64,000 nt of DNA from an uncultured Actinomycetes bacterium (GTDB lineage Bacteria; Actinomycetota; Thermoleophilia; UBA2241), in assembly GCA_963725665.1 (NCBI GenBank), contig CAVRZA010000004.1:128001-192000 (forward strand). The letters are read 5' to 3'. The notes below the pieces were generated by a model. It did not search any database. It was given only the letters and a program-made list of their open reading frames with translations, and was not told where the DNA came from. The position numbers and the translations under genes are program-made. Shown here in pieces: positions 1 through 64,000 of the stretch (positions are counted from its first letter, which is position 1; every line of letters starts with the position of its first letter).

Positions 1-269
1 ATGCCGGCCAGGGCTGGCTCATCTTCGCCCTGCCGCCGGCTGAGATGGCGGCTCATCCCAGCGAGGGCGAGTCGCGGCACGAGCTCTACTTGATGTGCGA
101 CGACATCCACGCCACGGTCGAGGAGCTGCGAAGCAAGGGCGTTGTCTTCACGAAGGGGATCAGCGACGAGGGCTGGGGGCTGCTCACGACGCTCGAGGTT
201 CCGGGCGGGGGTGAGCTCGGGCTCTACGAGCCCCGGCACCCCCGCCCCACGCACATCGGGACCGGCTGA
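1..269 (+). CDS. VOC/glyoxalase (extradiol dioxygenase-like) family protein, 5' truncated by window
   Basis: Frame open from base 3 (AGQGWLIFALPPAEMAAHP); C-terminal DEGWGLLTTLEVPGGGELGLYEP is typical of small VOC proteins. Confidence 0.75.
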   Translation, partial: AGQGWLIFALPPAEMAAHPSEGESRHELYLMCDDIHATVEELRSKGVVFTKGISDEGWGLLTTLEVPGGGELGLYEPRHPRPTHIGTG

Positions 270-470
270 CGGCGCTCCGACCGGTCCTTCAGTCCTGGCG
301 CCAGAGGCGCCGCTGCTCGGGCGACGAACAAGAGGTTGGGCTGCGACATCTGAAGTCGGCGGCAGGAGACCGGGCTCCACATGGGGGCGGAGCCCTGCCG
401 TGCGCGTCGCGCCTCACCGTTCCCACGCGCTGGGCTCGACCCAGGAGCGGAGTCCTTGAGAGGAGGACCT

Positions 471-1388
471 GTGGGTGGTCTCGATGGCAAACGGCTGGAG
501 AAGCTCGTCGGCCCGCTCCGTGTGCCAACCGGCAAGAAGGTGTCGTTGCCCAAGGACTTCGACCCCGGCTACACAGCGGACTTCGTGACGAAGGAAGACG
601 CCCAGGATGACCTGCGCCAGGGTGTCGAGATCCTACGCGACTACCAGGGGCGGCTGGCCGCGCAAGACGTCTACGCTCTGCTCGTGGTGTTGCAGGGGCT
701 CGACGCCTCAGGCAAGGACGGCACCGTCGAGCACGTCATGAGCGGCGTGAACCCGCAGGGCGTGTCGGTGACGAGCTTCAAGGCACCCTCGCCGCTGGAG
801 CTCGATCATGACTTCCTCTGGCGCCACCAGGTGGCGCTGCCAGGGCGCGGCCAGATCGGCGTCTTCAACCGCTCGCACTACGAGGAGGTGCTCGTGGTGC
901 GCGTCCATCCGCAGTATCTCAAGGGCCAGCGTCTGCCGGTGGAGGGCGACGGCGACGAGATCTGGGAGCGTCGCTACCGCGAGATCAACGAGTGGGAGCG
1001 CCACCTCGTCGACAACGGCACCAGGGTGGTGAAGCTGTTCCTCAACGTCTCCAAGGAGGAGCAGCGCCGGCAGTTCCTCGAGCGCATCGACGACCCCACC
1101 AAGGGCTGGAAGTTCTCGCCCGCCGACGTGGGCGAGCGCGAGTACTGGGACGACTACCAGAAGGCCTACATGGCCATGCTGGGCGCGACCAGCACGATGT
1201 GGGCGCCGTGGTACGTGATCCCGGCCGACCACAGGTGGTTCGCGCGTCTCGCCGCGGCTGCCGTCGTCATCTCGGCGCTGGTCGACATCGACCCACGCTT
1301 CCCCGAGGCCGACGACAAGCGCAAAGAGGAGACGGCGGCGGCCAAGCGCCAGCTTGAGGCGGAGGAGCCGGGCAAGAGCGCGGGGTGA
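471..1388 (+). CDS. ppk2: Polyphosphate kinase 2 family protein (class III-like polyP:nucleotide phosphotransferase)
   Basis: Walker A QGLDASGKDG, FNRSHYEEVL, WKFSPAD, WAPWYVIPAD; AGGAGG RBS precedes GTG at 471. Confidence 0.9.
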   Translation: MGGLDGKRLEKLVGPLRVPTGKKVSLPKDFDPGYTADFVTKEDAQDDLRQGVEILRDYQGRLAAQDVYALLVVLQGLDASGKDGTVEHVMSGVNPQGVSVTSFKAPSPLELDHDFLWRHQVALPGRGQIGVFNRSHYEEVLVVRVHPQYLKGQRLPVEGDGDEIWERRYREINEWERHLVDNGTRVVKLFLNVSKEEQRRQFLERIDDPTKGWKFSPADVGEREYWDDYQKAYMAMLGATSTMWAPWYVIPADHRWFARLAAAAVVISALVDIDPRFPEADDKRKEETAAAKRQLEAEEPGKSAG

Positions 1389-2413
1389 CCATGACGGGTC
1401 GCCGCGCGAGCGCCGCTGCCGGCGCCGCCGTCATCCTGGCCTGCCTGGCGCTTGTGCTCGTCGCCGGCTGCGGCGGCGCGTCGCGGGAGAAGCCGCCGCA
1501 GGGCGGCGGCTCGGCCGCGACGCCGCGACCTTCTCATCCCACCCCGACGACGGCGTCGCCCAAGACGTCGACGAAGGGGACCGGTGCGGGGGCGACGCGA
1601 GCCGGCGGCGCGACCTCTGGTGCACGCCGACCGCTCGTCAGGCTCGTCTTCGTCGACGTGGGTCAGGGCGACGCCGTCATCCTCAAGGCCGGCTCGTTCG
1701 ACTGCCTGATCGACGGAGGTCCGCGCGGCGCGGAGGATCACCTCGAGAGCGAGTTGCGCCAGGTCGGCGTCAGGAGGCTCGATCTGCTCGTTCTCACCCA
1801 CCCTCACGCCGACCACATCGGCGGCCTGCCCGAGGTCATCCGCGACTTCAAGCCCAAGCGGGCCGTGGTCGACGAAGGCTGGCCCACGGCCACCTACGCC
1901 GGCGTGAGAAGGGCTCTCTCCTCCGCAGGGACGGCGATACGACGCCGCTTCAGCGGCGCGCGCCTACGGCTTGGCTCGGTCGCGGCGACCGTCCTCAGCC
2001 CCCGCCGCCTCTCCGGCGATCCAAACGCGGACAGCGTCGTGCTGCTGCTCGACGCCTACAGGCGGCGCATCCTCCTCACCGGCGACGTAACCGGGGAGAG
2101 CGAAAGTGCCCTCGCCGGAGTGCTCGCTCGCGGGCCGCGACTGTTCCTGCTCAAGGTCGCGCATCACGGTTCCGACTGGTCGACGGGCTCGACGTTTCTC
2201 GACGCGGCGCGTCCGCGCTTCGCGGTGATCGAGGTGGGGCCGAACCCCTACGGGTACCCCTCGGCGAAGACGATCGGCCGTCTGAGAACCGAGGGCACGC
2301 GCGTCTACACCACGCGCAAGAACGGCGACATACGGGTGACGATCGCTCCCTCGGGCAAGGTGACGTGGCGCTTCGAGCGGTCGGCCAAGCCGGTCACGGG
2401 CGGTGTGAGGTAG
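1385..2413 (+). CDS. ComEC/Rec2-like metallo-beta-lactamase fold lipoprotein
   Basis: Lipobox LVAGC, VDVGQGDA, THPHADHIGG, KVAHHGS; GTGA overlap with ppk2 stop. Confidence 0.85.
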   Translation: MTMTGRRASAAAGAAVILACLALVLVAGCGGASREKPPQGGGSAATPRPSHPTPTTASPKTSTKGTGAGATRAGGATSGARRPLVRLVFVDVGQGDAVILKAGSFDCLIDGGPRGAEDHLESELRQVGVRRLDLLVLTHPHADHIGGLPEVIRDFKPKRAVVDEGWPTATYAGVRRALSSAGTAIRRRFSGARLRLGSVAATVLSPRRLSGDPNADSVVLLLDAYRRRILLTGDVTGESESALAGVLARGPRLFLLKVAHHGSDWSTGSTFLDAARPRFAVIEVGPNPYGYPSAKTIGRLRTEGTRVYTTRKNGDIRVTIAPSGKVTWRFERSAKPVTGGVR

Positions 2414-2432
2414 GCGGACCGGGTCGCCGTGG

Positions 2433-3347
2433 TCAGGCCGCGGCTGCGAAGCGCTCGCCGAAGCCCTCGGTCGCCCAGAGAGCTCCCTGCGCGCCCACCA
2501 CCAGCGCCTCGTAGTCCTGCAGGCGCGAGAGGCGCCCGAGCAGGGCGCCGCCGGAGGCGATCAGCGCCGTCGCCAGCACGTCGCTGAGTGTGAGCTCCGG
2601 GCCGAGGACGGTGGCCGCGGCGAGCGCCGTCGCGGGACGCCCGCTGCCGGGGGTGAGGATGTGCTGGCCACGCTCGTAGCTCCCCGAGGTGGCCAGGGCG
2701 CCCGAACCCTCGATCGTGACCACACCGAGCAGCCGATCGGGACTCGCGGGGTGACGCACGCCAACCCGCCAGGGTTGACCGGGTAGGGGCTCACCGAAGG
2801 TGGCGATGTCGCCGCCGGCGTTGATGAGGCCGGCGGCGAGGCCGCCGGCCTCAAGAGCTTGCAGGGCGCGCTGCGCCGCCCAGCCTTTGACCAGGCCCGT
2901 GGGGTCGAGGCCGCCGGGCAGCCCCCAGGGGTCGAACCAGCCCTCGCTGAGCTCGCGCGCCTGCGCGCAGAGCTCGAGCACCTCGGCCATCTCGGGCGGC
3001 GCGGCGGCGACGTCGATCTCGCCGCGCCGCAGGCGGCTCGCCGGGCTTTCGGGCTTGTAGAGGCTGAAGACCGCGTCGGCCTCATGCAGGAGGGCGACGG
3101 CGCGCGCCAGCGAGGCGCGCGCCGTCGCCTCCGTCACCTCACTGCGAAAGCGCAGCGAGAAGGAGACCGCCGTGCCCATGACGTGCTCGGTGTGGGCCAG
3201 GCGGTGTCCGGCCGGAGGCGCCTCCGGCGTCTGGGCCTCGCGCCGCCCTGCCGTCCGGGCCTTGTGGCGCCCAGCCGTCTCGGTCCCGCGTCGCCGCACC
3301 ATCTTCGTCGGGGAGTCCCGTACCGGTTGCGCAGTCTCGCGTCTCAT
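2433..3347 (-). CDS. apbE: FAD:protein FMN transferase (ApbE family)
   Basis: EHVMGT, DPTGLVKGWA, INAGGDI, WRVGVRHP, ATSGSYERG, DVLATA. Confidence 0.88.
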   Translation of the reverse strand: MRRETAQPVRDSPTKMVRRRGTETAGRHKARTAGRREAQTPEAPPAGHRLAHTEHVMGTAVSFSLRFRSEVTEATARASLARAVALLHEADAVFSLYKPESPASRLRRGEIDVAAAPPEMAEVLELCAQARELSEGWFDPWGLPGGLDPTGLVKGWAAQRALQALEAGGLAAGLINAGGDIATFGEPLPGQPWRVGVRHPASPDRLLGVVTIEGSGALATSGSYERGQHILTPGSGRPATALAAATVLGPELTLSDVLATALIASGGALLGRLSRLQDYEALVVGAQGALWATEGFGERFAAAA

Positions 3348-3396
3348 CCTGTCGCCTCCATGTCTGTGGCGGTCCGGTCGAAGGTTGCCCCCGACA

Positions 3397-3418
3397 CGAT
3401 GAAGGCGCGATGAAGGCG
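3397..3418. promoter_or_regulatory. Two tandem 11-bp direct repeats CGATGAAGGCG upstream of apbE, candidate response-regulator site
   Basis: Exact 11-bp tandem repeat about 50 bp upstream of the apbE start. Confidence 0.45.
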
Positions 3419-3727
3419 CCTCGGGCCTGCGCTGCCGAGGGCGGGGGGCTCGGGGGTGGCGCGGCGATCACGTGGTACATGAGGACGGGAACGGAGCGCG
3501 GCCGGTCCACCGGCGGCGACCTCCCGGCCACGATCGGCTCCCGGCCTCGCCGGCGTATCCAAAGGCGGCGTGGCGGGCCTTGCCGCTCGCGCCTTCACCG
3601 TAGTCCGGGCTGACGACGCGCGCCTCGTTCGCCGCGGGCATGCCTACGAGGATGCCAAGGCGGCATCCCACCCTTGGCTTGACGGCTAGCTTGTCCCCGA
3701 GAGCGGCGGGGGACAACCGTTCCGTGA

Positions 3728-3736
3728 TGGTAGAAT
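3728..3736 (+). promoter_or_regulatory. Extended -10 (TGGTAGAAT); probable leaderless transcript of the nif3-rnh gene
   Basis: TGnTAGAAT ends 7 nt before the GTG at 3744; no RBS. Confidence 0.6.
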
Positions 3737-3743
3737 CGCCGCC

Positions 3744-5369
3744 GTGCTAGTACGTGAGTTCATCTCAGCGGTCGACGGGCTCGCGCCGTTCGAGCTGGCG
3801 GAGCCCTGGGACCGCGTCGGGCTGCAGGTGGGCGCGCTCGACGCGCGCGTCGAGCGCGCCCTCGTGACCCTCGATGTCAACCTCGCGGCCCTCGGCGAGG
3901 CGCGTGAGGCAGGCTGCCAACTCCTCCTCGCCCATCATCCCTTGTTCCGCGACCCACTCGAGGCCGTGACGGACTCCTCCTACCAGGGACGCGCCGTCCT
4001 GCAGGCCGTGCGCGACGGCGTCGCCGTCTTGGTGGCGCACACCAACCTCGACAAGGCGCGCGGCGGGCTTGCCGACATCGTCTGCGAGGCGCTTGACCTC
4101 GAGGGGGTCAAGCCACTGGCGCCGGCGCGCGTGGAGCTCGCCAAGCTCGTGGGTTTCGTGCCCGAGGGCGACGCCGACACCGTGCGCAGCGCGATCTTCG
4201 CCGCCGGTGCAGGGGAGATCGGCGAGTACGTCCACTGCTCGTTTTCGACCAAGGGGGAAGGCACGTTCCTGCCGACCGAGGGAGCACGCCCGACGGTGGG
4301 CGAGGTGGGCAAGGACCAGCGCACCGACGAGCTGCGCATCGAAGTCGTCTTCCCGCGCTCGCTGCGCGGTCAGATCATCGACGCCTTCGTCTCGGCGCAT
4401 TCCTACGAGGAGCCGGCGTTCGACGTCTACCCGGTCGAGAACGAGGTAGCCAGCCTCGGTCTGGGGCGCATCGGCTATCTGCCCGCGCCTGCTTCTCTGG
4501 GCGATCTCGCTACGCTCGTGGCCGGCATCTTCGGCCTGCACGGGGTGCGTTACACCGGCGACTCCGAGCGACAGGTGTCGCGTGTCGTGTGCGTGCCCGG
4601 CTCGGGTGCGGCGCTCCTGGAGCAGGCCGCCGCCGCCGGCGACGTCTTCATCACCGGCGACATCAAGTACCACGACGCCGACAACGCCTATCGTCTCGGC
4701 CTGCCGCTGATCGACGTGCCGCACGAGCTCTGCGAGGGGTTCGCGCTCGAGCGCTGGGCCGAGCGCTTCGCCGACGGCATGAAGACCCAGGGCGTGGAGG
4801 TGCGCTTCTTCGAGCAGCGCCGCCGGCTGTGGCGCCTGGCGGGCCCGATCGAGGAAGGCGGCGAGGTGACGGGACGCGCGGCGGAGGCGGCCGGCGCGGC
4901 CGCGCCGGCCGCCTCCGCCGCGCGTCCCAACAACGCCGTCCATCGTGCCTCCAACTCGAGCGACGACCACTACGAGCTGTTCGTCGACGGCGGCGCCCGC
5001 GGCAACCCCGGTCCCGCGGGCATCGGCGTGCGCCTGCTCGACACCAGCGGCGAGCTGGCCGAGGAGCTGAGCGACTACATCGGCGAGGCGACCAACAACC
5101 AGGCCGAGTACCAGGCGCTGGTCGCGGGGCTCGAGATGGCCATCGACCACGGCGTCCGCCGGCTGACGGTGTTCGCCGACAGCGAGCTCGTCGTGCGCCA
5201 GCTTTCTGGCGAGTACAGGGTCAAGGACAAGGTCCTGGCGCAGTTCCACGACGCCGCGCGGCGCCTGCTGCACCAGTTCCAGGAGGTCGAGGTCAAAGCG
5301 ATCCCGCGTGAGGAGAACGTCGCCGCCGACCAACTGGTGAACCTGGCCATCGACCGCTTTCTGGCGTAG
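3744..5369 (+). CDS. Nif3-like dinuclear metal protein (with PII-like insert) fused to a C-terminal RNase HI domain
   Basis: WDRVGLQVG, HHPLF, HTNLD, HSYEEPAFD, TGDIKYH; Ala-rich linker; then FVDGGARGNPGPAG, TNNQAEY, DSELVVRQ, PREENVAAD. Confidence 0.9.
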   Translation: MLVREFISAVDGLAPFELAEPWDRVGLQVGALDARVERALVTLDVNLAALGEAREAGCQLLLAHHPLFRDPLEAVTDSSYQGRAVLQAVRDGVAVLVAHTNLDKARGGLADIVCEALDLEGVKPLAPARVELAKLVGFVPEGDADTVRSAIFAAGAGEIGEYVHCSFSTKGEGTFLPTEGARPTVGEVGKDQRTDELRIEVVFPRSLRGQIIDAFVSAHSYEEPAFDVYPVENEVASLGLGRIGYLPAPASLGDLATLVAGIFGLHGVRYTGDSERQVSRVVCVPGSGAALLEQAAAAGDVFITGDIKYHDADNAYRLGLPLIDVPHELCEGFALERWAERFADGMKTQGVEVRFFEQRRRLWRLAGPIEEGGEVTGRAAEAAGAAAPAASAARPNNAVHRASNSSDDHYELFVDGGARGNPGPAGIGVRLLDTSGELAEELSDYIGEATNNQAEYQALVAGLEMAIDHGVRRLTVFADSELVVRQLSGEYRVKDKVLAQFHDAARRLLHQFQEVEVKAIPREENVAADQLVNLAIDRFLA

Positions 5370-5431
5370 GGAACTCCCGGGCGCCCTCGTGGCACCCCTC
5401 GGCGGGGTTGTGTATACTACCGCGTTGCCGA

Positions 5432-5508
5432 GCGGGTGTAGCTCAGTTGGCTAGAGCGTCTGCTTGCCATGCAGAAGGTCGAGGGTTCAAGTCCCTTCAC
5501 CCGCTCCA
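5432..5508 (+). tRNA. tRNA-Gly(GCC)
   Basis: Cloverleaf with acceptor GCGGGTG/CACCCGC, anticodon arm TCTGC-TTGCCAT-GCAGA, T-loop TTCAAGT, encoded CCA; -10 TATACT at 5413-5418. Confidence 0.97.
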
Positions 5509-5687
5509 GTATTGCTCGGCACGCAGGGGCAGAGGAGAGGGTCGGCGCTAGGCTCTGTCGTCTGCCCTTCGTTTCGACGGCGGGCCGTCCGTCGTCCGAG
5601 CGGGTTCGCGGAGGTCATTCCGGCGAGCCTGCCGACGTCGATCTGGCGGCTCCCAACCGTCGAACCGAGCGGGGTGCCTCGCGTGCG

Positions 5688-5762
<75 letters not shown>

Positions 5763-5819
5763 AGACTTTCCTGTAAAGAGCCACTTTCCTATTGTGCATC
5801 TCGGCACGCTTTGCCTGAA

Positions 5820-5880
5820 TTGCCGACATCTTGCCGACGAAACTCTCGGTTGACAACTCTCGGTTGACACTCTCGGTGAC
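5820..5880. repeat. Short direct repeats downstream of tRNA-Cys: TTGCCGAC x2 and AACTCTCGGTTGAC x2 plus one degenerate copy
   Basis: 14-mer at 5841-5854 and 5855-5868; ACTCTCGGTGAC at 5869-5880. Confidence 0.85.
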
Positions 5881-6214
5881 AGGGTGCCCGGGTTTGAGAA
5901 CGCGGTGACGGGCCGACTCGAGCACCCGTTTCGACGAATAGTGCTCCTCCTTTCTTGACCTCACTTCCCCGTGGCGTCTAGGTTGGCGATGCCTGCACAA
6001 AGCCGGTCATGAAAGACGCACGGTCTTCTTGGTCAGTGGCAGGCGTCGCAGTCACAGCGGCCAGGGCGAGATCTCTTCCTTGCGTGATGATGGGCTGTTC
6101 GATTCCCTCCTCCAGCACCCCGCTTACAGGGAGAACGGCGAGGCGACATCTTGGCAACTTCGCCACTGCTAGACTCGTGCGCAGATGAGATGCGTCCAAA
6201 GGGAGGGCAAGCTC

Positions 6215-6631
6215 ATGAGCGACACCGGCAAGCGACCGGCCTACACAGCCGCGCATATCGACGACATTCCGTTCGAAGAGGGGGAATCGCCAGAGACCGA
6301 GTGGAAACCGATCCGGCGCTTCTTCGGCATCGGCTCCTTCGGCACCAACCTCGCCCGGGCCACCAGGGCGGGTGACATCCTTACCCACGACCACGACGAG
6401 ACGGGCGTGCGGCACGAGGAGCTGTTCCTGATTGTCAGCGGCCACGCCACGTTCAAGATCGACGGCGAGGAGATCGACGCGCCCGCCGGGACGTTCATCT
6501 ACGTTCCCGACCCCGCCACAGTGCGCGGTGCCGTCGCGCGCGAGGCCGGCACGGCCATGTTCATCGTGGGGGCCGAGCCCGGGGCCGTGTTCTCGCCCTC
6601 GGAGTGGGACACCGAGCCGTTGCCCGACTGA
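6215..6631 (+). CDS. Cupin domain protein
   Basis: HDHDETGVRHEELFLIVSGHATFKIDGEEIDAPAGTFIYV; GGGAGG RBS. Confidence 0.85.
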   Translation: MSDTGKRPAYTAAHIDDIPFEEGESPETEWKPIRRFFGIGSFGTNLARATRAGDILTHDHDETGVRHEELFLIVSGHATFKIDGEEIDAPAGTFIYVPDPATVRGAVAREAGTAMFIVGAEPGAVFSPSEWDTEPLPD

Positions 6632-6885
6632 GAGGAGTTCGACCTGTTTCTGTTCCGCGGGAGAGTAGCAGGGCATGCAAGTTGCCGGCGTGAATGCGGA
6701 CACAGCACTTATCGGCCCGAACGCCGGCGCTGTCGCGGGAACAAGGGTGGTCGCACCAGATGGGGTCCGAACTGCGAGCAGCAGCGGCGCCTGGATTGCG
6801 AACCCCCAATAAACGGAACAACACAAGAGCGGCAGCCGCAGAGCTGCTCGATCTGGCTTCGCGCCGGAAAGGAAGAGATCCCCAC

Positions 6886-8823
<1,938 letters not shown>

Positions 8824-8872
8824 CCGAACTGGCCCGAGAAGACCGGCGTCGGCGGCCTCGAGCGGCAGGGCA

Positions 8873-8916
8873 TTGTGGCGGCTAGCCCCTCCTTTTGTGG
8901 CGGCTAGCCCCTCCTT
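8873..8916. repeat. 22-bp perfect tandem duplication TTGTGGCGGCTAGCCCCTCCTT
   Basis: Two adjacent identical units between the ftsH stop and the convergent gene. Confidence 0.9.
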
Positions 8917-8962
8917 TTCTTCTTGCGCAAGGACATGGTGTATGGCCTGAGGCGTATCGCTG

Positions 8963-9277
8963 CTACTTCTTCGCCCGCGCCATCGCCGCTTTGCCAAACT
9001 CAACAAGGTCACTCACATTCTGAACGGGAGTGACTCTGAATTCCTGCGTGATGGCAATCGAATTCAAATAGCGGCCGATCGCTCCTAGACTGTCCGCTTC
9101 GAGAACGGCAAAGGCCACATGGTCGGGTGCGCCCCACAGCAGCGCATGCGCTTTGACATTCAACTCCTTGCCAACCTCCTCGAGTTTCCCCAGCGAGGCG
9201 AGGAGGTCCGGCATTCTTTCAGCATGATAGGCGGGACAATTGTCTGCGGTGTGCGTCATGCTGACATGGAACAGCAT
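8963..9277 (-). CDS. Small ferredoxin-like fold protein (DUF3303/GYD-like)
   Basis: MLFHVSMTHTADNCPAY...HVAFAVLEADS...EFRVTPV; AAAGGGG RBS. Confidence 0.65.
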   Translation of the reverse strand: MLFHVSMTHTADNCPAYHAERMPDLLASLGKLEEVGKELNVKAHALLWGAPDHVAFAVLEADSLGAIGRYLNSIAITQEFRVTPVQNVSDLVEFGKAAMARAKK

Positions 9278-9479
9278 GGCTCTGGCCCCTTTCGAGTTGA
9301 GAGAGATGACAGTAGTTTGCCCACTGGGGATCTTGCTGATGTCCCAATGAGTGCCTGACTCGCTGGTCTGCTCTGAGATGAGGGAGAAGACTCATCCCAC
9401 AGCAGGTACCGCGATACTCACGGAGCCGCTAGCGCGAAGACGTCAGCGCTTTAGCGCGCATGCACCATCGAGGCTGGCC

Positions 9480-10421
9480 TCACTCGCCGCGTTGTGCCTG
9501 GTCCAGGAGAGCGCCCAGGCCCGGAGACTCGAGTTCAGGCAGCGCGACGGCCCACCGTACGAGGGACTCGTGCCAGTAGTCGAAGTCGGGATCCGGCTTG
9601 GGTTCGACGACCTGATCCGCGGCTGCAAAGAGCAAGGTCCAGGTGAACTGCGCCATGATACTGAACAAGCGTGCCCGGGCGACCTGGACCGGACGGCGAG
9701 CCTGAAAGTAGGTTTCGCAGAGTGCCTCGACCTGGTCGGGGGTGAGCCGCCCCTCGACGGCGACGTTGCCGAGCTCAAAGCATGGATCGTTCATGCCGCT
9801 GTAGTCATAGTCGATGATGCGGATCGTGCCCTTTTGATCGATGAAGTTCGGAGCATAGGCGTCGTTGTTGCAGGGAGCGAAGGGCAGGGCTCGAGCCTCA
9901 AGAGCTTTGCGAATCCGGTCCGCGGTCGGCATGTGTTCGAGGTAGCCCTCGGGAACGCGGATGCCCTCCGAGCGGAGGATCTCAAGGCCGTCGCTGAGGA
10001 TACCGAAGACCGTCTTCTCGTTGGCAAAGGGAGCGACTAGGGTGTGGAGCCGTCGGATACCCAGGGCGATCCGTGGGATGTAGTAGGGAGCGGCGAGGTC
10101 TGCCATCTCGAGTGTTCGTCCCTCGATGAACTCGAGAACCATGATCGCCGCCTGCGGGATCGCGTGCACGAGGCGCGCTCCTACACCCGCCTCTCCCGCC
10201 GCCCGGGTGTTGTGGATCAACTGGTCGTGCGGGATCATCAGTCCGTAGCCGCGGAAGTCGTCCATGAGGAACTTGACCACATACCGGTCGCTGGCAAAGT
10301 GGGCCACGTAGCTTTCGTGTGCTAGTCCGCCGGACAGGCGCTCGAAGCGTGTACGTTCTCGGTCCCAGCCCATGGATCTTGTGAGCCTATCGAGATTGCG
10401 GTTCTTCTTAGTGAGCATCAT
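9480..10421 (-). CDS. Choline/ethanolamine kinase-like phosphotransferase (APH/ChoK family)
   Basis: RLSGGLAH, VLEFIEG, Brenner-like CNNDAYAPNFI, IIDYDYSGMNDPCFELGN. Confidence 0.85.
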   Translation of the reverse strand: MMLTKKNRNLDRLTRSMGWDRERTRFERLSGGLAHESYVAHFASDRYVVKFLMDDFRGYGLMIPHDQLIHNTRAAGEAGVGARLVHAIPQAAIMVLEFIEGRTLEMADLAAPYYIPRIALGIRRLHTLVAPFANEKTVFGILSDGLEILRSEGIRVPEGYLEHMPTADRIRKALEARALPFAPCNNDAYAPNFIDQKGTIRIIDYDYSGMNDPCFELGNVAVEGRLTPDQVEALCETYFQARRPVQVARARLFSIMAQFTWTLLFAAADQVVEPKPDPDFDYWHESLVRWAVALPELESPGLGALLDQAQRGE

Positions 10422-10552
10422 CCATCACAGGGGAGTCACCGATCAGAAGGGCACTCGGGATTATCTACTGGTGTGAATTGCCCTGCAAATGCCCAGTCTC
10501 ACTGAGGAGCTGCCGACGAACTCCGCCGATCAGCTCCAAGGGCGACGCTGAC

Positions 10553-10663
10553 TCACCACATCCCTGTGGCGAAGCACCAGAGTGGCGTGGCCAGAGCGAG
10601 GATGGGCACGAGGACGATGATGAGAAGAGCCAAGGTTCGCTGCCATGACCGGCGTGACAACAT
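10553..10663 (-). CDS. Putative 36-aa hydrophobic small protein (MLSRRSWQRTLALLIIVLVPILALATPLWCFATGMW)
   Basis: GGAGGTG RBS and upstream TACAAT; signal-peptide/TM-like; below the ORF-track cutoff. Confidence 0.4.
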   Translation of the reverse strand: MLSRRSWQRTLALLIIVLVPILALATPLWCFATGMW

Positions 10664-10771
10664 GACACCTCCAACCAACATCTCAGCGACGAGATCCGGC
10701 TTCATTGTAAGCGTCCGTCCTCGGCCTCTGGGGGAGACCGAAGTCTCCCGACGCCGAGCCTGAAAGGAGCG

Positions 10772-10792
10772 GGGCGGCGCACGGCGCCGCCC
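10772..10792 (-). terminator. GC hairpin downstream of padR (putative terminator)
   Basis: GGGCGGCGC/GCGCCGCCC 9-bp stem, 20 nt after the stop. Confidence 0.5.
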
Positions 10793-10812
10793 TGGCGGTC
10801 AGACTCTCTCGG

Positions 10813-11415
10813 TTAGTCTCCTTCGGCCAGGAGCGCGTAGATGCGCTTGCGCGCCTCGTCGAGGACGGCCTGCGCCCGGTCCACTTGCGCCGGCGAGCCC
10901 GTGGTGAGGAGCTGCTTGACGGCGGCGGCGAGGCCGAAGCCCGTCTGCCCCAGCTTGAAGCGAGGGTCGTCGGGCCCCGACATGCCCCAGCCGCCCCAGG
11001 GCGGTTCCTCGGCGCGTTGCTTGCTGGCCTCGGCCTGCTCGCGTCCCTTGTCGGTCAGCGTGTAGATGCGCCGGCTCTCGACTTCCTCGCTTGTGACGAG
11101 GCCCTGGTCCTCGAGCAGCTGCAGGGTCGGGTAGATGGAGCCCGCGCTTGGGTTCCAGAAGCCGCCGCTGCGCTCCTGCAGCCGCTGCATGATCTGGTAG
11201 CCATGCATGGACTCCTCGGCAAGCACGGCGAGGATGGCCGCGCGCACGTCGCCGCGCTTGGCACGCCCGAAGGGGCCGAAACCCCAAGCGTGATGGCCGT
11301 GGGGGCCGAACGGCCCCCTGTGGGCGAAACTGAAGGGTCGCCCGCCGCGGGCGCGCCCCCGGGGACCGAACCCGGGGCTGTCGCAGTCATTCCGTGGGGT
11401 CTCGCAAGGTGACAT
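10813..11415 (-). CDS. PadR family transcriptional regulator
   Basis: RGDVRAAILAVL, MHGYQIM, WNPSAGSIYPTLQLLEDQGLV, RRIYTLTDKG; GAGGAGG RBS. Confidence 0.93.
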   Translation of the reverse strand: MSPCETPRNDCDSPGFGPRGRARGGRPFSFAHRGPFGPHGHHAWGFGPFGRAKRGDVRAAILAVLAEESMHGYQIMQRLQERSGGFWNPSAGSIYPTLQLLEDQGLVTSEEVESRRIYTLTDKGREQAEASKQRAEEPPWGGWGMSGPDDPRFKLGQTGFGLAAAVKQLLTTGSPAQVDRAQAVLDEARKRIYALLAEGD

Positions 11416-11435
11416 GCTTGCCTCCTCAATAAACG

Positions 11436-11477
11436 GTATAACGCGATATATTGTAATACCTCGTTACCGACCGTCAA
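11436..11477 (-). promoter_or_regulatory. Sigma70-type promoter of padR (TTGACG-16-TACAAT) with adjacent AT-rich putative operator
   Basis: -35 at 11472-11477 and -10 at 11450-11455 on the minus strand, followed by ATATCGCGTTATA. Confidence 0.6.
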
Positions 11478-11741
11478 GCAGGGGGCTTCGCCGCGAGCGC
11501 ATCTTCGCGCGCGGCATCACGATCCCCTGAGACGACGCGGCCATCGCGCGCTAGCCTTCCACCGCTGCTCGCGCGCGCCCACATCGCGGGCCTCAACCTG
11601 CCTCTTGTGGTGTCCCCACACACCATCGTCGAAGTGCCGACATTCTGCCGACGCAACTCGGCGGCGACGAGCGCAGACTGCTCGCGCAGCGACCCAAGGC
11701 GCACAAGGCGTTCCTGAGAGATGTACGGCCCTCCTTCTCCA

Positions 11742-11769
11742 TCAAGTCAGCCGGGCCGCGTGTCGATAC
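11742..11769 (+). promoter_or_regulatory. Sigma-28 (WhiG/FliA)-type promoter TCAAG-N15-GTCGATAC
   Basis: Matches the TAAA/TCAAG-N15-GCCGATA consensus; upstream of the GH123-like gene. Confidence 0.5.
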
Positions 11770-11793
11770 GAGTGAGCAAGGGGCTGCAGCGTT

Positions 11794-13593
11794 ATGACGG
11801 GGGGAGGTCCCACGGCGAGTCAATCGCACGCATCAGTGCACGCGAACGGTAGCGGTGACGCGGAGAAGCTGCGCGGTCCTCACGCTGACAGGAGCCGGAA
11901 GTCGAACCTCGTCCTCGCTCATCCGACTGTCCGCGCCTTGGTCGCCGCGCTCGGCGCGGCGTGTGCGCTTCTGGTGCTCGTCCCTGCCGCGTGGGCGGCC
12001 GTCTGGACGGCGTCGCCCGGCGCGCGTGTGTTCCCGTCGACCCGCCCAGGCGCGCAGCTCGCGGTCACCCTCAGAGCCGCGGGCGGCGAGTACAAAGGCC
12101 TCATTGTCGGCCTGCGAGCGGGCGTGCAGCGTCACGCATCCGTGACCTGGTCGGCGGACAGCGACCCACTGCTGGTGCAGCGCGCCATCCTCGACAAAGT
12201 CGCCTTCGTGCGCATCAGCCATCCCACGACGGGCACGGGAGCCAAAGCCGGCCTTTACCCCGATCCGCTACTGCCGCGCAGGTTCGGCCAGACGCTCACG
12301 GTGCCGGCGCACAGCTCTTCGCTCTACGTTCTCTTCCACGTTCCCTTCGGGACTCCGGGGGGCGTCTACTCGGGCACCCTCCACGTCGTTAACGGGACCG
12401 AGCAGGTGGATGTGCCGGTCGTGCTGCGAGTCTGGAGCTTCGGTTGGCAGCGCTTGAGCGTGCGCACGGGATTCATGCTTACCTCGCAGAACATCACCGG
12501 CGACCCGCTCGACACCTACACCATGCTCCAAGAGCACGGGGTGACGCCCATGGCGCCTGGGGCATACCCACGCGCTGCCGCCAATGGAGACATCAACGCT
12601 GCGCTGTACGAAGACAAGCTGCGGCCTTATCTCGCGAGCGATGGCCGCGACATGGTGACCGTTCGCCTGCCCTGGTCGAGCTTGTGGCCGAGCTACTCGT
12701 GGAAGTTCAGCTCGGCCGACTCGCGGCTGCTCAACTACCTCAAGCAGGTCTGCCGCGTCTATCGCGACAACGGTTGGGACAGCAAGGCCATTGGCTATCC
12801 GGTCGACGAGCCGACGAACACCTCGGCCGAGCGCCAGGCTGAGCGGCTGGCCCGGACGCTGCACAAGGCCAGCGCGACTGTCGGCTACCGCGCCAAGTTC
12901 TTCCTCACCGACGACCCGCGTCCGACGAGTCTGCAGGCGATGCTTCCGGCCAATCGCTTTCTCTGGGACGACGTGGATATCTGGTGTCTGCGCTACTACT
13001 ACTTCTTCGGGCGCGTGCCGATCCTGCGGCAGCTCCAGGCGAAAGGCCGCCAAGTCTGGTGGTACCCGTACTTCAACACCGCAGTCGCCAAGTTGCCGAA
13101 CTTCGTGATCGAGAAGCCACTCGCCGACCAGCGCGTCTGGGGTTGGCTCATGTACCAGTGGAACGTCGACGGCATGTTGTACTGGGGAGTCAACCGCTGG
13201 AGCGCCCCCGGCGGCGGCAGGCGCGATCCCTACAAGAACCCGCTGTCGTTCAGGTACTCGGATGGCCGTGTCGCCAACGGGGAGGCCAGCCTCATCTACC
13301 CCGGGTACTACCCCAGCTACGGCCTGGACGACCGCTCGGCGCCGCCCGTGTCGTCGCTGCGTCTGGAATCATTGCGCGACGGGTTCCAGGACCGCGAATA
13401 CCTGCTCCTCGCGACCAAGCTCTTCGGCGCGAGCTACGTCCGCTCAGTCGTCAAGAGCGTGACTTGGTATCCCTACCGGGTGCGGTACGGGCACGTGTTC
13501 GAGTTCCCGAAGTACAAGACGACGGTCTCGGCCTTCAACACCGCCCGCATGAAGCTCGCCCAGCGCATCGAGCAGGTGGTTACGACTCCGTAG
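11794..13593 (+). CDS. Secreted DUF4091 / glycoside hydrolase family 123-like protein (start uncertain)
   Basis: Signal-peptide-like LLVLVPAAWA, YPDPLLP, YPVDEP, GMLYWG, NGEASLIYPG, SSLRLESLRDGFQDREYL. Confidence 0.75.
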   Translation: MTGGGPTASQSHASVHANGSGDAEKLRGPHADRSRKSNLVLAHPTVRALVAALGAACALLVLVPAAWAAVWTASPGARVFPSTRPGAQLAVTLRAAGGEYKGLIVGLRAGVQRHASVTWSADSDPLLVQRAILDKVAFVRISHPTTGTGAKAGLYPDPLLPRRFGQTLTVPAHSSSLYVLFHVPFGTPGGVYSGTLHVVNGTEQVDVPVVLRVWSFGWQRLSVRTGFMLTSQNITGDPLDTYTMLQEHGVTPMAPGAYPRAAANGDINAALYEDKLRPYLASDGRDMVTVRLPWSSLWPSYSWKFSSADSRLLNYLKQVCRVYRDNGWDSKAIGYPVDEPTNTSAERQAERLARTLHKASATVGYRAKFFLTDDPRPTSLQAMLPANRFLWDDVDIWCLRYYYFFGRVPILRQLQAKGRQVWWYPYFNTAVAKLPNFVIEKPLADQRVWGWLMYQWNVDGMLYWGVNRWSAPGGGRRDPYKNPLSFRYSDGRVANGEASLIYPGYYPSYGLDDRSAPPVSSLRLESLRDGFQDREYLLLATKLFGASYVRSVVKSVTWYPYRVRYGHVFEFPKYKTTVSAFNTARMKLAQRIEQVVTTP

Positions 13594-13645
13594 ACGACTG
13601 CGGCGAGCGGGCGTCCGACAGGGTTGGGACTGCGATCGCCCCGAC

Positions 13646-14260
13646 CTAGCACCGCAGCGCAAGGCACAGCCCGTCTCTCTCCGGGGAATGCCCTGGCAGG
13701 AATGCCAGGAAGGACACCGGCCGCCATCCCCTGTCGCTGAAAATGGCCCGGCTGAAGGGATCCGCATCGGGAAAGGCGACATTGTCGGTCACCAGCAATC
13801 CCCTCGGTCGCAACAGGCGATGGCATTCGGGCAAAGCGCGAGCGTAGTCGGCTTTCTCGATGTCCATGAAGATGAGGTCGAATCCGCCCTCGATCCGGGG
13901 TAGGTGGGCGAACACATCGCCGCAGATGACGTTGGCCTGCTCCGCCAGGCCGGCGCGTTCCAGGTTCTTGCGTGCGCGCGCGGCGAGTGCATCATCGAGC
14001 TCCAGGGTCGTTACCATGCCCGCGTTCATGGCACAGGCGCGCGCGAGAAAGATGGCCGAATAACCCGTGGCCGTTCCGAGCTCGAGGATGGCCGTAGCGT
14101 CGATGGCTCGAGAAAGGACGAACAGAAGCTCACCGACCACCGGGCCCACAATCGGGATGTTCTCCGCTTCGGCCTCCATCTCCAGTCCCTGTAACAGCGG
14201 GTCGTCTTTCAGGGCGAACTGGCTGAAGTAGGCTTCCGGCTCATCCACGATCTTCGACAC
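13646..14260 (-). CDS. O-methyltransferase (class I SAM, caffeoyl-CoA OMT-like)
   Basis: IPIVGPVVG, ILELGTATGYSA, FDLIFMDIEK, LVTDNV; GTG start at 14260 after AAAGGTGG. Confidence 0.9.
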   Translation of the reverse strand: MSKIVDEPEAYFSQFALKDDPLLQGLEMEAEAENIPIVGPVVGELLFVLSRAIDATAILELGTATGYSAIFLARACAMNAGMVTTLELDDALAARARKNLERAGLAEQANVICGDVFAHLPRIEGGFDLIFMDIEKADYARALPECHRLLRPRGLLVTDNVAFPDADPFSRAIFSDRGWRPVSFLAFLPGHSPERDGLCLALRC

Positions 14261-14591
14261 GACGGCCACCTTTCGGACCTTCTCAACAGAGCCTCGACCA
14301 CGCGCGAAGCCGCGCCGGCTGGTCAACCGCAGGGGCTTCACGAAAGCCTGGTTCCCGCAAGGTCGGCACCAGACTAGCATTGGGAGGGCTATGGCTTGGT
14401 CACCCCCGAACCGACAGACGCTCCTCCGCACGCTCAGTCCGCTCGACCCGACCGACCTCATCTCAACCCAGGCAGCCCGCGGCCAGGGCAACACTTGCAC
14501 GGCGACGTTGCCGGTAGTAGAGCAGACACACACGCCGCGGCCAGAGGCACCACAACAGACGACGGCGGACCACACGAAAGGGGTGGGAGAG

Positions 14592-14885
14592 ATGCCGATG
14601 TACGTCGGGCTCTACAAGTTCACCGCCAAGGGGGCCAACGACATGAAGAGCCTCCCCGAGCGCGTCAAAGAAAGCGTCAAGGTCTGGGAGGCGTTGGGCG
14701 GAAAGACGATCGCGGTCCTCGCCACAATGGGCCGGTACGACATGGTGACCGTGGGTGAAGGGCCCAGCGACGAGATGGCAGCCACGTTTGCCTCCGGGCT
14801 GGCGGCGAGGGGCTATGTAGCCACCGAGACCCTTCGCGCCTTTACCATGGAGGAGTGTGCCGCGCTGCTGGCCAAGCTCCCGTGA
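14592..14885 (+). CDS. GYD domain-containing protein
   Basis: YVGLYKFTAKG, TMGRYDMV, TETLRAFT. Confidence 0.85.
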   Translation: MPMYVGLYKFTAKGANDMKSLPERVKESVKVWEALGGKTIAVLATMGRYDMVTVGEGPSDEMAATFASGLAARGYVATETLRAFTMEECAALLAKLP

Positions 14886-15141
14886 GGAAGCGCTCTAGCC
14901 GCAGCCACCGATCGCGGCGCCCGCTGGCCGCGGCGCCGTCGGACCGGTGAATACCCGCGTAGCCACAGCTCGGCTCTGATCCCGCCATCGGTCGTTGAGG
15001 CCTGACCTCCACGACGCGGCAACGAGGTCGCCAGGGACGTGAGAGCTTCCCTGCCGTCGAACCACGCGCGCTGCGTAGCCAGCCTATGCCGTCATGTAGT
15101 GTGTTGCGCTGGATACTGGACTGGGAGGGGAGACTACGACG

Positions 15142-16647
15142 ATGAGCGCGAACGGAAGCGACGGAGATCCGAGGAGCGAAGGCCGCGCAGAGCGAGACGT
15201 CCATGCGCGTGCGGGGCGGTCATCTGCATTCGCGCGTGACTCCGCGCTCGTCAGCGCGGAGGAATGGGCGGCCAGGGGGAAGGCCGCGCGTGAGGACGCT
15301 CCCAGGCCGAGCCACGGGGAGTGGAAGGCGGCGGCGAACCGGCCGGATCCGGTGGCGCTCCTCGAAAAGCAGGCGGAAAGCCGGGTCCCGGACCTGGTGC
15401 CCATACGCCACGGGCGGATGCTGGCCTCACCGTCGACGTTCTACCGGGGCGCCGCGCTCATCATGGCGGCGGACCTCGCCGGCACGCCGGTCTCGGGCTT
15501 CGAGGTGCAGCTCTGCGGCGACGCGCACCTGCTGAACTTCGGCGTCTTCGCGTCGCCCGAGCGCCAGATGCTCTTCGACATCAACGACTTCGACGAGACG
15601 CTGCCGGGCCCGTGGGAGTGGGACGTGAAACGCCTTGCGGCGAGCTTCGAGGTCGCGGGCCGCGACCTCGGGTTCTCCGCCGCCGACCGCCGCGACATCG
15701 TTCTTGCAGGCGTGCGCGAGTACCGGGACGCGATGCGCCGGGCCGCAAGGATGGGGGCGCTCGATGCCTGGTACGCACACCTGACCGTCGAGGACCTCAC
15801 GGCCTGGATCGGCGCCGAGGTGCGCGCCGGCCGCCTTGGCAACAAGGAGGCCAAGGAGGCGGCCGGCGATGTGGCCAAGGCCAGGGCGCGGGTGCACGAG
15901 CGCTCGTTCCGCCGGCTCGCCGGCGAGGTCGACGGGAAGCTCCGCATCATCGCCGATCCTCCGCTCATAGTGCCGATCGACGATCTGGTGCTTCCGGGGA
16001 CGGCCCGCGAGGAGACGGAGGAGTGGATGCGCTCGCTGGTCCGCGCCTACCGGCGCTCGCTGGCACAGAGCCGCCACCCGATCGAGGAGTACCGCTACGT
16101 TGACACGGCCCGCAAGGTCGTCGGCGTCGGTAGCGTGGGGACGCGCGCCTGGATCTTTCTGTTCCTCGGCCGCCAGCGTCAGGCCCCACTGTTCCTGCAG
16201 GCGAAGGAGGCACAGGCGTCGGTCCTGGAGCCGTTCGTCGGCAGGAGCCGGTACGCGAACCACGGTCGGCGCGTCGTCGAGGGCCAGCGCCTGATGCAGG
16301 CGGCGAGCGACATATTCCTCGGCTGGCTGCGTCTCGAGGGCCTCGACGGCCGAGCACGCGACTACTACGTGCGCCAGCTTCACGACTGGAAGGGCGCCAT
16401 CGAGGTCGAGACCTTCCGCGTGCCGGGCGCGACGCTGTACGCCCGCCTGTGTGGAGCCACCTTGGCGCGGGCGCACGCCCGTCTCGGCGAACGGGTGGCG
16501 ATCGCCTCGTATCTCGGCAAGGGCGACGTCTTCGATCGGGCGATCGCCGACTTCTCCGTCGCCTACGCCGACCAGAACGAGCGCGACTACGAAGCCTTCG
16601 TGACGGCCGTGCGCGCTGGGAAGCTCAGTGCGGAGACGGGTCTCTAG
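15142..16647 (+). CDS. DUF2252 family protein (kinase-like)
   Basis: RHGRMLASP, CGDAHLLNFG, FDINDFDE, WEWDVKRLAAS, KVVGVGSVG, LARAHAR. Confidence 0.92.
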   Translation: MSANGSDGDPRSEGRAERDVHARAGRSSAFARDSALVSAEEWAARGKAAREDAPRPSHGEWKAAANRPDPVALLEKQAESRVPDLVPIRHGRMLASPSTFYRGAALIMAADLAGTPVSGFEVQLCGDAHLLNFGVFASPERQMLFDINDFDETLPGPWEWDVKRLAASFEVAGRDLGFSAADRRDIVLAGVREYRDAMRRAARMGALDAWYAHLTVEDLTAWIGAEVRAGRLGNKEAKEAAGDVAKARARVHERSFRRLAGEVDGKLRIIADPPLIVPIDDLVLPGTAREETEEWMRSLVRAYRRSLAQSRHPIEEYRYVDTARKVVGVGSVGTRAWIFLFLGRQRQAPLFLQAKEAQASVLEPFVGRSRYANHGRRVVEGQRLMQAASDIFLGWLRLEGLDGRARDYYVRQLHDWKGAIEVETFRVPGATLYARLCGATLARAHARLGERVAIASYLGKGDVFDRAIADFSVAYADQNERDYEAFVTAVRAGKLSAETGL

Positions 16648-16783
16648 CGCGGGCGACGATGCGGCCGGGCGCGCGTTGCGTCAGGCGTGTCCGTTCGTTT
16701 GCTCGCACGACGTCGCGTCCCCTCCTCGGCTGCATCCATGAGCTCCGGTTGACAGGCAGGCTGATCGAATGGAAGGTCTCCCC

Positions 16784-18259
16784 ATGGACCACGTTGTCGA
16801 TGACCGCGGTGACCTGTGCTACCTGCCGGCGACCGAGGCTCTGCGGCTGTTCAGGGAAAGGCGGCTCTCCCCGGTCGAGCTCATGGCGGCTGTCATCGCC
16901 CGCGCCGAGGCTGTGGAACCGGCGGTCAACGCGCTGTGTGTGACCTACTTCGACGAGGCCCTCGCCGCGGCCAGGAAGGCCGAAGACACGTATATGGGCC
17001 GCGGCGACGATCCGCGGCCCCTCGCCGGCATCCCGGTGGCGATCAAGGACGAGATGCCGATCGCCGGCCAGCCCTGCTCGGGCGGGTCGCTGCTCACCAA
17101 GGACCTGATCGCCGACGAGACGGCCATCGTCGCGCAGCGCATCCTGGCGGCGGGCGGCATCGTGCATGCGCGCACGACGACGCCCGAGTTCAGTTGCGCC
17201 GGCTTCACGCACTCGCGCCTGTGGGGCGTGACGCGCAACCCCTGGAACCCAGAGTATGCCGTTGGCGGCTCCTCGGGCGGCTCCGCCGCCGCTCTCGCCT
17301 GTGGCAGCGCGACACTGGCCACCGGCTCAGACATCGGCGGCTCCATCCGCCTGCCGGCCTCCTTCAACGGTGTGGTCGGCTTCAAGCCGCCCTTCGGCCG
17401 CGTGCCCGAAGAAGCGCCCTACAACCTTGACCAGTACTGCCACGAGGGTCCCTTGGCGCGCACGGTGGCCGACTGCGCCCTGTTCGAGAACGTGATCAGC
17501 GGGCCGCACCCCGACGACCTCGTCTGCGTCGCCCCGAAGCTGGAGATCCCCGATCAGTTTGAGGGGATCGAGGGCATGAGGGTCGCACTCGTCGAGACCC
17601 CCGGCGACTGGCCGATCGACCCCGACGTGGCGGCCAACACTCGCGCCACAGGGCAGGCGTTCGGGGAGGCCGGCGCGCTCGTCGACGAGGTGGAGCTCGC
17701 CGTCCGCAGGAAGGACGTCGTGTCGGCCATGCTGGTCCACTTCGGCGCCATCTTCGCCGCCGACATCCTGCAGGACGTGCAGGCGCACCGCGAACTGCTG
17801 ACTCCCTATGCTCTCCACATGGTCGAGCGCTCGGCGGCAGCGCTCCGCGAGATCGGCTTCATCGAAGGCCTGCGCATGGAAGCCGACATCACGGCTGCGA
17901 TCGGCAGGGTCTTTGCCGAGCACGACCTGCTGCTGCTGCCCACCGTGGTCACACGGGGCTTCGTCGCCGGCGACGACTATGTGGACCACGGTGTGACGGT
18001 CGGAGGAGAGGAGCTGCCCGAGTACTTCCACGCCTTCCTCACGCCGCTCTTCAACATCGCCAGCCGTTGCCCGGTGCTCAACGTGCCCTCGGGCTTCGCC
18101 GACAACGGGGTGCCGACGGGTGTGCAGATCGTCGGCCGCCCTTATGAGGACGTGAGCGTCTTTCGCGCGGGCGCCGCCTACGAGCGTCTGCGCCCCTGGC
18201 TCGACGCGGCGGAGCGGCGCCCGCTGCAGTCGTCGGCGGCGGCATCACCCCGGCCGTAG
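16784..18259 (+). CDS. Amidase (amidase-signature family)
   Basis: GIPVAIKD, TRNPWN, GGSSGGS, GSDIGGSIRLPASFNG. Confidence 0.93.
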   Translation: MDHVVDDRGDLCYLPATEALRLFRERRLSPVELMAAVIARAEAVEPAVNALCVTYFDEALAAARKAEDTYMGRGDDPRPLAGIPVAIKDEMPIAGQPCSGGSLLTKDLIADETAIVAQRILAAGGIVHARTTTPEFSCAGFTHSRLWGVTRNPWNPEYAVGGSSGGSAAALACGSATLATGSDIGGSIRLPASFNGVVGFKPPFGRVPEEAPYNLDQYCHEGPLARTVADCALFENVISGPHPDDLVCVAPKLEIPDQFEGIEGMRVALVETPGDWPIDPDVAANTRATGQAFGEAGALVDEVELAVRRKDVVSAMLVHFGAIFAADILQDVQAHRELLTPYALHMVERSAAALREIGFIEGLRMEADITAAIGRVFAEHDLLLLPTVVTRGFVAGDDYVDHGVTVGGEELPEYFHAFLTPLFNIASRCPVLNVPSGFADNGVPTGVQIVGRPYEDVSVFRAGAAYERLRPWLDAAERRPLQSSAAASPRP

Positions 18260-18293
18260 TCGTGAGCAACGGGACAAGCACGGAGTCCACGGC

Positions 18294-18971
18294 GTGACCG
18301 AACCGCGAGATCTGCCCGCCGGCGTGTTCTCATCCTGGCTTCGTCGCATGCGGATCGCGCAACTGGATGACAGGGGAGTTGCCGTCCCCTGCGGTGAGTG
18401 CGCTGCCTGCTGCAGGTCGTCCTACTTCATCCACATTGGGCGCGACGAGGCCCAGACTCTTGCTCGGATACCTGGCGAGCTCCTCTTTGCGGCGCCCGAT
18501 CTGCCCCAGGGCAATGTGCTGTTGGGCTACGATGGGCGAGGGCGCTGCCCCATGTTGCGCGACGCTGCGTGCTCGATCTATGGGGATCGGCCACTGACGT
18601 GCCGCAGCTACGACTGCCGGGTGTACACCGCAGCCGGGGTCGATGCGGACAGGGCACTTATCACTGAGCGCGCGCGGCGGTGGGCGTTCAGCTATCCGAC
18701 CAAGGCCGACCGCGACCAGCACGCGGCGGTACGGGCTGCCGCGAGGTTCTTGCGCGAGCATACCGAGTGCTTCCCGGGCGGGGCGGTTCCGGGCGACCTC
18801 GCGCAAGTGGCCGTCCTCGCGGTCAAGGTCTACGAGGTCTTCCTCGACTACGGCGACGGGTCCGGCGGGGCCTGGCGTGCATCTGCGGATCGCACCACAG
18901 CCAGAGCGGTTATGGAGGTCAACGAGAAGTTCGAGGCCGGGCGTGATGCGCCAGAGGCTCAGCCCGGTTAG
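18294..18971 (+). CDS. YkgJ family cysteine-cluster protein
   Basis: CGECAACCR, CPML...CSIYGDRPLTCRSYDC. Confidence 0.85.
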   Translation: MTEPRDLPAGVFSSWLRRMRIAQLDDRGVAVPCGECAACCRSSYFIHIGRDEAQTLARIPGELLFAAPDLPQGNVLLGYDGRGRCPMLRDAACSIYGDRPLTCRSYDCRVYTAAGVDADRALITERARRWAFSYPTKADRDQHAAVRAAARFLREHTECFPGGAVPGDLAQVAVLAVKVYEVFLDYGDGSGGAWRASADRTTARAVMEVNEKFEAGRDAPEAQPG

Positions 18972-19014
18972 CTGGTGGGCCGCCGAGGTGTGCCGGCTGC
19001 TGCGGGAGGTCGCG

Positions 19015-19374
19015 ATGAGCAAGCATCTCGATATGTGGTTCGAGGGTTGGAGGAGGGGAGATGCGGAGATGGTGCTGGGGGCGGTCACAGACGACTTCGT
19101 CTACGACGACCCGATCGACGGGCGCTTCGCGAAAGGCGAGTTTGCCGCCTACCTCGCCGAGCTGTTCGCGAGCGATGAAGAACCAGTGAGCAGGGCTGTA
19201 GATGAGGGGTTCGAGAGTATCTCGGACATCGTGGTGCAGGAGAACAACGGTGAGGAGACGGCCTGGGGCTGGTGGAAGGCTCCGCCGCAGGAGGGGGCCG
19301 GACTGGTGAAGGCCAGGCCAGACGGTGTCTACCTGGAGAAGGTCGCCTACTACACGCTCCCAGAGCCCTTCTGA
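19015..19374 (+). CDS. SnoaL/NTF2-like protein
   Basis: WFEGWRRGDAEMVLGAVTDDFVYDDP; GGGAGG RBS. Confidence 0.65.
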   Translation: MSKHLDMWFEGWRRGDAEMVLGAVTDDFVYDDPIDGRFAKGEFAAYLAELFASDEEPVSRAVDEGFESISDIVVQENNGEETAWGWWKAPPQEGAGLVKARPDGVYLEKVAYYTLPEPF

Positions 19375-19748
19375 CCTGTCTGGAGGAGCTTGGCGACCTT
19401 CTCGCGGAGCGCCGCGGGATAGAGCGGCTTCTCCTGAAACTCGTCGACTGGGGCCAACACGGGGTCCTTGCCGAACTTCATGCCTGTTGCCGCGCTAATG
19501 CTCGTCAGCATCAGTATCGGCGCAGCGTAGCCCTCGCGACGCAGTTCCCGGGCCATGACGAAGCCATCGTCGATCCCCTCCATCATCACGTCGAGGATGA
19601 TAAGGTCGGGTGCCTCGTCGGCGACCATCTTCATGCCCTCGGCGCGATTCGAGGCGAGCAGGACCTGGTACCCTTCCCTCTCGAGGACCACGCGTCCTGT
19701 CTCGAGGACGTCCAGGTCATCGTCGACGATCAGGATCTTCGACACCAC
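19350..19748 (-). CDS. Single-domain response regulator (receiver)
   Basis: ILIVDDD, PDLIILDVMM, PILMLTS, EKP. Confidence 0.9.
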   Translation of the reverse strand: MVSKILIVDDDLDVLETGRVVLEREGYQVLLASNRAEGMKMVADEAPDLIILDVMMEGIDDGFVMARELRREGYAAPILMLTSISAATGMKFGKDPVLAPVDEFQEKPLYPAALREKVAKLLQTGQKGSGSV

Positions 19749-19803
19749 ACCCTCCTTCCGTAACGTGTTCTCGCACGGCTCCCGGCGTCACTCGAGCGGT
19801 CCG

Positions 19804-20055
19804 CTAGTCCCAGCTGTGCAAGCTCAGGTGGACGCCAAGCAGCTTGGCCATGAGCCAGACAACGGCGGCGACGGCGGCGAGGGTGGCGACGAGCAAGACC
19901 AGGAAGCCCACGCGGGCGCTGCTGAGGACGGACATCAGGGCCACCGCCGCGACTGTCGCCGAGAGCACTATGGTGAGCTTCTTCCAGAGGGGCGCGGTGT
20001 TCCTCCTGGGCCTGAGGGGTGTGGTGGAGCTCCTGCGCCTGACATTCGGGAACAT
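19804..20055 (-). CDS. Small two-TM membrane protein, hypothetical
   Basis: AGGAG RBS; two hydrophobic segments. Confidence 0.55.
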   Translation of the reverse strand: MFPNVRRRSSTTPLRPRRNTAPLWKKLTIVLSATVAAVALMSVLSSARVGFLVLLVATLAAVAAVVWLMAKLLGVHLSLHSWD

Positions 20056-20338
20056 GACGGACTCCTGAGGGCCGCGACGAACCGGTCTGACCCGTTCATC
20101 ATGCCCGACCTGGCACTGCCGGGCAAGTCACCGGGATGCCGACGAGTCGCCGCGGGGAAAGCGGAGCTCGGCGCACGGACCGTTGAGGACGCCTGACCCG
20201 CACAGCCCAGCGGTCGCTCTGGTCCGCGTGTCGGCCGGAGGGATAGGATTCGTGCGCTCCGCCACCGACCGGCGCGTCTCAGGAAGGAAGGGCCTCTCGT
20301 GCTCTCCGGTACAGCTCCGACAGGGTGACTGAAAGCAG

Positions 20339-21823
20339 ATGATCGACCTCGCCAGTCTGTTCCTCGTCGGCGCCTTGAACATCAGGCTGCCACTGCCGTG
20401 GTGGCTCGGAGTGCCGCTCGTTGCCTACTGGGTGGTCGTCGCCGTGCTGCTCATCATGGACGACCGCGAGCCGGCGCGGACGCTCACCTGGCTCTTCGTG
20501 CTGCTGCTTCTCCCGGTCCTGGGCCTGATCCTGTTTCTGTTCTTCGGCAGGGACTGGAAGGTCATCACGGCGCGTCGCAGCACGAGGGATCACGTGATGG
20601 AGTCCGTCCTCACCAAGATGGACCCCGTCTACGAACGGAACGCTGTGGCCACTGACCGCTTCAACCGGACGTATTGCGGCAGCGCCGCCATCGGCGTCGC
20701 GACGACGATCGGGAACGAGAACAGGGCGCCCGTGCTCCCCGCGCGGACCCTCGAGATCTTCGCCAGCGGCGCCGAGAAGTTCGCTCGCCTCAAGGAGGAC
20801 CTCGCGGCAGCGCGGCGGTTCATCCATCTGGAGTACTTCATCTGGGAGCGCGACGAGCTCACGGCAGAGATCACGCGCATCCTGCTCGACCGCCTCGCGG
20901 CAGGGGTGGAGGTGCGCATCATGTACGACTTCATCGGCTGCATCTCGTTCAAGAAGGACGAGCTCAAGAGCCTGGCCGCCGCGGGCGCGGTGGTGAGCGC
21001 CGACGTCACCAGCGCCATGAAGCTCAACTACCGCAACCACCGCAAGCTCGCCGTCATCGACGGCGAGATCGGTTACACGGGCGGCATGAACATGGGGCAG
21101 GAGTACATCGACGGCGGTGAGCGCTTCGCCACCTGGCGCGACACGCACCTGCGCTATACGGGGCAGGCGGTGGCCGAGCTGCAGAAGCTCTTCGCGATGC
21201 GCTGGCTCGAGGACGAGCACGTCGACCTGCTCCGCGACGAGTACCTGCCGGCGCCCGATGGCACGGGCGACGGCGGCGTGCTCACGCAGACCGTCGCTCA
21301 CACGGTCGAGGACCCCTGGGAGGCGAGCCGCCGGGCGCACATGACGGCTATCGCCGGCGCCCAGCGCCGCGTACGCATCCAGTCGCCGTACTTCGTGCCC
21401 GACCAAGCGATGTTCGAGACGCTCGTCAACGCCGCCCAGCGCGGGGTCGACTTGGAGTTGATGATGACGGGCAAGGTCGACAAGCGGCTGCCGTTCTGGG
21501 CGGCGCAGACCTACTTCAGGCCACTGCTGCTGGCCGGCGGCCGCATCTTCCTCTACGAGGCCGGCTTCTTCCACGCCAAGACCATCGCCGTCGACTCGCT
21601 GTTCGGCGCCGTGGGGACCATGAACATGGACGTGCGCAGCCTGCGCCTGCACAAGGAGCTCATGGTCTGGCTCTACGACGAGGCGAAGGCGCTCGAGATG
21701 GAGCGCACCTTCGATGCCGACCTCGAGCACTGCCGCGAGGTCAAGCTCGTCGATCTCGAGGCGCTGCCGGCGCGCCAGCGCTTCCGCAACTCGTTCGCGC
21801 GCCTGTTCTCGGCGCAGATCTGA
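20339..21823 (+). CDS. cls: Cardiolipin synthase (PLD family)
   Basis: N-terminal TM pair; two HKD motifs, RNHRKLAVID and FHAKTIAVD. Confidence 0.93.
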   Translation: MIDLASLFLVGALNIRLPLPWWLGVPLVAYWVVVAVLLIMDDREPARTLTWLFVLLLLPVLGLILFLFFGRDWKVITARRSTRDHVMESVLTKMDPVYERNAVATDRFNRTYCGSAAIGVATTIGNENRAPVLPARTLEIFASGAEKFARLKEDLAAARRFIHLEYFIWERDELTAEITRILLDRLAAGVEVRIMYDFIGCISFKKDELKSLAAAGAVVSADVTSAMKLNYRNHRKLAVIDGEIGYTGGMNMGQEYIDGGERFATWRDTHLRYTGQAVAELQKLFAMRWLEDEHVDLLRDEYLPAPDGTGDGGVLTQTVAHTVEDPWEASRRAHMTAIAGAQRRVRIQSPYFVPDQAMFETLVNAAQRGVDLELMMTGKVDKRLPFWAAQTYFRPLLLAGGRIFLYEAGFFHAKTIAVDSLFGAVGTMNMDVRSLRLHKELMVWLYDEAKALEMERTFDADLEHCREVKLVDLEALPARQRFRNSFARLFSAQI

Positions 21824-21834
21824 GCGCGGGGCAC

Positions 21835-23046
21835 ATGACCGCCGACGTGTCCGGGCCATCCGCCTCGCGCCGCACCTTGTTGGCGCTCTCCCTGGGTCAC
21901 GGCTGCGCGGACCTGTGTGCCAGCGCGCTCTTCGCCCTGCTGCCCTTCTTGGTCGTGGAGCGCCACTACAGCTATGCCGCCGTCGGCGTGTTCGCATTGA
22001 CGGCGAGCATCGCCAGCGCCGTGCTGCAGCCCCTCGCCGGCGCACGCGGGGACGCCGAGGAGGCGCGCTGGCTGCTCCCGGTCGGGCTCGTCCTCGCCGG
22101 TGTGGGTGTCGGGGCGGTGGGGATGACCACGCGCTACCCCCTCACGTTGCTTGCCGTCGTCGTCTGCAGCATCGGCGTCGCCGCCTATCACCCGGAGGGC
22201 GCTCGCTGGGCTCGCTACGCCGCGGGCAGCCGCGTGACGGCCAACATGAGCTTCTTCTCGGTCGGCGGCGGCGTCGGCTACGCGCTCGGTCCGCTGCTGG
22301 TCGCGGCCGTGCTCGCTCCCCTGGGTTTGCACGGAACGGTGATAGTGGCGATCGTCCCTTTCGCGGCCGCAACCGCCGTGGTCGTTGCGGTGCGACGTTT
22401 CCACGAGGGGACGCGGCAGGACGAGAGGCTGCCAGGGCCGGCAACGCCGGCGGCGTCGGAGTGGCGACCCTTCGCCCTGCTCCTCGCCCTGTTCTGCATC
22501 GCCAGCGGCGTCACGATCGGGCTGATAACCTTCCTGCCGCTGTTCCTCGTTGAGGCTCGGAACACGAGCCCGGGGGCAAGCAACGTCATGTCGAGCATCC
22601 TGCTGGCCGCGGGGGCGGCCGGGACGCTGCTGGGCGGCATTGCCGCCCAGCAGTTCGGCCGCCGCCTCGTGCTGCTCGTGCCGCAGCTCCTGCTCGTGCC
22701 GGCCATCGCTCTGCTGCCGAGCTTGAGCTACCTCGCCATGATCCCTCTGGTCATCCTCGTCGGGATGGCCATGAGCGCGAACCTGAGCCTGGCGCTAGTG
22801 CTGGCGCAGGAGTACCTGCCGGTGCACATGGGTCTCGCCACGGGCCTCACCATCGGTCTTTGCGGCGGCGCCGGCGGCGTCATCGCGGCCGGGCTCGGCT
22901 TGCTCGGTGACGTCGCCGGCCCGGCGTCGGTGCTGTACGTGATCGCGGCGCTGCCCCTGGCCGTGGCCGCGCTGTCCGCCCCGCTGCCCTGCCCGGCGGC
23001 CGCTCCGCCAGGGACGATCTGGAAGCTGGGGGTGGTCGAGCGCTGA
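21835..23046 (+). CDS. MFS transporter (Fsr-like)
   Basis: GHGCADL, AAYHPEG, FFSVGGGVGYALGP, LAQEYLP; about 12 TM. Confidence 0.88.
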   Translation: MTADVSGPSASRRTLLALSLGHGCADLCASALFALLPFLVVERHYSYAAVGVFALTASIASAVLQPLAGARGDAEEARWLLPVGLVLAGVGVGAVGMTTRYPLTLLAVVVCSIGVAAYHPEGARWARYAAGSRVTANMSFFSVGGGVGYALGPLLVAAVLAPLGLHGTVIVAIVPFAAATAVVVAVRRFHEGTRQDERLPGPATPAASEWRPFALLLALFCIASGVTIGLITFLPLFLVEARNTSPGASNVMSSILLAAGAAGTLLGGIAAQQFGRRLVLLVPQLLLVPAIALLPSLSYLAMIPLVILVGMAMSANLSLALVLAQEYLPVHMGLATGLTIGLCGGAGGVIAAGLGLLGDVAGPASVLYVIAALPLAVAALSAPLPCPAAAPPGTIWKLGVVER

Positions 23047-23091
23047 GGGCGAGCACCCCTTCGGCGGCTCGGCGCCCTGCGCGCCTTCTCC

Positions 23092-23724
23092 CTAGGCCGG
23101 CTCTCGCCGGGCTTCGCCGGACCGCCTCGGCGGCGTCAACCCGCGGCCCTTCAGGTAGTCGTCGAGTAACGCGATCTGTCGCTCGGCCGGGAACGATGCG
23201 GGATCGAGAGCTGCGCGCATGGCCGTTCCATCCACGAAGGCGGCGAGCAGCGTCGCTTCATCGTCGAGATCGACGTCCGGAGAGAGTTCCCCGTCGGCCA
23301 TCGCCTGGCGCATCTTGTCCTGCATGGCGCTCTGCCAGTTGGCGTTATCTTGGCGCTGGAGTCGCTGGAAGTCATGCCTCACGGTCACACGCGACAGAAA
23401 CGCCAGCCAGACGCGCGCGACCAGATGGCTCTCCGGCGTCAGGCAAAGGTTGTGACGGACGGCTGCTCGCAGTCCTCGCAGGCCCCGCTGGGCTTCGAGG
23501 TCACCGTAGAATCTCTCGTTCACATGCTGCAGCGCGAGTCGATAGGCAGCCAGGAGCAGGTCGTCCTTGCTCGGGAAGTAGTGCGCGATGGCGCCGATCG
23601 ACCAGCCCGATTCCTCGGCTATGCGGCGGACCGTGAGCCCATCCCCGCCATCCTGCTCTATGACCCGCCAGACAGCCTCGGAGAGCTGTGCTCGTCGCTC
23701 GTCGTGATCGATCACCCTCGGCAT
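23092..23724 (-). CDS. TetR family regulator, BetI-like
   Basis: MPRVIDHDERR, TVRRIAEESGWSIGAIAHYFPSKDDLL; BetI-type C-terminal domain. Confidence 0.88.
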   Translation of the reverse strand: MPRVIDHDERRAQLSEAVWRVIEQDGGDGLTVRRIAEESGWSIGAIAHYFPSKDDLLLAAYRLALQHVNERFYGDLEAQRGLRGLRAAVRHNLCLTPESHLVARVWLAFLSRVTVRHDFQRLQRQDNANWQSAMQDKMRQAMADGELSPDVDLDDEATLLAAFVDGTAMRAALDPASFPAERQIALLDDYLKGRGLTPPRRSGEARREPA

Positions 23725-23760
23725 TGACGGCCCCCATAAGCCGGGCATAGACTGGCCGCG

Positions 23761-23782
23761 CGATATCGAACGTTCGTCTTAA
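23761..23782. promoter_or_regulatory. Palindromic operator CGAACGTTCG between tetR and the SBP gene (BetI-box-like)
   Basis: Perfect 10-bp palindrome at 23767-23776 in the divergent intergenic region. Confidence 0.55.
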
Positions 23783-23828
23783 AACGCGCGGTGAGTATAC
23801 CACCACGTGTCGCCGGAAGGGGGCGGTC

Positions 23829-25490
23829 ATGAAGCGTCGTTCGTGCGTTCCACTGATCCTTGTCCTGGTGTTGCTGGGCTTCGGCGCGGCGTTGCTCGCG
23901 AGCTGCGGCTCCAGCGGGGGTTCCGCCACGACGGGGAGCCCGTCGGCTGCCGCATCGCCGAAGACCGGCGGAACGCTCACCTTTGCCATCGAGGGCGAGC
24001 CGCAGGCCCTCGACCCGATCCTCAGCTGGACCGTGCAGGCCTTCGACATGGAGTACCTGCTCTACGACACGCTGGTGAAGTTCGCCAGCGGCACCGGGGA
24101 GGCGGGCAACGAGGTCGTGCCGGAGCTGGCGACCGCCATGCCCACCGTCTCGGCGGACGGCAAGACCTACACGTTCACCCTGCGGCAGGGGGCGAAGTTC
24201 GCGCCGCCGGTGAACCGCGAGGTGACGGCCGAAGACTTCAAGTACAGCGTCGAACGCATGATGAGCACTGAGCGCTCGCCGGCGACGTTCTTCTACACGG
24301 GGATCGCCGGGGCTGCCGATTTCCAGGCCGGCAAGGCCAAGGAGATCAGCGGGATCACGGCCGTGGATCGCTACACGCTCGAGATCAAGCTCGACGCGCC
24401 CGATCCGACGCTGCTCTTCAAGCTCGCCATGCCGTTCTGCGCGGTCGTGCCCAAGGAGGCCGTGGAGAAGTACGGCAAGAGCTTCTCGCGGCACCCTGTC
24501 GGCAGCGGTCCGTACATGTTGGAAAAGTGGACGGCCGGCCAGAACGCGAGCCTCGTGCGCAATCCGAACTACTCAGGCCCGACGCCCGGGTATCCGGATA
24601 CGTGGGAGTTCAGTTTCACCCTCAACCCCGAGATGGCCTTCCTGCAGGTGCAGCGCGGGACGGTGGACATCCTCGGCAACGGGGTCCCGACCAGCGACGT
24701 GCAGCGGGTCACGCAGGACCCCAAGCTCAAGGCACTGCTCAACGCAGGCCCCATCGTGGCGTGGTACTACGGGTTCCTCAACGTGACCGTGAAGCCGTTC
24801 GACGACGTGCGCGTGCGCCAGGCCGTCAATTACGCCATCGACAGGTCGCGCATCGCCAAGATCCTCTCGGGACAGGTGATGCCGCTCAACCAGATCTACC
24901 CCGAGGGCATGCCGGGGTACGAGCCGAACGCGGACTACTACCCGTACGACCCGGCGAAGGCGAAGCAGCTCCTGAGCGAAGCGGGTCTCGCGAGCGGCTT
25001 CTCGACCACGTTCATCACCTTCTCACAGGACCCGCTGCCCCGCGTGTCGGAGGCGATCCAGGCAGATCTCGCCAAGGTCGGCATCGAGGTCGCGATCAAG
25101 CGTATGCAGGAGGCGGCCGGCTACACCTACATGACCACCAAGGCATCGCAGGCGCCGATGGGGCTGACCTACTGGTACGCCGACTTCCCCGATCCTTCGG
25201 ACTGGATCGGCTCGCTCCTGAGCAAGGAGAGCGCGATGACCGACGGCGGCGCCAACGTGAGCTGGTGGTGGAGCCCCGAGGTCGAGAAGCTGTACGCGCA
25301 GGCCCAGACGATGCAGGTCTCTCCCGAGCGGACGGCGCTCTTCACACAGATGCAGCAGATCGTCATGGACGAGGCGCCCGTGTTCCCGCTCTACCAGCCG
25401 ATCTACAACGGCATGGCGTCTGAGGCCACGGGCGGCTTCTACATCCACCCGATGGCGGTCTTCAACTTCCTCGACTACTGGAGGAAGTGA
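23829..25490 (+). CDS. ABC transporter substrate-binding lipoprotein, family 5
   Basis: Lipobox LLASC, LYDTLV, SADGKTYTFTLR, PVGSGPY, RVRQAVNYAID, YDPAKAKQLL. Confidence 0.92.
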   Translation: MKRRSCVPLILVLVLLGFGAALLASCGSSGGSATTGSPSAAASPKTGGTLTFAIEGEPQALDPILSWTVQAFDMEYLLYDTLVKFASGTGEAGNEVVPELATAMPTVSADGKTYTFTLRQGAKFAPPVNREVTAEDFKYSVERMMSTERSPATFFYTGIAGAADFQAGKAKEISGITAVDRYTLEIKLDAPDPTLLFKLAMPFCAVVPKEAVEKYGKSFSRHPVGSGPYMLEKWTAGQNASLVRNPNYSGPTPGYPDTWEFSFTLNPEMAFLQVQRGTVDILGNGVPTSDVQRVTQDPKLKALLNAGPIVAWYYGFLNVTVKPFDDVRVRQAVNYAIDRSRIAKILSGQVMPLNQIYPEGMPGYEPNADYYPYDPAKAKQLLSEAGLASGFSTTFITFSQDPLPRVSEAIQADLAKVGIEVAIKRMQEAAGYTYMTTKASQAPMGLTYWYADFPDPSDWIGSLLSKESAMTDGGANVSWWWSPEVEKLYAQAQTMQVSPERTALFTQMQQIVMDEAPVFPLYQPIYNGMASEATGGFYIHPMAVFNFLDYWRK

Positions 25491-25526
25491 GGTGCTGACC
25501 TGGCTTGCCGAGACAGGAGCCGGGCG

Positions 25527-26681
25527 ATGACGCTCGATCTGACCGCTCTGTCGGCGGTCGATACCCACTGTCACCTCTTTCTGCCCCAGCTCGAGGAGAA
25601 GTCGTTCGACCGCTACTGGACGCTCTCCACGCTGCCGCTGGACCCGGCCGACATCCGGTCGACGGTCCTGTTCCAGACGATGAAGTCGCGGCTGGCGCGG
25701 TTTCTCGGTCTGCCCGAGACCGCGCCGTTCGAGAAGATCGCCGCCGAGAGGACGCGCCGCTACAGGGCTGACCCCACGTCGTACGTCGGGGCGCTCTTCG
25801 CTGACGCGGGCATCGGCACGCTGCTCGTCGACATCGGCTACCCCTCCGAAGAGGACGAGGGCATCGACATCGACCCGGGCGAGTTCAGGAGCATGCTCGC
25901 CGGTCAGGACATCCGCATCATCGTGCGCATCGAGCCGGTGATGTACTCGCTGCTCAAGCGCAAGCTGAGCTTCGCGGAGTTCGTCGACGAGTACCGCTCC
26001 GAGCTGCTCCGGCAGCTCGACGAGCACGCCGCGGTGGCGCTCAAGACGACCATCGCCTACTACACGGGGCTCGAGGTGCGCCCGGTGCCCTTCGGGCGCG
26101 CCGAGCGCGCCTACGGCGCGGTCGCCGGCGCGCCCGAAGGCGAGGCCGACCAGGCGGCGCTCAAGGAGTACCGCGACTTCTTCCTGCTCGAGGCGCTCGA
26201 GGTAGGGATGGAGCGGGGCTTGCCGATGCAGGTCCACACCGGCATGGGGGACTCGCCCGAGATCGACATCAGGCTCGCCGACCCGTCGCACCTGCGCTGG
26301 CTGATAGCGGACGATCACTTCGGCAAGGCGACCGTGGTGCTGGTGCACGCAGGGTATCCACACCACGCGGCGGCGGGCTTTCTCGTGAGCGCCTATCCGA
26401 ACGTGTGGCTCGACGTCTCGGAGATGGTGCCGTTCGTCGGTCCCGGGGTGACTTCGCGTCTGTTGGAGCTCTTCGAGATGGCACCGCTGCGCAAGATCAT
26501 GTATGGCTCAGACGGCTTCAACATCCCGGAGGTCTTCTGGTTCGCCGCGGTCCAGTTCAGGCGGGGTCTCTCGGGGGCGCTGGAGAGCCTGGTGGCGGCG
26601 GGGCACGTGTCACAGGATTTCGCGCTCGAGGCAGCGGGGGGCATCCTGAGCGAGAACGCGAGGCGGCTCTACAGGCTCTGA
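25527..26681 (+). CDS. Amidohydrolase family 2 protein (FluG N-terminal-like)
   Basis: VDTHCH, LKTTIAYYTGL, QVHTGMGD, LVHAGYP, KIMYGSDG, ENARRLY. Confidence 0.88.
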   Translation: MTLDLTALSAVDTHCHLFLPQLEEKSFDRYWTLSTLPLDPADIRSTVLFQTMKSRLARFLGLPETAPFEKIAAERTRRYRADPTSYVGALFADAGIGTLLVDIGYPSEEDEGIDIDPGEFRSMLAGQDIRIIVRIEPVMYSLLKRKLSFAEFVDEYRSELLRQLDEHAAVALKTTIAYYTGLEVRPVPFGRAERAYGAVAGAPEGEADQAALKEYRDFFLLEALEVGMERGLPMQVHTGMGDSPEIDIRLADPSHLRWLIADDHFGKATVVLVHAGYPHHAAAGFLVSAYPNVWLDVSEMVPFVGPGVTSRLLELFEMAPLRKIMYGSDGFNIPEVFWFAAVQFRRGLSGALESLVAAGHVSQDFALEAAGGILSENARRLYRL

Positions 26682-26707
26682 CGAGTCCAGTGCGCGGTCG
26701 CGAGAGG

Positions 26708-26747
26708 GGCGGGGCGGCGAGGCGCCGACGCGCCTCGCCGCCCCGCC
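26708..26747. terminator. 18-bp perfect hairpin between convergent genes (bidirectional terminator)
   Basis: GGCGGGGCGGCGAGGCGC-CGAC-GCGCCTCGCCGCCCCGCC. Confidence 0.75.
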
Positions 26748-26754
26748 TGACTAT

Positions 26755-27343
26755 TCAGGTGGTCGTCGCGGAGCCCGAAGAGCCGAGAAGGGCTTCAATG
26801 CCGGCGCTGAGCATCTTGCCCAGGACCGACAGCCGCGCCTGCAGCTTGCCGATCTCCGACTGGAGGGTGGCTCGTTCCGTCGCGGAGGTCGACGAGCGCT
26901 TGTCGAGCGCCCCGGCGATCCTTGTGACGGCCGATTGCGCCTCCCGGATGCCCGTGACGGCCGCGGCCTGCAAGGGCCGCAGGCCGTCGGGCGGTGTCGA
27001 GCGCGGCCAGGCTCGAGGCCTCGTTGTCCAATTGCGCCGCGATGTCGTCGAGTTTCGCGGCAGAGGCGGTCCATGTGTCGTCCGGCTTCGCGCTCAGACC
27101 TTCGACCGCGTCGGGCAGTGCCGCCACGGTGGTGGCAAGCTCGGAGGTTACCGGTCTCACCTGCTCCAGGTAGGTCTTCAGGTCGGCGACACCGTTGAGA
27201 AGCCCGCTCTGGGGGGCGCTATGGGAGGCCCTCGGGGAAGGCGCTGTGGCCGTGGAGGTCTCCTTGCCCGCACAGCCGGTCGCAGCGAGCACGATCGCCA
27301 ACGTCACGAACACACCTGGGACTCCGATCCGCATCCTGATCAT
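26755..27343 (-). pseudogene. Helical lipoprotein with one frameshift near 27000 (pseudogene or sequencing error)
   Basis: Lipobox AATGC; removing one base joins ...LAAL to TPPDGLRPLQAAAV...ATTT*. Confidence 0.55.
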
Positions 27344-27475
27344 CTCAACGACACTCCTGGTCCGCATCGCGCCCGTGCCCGATTGTCACGGCCTCGTTTT
27401 GGTGAGACGCGCGGCTGCGGGTCAGGGCATCGTTCTTGGTCGTCTTGCCGGCGCCGTTCGGGCCGATCGCGGAGG

Positions 27476-30085
27476 TTATCTGGCTGCTCCGGAACAGAGG
27501 CGCCGCACGTCGGTGGCCGACTCGGCGGCGAGAGCCTCAGCGGCGAGCTGCCGCGCCTCGCTCATCGCGGTGGCGCGGACCGCCTGCTTCGCGGCAGGGA
27601 TCCGCGCCGGCGCCATCGAGAGCTCGGTGACGCCGAGCCCGAGCAGCAGCGCGACGGCCGACGGGTCGCCGGCAAGCTCGCCGCAGACGGCGACCGGTCG
27701 TCCGGCCTCGGCGGCCGCGCGCGTGGTGCCGTCGATGAGGCGCAGAACGGCGGGATGCAGGGCGTCGGCAAGGGCGGCCACATCGGCGTTGCCGCGCTCG
27801 GCGGCCAGAACGTACTGGGCGAGGTCGTTCGTGCCGACGGAGAAGAAGTCCACGTGCGGGGCGAACGCCGTTGTCATCAGGGCCGCGGCGGGCACCTCCA
27901 CCATGATCCCGACCTCGACGCGTTCCGGGGCCGGGATGCCGTCGACGTACAGGGACTCTCGTGCCTGGTCGAGCAGCTCACGCGCGCGTCGGACCTCGTC
28001 CACGGTGGTCACCATCGGGAACATGACACGGACGGGATGCTCGGCGGCCACCCGGAGCACCGCCCGGAGCTGGCCGACCAGGAGCTGCGGGTGCCGCAGA
28101 CCGAGACGGATGCCCCTCAGACCCAGGAAGGGGTTCTGCTCCTCGGCCAGGGGCAGGTAGGGAAGCTGCTTGTCGGCGCCCGCGTCGAGCGTACGGATGG
28201 TCAGTGGTCGACCACCGAGCCCGTCGGTTGCGACGCGATAAGCCCGCTCCTGCTCCAGTTCGCTCGGCAGGTGGTCGGTCTCGAGGAAGAGGAACTCCGT
28301 GCGCAAGAGACCGACTCCGTCGGCGCCGGCGGCGAGTGCCTGCGGCACTTCTGCCGGCGCCGCAAGGTTGGCGCCCACTTGCACGAGCACGCCGTCGCGG
28401 GTGACGGCGGGCTCCGAGGCGCGCTCGCGCGCCTCCGTCTGCTCGCGCGCCAGTCGAGCCCGCCGCTTCGTCGCCGCCCGTAGCGCCGCGGCGGGAGGAT
28501 CGACCACGAGGGTGCCGGCGTCTCCGTCGAGCGCCAGCGGCGTGCCCTCCGGCACGGCGAGCAGGGCACTCCCCAGGGCCACCACCGCCGGGATCTGAAG
28601 GGAGCGCGCCAGGATCGCGCTGTGCGAGGTGGGCCCGCCGCCGGCGCAGGCTATGCCGTGCACGAGAGAGCGGTCCAGGGCGGCGGTCTGCGCCGGGGTG
28701 AGATCGGTTGCGATCACGATACCTTCGTCGCTCAAGAAGGTCTCAGCGGGGCGGCCGAGCAGGTGCCGCAGGACCTGGTCGCCGACGCTGCGCAAGTCGG
28801 CGGCCCGGGCACGCTGGTAGGGGTCGTCGAGCCGTTCCCAGGTCGCGGTGGCGACCGAGACGGCGTCTGCCCAGGCGCGAGCCGCGTTGACGCCGTGTCG
28901 GAGCACGCCGTCGCGTGCCGGCTGCAAGAGCGCCTCGTCCTCCAAGAACAGGACGTGGGCTGCGAAGATGCCGGCCTCATAGCCGCCGGCGCGGCCGGCT
29001 ACCGAGGTCTGTGTGCGACGAATGTCGGCTGCCGTGGCGGCCAGGGCGCGCTCTAGCGCGTTCCAGTCGGCTGCGCGATCCCGTGCTGGGCCGTCGGGCA
29101 CGCGAAGCGGTGCCGTATGCAGCCTGCGGGCGACGCCGGTGACGATGCCCGGCGATACGGGCAGGCCGCAGAGCGCCGACCCGGCCGGCGGGGGTGAAAC
29201 GGGCTCGGTCGCGAGTGCCGCAGGCTCGGCGGCGGGGGTCACGGCTCCGGACGCAGGCGACGGGATGGTGCCCGTCGTGGCCGTCGCCGTCGCCAACGAG
29301 CCCCTCGCGGTCACGGCGGCATCGCCCGAGAGTGCGGTGGCCGCGTGCACAGGCTCGCCGAACCCCTCCGCTGCGAGACGGCCGATCGCGGCGAGGGCCT
29401 CCGCGGCTTGCGGCCCGGAGGCCCTCGCCTCGACCTCGTGACCCTCGAGCACACCGAGCGTAGCGACGGCGTTCAGACTGCGGGCGCTCGCCGGGCCGCG
29501 GCCGTTTGTAAGGTCGGCTACGGCCACGTCGGCGTCGTAGCCGGCCGCCGTGCGCACGAGCGCGGCGGCCGGCCGCGCGTGCAAACCGAGTCGGTTGCGC
29601 ACCGTGAAGCGCACCGTCAGCAGGTCGGTGGCCGCCGGCCGGCCGATCGGCGTCGTCCCTGGGGCGGCTTCGCCGCCCGCGGCGAGGTGCGCCGCTTTGG
29701 GCGCCAGGCCGTCGCGCGCCTCCTCGGCGACCTTCTCGAGCGGCTCGCCGAGGGCGGCGGCGACGGCCGCGGCCACGGCGCCCTCGACCAGCGGCGCCTC
29801 CGTGAGCAACACGCCCGCCCGCCGCTCCTCCGGGAGCAGGTCGAGGGCCAACTCGGCGGAGAGGACGGCGCTGCCAAGGTCCATGAGGACCAGCACGCCG
29901 TCCTCGGACCACACCTCGTCGATGGCGCGGGCGACGGCTGTGGCGTCGGTGCCCAGCGGGTTCCCAGGCTGGTCGAGGCCGGCGGCGACGCCGATACGCA
30001 GCTTTTCGCCGGCCATCTGCGCCGCCAGCTCGACCACACCCTCGGCGAGCTTCGCGCTGTGAGCCACGAGGACGAGACCGATCAA
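27476..30085 (-). CDS. dhaM: DhaM (EIIA-Dha)-HPr-Enzyme I multidomain PTS phosphotransferase
   Basis: LVAHSAKLA, DLGSAVL, GLHARPAA, TSHSAILAR, GLLRTEFL, SVGTNDL, CGELAGD; TTG start overlaps the dhaL stop. Confidence 0.92.
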   Translation of the reverse strand: MIGLVLVAHSAKLAEGVVELAAQMAGEKLRIGVAAGLDQPGNPLGTDATAVARAIDEVWSEDGVLVLMDLGSAVLSAELALDLLPEERRAGVLLTEAPLVEGAVAAAVAAALGEPLEKVAEEARDGLAPKAAHLAAGGEAAPGTTPIGRPAATDLLTVRFTVRNRLGLHARPAAALVRTAAGYDADVAVADLTNGRGPASARSLNAVATLGVLEGHEVEARASGPQAAEALAAIGRLAAEGFGEPVHAATALSGDAAVTARGSLATATATTGTIPSPASGAVTPAAEPAALATEPVSPPPAGSALCGLPVSPGIVTGVARRLHTAPLRVPDGPARDRAADWNALERALAATAADIRRTQTSVAGRAGGYEAGIFAAHVLFLEDEALLQPARDGVLRHGVNAARAWADAVSVATATWERLDDPYQRARAADLRSVGDQVLRHLLGRPAETFLSDEGIVIATDLTPAQTAALDRSLVHGIACAGGGPTSHSAILARSLQIPAVVALGSALLAVPEGTPLALDGDAGTLVVDPPAAALRAATKRRARLAREQTEARERASEPAVTRDGVLVQVGANLAAPAEVPQALAAGADGVGLLRTEFLFLETDHLPSELEQERAYRVATDGLGGRPLTIRTLDAGADKQLPYLPLAEEQNPFLGLRGIRLGLRHPQLLVGQLRAVLRVAAEHPVRVMFPMVTTVDEVRRARELLDQARESLYVDGIPAPERVEVGIMVEVPAAALMTTAFAPHVDFFSVGTNDLAQYVLAAERGNADVAALADALHPAVLRLIDGTTRAAAEAGRPVAVCGELAGDPSAVALLLGLGVTELSMAPARIPAAKQAVRATAMSEARQLAAEALAAESATDVRRLCSGAAR

Positions 30086-30729
30086 GGCCCGGCGTCCACG
30101 AGGCGCTCCGCCGCCGTCTTCATCAACGACCAAGAGGACGTGGCACCGGGGTCCTGATGCCCGGCGCTGCGTTCACCCAGGTAACTGGCGCGGCCCTTTC
30201 GTGCCACCATGGGGACGGTCGCACTCATGCCCTGCTCCGCCGCCTCGGCCGCACGGCGCAGGGCCTTGGCCGCCGGCAGCCCTCCCGCGACGCCCTGCCG
30301 CAGGGCCTCCACGGCCGGCAGCAGGGCGTCGAGCATCGTCTTGTCTCCGAGCTCCGCCTTGCCCCGCGCTTGCACGCCGCTCACACCAGCCTCGAATGCT
30401 GCCGCCCAGGTCTCGAGCGTGAGCTCCGACGCCTGGGCGGCTGCAGCTCCCATCTGCAGAAAGAGCGTCCCGTACAACGGTCCGGCGGCGCCGCCGACGG
30501 TCGACACCAGCGTCATCCCTGCGAGCTTCAGAAGGGCGCCGATGTCGTCCGCAGGCGCGCCGTCCAGCTTGCCGAGGACCGCCTGCATCCCGCGATCCAT
30601 GTTGATGCCGTGGTCGGCGTCACCGATCGCGGCGTCGAGCTCGGTGAGGTACTCCCGTTGTCGTGCCACATCATCGGCGAAGGCCCGCAGCCAAGCCTCG
30701 ATCCCCTGCTGCGAGATCGTCCCGCTCAT
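30082..30729 (-). CDS. dhaL: Dihydroxyacetone kinase ADP-binding subunit
   Basis: LDAAIGDADHGINM, VGGAAGPLYG, GDKTMLDAL, KGRASYLGERSAGHQDPGA. Confidence 0.95.
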   Translation of the reverse strand: MSGTISQQGIEAWLRAFADDVARQREYLTELDAAIGDADHGINMDRGMQAVLGKLDGAPADDIGALLKLAGMTLVSTVGGAAGPLYGTLFLQMGAAAAQASELTLETWAAAFEAGVSGVQARGKAELGDKTMLDALLPAVEALRQGVAGGLPAAKALRRAAEAAEQGMSATVPMVARKGRASYLGERSAGHQDPGATSSWSLMKTAAERLVDAGP

Positions 30730-30784
30730 GCGTCCGACCGCGTCCCGCTCATGCGTCCGACCGCGTCCCGCTCACACGCCCGAC
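30718..30784. repeat. 23-bp tandem repeat (two exact, one degenerate) overlapping the dhaL start
   Basis: CGTCCCGCTCATGCGTCCGACCG at 30718-30740 and 30741-30763. Confidence 0.85.
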
Positions 30785-30870
30785 ACTCACACGACCGACC
30801 GCGTTCTGTTCACACGCCCGACGCCAACGCGCCCGACCGTGTGGAGCTCACGCGGCTCTCCGGTCGTTGC

Positions 30871-31872
30871 TCACGCGCCCCACCGCAGGGCCGGCGTCCT
30901 GACGGGCGCGTCCCAGAGCGACGTGAGATCGTCGTCGAGCCGAAGCAGGGTGATCGAGCACCCTGCCATGTCGAGCGAGGTCATGTACGAGCCGACGAGA
31001 TTGCGCGCGATGCGGATGCCCTTGGCCTCGAGCAGCCTGTGCAGCTCGTGGTAGACCACGTAGAGCTCCATGAGCGGAGTGCCGCCCATCCCGTTGACGA
31101 AGGCGAGCACCTGATCGCCCTCTCCAGAAGGCAGGTCCTCGAGCACGGCGGACGCCAGCGTCTCGACGACCTCTCGAGCCGGGGCGAGCGCGCGCCGCTC
31201 GCGCCCCGGCTCCCCGTGGATGCCGACCCCTATCTCCATCTCGTCATCGCCGAGCTGGAAGGTCGGCCTGCCGGCCATCGGTACGGTGCAGGAGGTGAGC
31301 GCCATGCCCATGCTGCGCCCGCTCGCGTTCACCGTGCGGCAGAGCGCGGCCACCTCGTCGAGCGGCCGGCCCTGCTCGGCGGCCGCGCCGCAGATCTTCT
31401 CGGCGAGGACCGTGGTCCCAACGCCCCGCCGCCCCGCGGTGTAGAGGCTGTCCCGCACCGATACGTCGTCGTCGATGACGACCGACTCGACGGTGACGCC
31501 TTCTGCCTGCGCCAAGTCGGCAGCCATCTCGAAGTTCATCACGTCGCCGGTGTAGTTCTTGACGATGTGCAGCACGCCGGCGCCGCCGTCGACTGCCTTG
31601 GTGGCCGCGAGCATCTGGTCGGGCGTGGGGGACGTGAACACCTCGCCGGGGCACGCCGCGTCGAGCATGCCCATGCCGACGAAACCGCCGTGCATGGGCT
31701 CGTGACCGGAGCCGCCACCTGAGACGACGGCGACCTTACCCTCGACGGGCGCGTCGGCACGAACGATGTAGTTCGGTTCGCTGTACACCCGCAGCAGGTC
31801 CGGGTGGGCCACAGCGATCCCCTGCAGCTCCTCCTTCACCACGTCTGCGGGCCGGTTGATGAGCTTCTTCAT
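30871..31872 (-). CDS. dhaK: Dihydroxyacetone kinase substrate-binding subunit
   Basis: [45 protein letters not shown]. Confidence 0.96.
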
Positions 31873-32072
31873 CCGGGCCTCCCCGACTGACTCGCGCACG
31901 GTCGCCGCAGTCGGGCCACTTGCGAACGCCGATGTCCCGCGTTCGAGCGCCCCTGCCTCGGTCGCCGTCGCCCCGATGCTATGCCTGGACCACGATGGCG
32001 ACAACGATGGTCGTCGTCGAGGCGGACCCATCGTGTCGCCTGACGTCGTCGGGGTGGTGTCAGGCGCGCCGC

Positions 32073-32386
32073 CTACGCCGCCGCGTCGGCGGTCTCGGGC
32101 TCGTGCACGCAAGACGGGCCCAGCGATCGCAGCGAGAAGTTCAGGAAGATGTGGTGGCCGTCGAAGTCGAGCACCCGCATGTCGTCAGTCGTCCCGAGGT
32201 CCCTCGTGATATCCCTGTAGCGTGACCGTACAGTTCGCGGCAGCGGTCGATCGGGATCTCGTAGGCGATGAACTTCTCGAGGCCCTTGGCATGGAGTCTC
32301 TCGATGAGCTCGGGGTCATCGATGGTCGGATATGAGCCAAGGAGCAGCAGCGGTCCGCTGCCGCCGAAGACGAGGATCCCTTTCAT
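32073..32386 (-). pseudogene. Small hypothetical cytosolic protein with a one-base frameshift near 32222
   Basis: MKGILVFGGSGPLLLL...KFIAYEIP...YGH continues in another frame as [30 protein letters not shown]. Confidence 0.6.
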
Positions 32387-32712
32387 GTGCCGCCCCCTGC
32401 CGCGCGCGGCGAGTACACGCAGGATCGTTCCCGGCTTCATCGCCACGGAATCCTTGGTCCGCGGCGGCGTCGTCGCACAGCCGACACGCGCGAGCATGCG
32501 GGCCGCTAAGCTGTACTCTCTGACAGCCTCGTCGTGAGGGCCTCTGCGATGCGAGTCCGTCGTCGATGTGCTTCGTGGGCCCGTCCCCGGCCTCTGGCGC
32601 TTGCCCGCCGACTGCGAGAGGATGCGACGTGACGGAAGCCGTGCATCCGCCTCCGCCCGAGGGTGCCGGCGAAGGACGGGTAGCACCGGGCCGAGCGGCA
32701 AGGAGACCCACC

Positions 32713-33524
32713 GTGGAGCCAAGCTACGACGAGATCACGCAGCGCAACATCGGCGTGTTCACGCCCGAGGAACAGGCGCGGATGCAGCACGCTGGTCGTA
32801 GCCGTCGGAGGGTGCGGTGCCATCGGCGCTCCGGCGGCCCATTATCCTGGCTCGCCTCGGTGTGGGCGAGATGCGGCTCGCCGACCCCGAAGAGTTCGAG
32901 GCATCCAATCTGAACCGTCAGTACGGCAGCCTACGTCGACACTATCGGCGTCAACAAGGCAGAGGCAGTGGCGTCCGAACTGAGGAGGATCAACCCTGAG
33001 ACTCATGCTCGCAAACGTTCGCCGACGGCGTTTGCGAGGGCTCCATCGGCGCACTCCTCGACGGCGCCGATGCAGTCGTCGACGCTGTCGATTTCTGCGC
33101 CCTTGACGCCGAGCTCCTCCTGCATCGGGAGGCTCGACGACGCGGGCTGTGGGTGTTCGCCAGCCAGGGAGCCGTCGAGATCACAACGGTGACGTGCTTC
33201 GATCCGGCGCAGCCCGCCCTTGAGGACATGGTATGCGTGAATGGCCGCCCCTCGGTCGCCAAAGCGATCGAGTCGTTCATGCCTGTGCTGCCCAAGGCGG
33301 CGACGCCCGAGGCGCTTGCGCGAGCCGTCGTTGGAGAGCTGCCGAGTGTACCTTCAGACGCATTGTCGGCTCTCGATGCTGCGTTCGTCGTGGATGAACT
33401 CGTCCGCGTGCTCGTTCGCCGGCTGGCTCCGCACGTCGTCGCTCCCGACCTCTACGTGTTCGACCAGGACGAGCTCTGGCTGCGCTTCTGGGACGCACGC
33501 AGAAACGCGTGGCGCGCGGGATAA
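32713..33524 (+). pseudogene. ThiF/MoeB family adenylyltransferase with multiple frameshifts
   Basis: Fragments in successive frames: RNIGVFTPEEQARM / VAVGGCGAIG / LARLGVGEMRLADPEEFEASNLNRQ / IGVNKAE...RINP / LDGADAVVDAVD; AAGGAG RBS. Confidence 0.75.
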
Positions 33525-33665
33525 CCAGGTCCACTCTCAACTGGGGTGCGCTGCCGTATCCAGCGCCCTACCCCGGCAGCGCTCCGACGTAGACGACCGT
33601 TCTATCGCCTCCCTCGCCCCATCCTTCGATGACTCCAACGAGGGTTCTCGACAGGGGGTGTCTCC

Positions 33666-34448
33666 TTGCGCATCGAGCGGGTCACGGACGAGAGAGAACT
33701 GGTTCGGCTCTACGCCTTCCGCTACCGCGTCTTCGTCGAAGAGCTGGGGTGGATGGCGCGCAAGGACCGCGGCGCTCACATCCTCGTCGACGAGTTCGAC
33801 GGTGAGGCGGCCGAATACGCCGCCTACGACAACACGGGAGAGGTCGTGGGGAGTGTACGCGCCGTCCCCGACGGCCCGCTCGGCCTGCCCCTTGAGCGGT
33901 GTCGCGTGCTCGACGGCTACCGCAAGGACAAGAGACTCGTGGAACTCTCGCGTCTGGCCGTAGCCCCTGCCTGGCGTTGCACCCTTCTTGCGGCCTTGCT
34001 CATGAAAGCCGGCTACCAGTGGGCGGAGCGGACGGGGGCGACGCATCTCGTTCTCGACACCTACGTCGGCAAAGGCGTCTCACCTGACCGTCTCTACATC
34101 AAGCTCGGTTTCGAGCAGCTGACTCGCCCGTACCAAGACCCCGACTACCTCTGGAAGCAGGGCGTGGTGACGTTCTCGCTCGACATCGATGGGGCGAAGC
34201 GTGACTGGCCGAGCCTGCGGCCCAGCCTGCATCATTTCTTCACTGCCGAAGACGAGCGCATCGACCACGCGCTACCCCGCCGTCCGGAGTTGTTCGCGGT
34301 GCCGCGGCCGCAGCCAGAGCCGGAGCGGCGACGCGGAGGGATCGGCGCGCGGCTGCGGCCGCGGCCGGCGGCTGCCGAAGCGGCTCGGGCCCGCGCCTCA
34401 GCGACGGGCCAGAAGCCGGCCGAGACTCGCGGCGTCGACGGGGCGTGA
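33666..34448 (+). CDS. N-acyl amino acid synthase (FeeM/NasY-like) or AHL-synthase-like GNAT acyltransferase
   Basis: FRYRVFVEELGW, DEFD, VGSVR, GLPLE, VELSRLAV, RLYIKLGF. Confidence 0.75.
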   Translation: MRIERVTDERELVRLYAFRYRVFVEELGWMARKDRGAHILVDEFDGEAAEYAAYDNTGEVVGSVRAVPDGPLGLPLERCRVLDGYRKDKRLVELSRLAVAPAWRCTLLAALLMKAGYQWAERTGATHLVLDTYVGKGVSPDRLYIKLGFEQLTRPYQDPDYLWKQGVVTFSLDIDGAKRDWPSLRPSLHHFFTAEDERIDHALPRRPELFAVPRPQPEPERRRGGIGARLRPRPAAAEAARARASATGQKPAETRGVDGA

Positions 34449-37112
34449 CGAGTAGAATCCCTGGCCCAGCTTGCAGCCTAACCGCCGCAGCTCGCGCATC
34501 TGCTGTTCCTGCTCGATGCCTTCGGCTACGACCTCGAGCTGGAGCGTCTCGCCCAGGGTGATGATGGCGCGCGCGAGCGCGGAGTGGTCCTCGCCGTCGG
34601 CCACGTGGTCGACGAACGGCTTGGCGATCTTCACACCGTCGACCGGGAACTGGCGCAGATAGCTTAGCGACGAGTAGCCGGTGCCGAAGTCGTCGATCGA
34701 CAGTCGTATGCCGAGCGCCTTGAGCTCCCTGAGCCTCGCCAGGGTGGTGTAGCTGTCCTCGACCAGCGCGGTCTCGGTGATCTCGAGCGTGAGATTGGCC
34801 GGGTCGATCCCGGAGGTCTCCAGCGCGGCGCTGACCTTCTCGACAAGGAGGGGGTCCTTGATCTGCCGCGGGGAGAGGTTGACCGACATGCGTAGCGGCG
34901 TGTCTTTGAAGCGGTCTCCCCACTGGCGGAGCTGACGACACGCCTGGTCGAGAACGAAGTCGCCGATGGGGATGATGAGCCCAGTCTCCTCGGCGACCTG
35001 GATGAACCAGCCCGGGAGCTTGAGGCCCTCGCGAGGATGTTCCCAGCGCACCAGTGCTTCGGTGCCCACGATGCACTGCGTCCTGATCTCGATGATCGGC
35101 TGGTAGAAGACGACGAACTCGTTGCGCTCGACCGCTCGGCGGAGTTCATTCGCCAGCTCGAGCCTTTCGTACACCGCCGCCTGCATGGCCGGCTCGAAGA
35201 CCTCGAGGCGATCCTTGCCGTGTGCTTTCGCCGAGTACATCGCGACGTCGGCGTCGCGCAGAAGCTCCTCCGCGGACGTGTGGGAGCCGTCAGACACGGC
35301 CACCCCAACGCTTACCGATATCGAGAGGTGCGTCGTATCGAGCGAGAAAGCTTCGTCGAACAGGTCGAGCACTCGCTGGGCGACCCGGCACGCCTCGTCG
35401 AGGTCGGTCGCCCCCTCGAGCAGAATGGCGAACTCATCCCCCCCGAGCCTTGCCGCGGTGTCGCTGGCTCTGAGCATGCCGCGCACCCGCTGGGCCACTT
35501 GCACCAGCAGGTTGTCGCCCAGCACGTGGCCGTAGCTGTCGTTGACGAGCTTGAAGTCGTCGATGTCCATGAACAGCACGGCGACATCGACCCCCGTTCT
35601 GGCGGCGTTAGCGAGCGCGTGCTCGACTCGGTCCTTGAAGAGCACGCGGTTCGCGAGTCCGGTCAGGGCATCGTGGAAGGCTTGGTGCTGGAGCTCGTTC
35701 TGAAAGCGGATACGTTCGCCGATGTCCCGCGAGGTGAACACGAGGCCGTGCACGTGAGGATCCTCGAGCAAGTTGGCTATGACCGTCTCCGTGAAATGCC
35801 ACGTTCCTTCATGGTCGCTCATACGCCACTCACCGCGCACGCTGCGCACCGGTTGGCTGGCGCAGTGCGCCACCAACGACAACATGGAGTTGCGGTCGTC
35901 GGGGTGCACCAGGTCGCTGAGCCGGTGTTCCGCGAGGTCCTCGGCGACGTAGCCGAGGACGCTCAGCGCGGACGGAGTGGCGTAGAGGATCGACGTCTCC
36001 TCGTCGGTCACGAGGATGGTGTCGGACGAGTTGGTGACGAGCGAGCGAAAACGCTCCTCCGTCTCGTGCGAGCCCTTGAGCTCGTGCAGGGTACCGCTCT
36101 CGCGTAGGGCCACGACCTGCCTCGCCAAGAGCAGCGGTGTCACGGCCACGGCGGCCAGGATCATCAAGCCGAGCGAAGTGTCGAGAATACCCACGGCGGC
36201 CAGCAGGAGGACCCCGAACCCGGCGGTGGCTGCCACGTAGGCTACGAGATAGGCGAACAGGTTCGGGATGACGATCTCGTGCTGGGGGCCTTCATCGGAT
36301 TTGTTCCGCAATCGCTCGTAGCCTGCCCAGGCAACGAGGATCCAGGACAGCGCGCCCATGCAACTCTGGAGGGTCGCGTTGCCGGTACCGCCATCGATGG
36401 TCTGGTAGCCGTAGATGAGGTCGCTGGCGAGCAGGAGCAGAAGCGCGGCTCCAAGCGCAACCATGCTCGCGTCGCGTGGTAGGGACCGCCGGCGCACGAT
36501 GAGCGATACGAGGCCGAAGACGAGGAGCACGTCGCCCAACGGGAAGGCGGCGGAGACGATCAGCGAAGGCAGGCTTCCTTGAGCCGACGCGAACGTCGGC
36601 ACGATCAGGGTGTAGGCGACGACCATGCCCGCGCCGAAGAGCACCGCCACGGCGTCGAGGGCGAAGCCGACAGCCTCGGCGCGCGTCGTAACGGCTTTGG
36701 GAAACTGCAGCAGCCCCGCCACCGAAAGCGGATAGAAGGCAAGAAAACAGACATCGGCCCACGAGGGCGACGGCACGTAGCCCAGCAGCGCCCCATAGGC
36801 GAAGGTGATCAGGCTGCCGAGCAGCACCGCGAACAGGCCAACGCTGACAAGGAGCCACGGCCTGCGCCACCTCCCGGGCTGCGCCAGCGCCGACAGGAAG
36901 AACAGCACGGTCGACAGGACGACCAGCGCCTCGAAGCTGAGGCTGCTCAGTGCACTGCCGTCGGCGAGCCCCCACCACGCGGAGACACTGGTGAGGATGC
37001 ACAGGCCGCCGACCACGTTGGCGGCTATCAGAAGAAGACGATGCGCATTCGAACGGAGCGTTGCGTGCCGCGATGCCGCTGGACGAGCAAGGGCGGTGTG
37101 CGCCACCGACAT
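34398..37112 (-). CDS. Membrane-anchored PAS-GGDEF-EAL protein
   Basis: Multi-TM N-terminus, PAS (LVHPDD), RLGGDEF, TEALVRW, EITE, IDDFGTGYSSL, VAEGIE. Confidence 0.93.
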   Translation of the reverse strand: MSVAHTALARPAASRHATLRSNAHRLLLIAANVVGGLCILTSVSAWWGLADGSALSSLSFEALVVLSTVLFFLSALAQPGRWRRPWLLVSVGLFAVLLGSLITFAYGALLGYVPSPSWADVCFLAFYPLSVAGLLQFPKAVTTRAEAVGFALDAVAVLFGAGMVVAYTLIVPTFASAQGSLPSLIVSAAFPLGDVLLVFGLVSLIVRRRSLPRDASMVALGAALLLLLASDLIYGYQTIDGGTGNATLQSCMGALSWILVAWAGYERLRNKSDEGPQHEIVIPNLFAYLVAYVAATAGFGVLLLAAVGILDTSLGLMILAAVAVTPLLLARQVVALRESGTLHELKGSHETEERFRSLVTNSSDTILVTDEETSILYATPSALSVLGYVAEDLAEHRLSDLVHPDDRNSMLSLVAHCASQPVRSVRGEWRMSDHEGTWHFTETVIANLLEDPHVHGLVFTSRDIGERIRFQNELQHQAFHDALTGLANRVLFKDRVEHALANAARTGVDVAVLFMDIDDFKLVNDSYGHVLGDNLLVQVAQRVRGMLRASDTAARLGGDEFAILLEGATDLDEACRVAQRVLDLFDEAFSLDTTHLSISVSVGVAVSDGSHTSAEELLRDADVAMYSAKAHGKDRLEVFEPAMQAAVYERLELANELRRAVERNEFVVFYQPIIEIRTQCIVGTEALVRWEHPREGLKLPGWFIQVAEETGLIIPIGDFVLDQACRQLRQWGDRFKDTPLRMSVNLSPRQIKDPLLVEKVSAALETSGIDPANLTLEITETALVEDSYTTLARLRELKALGIRLSIDDFGTGYSSLSYLRQFPVDGVKIAKPFVDHVADGEDHSALARAIITLGETLQLEVVAEGIEQEQQMRELRRLGCKLGQGFYSSRPVDAASLGRLLARR

Positions 37113-37181
37113 GGACTCTCCCGCTTGACTCCGAGCTGGTGCGCGGCCGACACGCGCCCCAAGCATTTGCCGTAAGAGAGA

Positions 37182-37209
37182 GAGTCGGCACGCGGTAGCC
37201 TCCGCTTGA
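37182..37209 (-). promoter_or_regulatory. Sigma-28 (WhiG/FliA)-type promoter TCAAG-N15-GCCGACTC
   Basis: Minus-strand match 70 nt upstream of the GGDEF-EAL start. Confidence 0.5.
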
Positions 37210-37327
37210 GGTGACTGCGTCGGCTGGGGAACCGGGGTGGGGGCGGGCATCGGGGCGCTGAGTACGGCGTCGGCCGTCTCGGCCGGACCGCGCCGCCACT
37301 GGGCTTGAGATGATGAGGCCGGGCCGT

Positions 37328-38437
37328 TCACTCGCGGTAGATCTTGACTCTGTTCTTGCCGGCGCCCTTCGCTTCGCAGAGCGCCTCCTCTGCGGCTGCC
37401 GCGAGCTCGTCGGCGTCGTCGCACTGGGCGGGAAGACCAGCTACGCCGGCGCTCAGCGTGAAGCGCCCCAGGTACTCGTCTTCGCCGGTCCTGAAGTCGG
37501 TGACCTCTAGCAAGTTGCGCATGCGCTCGGCGACCAGGGCGGCGCCTTCTTTGGTGCAAGGTGTGTTGGGGAGAAGGAGGGCGAACCTGGCCCCAGCGCA
37601 GCGGTAGGCGAGGTCGACCTTGTGCCGCATGCTTCCCTTGAGCAAGCGGCTCACCGCCCGGAGCAGGTACGTTCCCTTCGCTTGGCCTCGCTCCTCGACG
37701 AACTCTTCGAAGTCGTCGACTTCGAAGAGAATGGCCGACAGGGGCTGGCCGTAGCGGCGCGCACGTGCCGTCTCGGAGAGCAGTCGCTCGTGGAAGTGCC
37801 AGCCGCTGTAGAAGCCGGTGACGCTGTCCGTCATCGCTTCACTCCCGACGTTGCGCCTCAGGCAAGCGATCTCGAGGGCGGTGGCGGCGCTGTTGGCGAG
37901 TGCCTGCAGGTAGGCGGCTTCTTGCTCACCGGGCGGGTCCGATCGGTGGGCCTGCACGTTCACATAGCCCCACGGCTCGTTGCGCGACAGGAGCGGGATC
38001 ACGAGACGGATCTGTCCGCCGCGGCTGGCCCACGCCAGCCGGCGCCGCTGGAGCGCTTTCCCCACGAAGGGGTCGGTGGGTGCCGACTCGGGCTGCGTGC
38101 CGGCGGCGTTCTTCCGGGCGTGCGTATCCGTCGTGCGTCTCGCGGGCTTTGCCCGTCCCAGGCACACATCGACTTGGTGGTCGGTCTCCGCGAGCACGCG
38201 AGTGACCTCTGTCACGAGGATCTCGGAGATGTCGTGCATGTTCTTGGCTACGCTCATCGCGCTGATCGCTCGCAAGAGCGAGTCGAAGGTCGCCGTCTGT
38301 GGCGCTCCCGGACTTTCCGGTGAAGCGGTCCTCGCAGGCGCCCGGCGTGAGGCCGGCTTGCGCTCCGCCGCGTTGCCGTTGTCGCCTCCCCGACCAGGCA
38401 GGCCGACGGGTCCTTTGCGCCTTCTCTCGCTCGACAT
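37328..38437 (-). CDS. GAF + degenerate GGDEF domain protein
   Basis: AMTDSVTG, FEVDDF, active-site motif replaced by CAGARF, TLSAGVA, AKGAGKNRV. Confidence 0.85.
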   Translation of the reverse strand: MSSERRRKGPVGLPGRGGDNGNAAERKPASRRAPARTASPESPGAPQTATFDSLLRAISAMSVAKNMHDISEILVTEVTRVLAETDHQVDVCLGRAKPARRTTDTHARKNAAGTQPESAPTDPFVGKALQRRRLAWASRGGQIRLVIPLLSRNEPWGYVNVQAHRSDPPGEQEAAYLQALANSAATALEIACLRRNVGSEAMTDSVTGFYSGWHFHERLLSETARARRYGQPLSAILFEVDDFEEFVEERGQAKGTYLLRAVSRLLKGSMRHKVDLAYRCAGARFALLLPNTPCTKEGAALVAERMRNLLEVTDFRTGEDEYLGRFTLSAGVAGLPAQCDDADELAAAAEEALCEAKGAGKNRVKIYRE

Positions 38438-38506
38438 CGTGACCTCACGCCGGCTGACTGCCGCCACACGAGCCTCCAGCTGCTTGCCGGGTCCCTCCAT
38501 CGCTTG

Positions 38507-39607
38507 TCAGGTACTCGCCGCCGCCGTCGCCGCACTGAGTGCGCGAGGCCGTGCGTGCTTGACCTCGTACATGCGTGCATCCGCGCGAGCCAGGAGCGCG
38601 TCTATGCGGCCGAGCTCTTCCCACGTCGCAACGATGGTGCCGAAGCTCAGCGAGAGGTCATAGTCGTCCCCGAGCTCCGCGCGCTTGTCGGCCACGTTGT
38701 GCTCGAGGCGCGCAAGCATCGTCTGCTGATCGAGTCGCTCGTGGTCCCGGCCCAGGATGGCCAGGGCGACGAACTCGTCGCCGCCGATGCGCGCCAGGAT
38801 GTCGTCCTGTCGGAACGTGAGTCTCAGCGTGTCGGCGGCGGCGATGACGAGGACGTCACCCGCCGCATGGCCGAGACGATCGTTGACGTGCTTGAGGCCG
38901 TCGACGTCGAAGTACATCAGCAGGACTTGGGCGCTGAGGCGTCTCGCCCGCGGTCTGGCCTGATCGACCATGGCGAAGAAGCCCCTGCGATTGAGGAGCC
39001 CGGTCAGGTCGTCGCGGTGAGAGATGCCCAGCAGGCGCTCCTCTTCCTCTTTGCGCGTCGCGATGTCGCGGGCGATGGCGAGGTAGAGCGTCTGGCTGTG
39101 GATCTCGATCTGGCGAGCGCTCATCTCCACGGGCAGGCGCTCGTTGTCCCTCGTCAGGAGCGTGGTCTCGAAGACCAGGTGGTGTGCGTCGTGGAGGGTC
39201 TGCCAGTGCTGGTGGGTCGCGCGGCGCGCCTCTGGAGCGATGACCTCCTCGGCCGAGATCGCGAGGAGCTCCGGCCGAGAGTAGCCGAGGGTCATGCAGG
39301 CGGCTTCGTTCACCTCGGTGAAGACCGGAGCGGCTTCGTCGTCAGTCTGGCCTTGCACGAACAGGGCGTCGCTGCAGGCGTCGAAGAGCACCCTGTAGCG
39401 CCGCTCGCTCTCGAGTTGCTCTCGGTGAGCCGTCTCGAGCGAGTCGATCGTAGAGAGGAGAGCGCTGCGTTGTGAGAAGACCACGGCCACCGTGAGCGCG
39501 AGAAAGAGCAGGCTGAGGACGTACTGTGCCGTCTCGGGCAGGATCCACTGACCGGCGGCGACCGCGGCTGCGGCGAATACGAGCGCCATGGCCGTTCGGC
39601 GGTTCAT
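38507..39607 (-). CDS. Membrane PAS-GGDEF diguanylate cyclase
   Basis: Two TM, PAS, DDLTGLLNRRGF, I-site RQDD, RIGGDEF. Confidence 0.92.
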   Translation of the reverse strand: MNRRTAMALVFAAAAVAAGQWILPETAQYVLSLLFLALTVAVVFSQRSALLSTIDSLETAHREQLESERRYRVLFDACSDALFVQGQTDDEAAPVFTEVNEAACMTLGYSRPELLAISAEEVIAPEARRATHQHWQTLHDAHHLVFETTLLTRDNERLPVEMSARQIEIHSQTLYLAIARDIATRKEEEERLLGISHRDDLTGLLNRRGFFAMVDQARPRARRLSAQVLLMYFDVDGLKHVNDRLGHAAGDVLVIAAADTLRLTFRQDDILARIGGDEFVALAILGRDHERLDQQTMLARLEHNVADKRAELGDDYDLSLSFGTIVATWEELGRIDALLARADARMYEVKHARPRALSAATAAAST

Positions 39608-39759
39608 GCTTCGCCCTGCCTTGGGCGAGGGATCGCGCGGTCGATCAAGCTCGCACCCCGTTCCTGCCGGTCTTGGAGACAACCCACGTTAGGGGCATCG
39701 GTCGGCAGAGGGGCGGCGACAAGCCCTCCTAGACGGATATACTCCCCGCCTCCGGCAGC

Positions 39760-39825
39760 CTCGGGGGACCGTCGGGGAGTCGTCTGGCAGCTGTCTGGTA
39801 GGTGTCTGGGGGTCGTCTGGGGCTG
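39760..39825. repeat. Array of 11-bp phased direct repeats with core GTCTGG
   Basis: Units at 39771, 39782, 39793, 39804 and 39815, plus a degenerate one at 39760. Confidence 0.75.
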
Positions 39826-39829
39826 CGCA

Positions 39830-39990
39830 TGCGGACGATGCGGACCTCTTGCCACGTGCCGCTCTTGCCGCTCGCCGTCATGCCGGCGAAATCGCCCTTC
39901 ATCGTGCCGGAGGCCGAGAAGCACTGCACCGGCAGTCTCCTTCAGCGTCCTGCCCCAGCAAGGTGTACTTGAGGCCGCGTCTTGACGTCG
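39830..39990 (-). pseudogene. Fragment of a SnoaL-like ester cyclase gene
   Basis: LKYTLLGQDAEGD, frameshift, VQCFSASGTMKGDFAGMTASGKSGTWQEVRIVR. Confidence 0.5.
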
Positions 39991-40011
39991 GCGGAATGTC
40001 GCCGCGTCATG

Positions 40012-41246
40012 TCAAGGCAGCCACGCCGGCAGGCTCCCGGCGCCGAGCTGGGCGGCCGAAGTCGCAACCGCCGGATCGACCGTCCACAGGGTAGCTACGT
40101 CGTTCCCGGCCGTGAGGCTGCGCAGAGCGAAGCTGATCTGCGTCCCGTCGGGCGACCACGAGAGCCTGGTGACTGCCACCTTCGAGAACGGCCCGACCCA
40201 GCTGAGCTTGCGCGCCGAGATGTCGTAGACGTAGAGGCGCGTGGTCGTCATCGAACCCGCGGGCGGCATGCCCCAGAAAGCGACCTTTGCTACCCAGCGG
40301 TCGCCACCCCGTCGCGTCGCGTCCGGCGAGCGTCGTGGCCTTCGTGAAGAGGGCGTTGCCGGTCGTCACCCAGCGCACCATGTAGCTCACGGAGACGTCT
40401 GAGCCGGTGGTCGACGTGATGACGAAGCGGCCGCGGGGAGAGACGCGCGGGTCGCGGAAGCGCCGGATGTCGTACGAGCCGGAGTAGCGAGCGCGAGCGA
40501 TCACCCTCGGTGTGGTCCCCGAGGCGAGCTTGAGCGAGACCAGCTTCTCGCTGATCAGGCGCGAGCCGGGCTCGCTCGGGGCGGGCCCGGCGTCCGCCAG
40601 GCGGACGTAGACGAGCCTGGCCGCGGCCGGGGCCGCCGACGGCTCCGTGCCGCGCAGGTCGCGGAACGAGGCCGAGACGCCCGAGACGACGTTGAGGGAG
40701 TAGAGCCTGTCGCTCATGGGGTAGGCCACGCGCGTGGCTCTCGGCGACCCTGCGACGAGGAGCCTGGTGGAGGAGAGCCAGGTGAAGGAGTCGACCGACC
40801 TGACGCCGCGCGCGGCGAGCGACAGCGCTTTCACCGTCGCGTTGGCGACGTCGCAGACGTAGACCTTGGGACCTATGGCGGTGGGCAGCAGCGCCAGGCG
40901 GGCGCCGTCGGGCGACGCCTCGATGCGCGACGGCCTGAAGGCGAGGTCGACGAGCTTGGTCGCTGCGCCGTCGGTGGGCGCGACGCGCCACAGCGCGTCG
41001 CGCCCACCCTCCCTGCGCACGACGATGATCGATGATGGCTGCGCGTCGGCAGCGACGATCGAAGCGCTCGCCACCGAGCCCCGGGGCGATCGAGCGCGAG
41101 ACGCCCGCGTCGGCGCGGAGCGGGGTCGCGCCGGCGACGAGGAGCGCGCCGAGGAGGGCCAGGAGCCCCGCCAAGGCAGACAGAGCGACGACGGTCTTGC
41201 CCGCGCGCCGCCCGCCTCTTCCCAGTCCCGCAGTGACATCTACCAT
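40012..41246 (-). pseudogene. Secreted TolB-like beta-propeller protein with at least two frameshifts
   Basis: Signal peptide, ASPDGARLA, PRVSPRGRFV and LSWSPDGTQISF lie in three different frames. Confidence 0.6.
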
Positions 41247-41410
41247 GACTGCCTCTCTCCCTCGGCGGCCGGGCACGCGACAGGCGCCAGTCAGCGCCAT
41301 AAGAGCGCCGCTGCTCGCCCGCGAGACGCGGCTCGCGTTCTCTCGGCGTCGCACCGGCTCACGCCTTCCCGGCGTTGTGCTGGCGACGCGATCGTGGGGC
41401 GGCTTCGCTC

Positions 41411-41734
41411 CTAGGAGTCTGCCGCCAGGACCTCGTCGACCCAGCCGATCCCGGCGATCGCGGCCGGGAACCCGCAGGTCGTGATCGCCAGAAGGCCGAC
41501 GTGCCGGACCTCCTCGGAGCTCGCTCCGGCGGCCAGCGCCTTCCTGGCGTTCGAGCGCACCGCTCCCTCCGCCAACGCGCCGATGGCAAGCCCGAGCTTC
41601 ACCAGGCGCGCCGTACGCTCGTCGAGCGGCCCGGCACCGTCTACCGCCTCTCCCAACGCGTCGAGGGCGCTCGAGACGTCGGGATACCCGCTGCGGAACT
41701 TGAGATACACCTCTGGCAGATGCTCATCGATCAC
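41411..41734 (-). CDS. Carboxymuconolactone decarboxylase (CMD/AhpD) family protein
   Basis: GPLDERTARLVKLGLAIG, ALAAGASSEEVRHV, TTCGFP. Confidence 0.88.
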   Translation of the reverse strand: MIDEHLPEVYLKFRSGYPDVSSALDALGEAVDGAGPLDERTARLVKLGLAIGALAEGAVRSNARKALAAGASSEEVRHVGLLAITTCGFPAAIAGIGWVDEVLAADS

Positions 41735-41829
41735 GGTGGGGCCTCCTGGTCGAGCCTGTCACGGCGTGGGGCCGCCCCTGGCGGTGTTGGCATTCTACCG
41801 CTGCGCAGCGGCGGGTAATCCGGGGATAC

Positions 41830-42132
41830 TCAGAGTGCAGCCTGGATCTCGGCGACCGTCTCCTCGCTGGGAAGGCCGCTCGACAGGGTGACGACCGCGA
41901 CCGTCGGCCCGAAGGACCTGGCGGCTGTGAAGGCCGCCCGCAGCGCCCGGAACATGGACTCCTCGTCCCCTCGCGCGAACGTGCTCAGCCTGCCCACCGT
42001 GAGGTCGACACCCTCGTCGGCGGCCGCCTTGACGGCGGCCCGGACCGCCGGGCCGACGTGAGGCTGCCGCAGGGGATAGACGGAGAGTTGCAGACCCATC
42101 TCGTCGTTTGTGTCTGCGAGAGAGTCGGACAT
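41830..42132 (-). CDS. YkoF-like thiamine/HMP-binding protein
   Basis: QLSVYPLRQ, GRLSTFARGDEESMFRAL; AAGGAGG RBS. Confidence 0.7.
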   Translation of the reverse strand: MSDSLADTNDEMGLQLSVYPLRQPHVGPAVRAAVKAAADEGVDLTVGRLSTFARGDEESMFRALRAAFTAARSFGPTVAVVTLSSGLPSEETVAEIQAAL

Positions 42133-42186
42133 CAGTCTCATCCTCCTTGTGCCTCGTCGGTCATGTGCTCCACGGGTGGGGCGGCC

Positions 42187-42477
42187 CTAGATGACATATG
42201 CACAGCCGTTCCAGAACGCCCTGATCTTCTGCGTTCGCCCGTGGACTTCAAGCACTAGTTCGTGGGGGACGCCACGGGCGCCTGCGTCGAGGTAGAGATC
42301 GAAACCGCCGGCGTCGATCGGGTCGGCTTGCTGCCTCCATCCCGGCGGGCGGATCGTGTCGGCGGCGAGAAGCGTGAGGCTCCCACTGCAGCAGCGGTGG
42401 CTGGTTGTCCACACGTAAAGGTGGCCGCCGTGCTCGCGGACGAACGCCCTGACCTGGTCTGACGCGAGTATCCTCAT
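42187..42477 (-). CDS. Small hypothetical protein with a vicinal CC motif (HesB-like)
   Basis: AFVREHGGHLYVW...HRCCSG...AFWNGCAYVI; AGGAGG RBS. Confidence 0.6.
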   Translation of the reverse strand: MRILASDQVRAFVREHGGHLYVWTTSHRCCSGSLTLLAADTIRPPGWRQQADPIDAGGFDLYLDAGARGVPHELVLEVHGRTQKIRAFWNGCAYVI

Positions 42478-42525
42478 CCCGACCTCCTGGGCGCCTGCCC
42501 GGGCAGCCTAGCGTCGTCGCCCAAG

Positions 42526-43647
42526 CTAGCCCCAGACTCGCTTCGCGGTCTCGACCACGAGCCTGAGCTTGGCCTTCTCTTCGTCGACGGTGAGCTCGTT
42601 TCCCACGAGCGAGGTGGCGAACCCACACTGCGGCGAGAGGGCCAGGCGATCGAGAGGAACGTAGCGCGCCGCCTCACGAATGCGCGCCTCGAGGTCGGCG
42701 CTCTTCTCCAGTCGGCCCGTCTTGGTCGTCACTAGTCCCAAGACGACGCTCATCTCCTCGGGCACCGTGCGCAAGGGCGCAAAGTCGCCCGAGCGCTCAT
42801 CGTCGTACTCGAGTAGCAGGCGCTGCACGGGAACGCGACCGAAGAGGCGGTCGGCGAGCCAGTCCCAACCGCCGGCGACAAGCCAGCGGCTCATCTGGTT
42901 CCCCTTGCAGAGGTGCATGGCGAAGGTCACACCGGGATGGTCGCCGACCACCAGCTTGTCGAGCTCGGCGCCCATCTCGATCCAGCGTTCCGCCGGCCAA
43001 CCGCGCTGCTCGTAGAACTCGCGGTAGCCGGGGTCGACGAACAACGGATAGTGTGGTGCGTCGAGCTGGATGTAGGTCGCGCCTAGACGCACGAGCTCGT
43101 CGACCTCTGCGCGCAGGATCTCGGCGACGTCACCCAAGAAGTCCTCGACCCGGGCGTAGGCGGCCGTCGAGCGCCTCGGATCCCAGAAGTTGGCGAAGAG
43201 GCTCGGGCTCGGCAGCGTCACCTTGAGGATGCGGTCGGTGCGGCGGCGCGCATAGGCGAACTCGGCCGCCGACAGGAAGCGGCGGGGGCGCAGCTTGTCG
43301 ACGACTGCGATCGCTGGGCGCTCCACCGTGCGTCGACCGAGCTCGTCGCTCTGCCACGTGCCCCACAGGAAGGCGTCGATGTCCCACTCGCCGAAGCCTT
43401 CGACGGCCTCAGTGAGCTGACTCTGGAAGGAGAGGCGACGCATCTCGCCATCGGTGAGGACGTCGAGGCCGGCCTCTTCTTGGAGCTGCAGTGCCCAGTC
43501 GACGGCGGCGTCCTCGGCGCGAGCCAGCTCCGCAAGGGCGAGCTCACCGCGGTCGTAGCGCGCCCTTGCCTCGAGGAGCTCGGGAGGACGCAAGAGGCTG
43601 CCGACGACGTCCGTCCTTGCCTGAGCGGGGTTCAAGGAATCGCTCAT
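42526..43647 (-). CDS. Cobalamin-independent methionine synthase II family protein (catalytic domain only, YxjH-like)
   Basis: DVVGSLLRP, TDGEMRR, HLCKGN, LEYDDERSG, LSPQCGF (Zn ligands H/C/E/C). Confidence 0.88.
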   Translation of the reverse strand: MSDSLNPAQARTDVVGSLLRPPELLEARARYDRGELALAELARAEDAAVDWALQLQEEAGLDVLTDGEMRRLSFQSQLTEAVEGFGEWDIDAFLWGTWQSDELGRRTVERPAIAVVDKLRPRRFLSAAEFAYARRRTDRILKVTLPSPSLFANFWDPRRSTAAYARVEDFLGDVAEILRAEVDELVRLGATYIQLDAPHYPLFVDPGYREFYEQRGWPAERWIEMGAELDKLVVGDHPGVTFAMHLCKGNQMSRWLVAGGWDWLADRLFGRVPVQRLLLEYDDERSGDFAPLRTVPEEMSVVLGLVTTKTGRLEKSADLEARIREAARYVPLDRLALSPQCGFATSLVGNELTVDEEKAKLRLVVETAKRVWG

Positions 43648-43855
43648 GGCAATACTGATACCCGGATGGTTCGCGACTCAGTTGACGGCACACTGTTCGG
43701 CTTCGAGCGCCATGACGGCGTCGGGCGAGAAGGAGGGATCTGGTCGGCCGTGCCTCGTGGCAGGCAGGAGTCGGGCCGATCGTCTTCGTATTCCACACCA
43801 GCGCCACACGCGGGTCGGTGCGCGAGACGAGCTTTCGGCGCCGAAAGGCGGTGTC

Positions 43856-45964
43856 ATGGATAGAAGCGAGTTCCACGCTCCCGGTGCGGGCCGGGTCGTC
43901 ACGACGCGGGATGGCTACGCCGCGTTCGTGCCGGCACGCCTGCCGCCCAGGCTCACCATCACGAAGGAGCTCGCCCTGGCGCTATCGCGCGCCGACGCCG
44001 CCCTGGGGGAGCTCTCGGGCGTCGGCGGCGAGCTACCCGATCCGCAACTGCTCGACGCCCCGTTCAAGCGTCAGGAGGCGCTGTGCTCGTCGCGCATCGA
44101 AGGTGCCGAGGTGACCTTCTCCGATCTGCTGCTCGACCAGGTCTCGGCGGCGCGCCCGAGCGTTCCTCGCGATCATCTGCGCGAGGTGCGCGATTGCGTT
44201 GCGACGCTGCGCTACGGCGTCGCCCGACTCGAGGAGACGTCCCTCTCCCTCGACCTGGTGCGCGAGCTGCACGAGCGGCTGTTGCGCGGCGATATCGGCG
44301 ACTTCAGGGCGCCGGGCCAGTTCAGGACGTCGCAGAACTGGATCGGCCCGCCGGGCGCGACGCTGGCGACCGCGACCTACGTGCCGCCGCCCGTGCCGGA
44401 GATGCTGCAGGCACTCGAGGACTTCGGCGCCTTCCTGCAGGAGCGCGGACGGCTGCCCGACCTGATCCAGTGCGCCATGCTGCACGAGCAGTTCGAGGCC
44501 ATCCATCCGTTCGTCGGGGGCAACGGGCGTCTCGGGCGTCTGCTCATCACGCTGTTCCTGATCGATCGCGGGCGTCTCACCCGCCCCTTGCTGTATCTCT
44601 CCGCGTTCCTGGAGGGGCACCGCGACGAGTACTACGCCCTTCTCCAGCGCGTGCGCACGCATGGCGAGTGGGTACCCTGGCTGGTCTTCTTCGCGAACGG
44701 CGTCCGCGAGACGGCCGAGCGCGCGACGAAGCAGGCCCGCGCGCTCATCCGGCTCCACGCTCGCTTCAGCTCCGAGGTGAAAGGACGCGAGCGGACGCTC
44801 GCCCTCGAGTTGTTCCGCACCCCGTGCATGACGGCGCCCGAGGCCCGCCGCGTCCTGGGGATGGCCAAGGGGAAGGTGCGGCGGGTGATCGGTGAGCTCG
44901 AGACGAAGGGGCTGCTGGTGGAGTACGCCGAGCCCCGCAAGCCGCGCGTGTATCTTGCCGGCCCCGTCCTCGAAGCCGTCATGCACCCCCTCGAGGAGCT
45001 GCGACACCGGCCCGAGGTGGTCGCGCAAGGCGCCGCTATCAAGTCGGGGCCGCCTCCGGCCGGGGTGCCCGTGCGGCGCGCCGACCGCTTGATGAGGGAG
45101 GCGATGGCCATTGTCGACACCGCGAGGGAGCATGGGGCGCAGCTTCGCCTCGTCGGAGGTCTGGCCGTCCGGCGCTACTGCGTCGATCTCGACTTCATCG
45201 ACCGCGAATACTCGGACATCGATCTCGTGGGCCTCTCCGAGCAAGCCCGCGAGCTGGGCGAAACCTTCGCGGGCCTCGGCTACGTGGAGAACCGCTACGT
45301 CAGCCAGGCGACCGACTCCGGCCAGGTGCAGTTCATCAAGGCCGACGCGCTGAAGGCGGCGTCGGTGCCCGCGGCGGCGGCCGCCGCCGTGGGCGCCGAC
45401 GCCACCCCGACCGCGGCCGCGGCGGGCACCCAGTCGGTCGAGCCCCCCCTGGTCGACCACGTCGACATCTTCCTCGACGTGATGCGCATGGATCACGACA
45501 TCGACGTCAGCGGGCGGCTCGACATCGACGAGTACGCCGTCTCGCCGGTCGACGCCCTCATCGCCAAGCTGCAGATCGGCAGGATCAATCAGAAGGACGT
45601 GCACGATGTCATCGCGCTCCTGAAGGACCTGCCGGTGCGCGAGATCGTCGACGACGCGTCGCTCGACCTCTCCTATTTCGCCGACGTCTGCGCGCGTGAC
45701 TGGGGTCTCTACCAAGACATCAGGGCGAACCTCGATGTGGTGCTCGAGCGGCTTGGCGACTACGGCCTCTCCGAGGATGAGCGGGCGACGGTCCACGGTC
45801 GCCTTGCGGCGATCATCGCGGCCATCGAGGAGAAGGCCAAGTCGCTGCGCTGGCGGTTGCGCGCTCGCGTCGGCAAGCGGGTAGCCTGGCGGCGCGAGAT
45901 CGAGGACACGGAGGGCGCCATGGTCATCGCCCCCGAGTGGGATTGGCGGCGCGACCTGGGCTGA
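43856..45964 (+). CDS. Fic family protein fused to a C-terminal nucleotidyltransferase-like domain
   Basis: SSRIEG inhibitory motif, HPFVGGNGRLGR, wHTH, then LRLVGGLAV...REYSDIDLVG...KLQIGRINQKD. Confidence 0.82.
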   Translation: MDRSEFHAPGAGRVVTTRDGYAAFVPARLPPRLTITKELALALSRADAALGELSGVGGELPDPQLLDAPFKRQEALCSSRIEGAEVTFSDLLLDQVSAARPSVPRDHLREVRDCVATLRYGVARLEETSLSLDLVRELHERLLRGDIGDFRAPGQFRTSQNWIGPPGATLATATYVPPPVPEMLQALEDFGAFLQERGRLPDLIQCAMLHEQFEAIHPFVGGNGRLGRLLITLFLIDRGRLTRPLLYLSAFLEGHRDEYYALLQRVRTHGEWVPWLVFFANGVRETAERATKQARALIRLHARFSSEVKGRERTLALELFRTPCMTAPEARRVLGMAKGKVRRVIGELETKGLLVEYAEPRKPRVYLAGPVLEAVMHPLEELRHRPEVVAQGAAIKSGPPPAGVPVRRADRLMREAMAIVDTAREHGAQLRLVGGLAVRRYCVDLDFIDREYSDIDLVGLSEQARELGETFAGLGYVENRYVSQATDSGQVQFIKADALKAASVPAAAAAAVGADATPTAAAAGTQSVEPPLVDHVDIFLDVMRMDHDIDVSGRLDIDEYAVSPVDALIAKLQIGRINQKDVHDVIALLKDLPVREIVDDASLDLSYFADVCARDWGLYQDIRANLDVVLERLGDYGLSEDERATVHGRLAAIIAAIEEKAKSLRWRLRARVGKRVAWRREIEDTEGAMVIAPEWDWRRDLG

Positions 45965-46185
45965 CGATGCCCTCGGCGAGCGTCGGCCCTCCGGGCTGTC
46001 GCTCGGCTGCCCGCGTCCACTCCGTCGCCCCACCGCACACTCTCGTTGCCGCGCGCCGCCCATTCCTCGTCACCTCGCCCCGGCCGATGCTCGACCTCGC
46101 GGAGTCGCGGTGGGTCTAGTACTCGCTCGCCGCCACGGTCCGCGTGCGGACAACGCTTCTTCTGCGATTTTCGGCGCCGAAACGT

Positions 46186-46213
46186 TCAAGCGCCTGCGTC
46201 GCGATGCCGATTG
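46186..46213 (+). promoter_or_regulatory. Sigma-28 (WhiG/FliA)-type promoter TCAAG-N15-GCCGATTG
   Basis: Consensus match 42 nt upstream of the ECF gene. Confidence 0.55.
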
Positions 46214-46255
46214 AGAGGGAGGTGAGAAACCCTGGCCTCTGGCGAGCCTGCGAGT

Positions 46256-47899
46256 GTGAGCGTGGATATCGAGAGCCTTCCCGACACCTTCCTTGACGAC
46301 CTCCGAAACGGCGAGCGCGATGCGTTCGTCCACCTCTACCAGCTGTACCGTCTGCCCGTCTACGACCTCGTCCGGCGCCTTGCGCACGGTAGTCAGGACG
46401 CTGTCGCCATCGTGCGTGAGGTCTTCGTCGCGGCCTACAGCCAGATTCTTCTGCACAACGGCCCGATCGACCCGCGACCCCTGATCTACAGAGTCGCCCT
46501 CGACACCTGTCACGATCACGCCGGCACCACCGATGGACGCGGCGAGCGAGCTCACCTTGTCGCCCTGCCACAACCCGGGGAACGCAAGCAGAACGAACTC
46601 GGCCGGCGCTTCGAGCTGGCGTTGGGGACGCTTGGCGAGCGTCAGTACACGGCGCTCCTTCTCCACGACGTTCACGGGCTGCGTCACGACGAGACGGCGG
46701 CGGTCCTCGGCCTGTCGATCGAGGCGACGCTTGCGCTGTTGTTCAGGGCGGGCGAGGAGTTCCGTCGCTCATTCGAGGATCTGTCGAGTGGCCAGCTCGA
46801 CGGGAGTTGCCGGCTGGCGGAGACGGCCGCCGCGAGCGCGGTGGGCCGGCGAACCTTGCAGGCCGACGAGGTGCGCAGGCTCCGCGAGCACGCCGGGTAC
46901 TGCCGCCAGTGCCGCATGACGATGGCGACGTGGGGTTCGGGCCCGGTCGGCTTGGCCCTCTTCCTCAAGGAGGCTTCGCTGCCAAAGGTGCTCCAGGCGG
47001 CGCCCGTGTTCGGGATCTTTGGCTCGGCCGGCGACGCCGGCGCGCCTGCACGCGGGGCCACCGGCCCCGCGAAGGCGAGCACCGGCGTCGCCGGCTCCAG
47101 CCTGACTCTGCTGGCTGTCGTCGGCCGGGCTCTGGCGAGCAAGACGGCGGCTTACGTCGTCGCCGCCGTCTGCCTCGGCGGCTTCATCGGCCTGGCCGCA
47201 TACGTATCGGGGCATGACTGGCCGCCGGCGCCGCCGGCCGCCGCTCCCGCCGCTCGCGCTGCGGCGGGATCGACGCGGCCGGTCGGAGCGGCGTCGCTCG
47301 CTCGCAGTGGGCGTAGCACTGTGGCGAGCAACCCGGTCGGCAACGCAACGACCGCCCATGCGCCCACGTTCGCCCGCGCGACGAGTGCGCTCAAAGTGGC
47401 GTCGCCGGCTCTGGCCCAGGTCGCGTTTGTCTCGACAAGCGATGCGCAGTCCGCTCAGCCGGAACGCTCCGCGGGTGGCGACACGTCGACTGGCGACGGA
47501 GCAAAGGGCGACACAGCAGAAGGCGGCGGATCGAGGGACGCCACGCAGGTCGGCCACGAGGAGGAGTGGGGCAGCGGCCCAGTGGTCATGGACTTCGGCG
47601 CGTGGCGCGGCGTCGCGCTGGTGTTCGGCGCCCGCCACGGCCACCGTTACAGCACCCGTGCCGGCCACGGCCATAGCAGTGGCGAGGCCGTGAAGCCCGC
47701 GACGCGGGCATGGTCGAGACCGTTCCCGCGCGGGGAGAAAGCCGAGAGACACCGGAAGACCGAGAAGAGCTGGAGAACTGAGCGGGTCGTGAAGGACGGG
47801 AGAGCTCACAAGGTCGACACACCCGACGAGCCCGACAAACCCCACAAGCACGACAGGTCCCACAGGCACGACAGGCACGACAAGTCCAACAAAGGCTAG
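46256..47899 (+). CDS. ECF-type sigma factor fused to a ZAS zinc motif, a TM helix and a low-complexity tail
   Basis: Regions 2 and 4 (GERDAFVHLY...YRVALDTCHD; LLLHDVHGLRHDETAAVLG...LLFRA), HAGYCRQC, TM AYVVAAVCLGGFIGLAAYV, His/Lys/Asp-rich end. Confidence 0.75.
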   Translation: MSVDIESLPDTFLDDLRNGERDAFVHLYQLYRLPVYDLVRRLAHGSQDAVAIVREVFVAAYSQILLHNGPIDPRPLIYRVALDTCHDHAGTTDGRGERAHLVALPQPGERKQNELGRRFELALGTLGERQYTALLLHDVHGLRHDETAAVLGLSIEATLALLFRAGEEFRRSFEDLSSGQLDGSCRLAETAAASAVGRRTLQADEVRRLREHAGYCRQCRMTMATWGSGPVGLALFLKEASLPKVLQAAPVFGIFGSAGDAGAPARGATGPAKASTGVAGSSLTLLAVVGRALASKTAAYVVAAVCLGGFIGLAAYVSGHDWPPAPPAAAPAARAAAGSTRPVGAASLARSGRSTVASNPVGNATTAHAPTFARATSALKVASPALAQVAFVSTSDAQSAQPERSAGGDTSTGDGAKGDTAEGGGSRDATQVGHEEEWGSGPVVMDFGAWRGVALVFGARHGHRYSTRAGHGHSSGEAVKPATRAWSRPFPRGEKAERHRKTEKSWRTERVVKDGRAHKVDTPDEPDKPHKHDRSHRHDRHDKSNKG

Positions 47900-47952
47900 G
47901 GGGATCGGCCTCGCACCAGGACACCGGAGTCCCGTCCCGACCGACCCTCGAG

Positions 47953-49407
47953 GTGCAGAGCCCCGCGCAGGAGCTGATCACTCTGAACTCCACCGCCTTC
48001 TCGTCACTCGAGCTCGAGACCGTACTCAAAGCGGGGCTCGACCGGGTCGTGGGGATCCTCGGCGCCGACGGCGGCTGGATCGGCCTCGGCGACGAGCGCT
48101 TCCTCGAGGTAGTCTGCCGCTGTGGCGTCTTCGGCGACCGTGCCGAAGCGATCGTTGCGGTCGAGAACGACGTCGTCGGGCGCGCTCTCAGGGAATGGGA
48201 ACCAGTGCTCGTCCAAGACGCCGCGGCCAGCCCGTGGGCTCCTCGTCCCCTCCTGCGTGAGGGCGTCGCTACCCTTGTCGTCCTTCCGCTGCAAACGCAC
48301 GGCTCGGCGCTCGGCGTGCTGGTCGTGGCCAGCCGGCGGCCGCGGGACTACTCGTCCGGTGAGATCGACAGCGCGCGTGCGGCCGGGAACGAGCTGGCGT
48401 CGGCGATCGAGCGTGCCCTGGTCTTTCGTGGACAGCTCGATCGCATCGAGCGCCAGCGGCTCGTGCTCGAGGCGGCCGAGACGATCAACCGCAGCCTCGA
48501 CTCGTTCTCGCTCGAGTCCACCATCCTCGCCGAGGCGGCGCGCCTGGTGAGGGCTCCGAAGGCGGCGCTGCTCGCGGTCCGCGGCGACGTGCTCGTCGCA
48601 CAGGAGGTGTATGGGTTCGGCGACAAGTTCAAGCGCCTCTTCGTCGTGCCGCTCGAGGGCTCGCCCTTCGCCCGTGCGGTCCTCAGCGGCGAGACGGTGG
48701 CCGCTGAGGACGTCGACCCAGACGAGGTGGGCGAAATGGACATCGCCGGGAAGGAAGGCTACCGGGCGTTCCTCACGGCGCCCCTCCGGAGCCACAGAGG
48801 CACCTACGGCGTCCTCGCTCTCTTCTACGACACTCCCCGCTCTTTCGTCGACGACGAGAAGGTGGTGTTGCGCACCTTCGCGATTCAGGCCGCCATCGCG
48901 CTCGACAACCGGCGCCTCATGCGGGAGAAGGACCAGATGGCCGTGCGCGACGGGCTCACCGGCGCCCACAACCGCAGCTACCTGGAGTTGACGCTTGAGC
49001 GCGTCGGAAAGGAGCTGCGTCGCAACGGCGGTGTCGTGAGCATCCTCTTCGTCGACCTCGATGGCCTGAAGAAGGTCAACGACAACCACGGTCACCGGGC
49101 GGGTGACGAACTTCTTCGCCAGCTTGCGACCCTTCTGATGGAGAGTTGTCGCGCGACCGATATCGTCGCTCGCTACGGCGGTGATGAGTTCGTGGTGCTC
49201 ATGCCGGGAACGGACACCGAGGGCGCCGGGCACGTGGTCCTCAAGGTTCAGGAAGCGATCGCACGCTACAATGCCGCCGCAACCGGACCGCTGCGGCTGT
49301 CGGCGAGCATCGGCGTGCACACCGCCGGCGCCGACGAGGTCGCCGACCTCCTAAACGAGGCCGATCGCCGTATGTACGCGACAAAGCGGCGCCGCGCCCG
49401 CGGTTAG
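47953..49407 (+). CDS. GAF-GAF-GGDEF diguanylate cyclase
   Basis: Two GAF domains, DGLTGAHNR, RATD I-site, RYGGDEF. Confidence 0.92.
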   Translation: MQSPAQELITLNSTAFSSLELETVLKAGLDRVVGILGADGGWIGLGDERFLEVVCRCGVFGDRAEAIVAVENDVVGRALREWEPVLVQDAAASPWAPRPLLREGVATLVVLPLQTHGSALGVLVVASRRPRDYSSGEIDSARAAGNELASAIERALVFRGQLDRIERQRLVLEAAETINRSLDSFSLESTILAEAARLVRAPKAALLAVRGDVLVAQEVYGFGDKFKRLFVVPLEGSPFARAVLSGETVAAEDVDPDEVGEMDIAGKEGYRAFLTAPLRSHRGTYGVLALFYDTPRSFVDDEKVVLRTFAIQAAIALDNRRLMREKDQMAVRDGLTGAHNRSYLELTLERVGKELRRNGGVVSILFVDLDGLKKVNDNHGHRAGDELLRQLATLLMESCRATDIVARYGGDEFVVLMPGTDTEGAGHVVLKVQEAIARYNAAATGPLRLSASIGVHTAGADEVADLLNEADRRMYATKRRRARG

Positions 49408-49556
49408 CTGCGGGGTGCGCCGGGCGCTCGGCTGGCTGCCATCGCGTCGGTCGCCCCCGGCCGTGCGGCGCGCGGCCCCGAGCAGTCTTGTCGTCCACCT
49501 CTCAGGCCACGGAGGAGGGACATGATGAGGGGATATGCTTGCAGGCGGAGCCATCG

Positions 49557-50219
49557 ATGACGCAGCGTGTCGTGACACACGAACAGGCGCGGCGCATCTA
49601 CGACGTCATCGGCCGGGGGCAGGACACGCGACCGCTGAGCGAGCGCCGCGCCCTCGACGAGCTGGCGCGGCGCTGCGCCTTCGAGGCGGCGACGGCCGTC
49701 GTTGAGTTCGGCTGCGGGACGGGACGCTACGCGGCCGAACTCCTCCGCACGCGTCTGTCCGCCGAGTGCCGCTACCTGGGCATCGACGTCAGCCCCAAGA
49801 TGGTCGGGCTCGCGAGCGAGAAGCTGGCACCCTGGGCGACGCGGGCCAGGGTCGTGCTGACGGACGGATCCCCGCGGCTGTCGGAGCCCGACGGCTCCTG
49901 CGACCGCTTCATCAGCACCTACGTGATCGATCTACTAAGCGGCGAGGAGACGGCGGTGGTCCTGGCGGAGGCGCACCGTGTGCTGCGCCCCGGTGGTCTC
50001 CTGGGGCTCGTCAGTCTGACATGTGGTGCGACCCTCTCGGCGCGGATGCTCACCGTGGCGTGGCAGCGACTGTGGGCGGTCCGCCCCTGGCTGCTCGGCG
50101 GCTGCCGCCCGATCGAGATCACGGGGTTTCTCTCGCCGGCCCAGTGGTCGCTGCGCGATGAGTCGAGCGTGGGCAAGTACGTCCTGACGTCCCAGGTCGT
50201 GGTGGCGGAGCGGATCTAA
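49557..50219 (+). CDS. Class I SAM-dependent methyltransferase
   Basis: VEFGCGTG, GIDVSPKM, STYVIDLL, RVLRPGG. Confidence 0.88.
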   Translation: MTQRVVTHEQARRIYDVIGRGQDTRPLSERRALDELARRCAFEAATAVVEFGCGTGRYAAELLRTRLSAECRYLGIDVSPKMVGLASEKLAPWATRARVVLTDGSPRLSEPDGSCDRFISTYVIDLLSGEETAVVLAEAHRVLRPGGLLGLVSLTCGATLSARMLTVAWQRLWAVRPWLLGGCRPIEITGFLSPAQWSLRDESSVGKYVLTSQVVVAERI

Positions 50220-50278
50220 GACGCAGCCGCCCCGGCCACCTGCCGGGCGGTGGCGAGGCGAGATACGGGAGGGACTCG

Positions 50279-50567
50279 GACTGGCCCCCCACGGGCGGCA
50301 AGAGGGCAGCAAAAAGCCCGCCGCACTATCTGCAGTTCGCCGCACGGGTCTCCTCTTTGCTTCTCGGGACCGAAGCCCCTTGGGAGTAGATCCCTTGCGG
50401 GGTCTGCTCCTCACGAAGAGGATCTCCGCCGCGTCCCACAAAACGTGACGGCGGGCAAGCGGCACTCTAGTTGTCCGTCAACGGCGATGCAATACCAAAA
50501 GCCTCGGCCTCTCGCAGAGGGTTGGCTTTCGCCGCCGCCTGGGGGCGGGGCTCATGGTGGGGTCGAG
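50279..50567 (-). repeat. 289-bp structured non-coding element, copy 1 (candidate ncRNA or non-autonomous mobile element)
   Basis: 287/289 identical to 54882-55170; minus strand has cUUCGg, GCAA and GAAA hairpins and 5'/3' pairing. Confidence 0.85.
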
Positions 50568-50749
50568 ATGGCGCGGGAGCAGCGAAGGTGCACGCACGGG
50601 TTCCGGGGTGGGCCGAGAGTGCGGGGCTCACCGGCGGCGCGTGTCCGCACTCGGGGCGTGGGTCCTCGTCAAGGGTGGTGTCTGCGGCGCGAGTGGTAGT
50701 TGCGGCGCGAGCGCTCTTGCGGCCGGGGCGCCGGTCCCGGCGCGCGCGG

Positions 50750-53638
50750 CTACTGTTTGCGCAGCGCCTCGAGCCGCGAGAGCGTCTTGCCCAGCGCCGT
50801 GATCTGCCGCCCGAACTCCACGAGATCGCCGGCCTTGAGAGCCTGTTGCGCGGCGCCGTACTGCGTGTTGGCGCGAGCGATCAACTGTGCCGCGGCGGCG
50901 GTGGGCGGTGCGCCGGTCGCGGGGCCGCTCGGCGGCCCCGCGGCCGGCGCACCGCCGAAGACCTCGGCCAGCGCGCCCTCGAGCGTGGGTGCCATGACGA
51001 CGTTCTGCTGCTGTCCGGTCGGGGGCAGATTCGTGGTTGCGGACGGCGCGCGGTAGAAGACGATGACTCGCTGCACCTGGGGTAGCTGCGTCTGCTCGGA
51101 CTCGAGGTACAGCGGTTGCACGTAGAGCAACGAATCCACGATCGGGACGACGATGAGGTTGCCGAAGATCACGCGCGACCCGTGCTGCCCCCAGAGCGTC
51201 CGCTGCGCGGAGATGGTGGGGTTCTGGTTCACCGCCGCCTCCACCTGCGCCGGCCCGTACACGTTAAGGCTCGACGGGAACTCGAAGCTCACGGCCTTAC
51301 CGTAGTTGGGGAGGTCGGACTCGGCGCCCAGCCAGCCGATCATGTTGCTGCGCCCGTTGGGCGTGAAGGGCAGGATGAGCACGAACTCCTCGCGCGTCTG
51401 GCCGGGCAGGCGCATGATCATGTAGTAGGGGTTCATCTGGCCGGCCCCGGTGATGGAGACGCCCGTCGGCACTTGCCACTGGTTGCCCTTGTTGTAGAGG
51501 AGGCTGGGGTCGGTCACGTGGTAGGTGGCGAAGAGCTCCGTCTGCGCGGTGAAGAAGTCCTGCGGGTAGCGCACGTGCGCGCGCAAGGTGGCGTCCATCG
51601 CCGCCATGGGCTTGAGCACCCCGGGGAAGACCTTCTCGTAGGTGCGGATGATCGGATCGGCGGGGTCGAAGACGTAGAGGGCCATGCTGCCGTTGTAGGC
51701 GTCGACGACGACCTTCACTGCGTTGCGGATGTAGTTCATGGAGTTGATGCCGGCGAGTGGCTGTGAGTATGGATAGCTGCTCGTGGTCGTGTAGGCGTCG
51801 GCGATCCAGTAGAGGCGCCCGTTCGCGATGACCATGTAGGGAGCGCGGTCGAAGGTGAGGAACGGGGCTGCCTTCGCCAGTCGTGTGCGGATGGCGTTGT
51901 AGATGATGACCCGGCTCTCGCTGGTGATCGCCGTCGTCGTGAAGAACTTGATGGTGCCGAAGCGCACGCAGAAGGCCAGCCGGCTGAAGAACGGATCGAT
52001 GGGGATGCCGCCGCTGCCGTCGTAGCTGTGATAGACGTCGCCGCTCGGGCCGGGGTAGTCGAACTCGGGGAACTTCGTCCTCACAAGCAGGTAGTCCGTG
52101 CCGTTCAGCCCGAAGTAGGTGCGCGGTTGGGTGACCGCCAGCGTGGGCGCGTCGGAGACGACGGGGACGTCCTGCACGAGGAAGTCCGGGGAGCCGCTGG
52201 AGGCCACCTGGTTCACCGCCGAGACGGCCACGCCGTAGCCGTGAGTGTAGGTGACGTGCTGGTTCACCCAGGTCTGGGCCTGGTCCGGCAGTCCGGAGAC
52301 GTTGAGCTCGCGAGGCGACAGCATCGTCTGGCGATAGTCGCCACCGACCTGGTAGCGATCGACGCTAACGGTGGTGAAGGCGTAGTAGGGCCTCAGCTGC
52401 TGTAGCTGGGTGTAACTGCGTTGCAGCGCCTCAGGGTCCCACAGGCGGATGTTGCCGATCGTCCCGGGGTTAGCCCTCAAGGCGGTCGCGGTCAGGTTCC
52501 CGGTGAGGGGATAGGACTTCTCGCTGACCGCGGTGAGGTCGTAGGCCGAGCGCGTCGCGGCGAGGTCGTAGGTGATGTAGGGGAGCTCCCGGCTGAGCTG
52601 GTTGGGATTGACGAAGAGCGACTGGAAGACGGCCGGCACGATGCCAAGCAAGACGATCAGGGCGGCGATCCACGCACCGATGGCGACCAGCGGCCATCGG
52701 GGACGCCGCGCGCGCACGGCATTGTAGACGAGCGCCCCGCCGAGGGCCAGAGCGACCACCATGAGGACGCGGATGATCGGCAGGCGCACGTGTACGTCCG
52801 TATACCCAGCGCCGAAGACGGCCCCCGAGCTGGAGAAGAGCAGGTTCCAAGCCTTCAGAAGGTAGCCGAGGCCGCCCACGATGAAGAGCGCGCCGAGGAG
52901 TGCGGAGAGGTGCGCGACGGCGCCGCTCTCGAGACGCGCGCTCCCGAGCCTGCGCACGCCGCGCGCCACCTGGAGCGGCGCTAGCCCGCCGGGTTCCGCC
53001 CTCGTGGTCGATTCGCGTTGCGGCAGCTCTATCCCCCCGAGCGACAGGTGAACGATGGTGGCGGCGACGAGGGCGACCACGATCGTCGCGAAGAGGAACC
53101 CATAGACGTACTGCCAGGCCGGCAGCGTGAACACATAGAACGAGAGATCGTGATGGAAGATCGGGTCCTTGGTGCCGAAGGGCACACCGTAGATGGCGCG
53201 TGCGAACGTGACCCACGATCCTGCCGCACTGAAGCCGACCATGACGGCGACGATCAGCGTGAGCACCAGACCGACCTGTCGCACGCGCCGCGACGCATTC
53301 TCGTGCACGTATTCGACGACGTCGATGCCCTCGAAGGCGCGGTACTTGGGCGCGATCCGGCGCGCGAGCGCGATGTTGCCGTAGACGATGGCGAAGAATG
53401 CGCCGCCGAACAGGGGGCCCAGCACCAGCCCCATCGTCACGCGTTTCCAGAAGACGTTCCGGAGGGCGACTTCGCCGAACCACAGCCAGTCGACGTAAAG
53501 GCGCGCGACGGTCTCGAGCGCGACGATGAAGACAACGACGGCCAAGACCGCGACGACCACGCGCCGGGCGCGAGACCGGCGCCTTCGACGCGGCGGTTCC
53601 TTCTTGTGACGCCCGCGAAAAGGGATCACTCTGCCCAC
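50750..53638 (-). CDS. UPF0182 family membrane protein
   Basis: YVDWLWF, DPIFHHDLSFYVFTLP, GAGYTD, NIRLWDP, YTHGYG, NYIRNAVK; CATAAT 6 nt before the GTG (leaderless). Confidence 0.93.
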   Translation of the reverse strand: MGRVIPFRGRHKKEPPRRRRRSRARRVVVAVLAVVVFIVALETVARLYVDWLWFGEVALRNVFWKRVTMGLVLGPLFGGAFFAIVYGNIALARRIAPKYRAFEGIDVVEYVHENASRRVRQVGLVLTLIVAVMVGFSAAGSWVTFARAIYGVPFGTKDPIFHHDLSFYVFTLPAWQYVYGFLFATIVVALVAATIVHLSLGGIELPQRESTTRAEPGGLAPLQVARGVRRLGSARLESGAVAHLSALLGALFIVGGLGYLLKAWNLLFSSSGAVFGAGYTDVHVRLPIIRVLMVVALALGGALVYNAVRARRPRWPLVAIGAWIAALIVLLGIVPAVFQSLFVNPNQLSRELPYITYDLAATRSAYDLTAVSEKSYPLTGNLTATALRANPGTIGNIRLWDPEALQRSYTQLQQLRPYYAFTTVSVDRYQVGGDYRQTMLSPRELNVSGLPDQAQTWVNQHVTYTHGYGVAVSAVNQVASSGSPDFLVQDVPVVSDAPTLAVTQPRTYFGLNGTDYLLVRTKFPEFDYPGPSGDVYHSYDGSGGIPIDPFFSRLAFCVRFGTIKFFTTTAITSESRVIIYNAIRTRLAKAAPFLTFDRAPYMVIANGRLYWIADAYTTTSSYPYSQPLAGINSMNYIRNAVKVVVDAYNGSMALYVFDPADPIIRTYEKVFPGVLKPMAAMDATLRAHVRYPQDFFTAQTELFATYHVTDPSLLYNKGNQWQVPTGVSITGAGQMNPYYMIMRLPGQTREEFVLILPFTPNGRSNMIGWLGAESDLPNYGKAVSFEFPSSLNVYGPAQVEAAVNQNPTISAQRTLWGQHGSRVIFGNLIVVPIVDSLLYVQPLYLESEQTQLPQVQRVIVFYRAPSATTNLPPTGQQQNVVMAPTLEGALAEVFGGAPAAGPPSGPATGAPPTAAAAQLIARANTQYGAAQQALKAGDLVEFGRQITALGKTLSRLEALRKQ

Positions 53639-53969
53639 GCCTCTATTATGAGCGCGTCCAGCCTCACTGTCGTCGTTCTACGGGCGCTTCGGACGCTGCG
53701 CTGCTGTAGACGCCGTTTCGCAACGGACGCTGCCCTACCGCAACCGCCGTTCCACCGCAAACTTCGCACCGTGGACGGTGCTTGAACTCTGGCGCCTCTC
53801 CGACGCCGGCGCCTGTCCGACGCTGGCACCTCTCCGACGCGGCGCGTCTCGCGCCCGCCGACGCTGTTCAGCGTGGGTGCCCTTTTAGCCCGGACGTTGT
53901 TCGACACAGGCCGGGGCGAGGGTAGAAACAGGATAGATTTACTCCGTTTTCAGTCGAAACGAGGTACAC

Positions 53970-54821
53970 ATGGCGGGAGTCAACGGCGCTAGAGCATTCC
54001 AGCTCTCGCCAGCAGCGCGTCTCCTCGACGCGCCCCGGTTCGAGGTCATACCGGTCGGCGGGGTAGAGGAACGAGTGTCCGTGCTCGTGCCCGGCACGAC
54101 CGTGACCGTCACTTGCTCGCAGCGGCACGGCGTCGATCGGACGCTCGAGGTCAGCGAACATCTCGCCCGTCGTGGTTACCGTGTCGTGCCTCACCTGGCG
54201 GCTCGCCTGGTGCGTGACCGCGACCATCTCGAGCAGATCGTCGCGCGACTTGAGGCTGCCGGCATAGGTGAGGCATTCGTCGTCGGCGGCGATGCCTCGA
54301 CCCCGGCCGGCAGCTATCGCGACGCGGGCGATCTGCTCGAGGCGCTCGACTCTCTCGCGGACTCTCCCGCGGTGGTCGGCGTGGCGGGATACCCGGAGGG
54401 GCATCCGTTCATCAGCGAGGCGCGGCTACTCGATGCCCTGCGGCGCGCGCAGCCGCACGCCGACCACGTCGTGACTCAGATCTGCTTCGAGGCGGATGCC
54501 CTCGTCCGCTGGATCCACCGCATCCGGCAGGCGGGGATAACGCTGCCCGTCATCGTGGGTCTGCCCGGCGTCGTCGAGCGCCGCAAGCTCGCCGAGATAT
54601 CACTGCAGGCCGGCGTCGGTCCCTCGCTGCGCTACGTCGCGAGGCACGGTCGGCAGCTCGCGTCGCTGGCGCGCTCGCGGCGCTACGATCCGACTCCCTT
54701 GACGCGCGCGATCGCGGCCCATATCGACGATCCGGGGCTGGGCATAGGAGGCGTGCACCTGTTCACCTTCAACCAGGTCGAGACGACGCAGGCCTGGCTG
54801 GCGCGCACAGGGTCGCCATAG
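53970..54821 (+). CDS. metF: 5,10-methylenetetrahydrofolate reductase
   Basis: VPHLAAR, FVVGGD, AGYPEGHP, VTQICF, HLFTFNQ. Confidence 0.88.
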   Translation: MAGVNGARAFQLSPAARLLDAPRFEVIPVGGVEERVSVLVPGTTVTVTCSQRHGVDRTLEVSEHLARRGYRVVPHLAARLVRDRDHLEQIVARLEAAGIGEAFVVGGDASTPAGSYRDAGDLLEALDSLADSPAVVGVAGYPEGHPFISEARLLDALRRAQPHADHVVTQICFEADALVRWIHRIRQAGITLPVIVGLPGVVERRKLAEISLQAGVGPSLRYVARHGRQLASLARSRRYDPTPLTRAIAAHIDDPGLGIGGVHLFTFNQVETTQAWLARTGSP

Positions 54822-54881
54822 GTGTCGCATCGTCGCAGGAGGCCTGGTCGGGGAGGCCTGTGCGGGAGGCGGGAGGGTTCA

Positions 54882-55170
54882 GACTGGCCCCCCACGGGCG
54901 GCAAGAGGGCAGCAAAAAGCCCGCCGCACTATCTGCAGTTCGCCGCACGGGTCTCCTCTTTGCTTCTCGGGACCGAAGCCCCTTGGGAGTAGATCCCTTG
55001 CGGGGTCTGCTCCTCACGAAGAGGATCTCCGCCGCGTCCCACAAAACGTGACGGCGGGCAAGCGGCACTCTAGTTGTCCGTCGACGGCGATGCAATACCA
55101 AAAGCCTCGGCCTCTCGCAGAGGGTTGGCTTTCGCCGCCGCCTGGGGGCGGGGTTCATGGTGGGGTCGAG
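54882..55170 (-). repeat. 289-bp structured non-coding element, copy 2
   Basis: Direct repeat of 50279-50567 with two substitutions. Confidence 0.85.
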
Positions 55171-55236
55171 GGAAGGCTGAGCGAGCACCGGTGCGTGGCT
55201 GCTAGAATCGTGCTCCGCGATTCCGGAGGTAGGCCC

Positions 55237-55788
55237 ATGAACATCCTCGCCATCGGAGGGAGCGCTCGGCTCAACGGCAACAGCAACTCCCTCATGCGGA
55301 CAGCCGTCGAGAGCGCGGTCAAGAGGGGAGCCACGGCGGAGATCCTGTACGCGCGGAAGCTGGACGTGCAAGGTTGCCTCGGTTGTGACGGGTGCAAGCG
55401 CTCGGCCGACTCGACGTGCGTCGTCGACGACGACATGCACAGGGTCTACGCACTGCTGAAGGAGTGCGACGTCCTCGTCGTGGCGACTCCCGTCTATTTC
55501 TACTCCATGACCTCGTGGCTCAAGGCGATCGTCGATCGCTTCTACGGGCTGCTCGACCCAGACTCCGAACCGCGCCTCGAGAAGGGGAAGGGCTTCTACG
55601 CCATCACCAGCGAGGAGGAAGAGCGCGCCTACACGGGGCAACAGGTCATAGCGACGCTGATGCGCGGCCTGGCCTGGTTCGGGATGGACCTGCGCGGCGA
55701 GTTGGTCGCCGTCGACGTGGGCAAGGCCGGCGACTGGAAGAAGCGGCAGGATCTCATCCAGGCGGCGGAGCGTCTCATCGTGGTGTGA
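55237..55788 (+). CDS. Iron-sulfur flavoprotein / flavodoxin family protein
   Basis: GSARLNGNS, CLGCDGC...CVVDDDM, ATPVYF, KAIVDR; extended -10 TGCTAGAAT and GGAGGT RBS. Confidence 0.9.
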   Translation: MNILAIGGSARLNGNSNSLMRTAVESAVKRGATAEILYARKLDVQGCLGCDGCKRSADSTCVVDDDMHRVYALLKECDVLVVATPVYFYSMTSWLKAIVDRFYGLLDPDSEPRLEKGKGFYAITSEEEERAYTGQQVIATLMRGLAWFGMDLRGELVAVDVGKAGDWKKRQDLIQAAERLIVV

Positions 55789-55949
55789 GTCTGTGCGTTC
55801 GGCGTCGGCCTCGGGGTGATAGGGCCTTCGGCCAAGTCTCTGACCCGAAGACCATCCCGCACCCGGTAGTGCCCCGGCCGTAGATTTGTGCGCTCACCTT
55901 GCGCTCCAGCGGGCATACTGCGCACAGTCCGGACCACGAAAGGAGAGGC

Positions 55950-56246
55950 ATGCCACCAATCACCGACCTGTTGACCGAGCACGCCCTGCTGCAGCTGGCG
56001 TCGCCGCGCGCGTTTCTCGACGGCGCCTCGACCGCCGAGCACGGCTCGGTCGAGCTCTACGAGTCGGGCGAGCAGCGCCTGCGCGCCCGTGTCGAGGACA
56101 CGGAGATCTACGAGACGGAGCTCCTCGTGACTAATGGTGAGCTCGCCTGGTCGTGCACCTGCGGGGAGGCCGGCGAGGCGCTGTGCCGTCACCTCGTGGC
56201 GACCGCGCTGGCCACGTGGCCCGACGAGGTGCCCGAGGAGCCCTGA
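55950..56246 (+). CDS. SWIM zinc finger domain protein
   Basis: WSCTC...LCRHLVATAL; AAAGGAG RBS. Confidence 0.85.
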   Translation: MPPITDLLTEHALLQLASPRAFLDGASTAEHGSVELYESGEQRLRARVEDTEIYETELLVTNGELAWSCTCGEAGEALCRHLVATALATWPDEVPEEP

Positions 56247-56281
56247 GGCGTAGTGGCCGATCCAGGTCGGGGCGGGCGGCC

Positions 56282-56911
56282 TCAGCTGATGCGCAAGCTG
56301 CCGAGGCCGATGTCCTTGGGGACACGCTCGGGGGAGAGGAACTCTTTACCCAGGCGGCGTGCCCTGTCGAGGTGCGATGGCCGCGACTCCTCATCGTCGT
56401 CGACCTCGTAGAAGAACTCGGTCTGGACGTCGCGGATGCCGCAGTATCCGAGGATGCCGACGTCGATCTGCGTGCGCATGGCGGTGTCGTAGCCGTACTT
56501 GCGGTAGGTGGCCTCGCGTGACCCCGCCACGCAGAGCAGCAGCGTCGGCCGGTCTCGCAGCAGACCTCGGGAGCGACCAGGCGTGAACTCGTACGCCCAA
56601 CCTGAGGCGAAGACGCGGTCGATCCACCCTTTCAGCATCGCTGGCAGCGACCACCACCACACGGGGAACACGAGCGCCAGCGCGTCGGCGCGCTCGATGC
56701 GCGCCTGCTCGGCGAGTACGTCGGGCGGCATGGGAGTCCCTTCGAACTGGGCGTAGTCCTCGGGGCGCAGGCGGGGGTTGAAACCCTGCCTGTAGAGGTC
56801 GCCCACCTCGACTGTGTGTCCGGCCGCCGTCAGGCCAATGCAAAGACCGTCGAGGATCGCCCCCGAGAAGCTGTCGCGACGCGGATGAGCGAACATCACA
56901 AGAACGTTCAT
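56282..56911 (-). CDS. NAD(P)H-dependent oxidoreductase (flavodoxin-2/MdaB-like)
   Basis: FAHPRRDSFS, FPVWWWSLPAMLKGWIDRV; ATGA overlap with the DMT gene. Confidence 0.9.
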   Translation of the reverse strand: MNVLVMFAHPRRDSFSGAILDGLCIGLTAAGHTVEVGDLYRQGFNPRLRPEDYAQFEGTPMPPDVLAEQARIERADALALVFPVWWWSLPAMLKGWIDRVFASGWAYEFTPGRSRGLLRDRPTLLLCVAGSREATYRKYGYDTAMRTQIDVGILGYCGIRDVQTEFFYEVDDDEESRPSHLDRARRLGKEFLSPERVPKDIGLGSLRIS

Positions 56912-57876
56912 GTGCACTCCTTCGACCGGACGTCGGCTGCCACACTGCTTGCGGTTCCCGGCCCGCGCGTGTCTTCGGCCTCCTGGTAGCCCGCCAGCGG
57001 CGCCGACTCCGGTGGCAGGGCGGAGCGGCGCGTAGCGAGCACGGAGCCGACCAGGATGAGGGGGAGACCGGCGGCTATACCCAGCGTGAACGGTTCGCTC
57101 AGGACGACCACGCCGAGGAGCACGGCGACGAGCGGGTTGATGTACGTTATGACCGTTGCGCGCGCCGGTCCGACCTCGAGGATGAGCTCGAAGAACACGA
57201 GGAAGGCCAGGGCCGTGCAGATCAGCGCGAGGGCGACCACAGAGCCGATCGCCTCGACGGAGGCGCTCTGCGGGAGGTGCGTCAGGGCGACAGGGGCGTA
57301 GCCGATGGCGACGATCGTGATGGCGGCGGCCGTCACGCCGAGGCCCGGAAGATCGGCGAGACGCCGGCTGATGATCAGCGGTCCGATCGCATAGCAGAGC
57401 GCCACCACGATCACCTCGCCGACCGCAAAAAGGTTGGTCTGCCCGACGTCTATGCCGACCAGCACCGCAACGCCGGCGAACCCCACGATGAGGCCCGCAA
57501 GACGGCGCCCGTCCAAGCGTTCCATGCCCGGCACGAAGCCGTAGAGGACCGCTCCCATGAGCGGCACGGTGGCGATCAGGAGCCCCGTCATCGAGCTCGT
57601 GATGTGCTGCTCGGCGCGACCGATAAGGAGCCAGGGCAGGGCCAGTTCTACCCCGGTGAACGCCAGCACCCAGCGCCAGCGCGGGAGCAGCGCACGCAGA
57701 TGTCCCTTGCGCGCCGCCAGCGGCAGGAGCAGCAACGCCGCCGGCGCCGTGCGCAAGAAGACCAGCGTGGGCGGTGAGAAGTCGCGCACCGCAACGCGGA
57801 TGAGAAGATAGGGGATGCCCCAGATCAGGCACAGGGCCCCGAACAGGATCCAACCCTTGCGCGACAAGAGGTCCAC
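56908..57876 (-). CDS. DMT/EamA family transporter
   Basis: IWGIPYLLIRVA, GPARATVITYINPLVAVLLG; about 10 TM. Confidence 0.9.
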   Translation of the reverse strand: MDLLSRKGWILFGALCLIWGIPYLLIRVAVRDFSPPTLVFLRTAPAALLLLPLAARKGHLRALLPRWRWVLAFTGVELALPWLLIGRAEQHITSSMTGLLIATVPLMGAVLYGFVPGMERLDGRRLAGLIVGFAGVAVLVGIDVGQTNLFAVGEVIVVALCYAIGPLIISRRLADLPGLGVTAAAITIVAIGYAPVALTHLPQSASVEAIGSVVALALICTALAFLVFFELILEVGPARATVITYINPLVAVLLGVVVLSEPFTLGIAAGLPLILVGSVLATRRSALPPESAPLAGYQEAEDTRGPGTASSVAADVRSKECT

Positions 57877-57981
57877 CTCGCTCGACGATGGATCGACGGT
57901 CGACGCCGCCGGCTGTCTCAGGCCGGTGGCGGGCCATCATCTTACTGGAGACGGACCGGGCTGGGAGAGGGGCGAAGGTCG

Positions 57982-58497
57982 CTAGACGAGGCGCTGGCAG
58001 ACGACGACGTCGAGCCAGCGCCCGAACTTGCAGCCGACCTCACGCAAGACACCCACCCGCTCAAACCCGAGGCGCTCGGCGAGCGCCAGTCCGGCGACGT
58101 TCTCGGTGCAGATCTGCGCGATCACCACGTGCAGGCCGAGTCGTCGCGCGGCGTCGAGCGCGGCCGAGCCGAGCGCCAGGCCGAGTCCGGAGCGTTGCGC
58201 CGACGGGGCGATGTACACGGACGCTTCGACCGTGCGCTCGTACGCGCCGCGCTCCGACCAGCGCACGAGCGACGACCAGCCGCGCACGCTCCCGTCGATC
58301 TCGGCCACGAGCGCTGCGCGGGTCGTCGCGCTCACCAGCCAGCGGCGTCGAGCGTCCGCGGTCTCGGGCTCGAGATCGAACGTGGCCGTGGAGTTGAGGA
58401 CGGCGTGGCTGTAGATGGCGGCAATGTCGTCCGCGTCGCCGAGCGTCGCCGCCCTGACGCGGATCTCGTCTTGGGGCTTCGTGCGGTCTGTACTCAT
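57982..58497 (-). CDS. GNAT N-acetyltransferase (Pat/MddA-like)
   Basis: STATFD, EASVYI, QRSGLG, LGFERVG, KFGRWLDV. Confidence 0.9.
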   Translation of the reverse strand: MSTDRTKPQDEIRVRAATLGDADDIAAIYSHAVLNSTATFDLEPETADARRRWLVSATTRAALVAEIDGSVRGWSSLVRWSERGAYERTVEASVYIAPSAQRSGLGLALGSAALDAARRLGLHVVIAQICTENVAGLALAERLGFERVGVLREVGCKFGRWLDVVVCQRLV

Positions 58498-58624
58498 GGT
58501 CGCTGCACCTCACCGACCCCATGTCGTCGGCCCAGCGGATCCTTCCTTCGCCGCAAAGCCTACCGCGAACCCCCATCCGGCCCTCACGCTCTGCCAATCC
58601 GGACACAGTCCAACAAATCCGCAC

Positions 58625-58680
58625 TTGACGTCGGGCTCACCCAACCTATGATGTCGTTCGATTCTGTTCGATTCGATTCG
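58625..58680 (+). promoter_or_regulatory. Sigma70 promoter TTGACG-16-TATGAT followed by 5-nt periodic repeats (putative operator)
   Basis: -35 at 58625-58630, -10 at 58647-58652; GTTCG ATTCT GTTCG ATTCG ATTCG at 58656-58680. Confidence 0.6.
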
Positions 58681-58940
58681 CACCGGGGGTCGTCGGGGGT
58701 GGTGCTCGCTCGTCTGTCTCGTCCCGTTACACCGTTTGCGGCCCAACGCCCCTCCACTCGTCTCCGCTCAGGGCGGTCGCCGTCCGGCACAGGTCATCGC
58801 CATGTTCGGCGGTGACACTCCTCTCTCCGCGTCTCTGTGAGTATTATTACGAGTAGGGACGATCGAGTCGGCGACTACGCCCAGGGACCGTCGAGTCGGC
58901 GTATCGGCGTCGATGTGATTGCGACGAAAGGATTTGTGAG

Positions 58941-59888
58941 GTGAAGACGACCGTCTTCTTCGCCACGGACGTGCACGGGTCGGAGGTCTGCTGGCGCAAG
59001 TTCGTGAACTCCGCCAAGCACTACGAGGCCGACGTGCTCATCCTCGGCGGCGACATGACCGGCAAGGCCATCGTGCCCATCACCGCCGACGGGGCCGGTC
59101 ACTATCACTTCTCCATGCAGGACCAGCGGCACGAGGTCGAGGGTGACGAGGAGCTCGCGCAAGCCCAGAGGCTGATCCAGGACCACGGCTACTACCCCGT
59201 GCCCATGACGCGCGAGGAGTTGCAGGACTACACGGACCACCCGGAGCACCTCGACGACGTCTTCCGGCGGGAGATGCTGCGCACGGTCGAGCGCTGGATG
59301 GCCTTCGCCGACGAGCGCCTCACCGGCAGCGACATCCTGTGCATCGTCTGCCCCGGCAACGACGACAGCCACGAGATCGACCCCATCATCGACGCCACGA
59401 CGTCGATCACGGTGGGCGAGGGCAATGTGCTCGATCTCCCGGGCGGCTATCAGCTCGTCTCGAGCGGCTACACGAACCCCACGCCCTGGGACACCCACCG
59501 CGAGGAGGACGAGCCGGCGCTCAAGGCGCGCATCGAGGCTATCGTCAATCAGGCATCGGTCGGCCCGGAGCGCCTTGTCCTGGGTCTCCACGCGCCGCCC
59601 TACGACACCGTGCTCGACATCGCCCCGAAGATCGACTGGGAGTCGCTTACGGTGCAGGGACAGGACACGGCGCACGTGGGCTCGACGGCCGTGAGGGAGG
59701 TGATCGATGAGGTCCAGCCGGTGCTCTCCCTGCACGGCCACATCCACGAGAGCCGTGCGGCCATCCGCATGGGGCGCACCCTGGCGGTCAATCCCGGCAG
59801 CACCTACGTGGAGGGCACGTTGTCGGGCTGCCTGCTGCAGCTCGACGGCAAGGACAAGATCAAGCAGTACAGGCTGGTTTCTGGGTGA
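58941..59888 (+). CDS. Metallophosphoesterase (calcineurin-like, Icc-related)
   Basis: TDVHGS, GGDMTGK, PGNDD, HAPPY, LHGHIHES, NPGS. Confidence 0.9.
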   Translation: MKTTVFFATDVHGSEVCWRKFVNSAKHYEADVLILGGDMTGKAIVPITADGAGHYHFSMQDQRHEVEGDEELAQAQRLIQDHGYYPVPMTREELQDYTDHPEHLDDVFRREMLRTVERWMAFADERLTGSDILCIVCPGNDDSHEIDPIIDATTSITVGEGNVLDLPGGYQLVSSGYTNPTPWDTHREEDEPALKARIEAIVNQASVGPERLVLGLHAPPYDTVLDIAPKIDWESLTVQGQDTAHVGSTAVREVIDEVQPVLSLHGHIHESRAAIRMGRTLAVNPGSTYVEGTLSGCLLQLDGKDKIKQYRLVSG

Positions 59889-59963
59889 GGACACCCGGAT
59901 CGGCGAGCTGACGGGGGCGGCCGATCGATGGTCGTCCACCGACTGTGATAGGAGGGGGAGCGA

Positions 59964-61605
59964 ATGGCAGACACGACAGCAGGCGCACCGATGGAGAAGA
60001 CGCTGTTCGTGCGCAAAGCGAGCGGCCTTGTCAAGGGCTGGTCGACGACAGACGGATTCAGGTACTCGTTCTTCTCCACCAACATCTTCCTCGGGATCTT
60101 CGGCTTCACCTACGCCGTCTTCATCCCCGGCGGCAGCCTCTTCTGGGCCGTCGTCATCACGACGGCCCTCGTGCTGCTCGAGGTCGTCGTGTACGCGGGG
60201 CTGATCTCGGCGATGCCACGTGCCGGCGGCGACTACGTGTGGCAGACGCGCGTGTTCCACAGCTCGGTCGGCTTCGTCCTTGGTGCGACCGGCTGGTGGT
60301 TCATCCTCTGGCTGTGGATCCCCCTGTACGCGGCGCTCTGCGTCAACCAGTTCATCATCCCGCTGCTAAGGATCGTGGGCTGGGGCAGCGCCGCCGACTG
60401 GCTGTTCACCAGCAACGGCATCTTCGTGGCGTCGCTGGCGACGATCGCCCTGGCGACCTACCTGGTCGCCATCGGCATGAAGTCCTACGCGACCTTCCAG
60501 AAGTGGGCCCTGTGGATCGGCTTGGCCGGCATGCTCGTGGGCGGCATCCTCCTGCTGGTCAACTCGAAGGCGAATTTCATCGCCGCCTTCAACCGCGAGA
60601 ACCTTCAGCTATACGGGGTCACAGGCGCGTACGGGAAGACGCTCGCCGCCGGCGGCGAGGGCATGCCCACGTCGATGTTCTCCGGTGCGGCGTGGGACAC
60701 GCTGAAGCTGATGCCCTTCATGCTGTTCTGGCTGCTTGTGGCCGAACTGGGGCGCTACCCTCTACGGCGAGGTCCGCGGCGCCAAGGACTTCCGCAAGAA
60801 CCTCTACCAGATGGGCGGCGGTCTCCTGGCGGCGGCTGCCATCGGACTTGTCTTCCTGGCGCTGGTCAGCAAGACGATGGGCTTCAAGTTCTTCATGGCC
60901 GGCAACAACGGCTACGAGGGCGTCATCTACGGCTACATCCCCGCGACGCCGCAGGGGGGCGAGTACCTCTCACCTACGGCGATGACGGCCTGGCTCGTCA
61001 ACAACTCGGCCTTCCAGGTCATCCTCATCGCGGCCATCTCCCTCCTTGTGTTCGGGTGGTGGGGGACGGTGTTCCTCTCGTCGACGCGCATGATCTTCGC
61101 GTCGGCCTTCGACCGCATCCTGCCGGAGCGGGCGGCGGCGGTCACAAAGGGCGGCGTGCCCTACGTGGCGCTGCTGCTCATGGCCATCCCGTCGGTCATC
61201 GTCTCGGCCTTCTACGCCTACGCGGACTGGTTCATCAAGCTCACCTACGACGCGACCCTGGTGATCGCCATCATGTTCCTCGGGTCCGGCCTCGCGTTCA
61301 TGATCATGCCGTGGCGCACCAAGGCTATCTGGGTGGCCTCAGCCCTGCCCAAGGCCAAGATCGCAGGCATCCCGGTGATGGCGATCGCCGCGGCCGGCTA
61401 CTCCGCGTTCCTCGCCTTCAACCTCTACCTGTGGTTCTACGATCCGACCAACACGTACGGCGTCGGCTACAAGAACAGCAACTCACTCATCTTCATGGCG
61501 ATCCTGTACGTCAGCGCGATCGTCATCTGGGTGGTCGCCTGGGTGGTGCGCAAACGCCAGGGCATGGCGCTCGAGGCGGTGGCGAAGGAGATCCCAGTCG
61601 AGTAA
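59964..61605 (+). CDS. APC family amine/amino acid permease with a +1 frameshift near 60735 (about 546 aa if corrected)
   Basis: LFVRKASGLV, MPRAGGDYVW, then LWPNWGATLYGEVRG, RMIFASAFDRILP and EIPVE* in the second frame. Confidence 0.8.
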
Positions 61606-61699
61606 CTGAGACGGACTGGGGCCGCAGCGCCCCTCTGATCGTTGTGCGGGCGGCGGCTCGGCTGGTACAGCCGAGCCGCCGCCACGAGAAGGAGGTTGC

Positions 61700-63106
61700 A
61701 TGAAGATACTGACGAGGCTGGGCGACAACTCCAACGTCGAGCTGACGCGGGAGGAGTTGCGCAAGGAGCTCGAGGAGGGCACGCAGGCCGCGGCGACCAA
61801 GGCCAAGATCGCCCCGCTCACCGAGAACGAGCTCGACTACCTCGAGGAGATGTTCGTCTGTCCCAGCCGCATCTGGGGCGTCGAGCGCGGCCACGAGGTG
61901 GTCATGACCAAGGACGGCTGCGTCAACGCGCTCAACTCGTCGCGCATGTCGAGCGGCGTCGCGGCGCCCGTCAACCGCGAGGTGGGGGTGCGCCTCTTCG
62001 AGTCGATGCTGGGCTTCGACTCGATGGAAGTCTCGCACAACGACTACTCGGTCAAGCCGCAGCGCTTCCTCAAGGCGCTCGAGCAGGTGCATATGGAGCT
62101 CCTGCAGGAGACGACGATCTTTCCCCTGCTCTACGGCTTCATGCCGAACTTGGGCCTCTACTACCGGCCCGACGGCTCCTTCCCCAACCCCTCCGACCTG
62201 CTGCCGATGGGCAAGATCGACGAGGCTCGGCAGACGCAGGAAGAGGCCCTCGAGGCTTGCCAGGCGGACTGCATCGAGATGAGCGACTGCATGCTCGAGA
62301 TGGGTGCCGACGGCATCGACTACGACACCGTGGCGTCGACCGGCGACGCGGAGTTCCTGGCGGTGCTGCGCACGACCGAGCATGTGGCGAACGAGACGGG
62401 GCTGCCGGTCGAGATCGGCATGTCGGCCGAGATGGTGCTCGGCTTCCACGGCCAGCTCGAGTACGACGGCGTGCGCCTGGCCGGCCTGTGGCCGCACCAG
62501 CAGGTGCAGCTCTGCGAGAAGGCCGGCTGCACGATCTTCGGCCCGGTCGTCAACACCAACACGAGGAAGACCATCCCCTGGAACCTGTCGCGGGCCGTCA
62601 CCTTCGTCAAGGCCTGCACCGACATCGCCAAGATCCCCGTGCACGCCAACTGCGGCATGGGCGTCGGCGGCGTGGCCATGTTCGAAACGCCCGCCGTCGA
62701 CGTCGTGACGCGCGCCGGCGCGGCCATGGTCGAGATCGGCCGCGTCGACGGGTTGTAGGTGGGCACGGGCGACCCGGCCGGGATGCACACGGCGCATCTG
62801 TTGGCCTCGTCGATGGGTGGCATCAGGGCTGCCGGAGATCTGGTGGCGAGGATGCAGCTCAGCAAGAAGATGAGGATCGACGATGCCAAGCGGTACGTGG
62901 CCGACAAGCTCCATGTGAGCCCGCTCGACCTCTCCGACCCGACGGTGATGAGGCTCCTGCGCGAGGAGCTCGACATCGGCGTGGTCACGGCCGTCCCCGG
63001 CATCGCCAAGGGCATGGCGGCCAAGGTGCGCATCGCCGAGCTGCTCGACATCGAGATCAACTCGGTCGAGCAGTTCAAGAAGAAGACGGGCCTGCGCAGC
63101 GTGTAG
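61700..63106 (+). CDS. mtbB: Dimethylamine:corrinoid methyltransferase with in-frame amber codon (pyrrolysine, residue 353), 468 aa
   Basis: [99 protein letters not shown]; AAGGAGG RBS. Confidence 0.92.
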
Positions 63107-63124
63107 ACCGCAAGTGCGGCGAGA

Positions 63125-63272
63125 CGTCGGCGCCCCTGCCGGGGCGCAAGCGCCGTTAGGCGAATGCAGAACGCGCGAGCGTGGGCGCGCGGGGTCGGGC
63201 TGCGGCGAGCGTCGGCGCCCCTTCCGCGGTGCACGCCGCCAGCCGAGTGCAGTTAGGCGAATGCAGAACGCG
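63125..63272. repeat. Two degenerate direct repeats sharing the exact 21-mer GTTAGGCGAATGCAGAACGCG
   Basis: 21-mer at 63155-63175 and 63252-63272; CGTCGGCGCCCCT at 63125 and 63210. Confidence 0.8.
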
Positions 63273-63273
63273 G

Positions 63274-63306
63274 GAGGGGCCGGGCCGTACGGCGGCCCGG
63301 CCCCTC
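63274..63306. terminator. 14-bp hairpin between convergent mtbB and tkt
   Basis: GAGGGGCCGGGCCG-TACGG-CGGCCCGGCCCCTC. Confidence 0.7.
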
Positions 63307-63334
63307 GCGCGGAATCGGCCTCGTGTGCCGGCTA

Positions 63335-64000
63335 TCAGCCGCCAACGGGAGCCGTCTGCGCCTTGCTCAGCAGAGCCTTGGCGCGCTGGTAGACGTTCTC
63401 GGCGGTGAAGCCGAGCTGCTCGAAGATCGTGCCGCCCGGCGCCGAGGCGCCGAAGCGGTCGAGGGTGATGAGCTCGCCCTCGTCACCGATCCAGCGGTGC
63501 CAGCCTAGGCTCGCTGCGGCCTCGACGGCGAGGCGGCGCCGGCAGGACGCGGGCAGGACGCTCTCGCGGTAAGCCTCGTCCTGGCGTGCGAACAGTGTGA
63601 ACGAGACCATGTTGACGAGGCGCGAGCGCACGCCCTCGGCCGCGAGTCGCTCGTGGGCGGCGAGAGCGTGCTGTACCTCGCTGCCGCTGGCGATGAGGAT
63701 GATGTCCGGTGTGCCTGCGCCGTCGGCGTCGGCGAGCACGTAGGCGCCGCGCGCCAAGCCGCTCGCCGGGGCGTAGACCGCGCGGTCGATGATGGGCAGG
63801 TTCTGCCGCGTCAGCATGAGCCCCGTGGGACCGTCGTTGCGCAGGGCGATCTTCCAGGCCTCTACCGTCTCGTTCGCGTCCGCGGGGCGGATGTCGGTGA
63901 AGCCGGGAGTCGCACGCATCATGGCGAGATGCTCGATCGGCTGGTGGGTGGGTCCGTCCTCGCCGAGGCCTACGCTGTCGTGCGTGAGCACGTAGACGAG
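63335..64000 (-). CDS. tkt: Transketolase, C-terminal part (5' end outside window)
   Basis: THDSVGLGEDGPTHQPIEHL, RPADANET, ASGSEV, AVEAA, RFGASAP. Confidence 0.95.
   Translation of the reverse strand, partial: LVYVLTHDSVGLGEDGPTHQPIEHLAMMRATPGFTDIRPADANETVEAWKIALRNDGPTGLMLTRQNLPIIDRAVYAPASGLARGAYVLADADGAGTPDIILIASGSEVQHALAAHERLAAEGVRSRLVNMVSFTLFARQDEAYRESVLPASCRRRLAVEAAASLGWHRWIGDEGELITLDRFGASAPGGTIFEQLGFTAENVYQRAKALLSKAQTAPVGG

Follow-up and report, generated by a model that had tools for sequence, protein, structure and literature searches.

The use of pyrrolysine (Pyl), the 22nd amino acid, is textbook knowledge for methanogens and is also known from some Firmicutes and Deltaproteobacteria. 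The dimethylamine methyltransferase MtbB of Methanosarcina and of Pyl-using Firmicutes is encoded by a frame with just one internal UAG, at the site of Pyl within the motif DGL-O-VGxGDP of a protein of about 467 aa, and its gene adjoins that of a putative permease. In the split-PylRS bacterial system of Desulfitobacterium and Acetohalobium, PylSn and PylSc are separate, pylBCD lie beside pylT, and UAG serves as a normal stop codon. The 100 nt after the mtbB UAG have been described as the element PYLIS_2 (Theil Have et al. 2013, PMC3639795), whose role in translation is called unclear in a passage of the same paper. For some archaea, genome-wide reassignment of UAG to Pyl is on record (Kivenson et al. 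2025, as cited in the text of PMC13695967).

In Actinobacteria, the Pyl trait is already in print, at catalogue level and with no more than one sentence per paper, in the portions of two papers available to us (PMC10805028, PMC9630628). Actinobacteriota MAGs from Stordalen Mire (genera Bog-752 and RBG-16-64-13) are described there as expressing Pyl-encoding mttB and mtbB, the Pyl genes being identified by truncation at the amber codon (PMC10805028), and a survey of bacterial Pyl use mentions PylRS in two Actinobacteria (PMC9630628). The supplementary tables of these papers may name the lineage studied here or the two Actinobacteria with PylRS. In its portions available to us, the Stordalen report, which concerns the same gene family and the same phylum as our gene, does not deal with pylTSBCD, with how many Pyl genes a genome has, with stop codon usage or with spread across the lineage, all of which are treated here. 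Within its scope, which most subscription journals and supplements fell outside, our literature search returned no paper with Pyl use by Thermoleophilia as its subject and, for Bog-752, nothing beyond the Stordalen paper.

Here, we analyzed an mtbB gene in a stretch of 64,000 nucleotides (the window) from a metagenome-assembled genome. We conclude that its host is a soil or peat actinobacterium with full pyrrolysine machinery.

One reading frame interrupted by a single TAG

The mtbB gene, a homologue of dimethylamine:corrinoid methyltransferase genes with 468 codons, spans positions 61700-63106 of the window on the plus strand. Its start codon, ATG at 61700, lies 4 nt downstream of a Shine-Dalgarno-like AAGGAGG (61689-61695, plus strand), and its sole interruption is a TAG at 62756-62758. 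The GTG at 62759 carries the frame on past this TAG (62759 - 61700 = 1059 = 3 x 353). The length sums to 352 + 1 + 115 = 468 residues with a predicted Pyl at residue 353, and the gene ends in a further TAG (63104-63106). The initial annotation had described two ORFs in the same frame, split only by the internal TAG; coordinates, frame and joined length were borne out, and the 28-residue peptide that it named is present in the translation.

The joined product matched the Pfam model PF09505 (Dimeth_Pyl) over residues 5-462 (621 bits, cut-off 25) and the equivalog model TIGR02368 well above its cut-off (523.6 versus 369.1 bits), with the same residues aligned to positions 7-465 of 466. The length of 467 aa and the Pyl near residue 356 that the initial annotation gave for MtbB of Methanosarcina are consistent with this alignment. 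Taken alone, the N-terminal fragment covered PF09505 positions 5-353 of 463 (429.5 bits) and the C-terminal fragment positions 355-463 (169.4 bits). Therefore, the TAG is the sole uncovered position, 354. A full-length profile match above the equivalog cut-off, one in-frame UAG at the Pyl position within the characteristic motif, the length and an adjoining putative permease gene are thus common to this MtbB and to those of Methanosarcina and Firmicutes. Unlike those organisms, this host belongs to the Actinobacteria and has a GC content of 68%.

Structure prediction (AF2) of the mtbB product yielded a beta/alpha barrel (pLDDT 82.5, pTM 0.87). A sequence search of the PDB returned no relatives of MtbB, and a Foldseek search with the model returned generic TIM barrels only (e.g., HisF and BHMT, TMq <=0.39). 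The model supports a barrel fold, without a closer functional analogy. Dimethylamine would be the substrate by homology only.

The TAG is constant among homologues and the system is nearly universal in the family

All 63 full-length mtbB homologues contained exactly one internal stop, always TAG and always in one alignment column. This count leaves out 15 partial tblastn pieces (from L033, L066, L068, L069, L070, L073, L080, L081, L082 and the frameshifted copy of the genome itself at C2:503969). With those partial pieces that cover the column counted in, TAG occupied the Pyl codon in 71 of 71 homologous copies, four of them Bacillota loci with 47-49% identity to the window mtbB, the nearest non-actinobacterial copies found. 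Such constancy lies far beyond chance. The terminal stops of the 63 homologues varied (45 TGA, 9 TAG and 9 TAA). Identity downstream of the TAG was equal to or higher than upstream in four of five homologue comparisons, and one Bacillota copy reached 57% after the TAG versus 48% before it. The initial annotation's proposal that the TAG aligns with the Pyl column thereby holds in three ways: at PF09505 position 354, in the homologue alignment and at the start of the PYLIS_2 match (see below).

MAGs recorded as Thermoleophilia, Actinomycetes or Actinomycetota supplied 60 of 64 related loci, in line with the actinobacterium-like host proposed from the window, and an orthologue with 87% identity is carried by the MAG isolate bog_752. 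We detected PylSc in 73 of 79 genomes sampled from the host's family; the count was 9 of 61 in one other family of Thermoleophilia, 0 of 260 across ten further families of the class and 1 of 400 among other genomes sampled from the phylum. We detected mtbB in 78 of 80 same-family genomes, with one TAG in all 150 matches listed, and pylT-like DNA in 63 of 80. A Pyl system together with many TAG-bearing methylamine methyltransferases is nearly universal in this Thermoleophilia family. Native codon usage and long residence of the gene, as suggested initially, agree with this distribution of PylSc and with a GC3 of 0.94 both upstream and downstream of the TAG.

The genome encodes the complete Pyl machinery and fifteen candidate Pyl genes

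The host genome (3.7 Mb) holds pylSc, pylSn, pylB, pylC and pylD, with profile scores of 314.6, 119.9, 448.3, 338.7 and 211.6 bits, respectively, all exceeding the curated cut-offs, and one tRNA with the anticodon CUA. Every component for which a genome search had been suggested was therefore found. The tRNA-Pyl was one of 52 tRNAs reported by ARAGORN, with no second CUA tRNA among them. Its fold is a cloverleaf, the D loop having 5 nt and the GCCA end being encoded. A partial pylT copy is also present in the genome.

The machinery genes are located on another contig (C6) than the window (C4). As in the split-PylRS systems of other bacteria, pylSc (C6:296347-297081, plus strand) and pylSn (C6:298938-299198, minus strand) are separate genes, pylBCD lie beside pylT, and UAG is a normal stop. 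Unlike in the Desulfitobacterium/Acetohalobium-type cassette, the tRNA comes last in the order pylB-pylC-pylD-pylT, and pylSc/pylSn are 46.6 kb away (from the pylSc end at 297081 to the pylT start at 343702), so that pylT, pylS and pylBCD do not make one contiguous cluster. The gap between pylT and pylSc was only 1.4-5.2 kb in the six relatives checked. A Pfam search beside pylT revealed no integrase or mobile element, just MOFRL fragments and an enolase. Between pylSc and pylSn lie genes for a corrinoid protein and a radical-SAM protein.

Eight mtbB genes (the window copy and seven others), each with exactly one TAG, six MTTB-family matches with one TAG and one mtmB with one TAG bring the TAG-bearing methyltransferase genes to 15, distributed over contigs C1, C2, C3 and C4. 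A PYLIS-type match in Rfam begins at the TAG in 14 of these 15 genes, 13 of them exceeding the gathering score. The MtbB paralogues of the genome, eight in number, fall into at least three deep clades; the tree was built from 29 of the 63 homologue rows, namely all seven own copies, all four Bacillota sequences and one in three of the remaining 52. The most divergent paralogues adjoin genes for alanine dehydrogenase, adenosine deaminase, a DAO-type oxidoreductase and ABC solute-binding proteins, and not methylamine genes.

UAG remains in use as a stop codon

Release factor RF1 is encoded in the genome (489.9 bits, cut-off 423.25). Using a crude ORF filter without a gene caller (>=120 codons, GC3 >=0.8, GC1 > GC2 + 0.08), we found that TAG ends 930 of 2429 long high-GC3 ORFs (about 38%). 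The GC contents at the three codon positions were 0.71/0.51/0.885 upstream of TAG stops and 0.70/0.70/0.72 downstream, a loss of coding signal as it is also seen past TGA stops. From the presence of RF1 and the share of TAG stops we conclude that UAG is read in two ways and is not reassigned. Back-up stops within 10 codons followed 11.7% of TAG-terminated ORFs versus 16.2% of those ending in TGA. As there is no excess, the genome shows no visible adaptation to read-through.

Since UAG is still an ordinary stop, Pyl-tRNA and RF1 would compete for codon 353. The same applies to the end of the gene: mtbB terminates in TAG and the subsequent in-frame stop follows 49 codons further, so an active Pyl-tRNA could lengthen some of the product by 49 residues.

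RNA elements around mtbB

The window mtbB matched the Rfam family PYLIS_2 (RF02509, "Pyrrolysine insertion sequence mtbB") at 62756-62855 on the plus strand (63.6 bits, gathering score 36, model positions 1-100), beginning exactly at the UAG, and the seven other mtbB copies scored 60.7-89.3 bits. Much of this score reflects conservation of the coding sequence. Whereas hairpin 1 is paired in the Rfam consensus, it is largely unpaired in these mtbB sequences: at model positions 7-38, the share of paired cells was 55.8% in the set of 65 sequences, most of which leave 5 of the 11 pairs open, i.e., this hairpin is not maintained.

Hairpin 2 (model positions 73-92) corresponds to GCNGCNGG-AGAU-CUNGUNGC at 62828-62847 on the plus strand, 72-91 nt past the UAG, and was paired in 97.4% of cells across 65 distinct sequences. 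Compensatory changes occurred at two pairs in third codon positions, 75/90 (CG 32, AU 15, UA 8, GC 3, UG 4) and 78/87 (CG 27, GC 17, UG 14, UA 6). Because the sequences are kin, this covariation is supportive and not proof. The loop codon is GGA in all 65 sequences; in the window mtbB, GGA accounts for 1 of 40 glycine codons. Start at the UAG, a score above gathering and a covarying hairpin 2 are thus the features that the gene has in common with the described PYLIS_2.

Upstream of the gene, a GC-rich hairpin with a perfectly paired 14-bp stem and a loop of 5 nt (61650-61682, plus strand) lies between the stop codon of the permease gene and the mtbB ribosome-binding site, and the region 61606-61699 has a predicted folding energy of -56.2 kcal/mol. 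A comparable GC-rich hairpin of different sequence is present in five relatives with the same permease-mtbB adjacency. Downstream, where mtbB and a transketolase gene converge, the intervening DNA contains a 19-bp inverted repeat (63269-63311), which likely forms a terminator hairpin that lacks a T tract. A consensus scan of 59700-63400 returned no sigma-70-like promoter and no T-tract terminator, and a search of the genome for further occurrences of the motif repeated downstream of mtbB returned none.

The neighboring permease and the methyl transfer pathway

Directly upstream of mtbB lies a gene of the APC/amino-acid-permease family (59964-61605, plus strand), a putative methylamine permease similar to MtbP. 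Its N-terminal part gave weak matches to Pfam AA_permease_2 and AA_permease (profile positions 4-166) and its C-terminal part a weak match to AA_permease (profile positions 266-463). An extra T near 60736 divides the gene into two frames in the assembly, with the frame switch at residue 259 by tblastn and the 1-base insertion visible by blastn. Relatives carry a single permease ORF of about 547 aa at the equivalent place, and the order permease-mtbB is kept in most related loci.

Unlike the Methanosarcina and Firmicutes genes, the window mtbB has no corrinoid-protein or MT2 gene beside it, and no activase gene was found there either. Elsewhere, the genome encodes 13 corrinoid-protein (B12-binding_2) domains, an acetyl-CoA synthase domain (CdhC) and two activators of the RACo type, along with three genes of the URO-D family; no corrinoid-protein, URO-D-family or RACo-type gene adjoins the window mtbB, and one corrinoid-protein gene directly follows the mtbB paralogue at C3:259391-260764. 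The synthase domain, the activators and the corrinoid-protein domains are consistent with anaerobic methylamine-based methylotrophy, which the initial annotation had put forward. Given a bacterial host that encodes an acetyl-CoA synthase domain, the methyl group is presumably passed to tetrahydrofolate and not to coenzyme M.

Discussion

We are highly confident that 61700-63106 is an intact gene of the MtbB family in which UAG codon 353 is translated as Pyl, a reading inferred from the gene, its homologues and the machinery in the same genome. The opposite assumption, that the TAG is a true stop and the locus either a decayed gene or a source of two products of 352 and 115 residues, would fit the RF1 gene, the frequent use of TAG as a stop, and the public databases, in which the N-terminal piece stands as a separate protein of 352 aa whose 90% cluster has 346-352 aa in all 15 members listed. 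The latter is what the initial annotation had anticipated, namely that the gene would be miscalled as fragments. A nonsense mutation would not become fixed at one column in every copy covering it across two phyla, and the 115 downstream codons are conserved like the upstream part, at the same high GC3, in a genome with all pyl genes and pylT. We therefore regard a true stop as very improbable. Just as improbable is the converse, that UAG has been reassigned to Pyl throughout the genome and the mtbB TAG is a plain sense codon. The 15 TAG-bearing methyltransferase genes and the lack of back-up stop enrichment after TAG-terminated ORFs could be read in this way, but RF1 scores above its cut-off, TAG terminates more than a third of the long ORFs and the in-frame coding signal collapses past TAG in the same pattern as past TGA, on which grounds we rejected genome-wide reassignment.

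Gene and machinery could also belong to different cells if either the mtbB contig or the pyl contig were a binning contaminant, given an estimated contamination of 5.04% and the location of the pyl genes on C6 and of the window on C4. Yet both contigs are long (654 kb and 578 kb) with a GC content of 0.68 each, TAG-bearing mtbB, mttB or mtmB genes are spread over four contigs, and pylSc recurs together with TAG-bearing mtbB in most genomes of the family, some of which consist of 5-10 contigs; chimerism of this kind is hardly credible. Somewhat more room, albeit little, is left for a genuine Pyl enzyme of the MtbB family that acts on another secondary or methylated amine instead of dimethylamine. 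The expansion to eight paralogues in deep clades and the non-methylamine genes beside the most divergent ones speak for it, and the literature found gives no biochemical data on MtbB of Thermoleophilia. These odd neighborhoods, however, are those of other paralogues and not of the window copy, which scores 154 bits over the equivalog cut-off of TIGR02368 and comes directly after a conserved permease gene, an arrangement that its orthologues share in most of the related loci.

Returning to the preferred reading, in which a Pyl-containing MtbB is made from the whole frame, we propose that UAG 353 would be decoded by the Pyl-tRNA with the anticodon CUA, which the split PylRS (PylSn and PylSc) would charge with pyrrolysine made by PylB, PylC and PylD. 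The timing of pyl gene expression probably governs how Pyl-tRNA competes with RF1, and the mRNA hairpin past the UAG perhaps helps decoding. The adjacent permease would import dimethylamine, from which MtbB would hand a methyl group to a corrinoid protein whose gene lies elsewhere in the genome, and the methyl group would next reach tetrahydrofolate and the Wood-Ljungdahl pathway.

Taken together, the observations allow a broader interpretation that we offer as a tentative one and consider rather doubtful as a whole: the Thermoleophilia family would be a large, vertically inherited Pyl lineage, not described as such so far, with an expanded pyrroproteome. Its genomes may each carry at least 15 TAG-bearing methyltransferase genes, and the deep MtbB paralogue clades with non-methylamine neighborhoods may demethylate substrates other than dimethylamine. 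In this lineage, UAG may be decoded as Pyl in competition with RF1 where more than one third of genes end in UAG, and the downstream hairpin, with its covariation at synonymous sites and its invariant rare GGA codon, may be a recoding aid.

The genome analyzed here shows the Pyl trait in full: its machinery is complete, 15 of its genes are candidates for Pyl, and UAG is put to two uses. According to our surveys, the trait characterizes an entire Thermoleophilia family, one often encountered in MAG sets from soil, bog and permafrost. This is relevant for annotation because public protein sets carry these Pyl genes as truncated fragments, and for carbon and nitrogen cycling because methylotrophic methanogens would face bacterial competitors for methylamines. 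In addition, these genomes offer PylRS/tRNA pairs of high-GC bacterial origin.

The in-frame TAG of mtbB occupies the pyrrolysine position

The mtbB gene of the window (61700-63106, + strand) starts with an ATG at 61700, with AAGGAGG upstream at 61689-61695. Its frame stays open until 62756-62758, where a TAG stands; beyond it, from 62759 on, the same frame is open up to another TAG at 63104-63106, in agreement with the initial annotation, which had described two ORFs in one frame split by a single TAG. When read through, the gene encodes 468 residues. The N-terminal 352 residues align to positions 5-353 of Pfam Dimeth_Pyl (PF09505) and the C-terminal 115 residues to positions 355-463, and the TAG is therefore the sole uncovered position. 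The joined protein scored 621 bits against PF09505 and 523.6 bits against the NCBIfam equivalog TIGR02368 (cut-off 369.1), and GC3 was 0.94 both before and after the TAG. Additionally, the Rfam family PYLIS_2 (RF02509, "Pyrrolysine insertion sequence mtbB"), which begins with UAG, matched positions 62756-62855 end to end (63.6 bits, gathering score 36).

A pattern scan using one genome per species yielded 64 related loci, and together with the copies of the source genome, 63 full-length homologues were translated. Sixty of the 64 loci derive from MAGs with Thermoleophilia, Actinomycetes or Actinomycetota in the title (76-90% identity), and the other four are Bacillota; the homologue set takes in these four Bacillota/Syntrophomonadaceae loci at 47-49% identity. 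Every full-length homologue carries exactly one internal stop, a TAG each time (63/63), in MAFFT column 353 and within the motif DGL-TAG-VGxGDP. When partial copies covering the column are added, TAG is found at the Pyl column in 71 of 71. Conservation is as strong after the TAG as before it (57% vs. 48% for a Bacillota copy, 84% vs. 74% for the related locus L064). A decayed gene interrupted by a nonsense mutation is ruled out by the fixed nonsense codon and the 115 strongly constrained codons beyond it. Three independent lines, profile position, Rfam and comparative data, thus identify codon 353 as a Pyl codon; the placement of the TAG in the Pyl column, proposed from the sequence, was borne out by all of them. 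We conclude that the mtbB finding is real and that its Pyl reading is supported.

A tree was computed for 29 of the 63 MtbB sequences and divided at its midpoint. In it, the window copy falls in a clade with 100/100 support together with orthologues from 18 Actinomycetota MAGs, nearest to the loci L019, L025, L022 (isolate bog_752) and L049. Three paralogues of the source genome branch outside this clade, and three further ones, from a 20-kb cluster on contig C2, lie across the midpoint, on the Bacillota side.

An AlphaFold2 model of MtbB, built from a 20-sequence alignment (pLDDT 82.5, pTM 0.87), shows alternating strands and helices, with residue 353 within strand 351-354. Foldseek retrieved only generic (beta/alpha)8 barrels (HisF, betaine-homocysteine methyltransferase; TMq <=0.39), and a PDB search found no sequence relative. 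The predicted structure fits a TIM-barrel methyltransferase and supports no closer assignment.

A complete pyrrolysine machinery is encoded on another contig

The source genome (3.73 Mb in 12 contigs, 68% GC, 97.5% complete, 5.04% contaminated), in which the window is C4:128001-192000, encodes pylSc (C6:296347-297081, +, 314.6 bits), pylSn (C6:298938-299198, -, 119.9 bits), pylB (C6:345979-347001, -, 448.3 bits), pylC (C6:344775-345908, -, 338.7 bits) and pylD (C6:343844-344635, -, 211.6 bits), all five exceeding their curated cut-offs. ARAGORN detected a tRNA-Pyl (CUA) at C6:343702-343774 (-), the sole CUA tRNA among 52 tRNAs. Its cloverleaf displays the hallmarks of tRNA-Pyl: a single base separates the acceptor and D stems, the D loop has 5 nt, the anticodon stem is long, and the GCCA end is encoded. 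The genes that the initial annotation had marked as to be sought in the genome, pylT (CUA), pylS and pylBCD, are therefore all present, on C6. The split into PylSn and PylSc is the same as in all bacterial PylRS reported in passages of PMC9630628.

The gene layout is unusual. Genes for a corrinoid protein and a radical-SAM protein lie between pylSc and pylSn (C6:296347-299198), and 46.6 kb separates this pair from pylBCD-pylT (C6:343702-347001), while pylT and pylSc are 1.4-5.2 kb apart in six relatives (G008, G134, G161, G191, G291, G326). On the same strand, 1.2 kb beyond pylT, the 3' half of the gene recurs as a 35-nt copy with 94% identity (C6:342470-342504; L096:3470-3504). An element integrating into a tRNA gene would leave a repeat of this kind; no integrase was found near pylT and its partial copy. 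Since ARAGORN also detected a tRNA-SeC (anticodon UCA; C11:550041-550138), the organism probably uses selenocysteine besides pyrrolysine.

UAG is used as stop and as predicted Pyl codon

RF1 is encoded in the genome (489.9 bits, cut-off 423.25). Of 2429 long high-GC3 ORFs picked by a crude filter, 930 ended in TAG, 1370 in TGA and 129 in TAA. Around the TAG-terminated ends, GC1/2/3 was 0.71/0.51/0.885 upstream and 0.70/0.70/0.72 downstream, and the coding signal was lost as it was after TGA. Back-up stops were not in surplus, with a second stop within 10 codons in 11.7% of TAG-terminated vs. 16.2% of TGA-terminated ORFs. The window mtbB itself terminates in TAG, 49 codons ahead of the next in-frame stop; the 63 homologues end in TGA (45), TAG (9) or TAA (9). 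Genome-wide reassignment of UAG is ruled out by the presence of RF1, the frequency of TAG ends and the vanishing coding signal after them. With RF1 present and UAG not reassigned, decoding of codon 353 must pit Pyl-tRNA against RF1. Bacteria reportedly solve this conflict through regulated expression of pyl genes (work attributed to Prat et al. 2012), and the pyl genes may be under regulated expression in this organism too.

One hairpin downstream of the UAG is retained

The test of the Rfam PYLIS_2 structure covered 65 distinct segments, each 100 nt long. Hairpin 1 was not kept (55.8% of cells paired across the segments), while hairpin 2 (window 62828-62847, GCNGCNGG-AGAU-CUNGUNGC) was 97.4% paired. 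Compensatory changes occur at pairs 75/90 (CG 32, AU 15, UA 8, GC 3, UG 4) and 78/87 (CG 27, GC 17, UG 14, UA 6), both at third codon positions, although these counts are not independent because the sequences are related. The loop codon GGA is found in 65/65 sequences and is followed by GAT in 57/65; in the window mtbB, GGA accounts for only 1 of 40 Gly codons and GAT for only 2 of 27 Asp codons. This pattern points to a constraint on hairpin 2 at the RNA level. The role of PYLIS in translation is described as unclear in passages of PMC3639795.

The genome carries further TAG-bearing methyltransferase genes

The genome contains eight mtbB genes with one TAG in each, and all eight match PYLIS_2 above the gathering score. 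One of them (C2:503975-505331) is also frameshifted at profile position 402/403, and the shift may be genuine or stem from the assembly. Among 31 MTTB superfamily matches, six carry one TAG, and five of these six match PYLIS_3 above the gathering score. The sixth (C1:36714-38156, L112) has no Rfam PYLIS_3 match; its TAG may lie off the Pyl position, or the gene may have decayed. One mtmB gene has one TAG and scores 57.8 bits against PYLIS_1, which is under that family's gathering score (70). Two further MtmB homologues, both full-length, are free of in-frame stops (C11:266044-267399, 298 bits; C4:197079-198440, 226.7 bits), and each adjoins a corrinoid-protein gene (C11:265315, C4:198936). They are relatives of monomethylamine methyltransferase of a non-Pyl type.

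A stretch of 20 kb (C2:493945-513908; L097, L098) contains four divergent mtbB paralogues that carry TAG. Their neighbours are genes for alanine dehydrogenase, adenosine deaminase, a DAO-type FAD oxidoreductase, a HAD hydrolase and ABC solute-binding proteins, with no methylamine genes among them. These paralogues may act on other substrates.

Neighborhood of mtbB

Directly upstream of mtbB, in a position conserved in related loci, lies an APC-family permease gene (59964-61605). It is a single ORF of ~547 aa in seven relatives; in the window, one surplus T near 60736 puts its two parts in different frames, which may reflect a true lesion or a mistake in the assembly. The interval from the permease stop to the mtbB ribosome-binding site contains a 14-bp perfect GC-rich hairpin (61650-61682); in five relatives in which the two genes are likewise adjacent, a comparable hairpin of other sequence occupies this place. 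The hairpin may serve as an intercistronic terminator or stabiliser. Further upstream are genes for a metallophosphoesterase (weak match), GNAT, EamA, two flavodoxin-like/FMN-reductase proteins and an MTHFR-like protein (53937-54821); a transketolase gene is convergent with mtbB downstream. Region 63125-63311 beyond mtbB holds an imperfect duplication of ~85-97 nt (63125-63179 vs. 63210-63276) followed by a 19-bp inverted repeat, and the repeated motif had no other occurrence in the genome.

No corrinoid protein, MT2 or activase gene was found beside the window mtbB. The genome has 13 corrinoid-protein domains, one immediately after an mtbB paralogue on C3, and elsewhere three URO-D-family genes, two RACo-type activators and an acetyl-CoA synthase CdhC domain. 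For the methyl group, an anaerobic fate like that in acetogens is plausible.

The Pyl trait is spread throughout one family of Thermoleophilia

In surveys that were samples including many incomplete genomes, PylSc was found in 83 of 401 genomes of the class (source genome included): 73/79 in the organism's own family, 9/61 in one other family and 0/260 in ten further families. The phylum sample of 400 other genomes gave one match, which belongs to the second PylSc-positive family. Within the organism's own family, mtbB was present in 78/80 genomes and pylT-like DNA in 63/80; one TAG was found in 150/150 of the mtbB matches listed, with 486 further matches beyond those. The two genomes without mtbB (G002, G014; 1.7-1.8 Mb, 98% complete) also lack PylSc, which looks like a joint loss of the trait. 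The distribution fits an old acquisition with vertical inheritance, and the long residence suggested from the sequence agrees with this family-wide pattern. Public protein collections carry the window mtbB as a 352-aa fragment, the miscall by standard annotation that had been anticipated; in its cluster of 107 members, 15/15 members listed are 346-352 aa long.

Passages of PMC10805028 report expression of Pyl-encoding mttB and mtbB by some Actinobacteriota MAGs from Stordalen Mire (genera Bog-752 and RBG-16-64-13), and passages of PMC9630628, restated in PMC11764691, report PylRS in two Actinobacteria among 81 bacterial genomes. Going by these passages, Pyl-encoding mtbB in Actinomycetota is therefore already published. 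In the main texts searched, we found nothing more specific on pyrrolysine in Thermoleophilia, Actinobacteriota or Actinomycetota, or on Bog-752. Four points extend past the published passages, whose supplements may contain more: that the machinery is complete, how large the pyrroproteome is, that UAG has a dual use, and how the trait is distributed across the family. The significance would be higher if the divergent mtbB paralogues turn out to act on new substrates, or the hairpin downstream to aid recoding.
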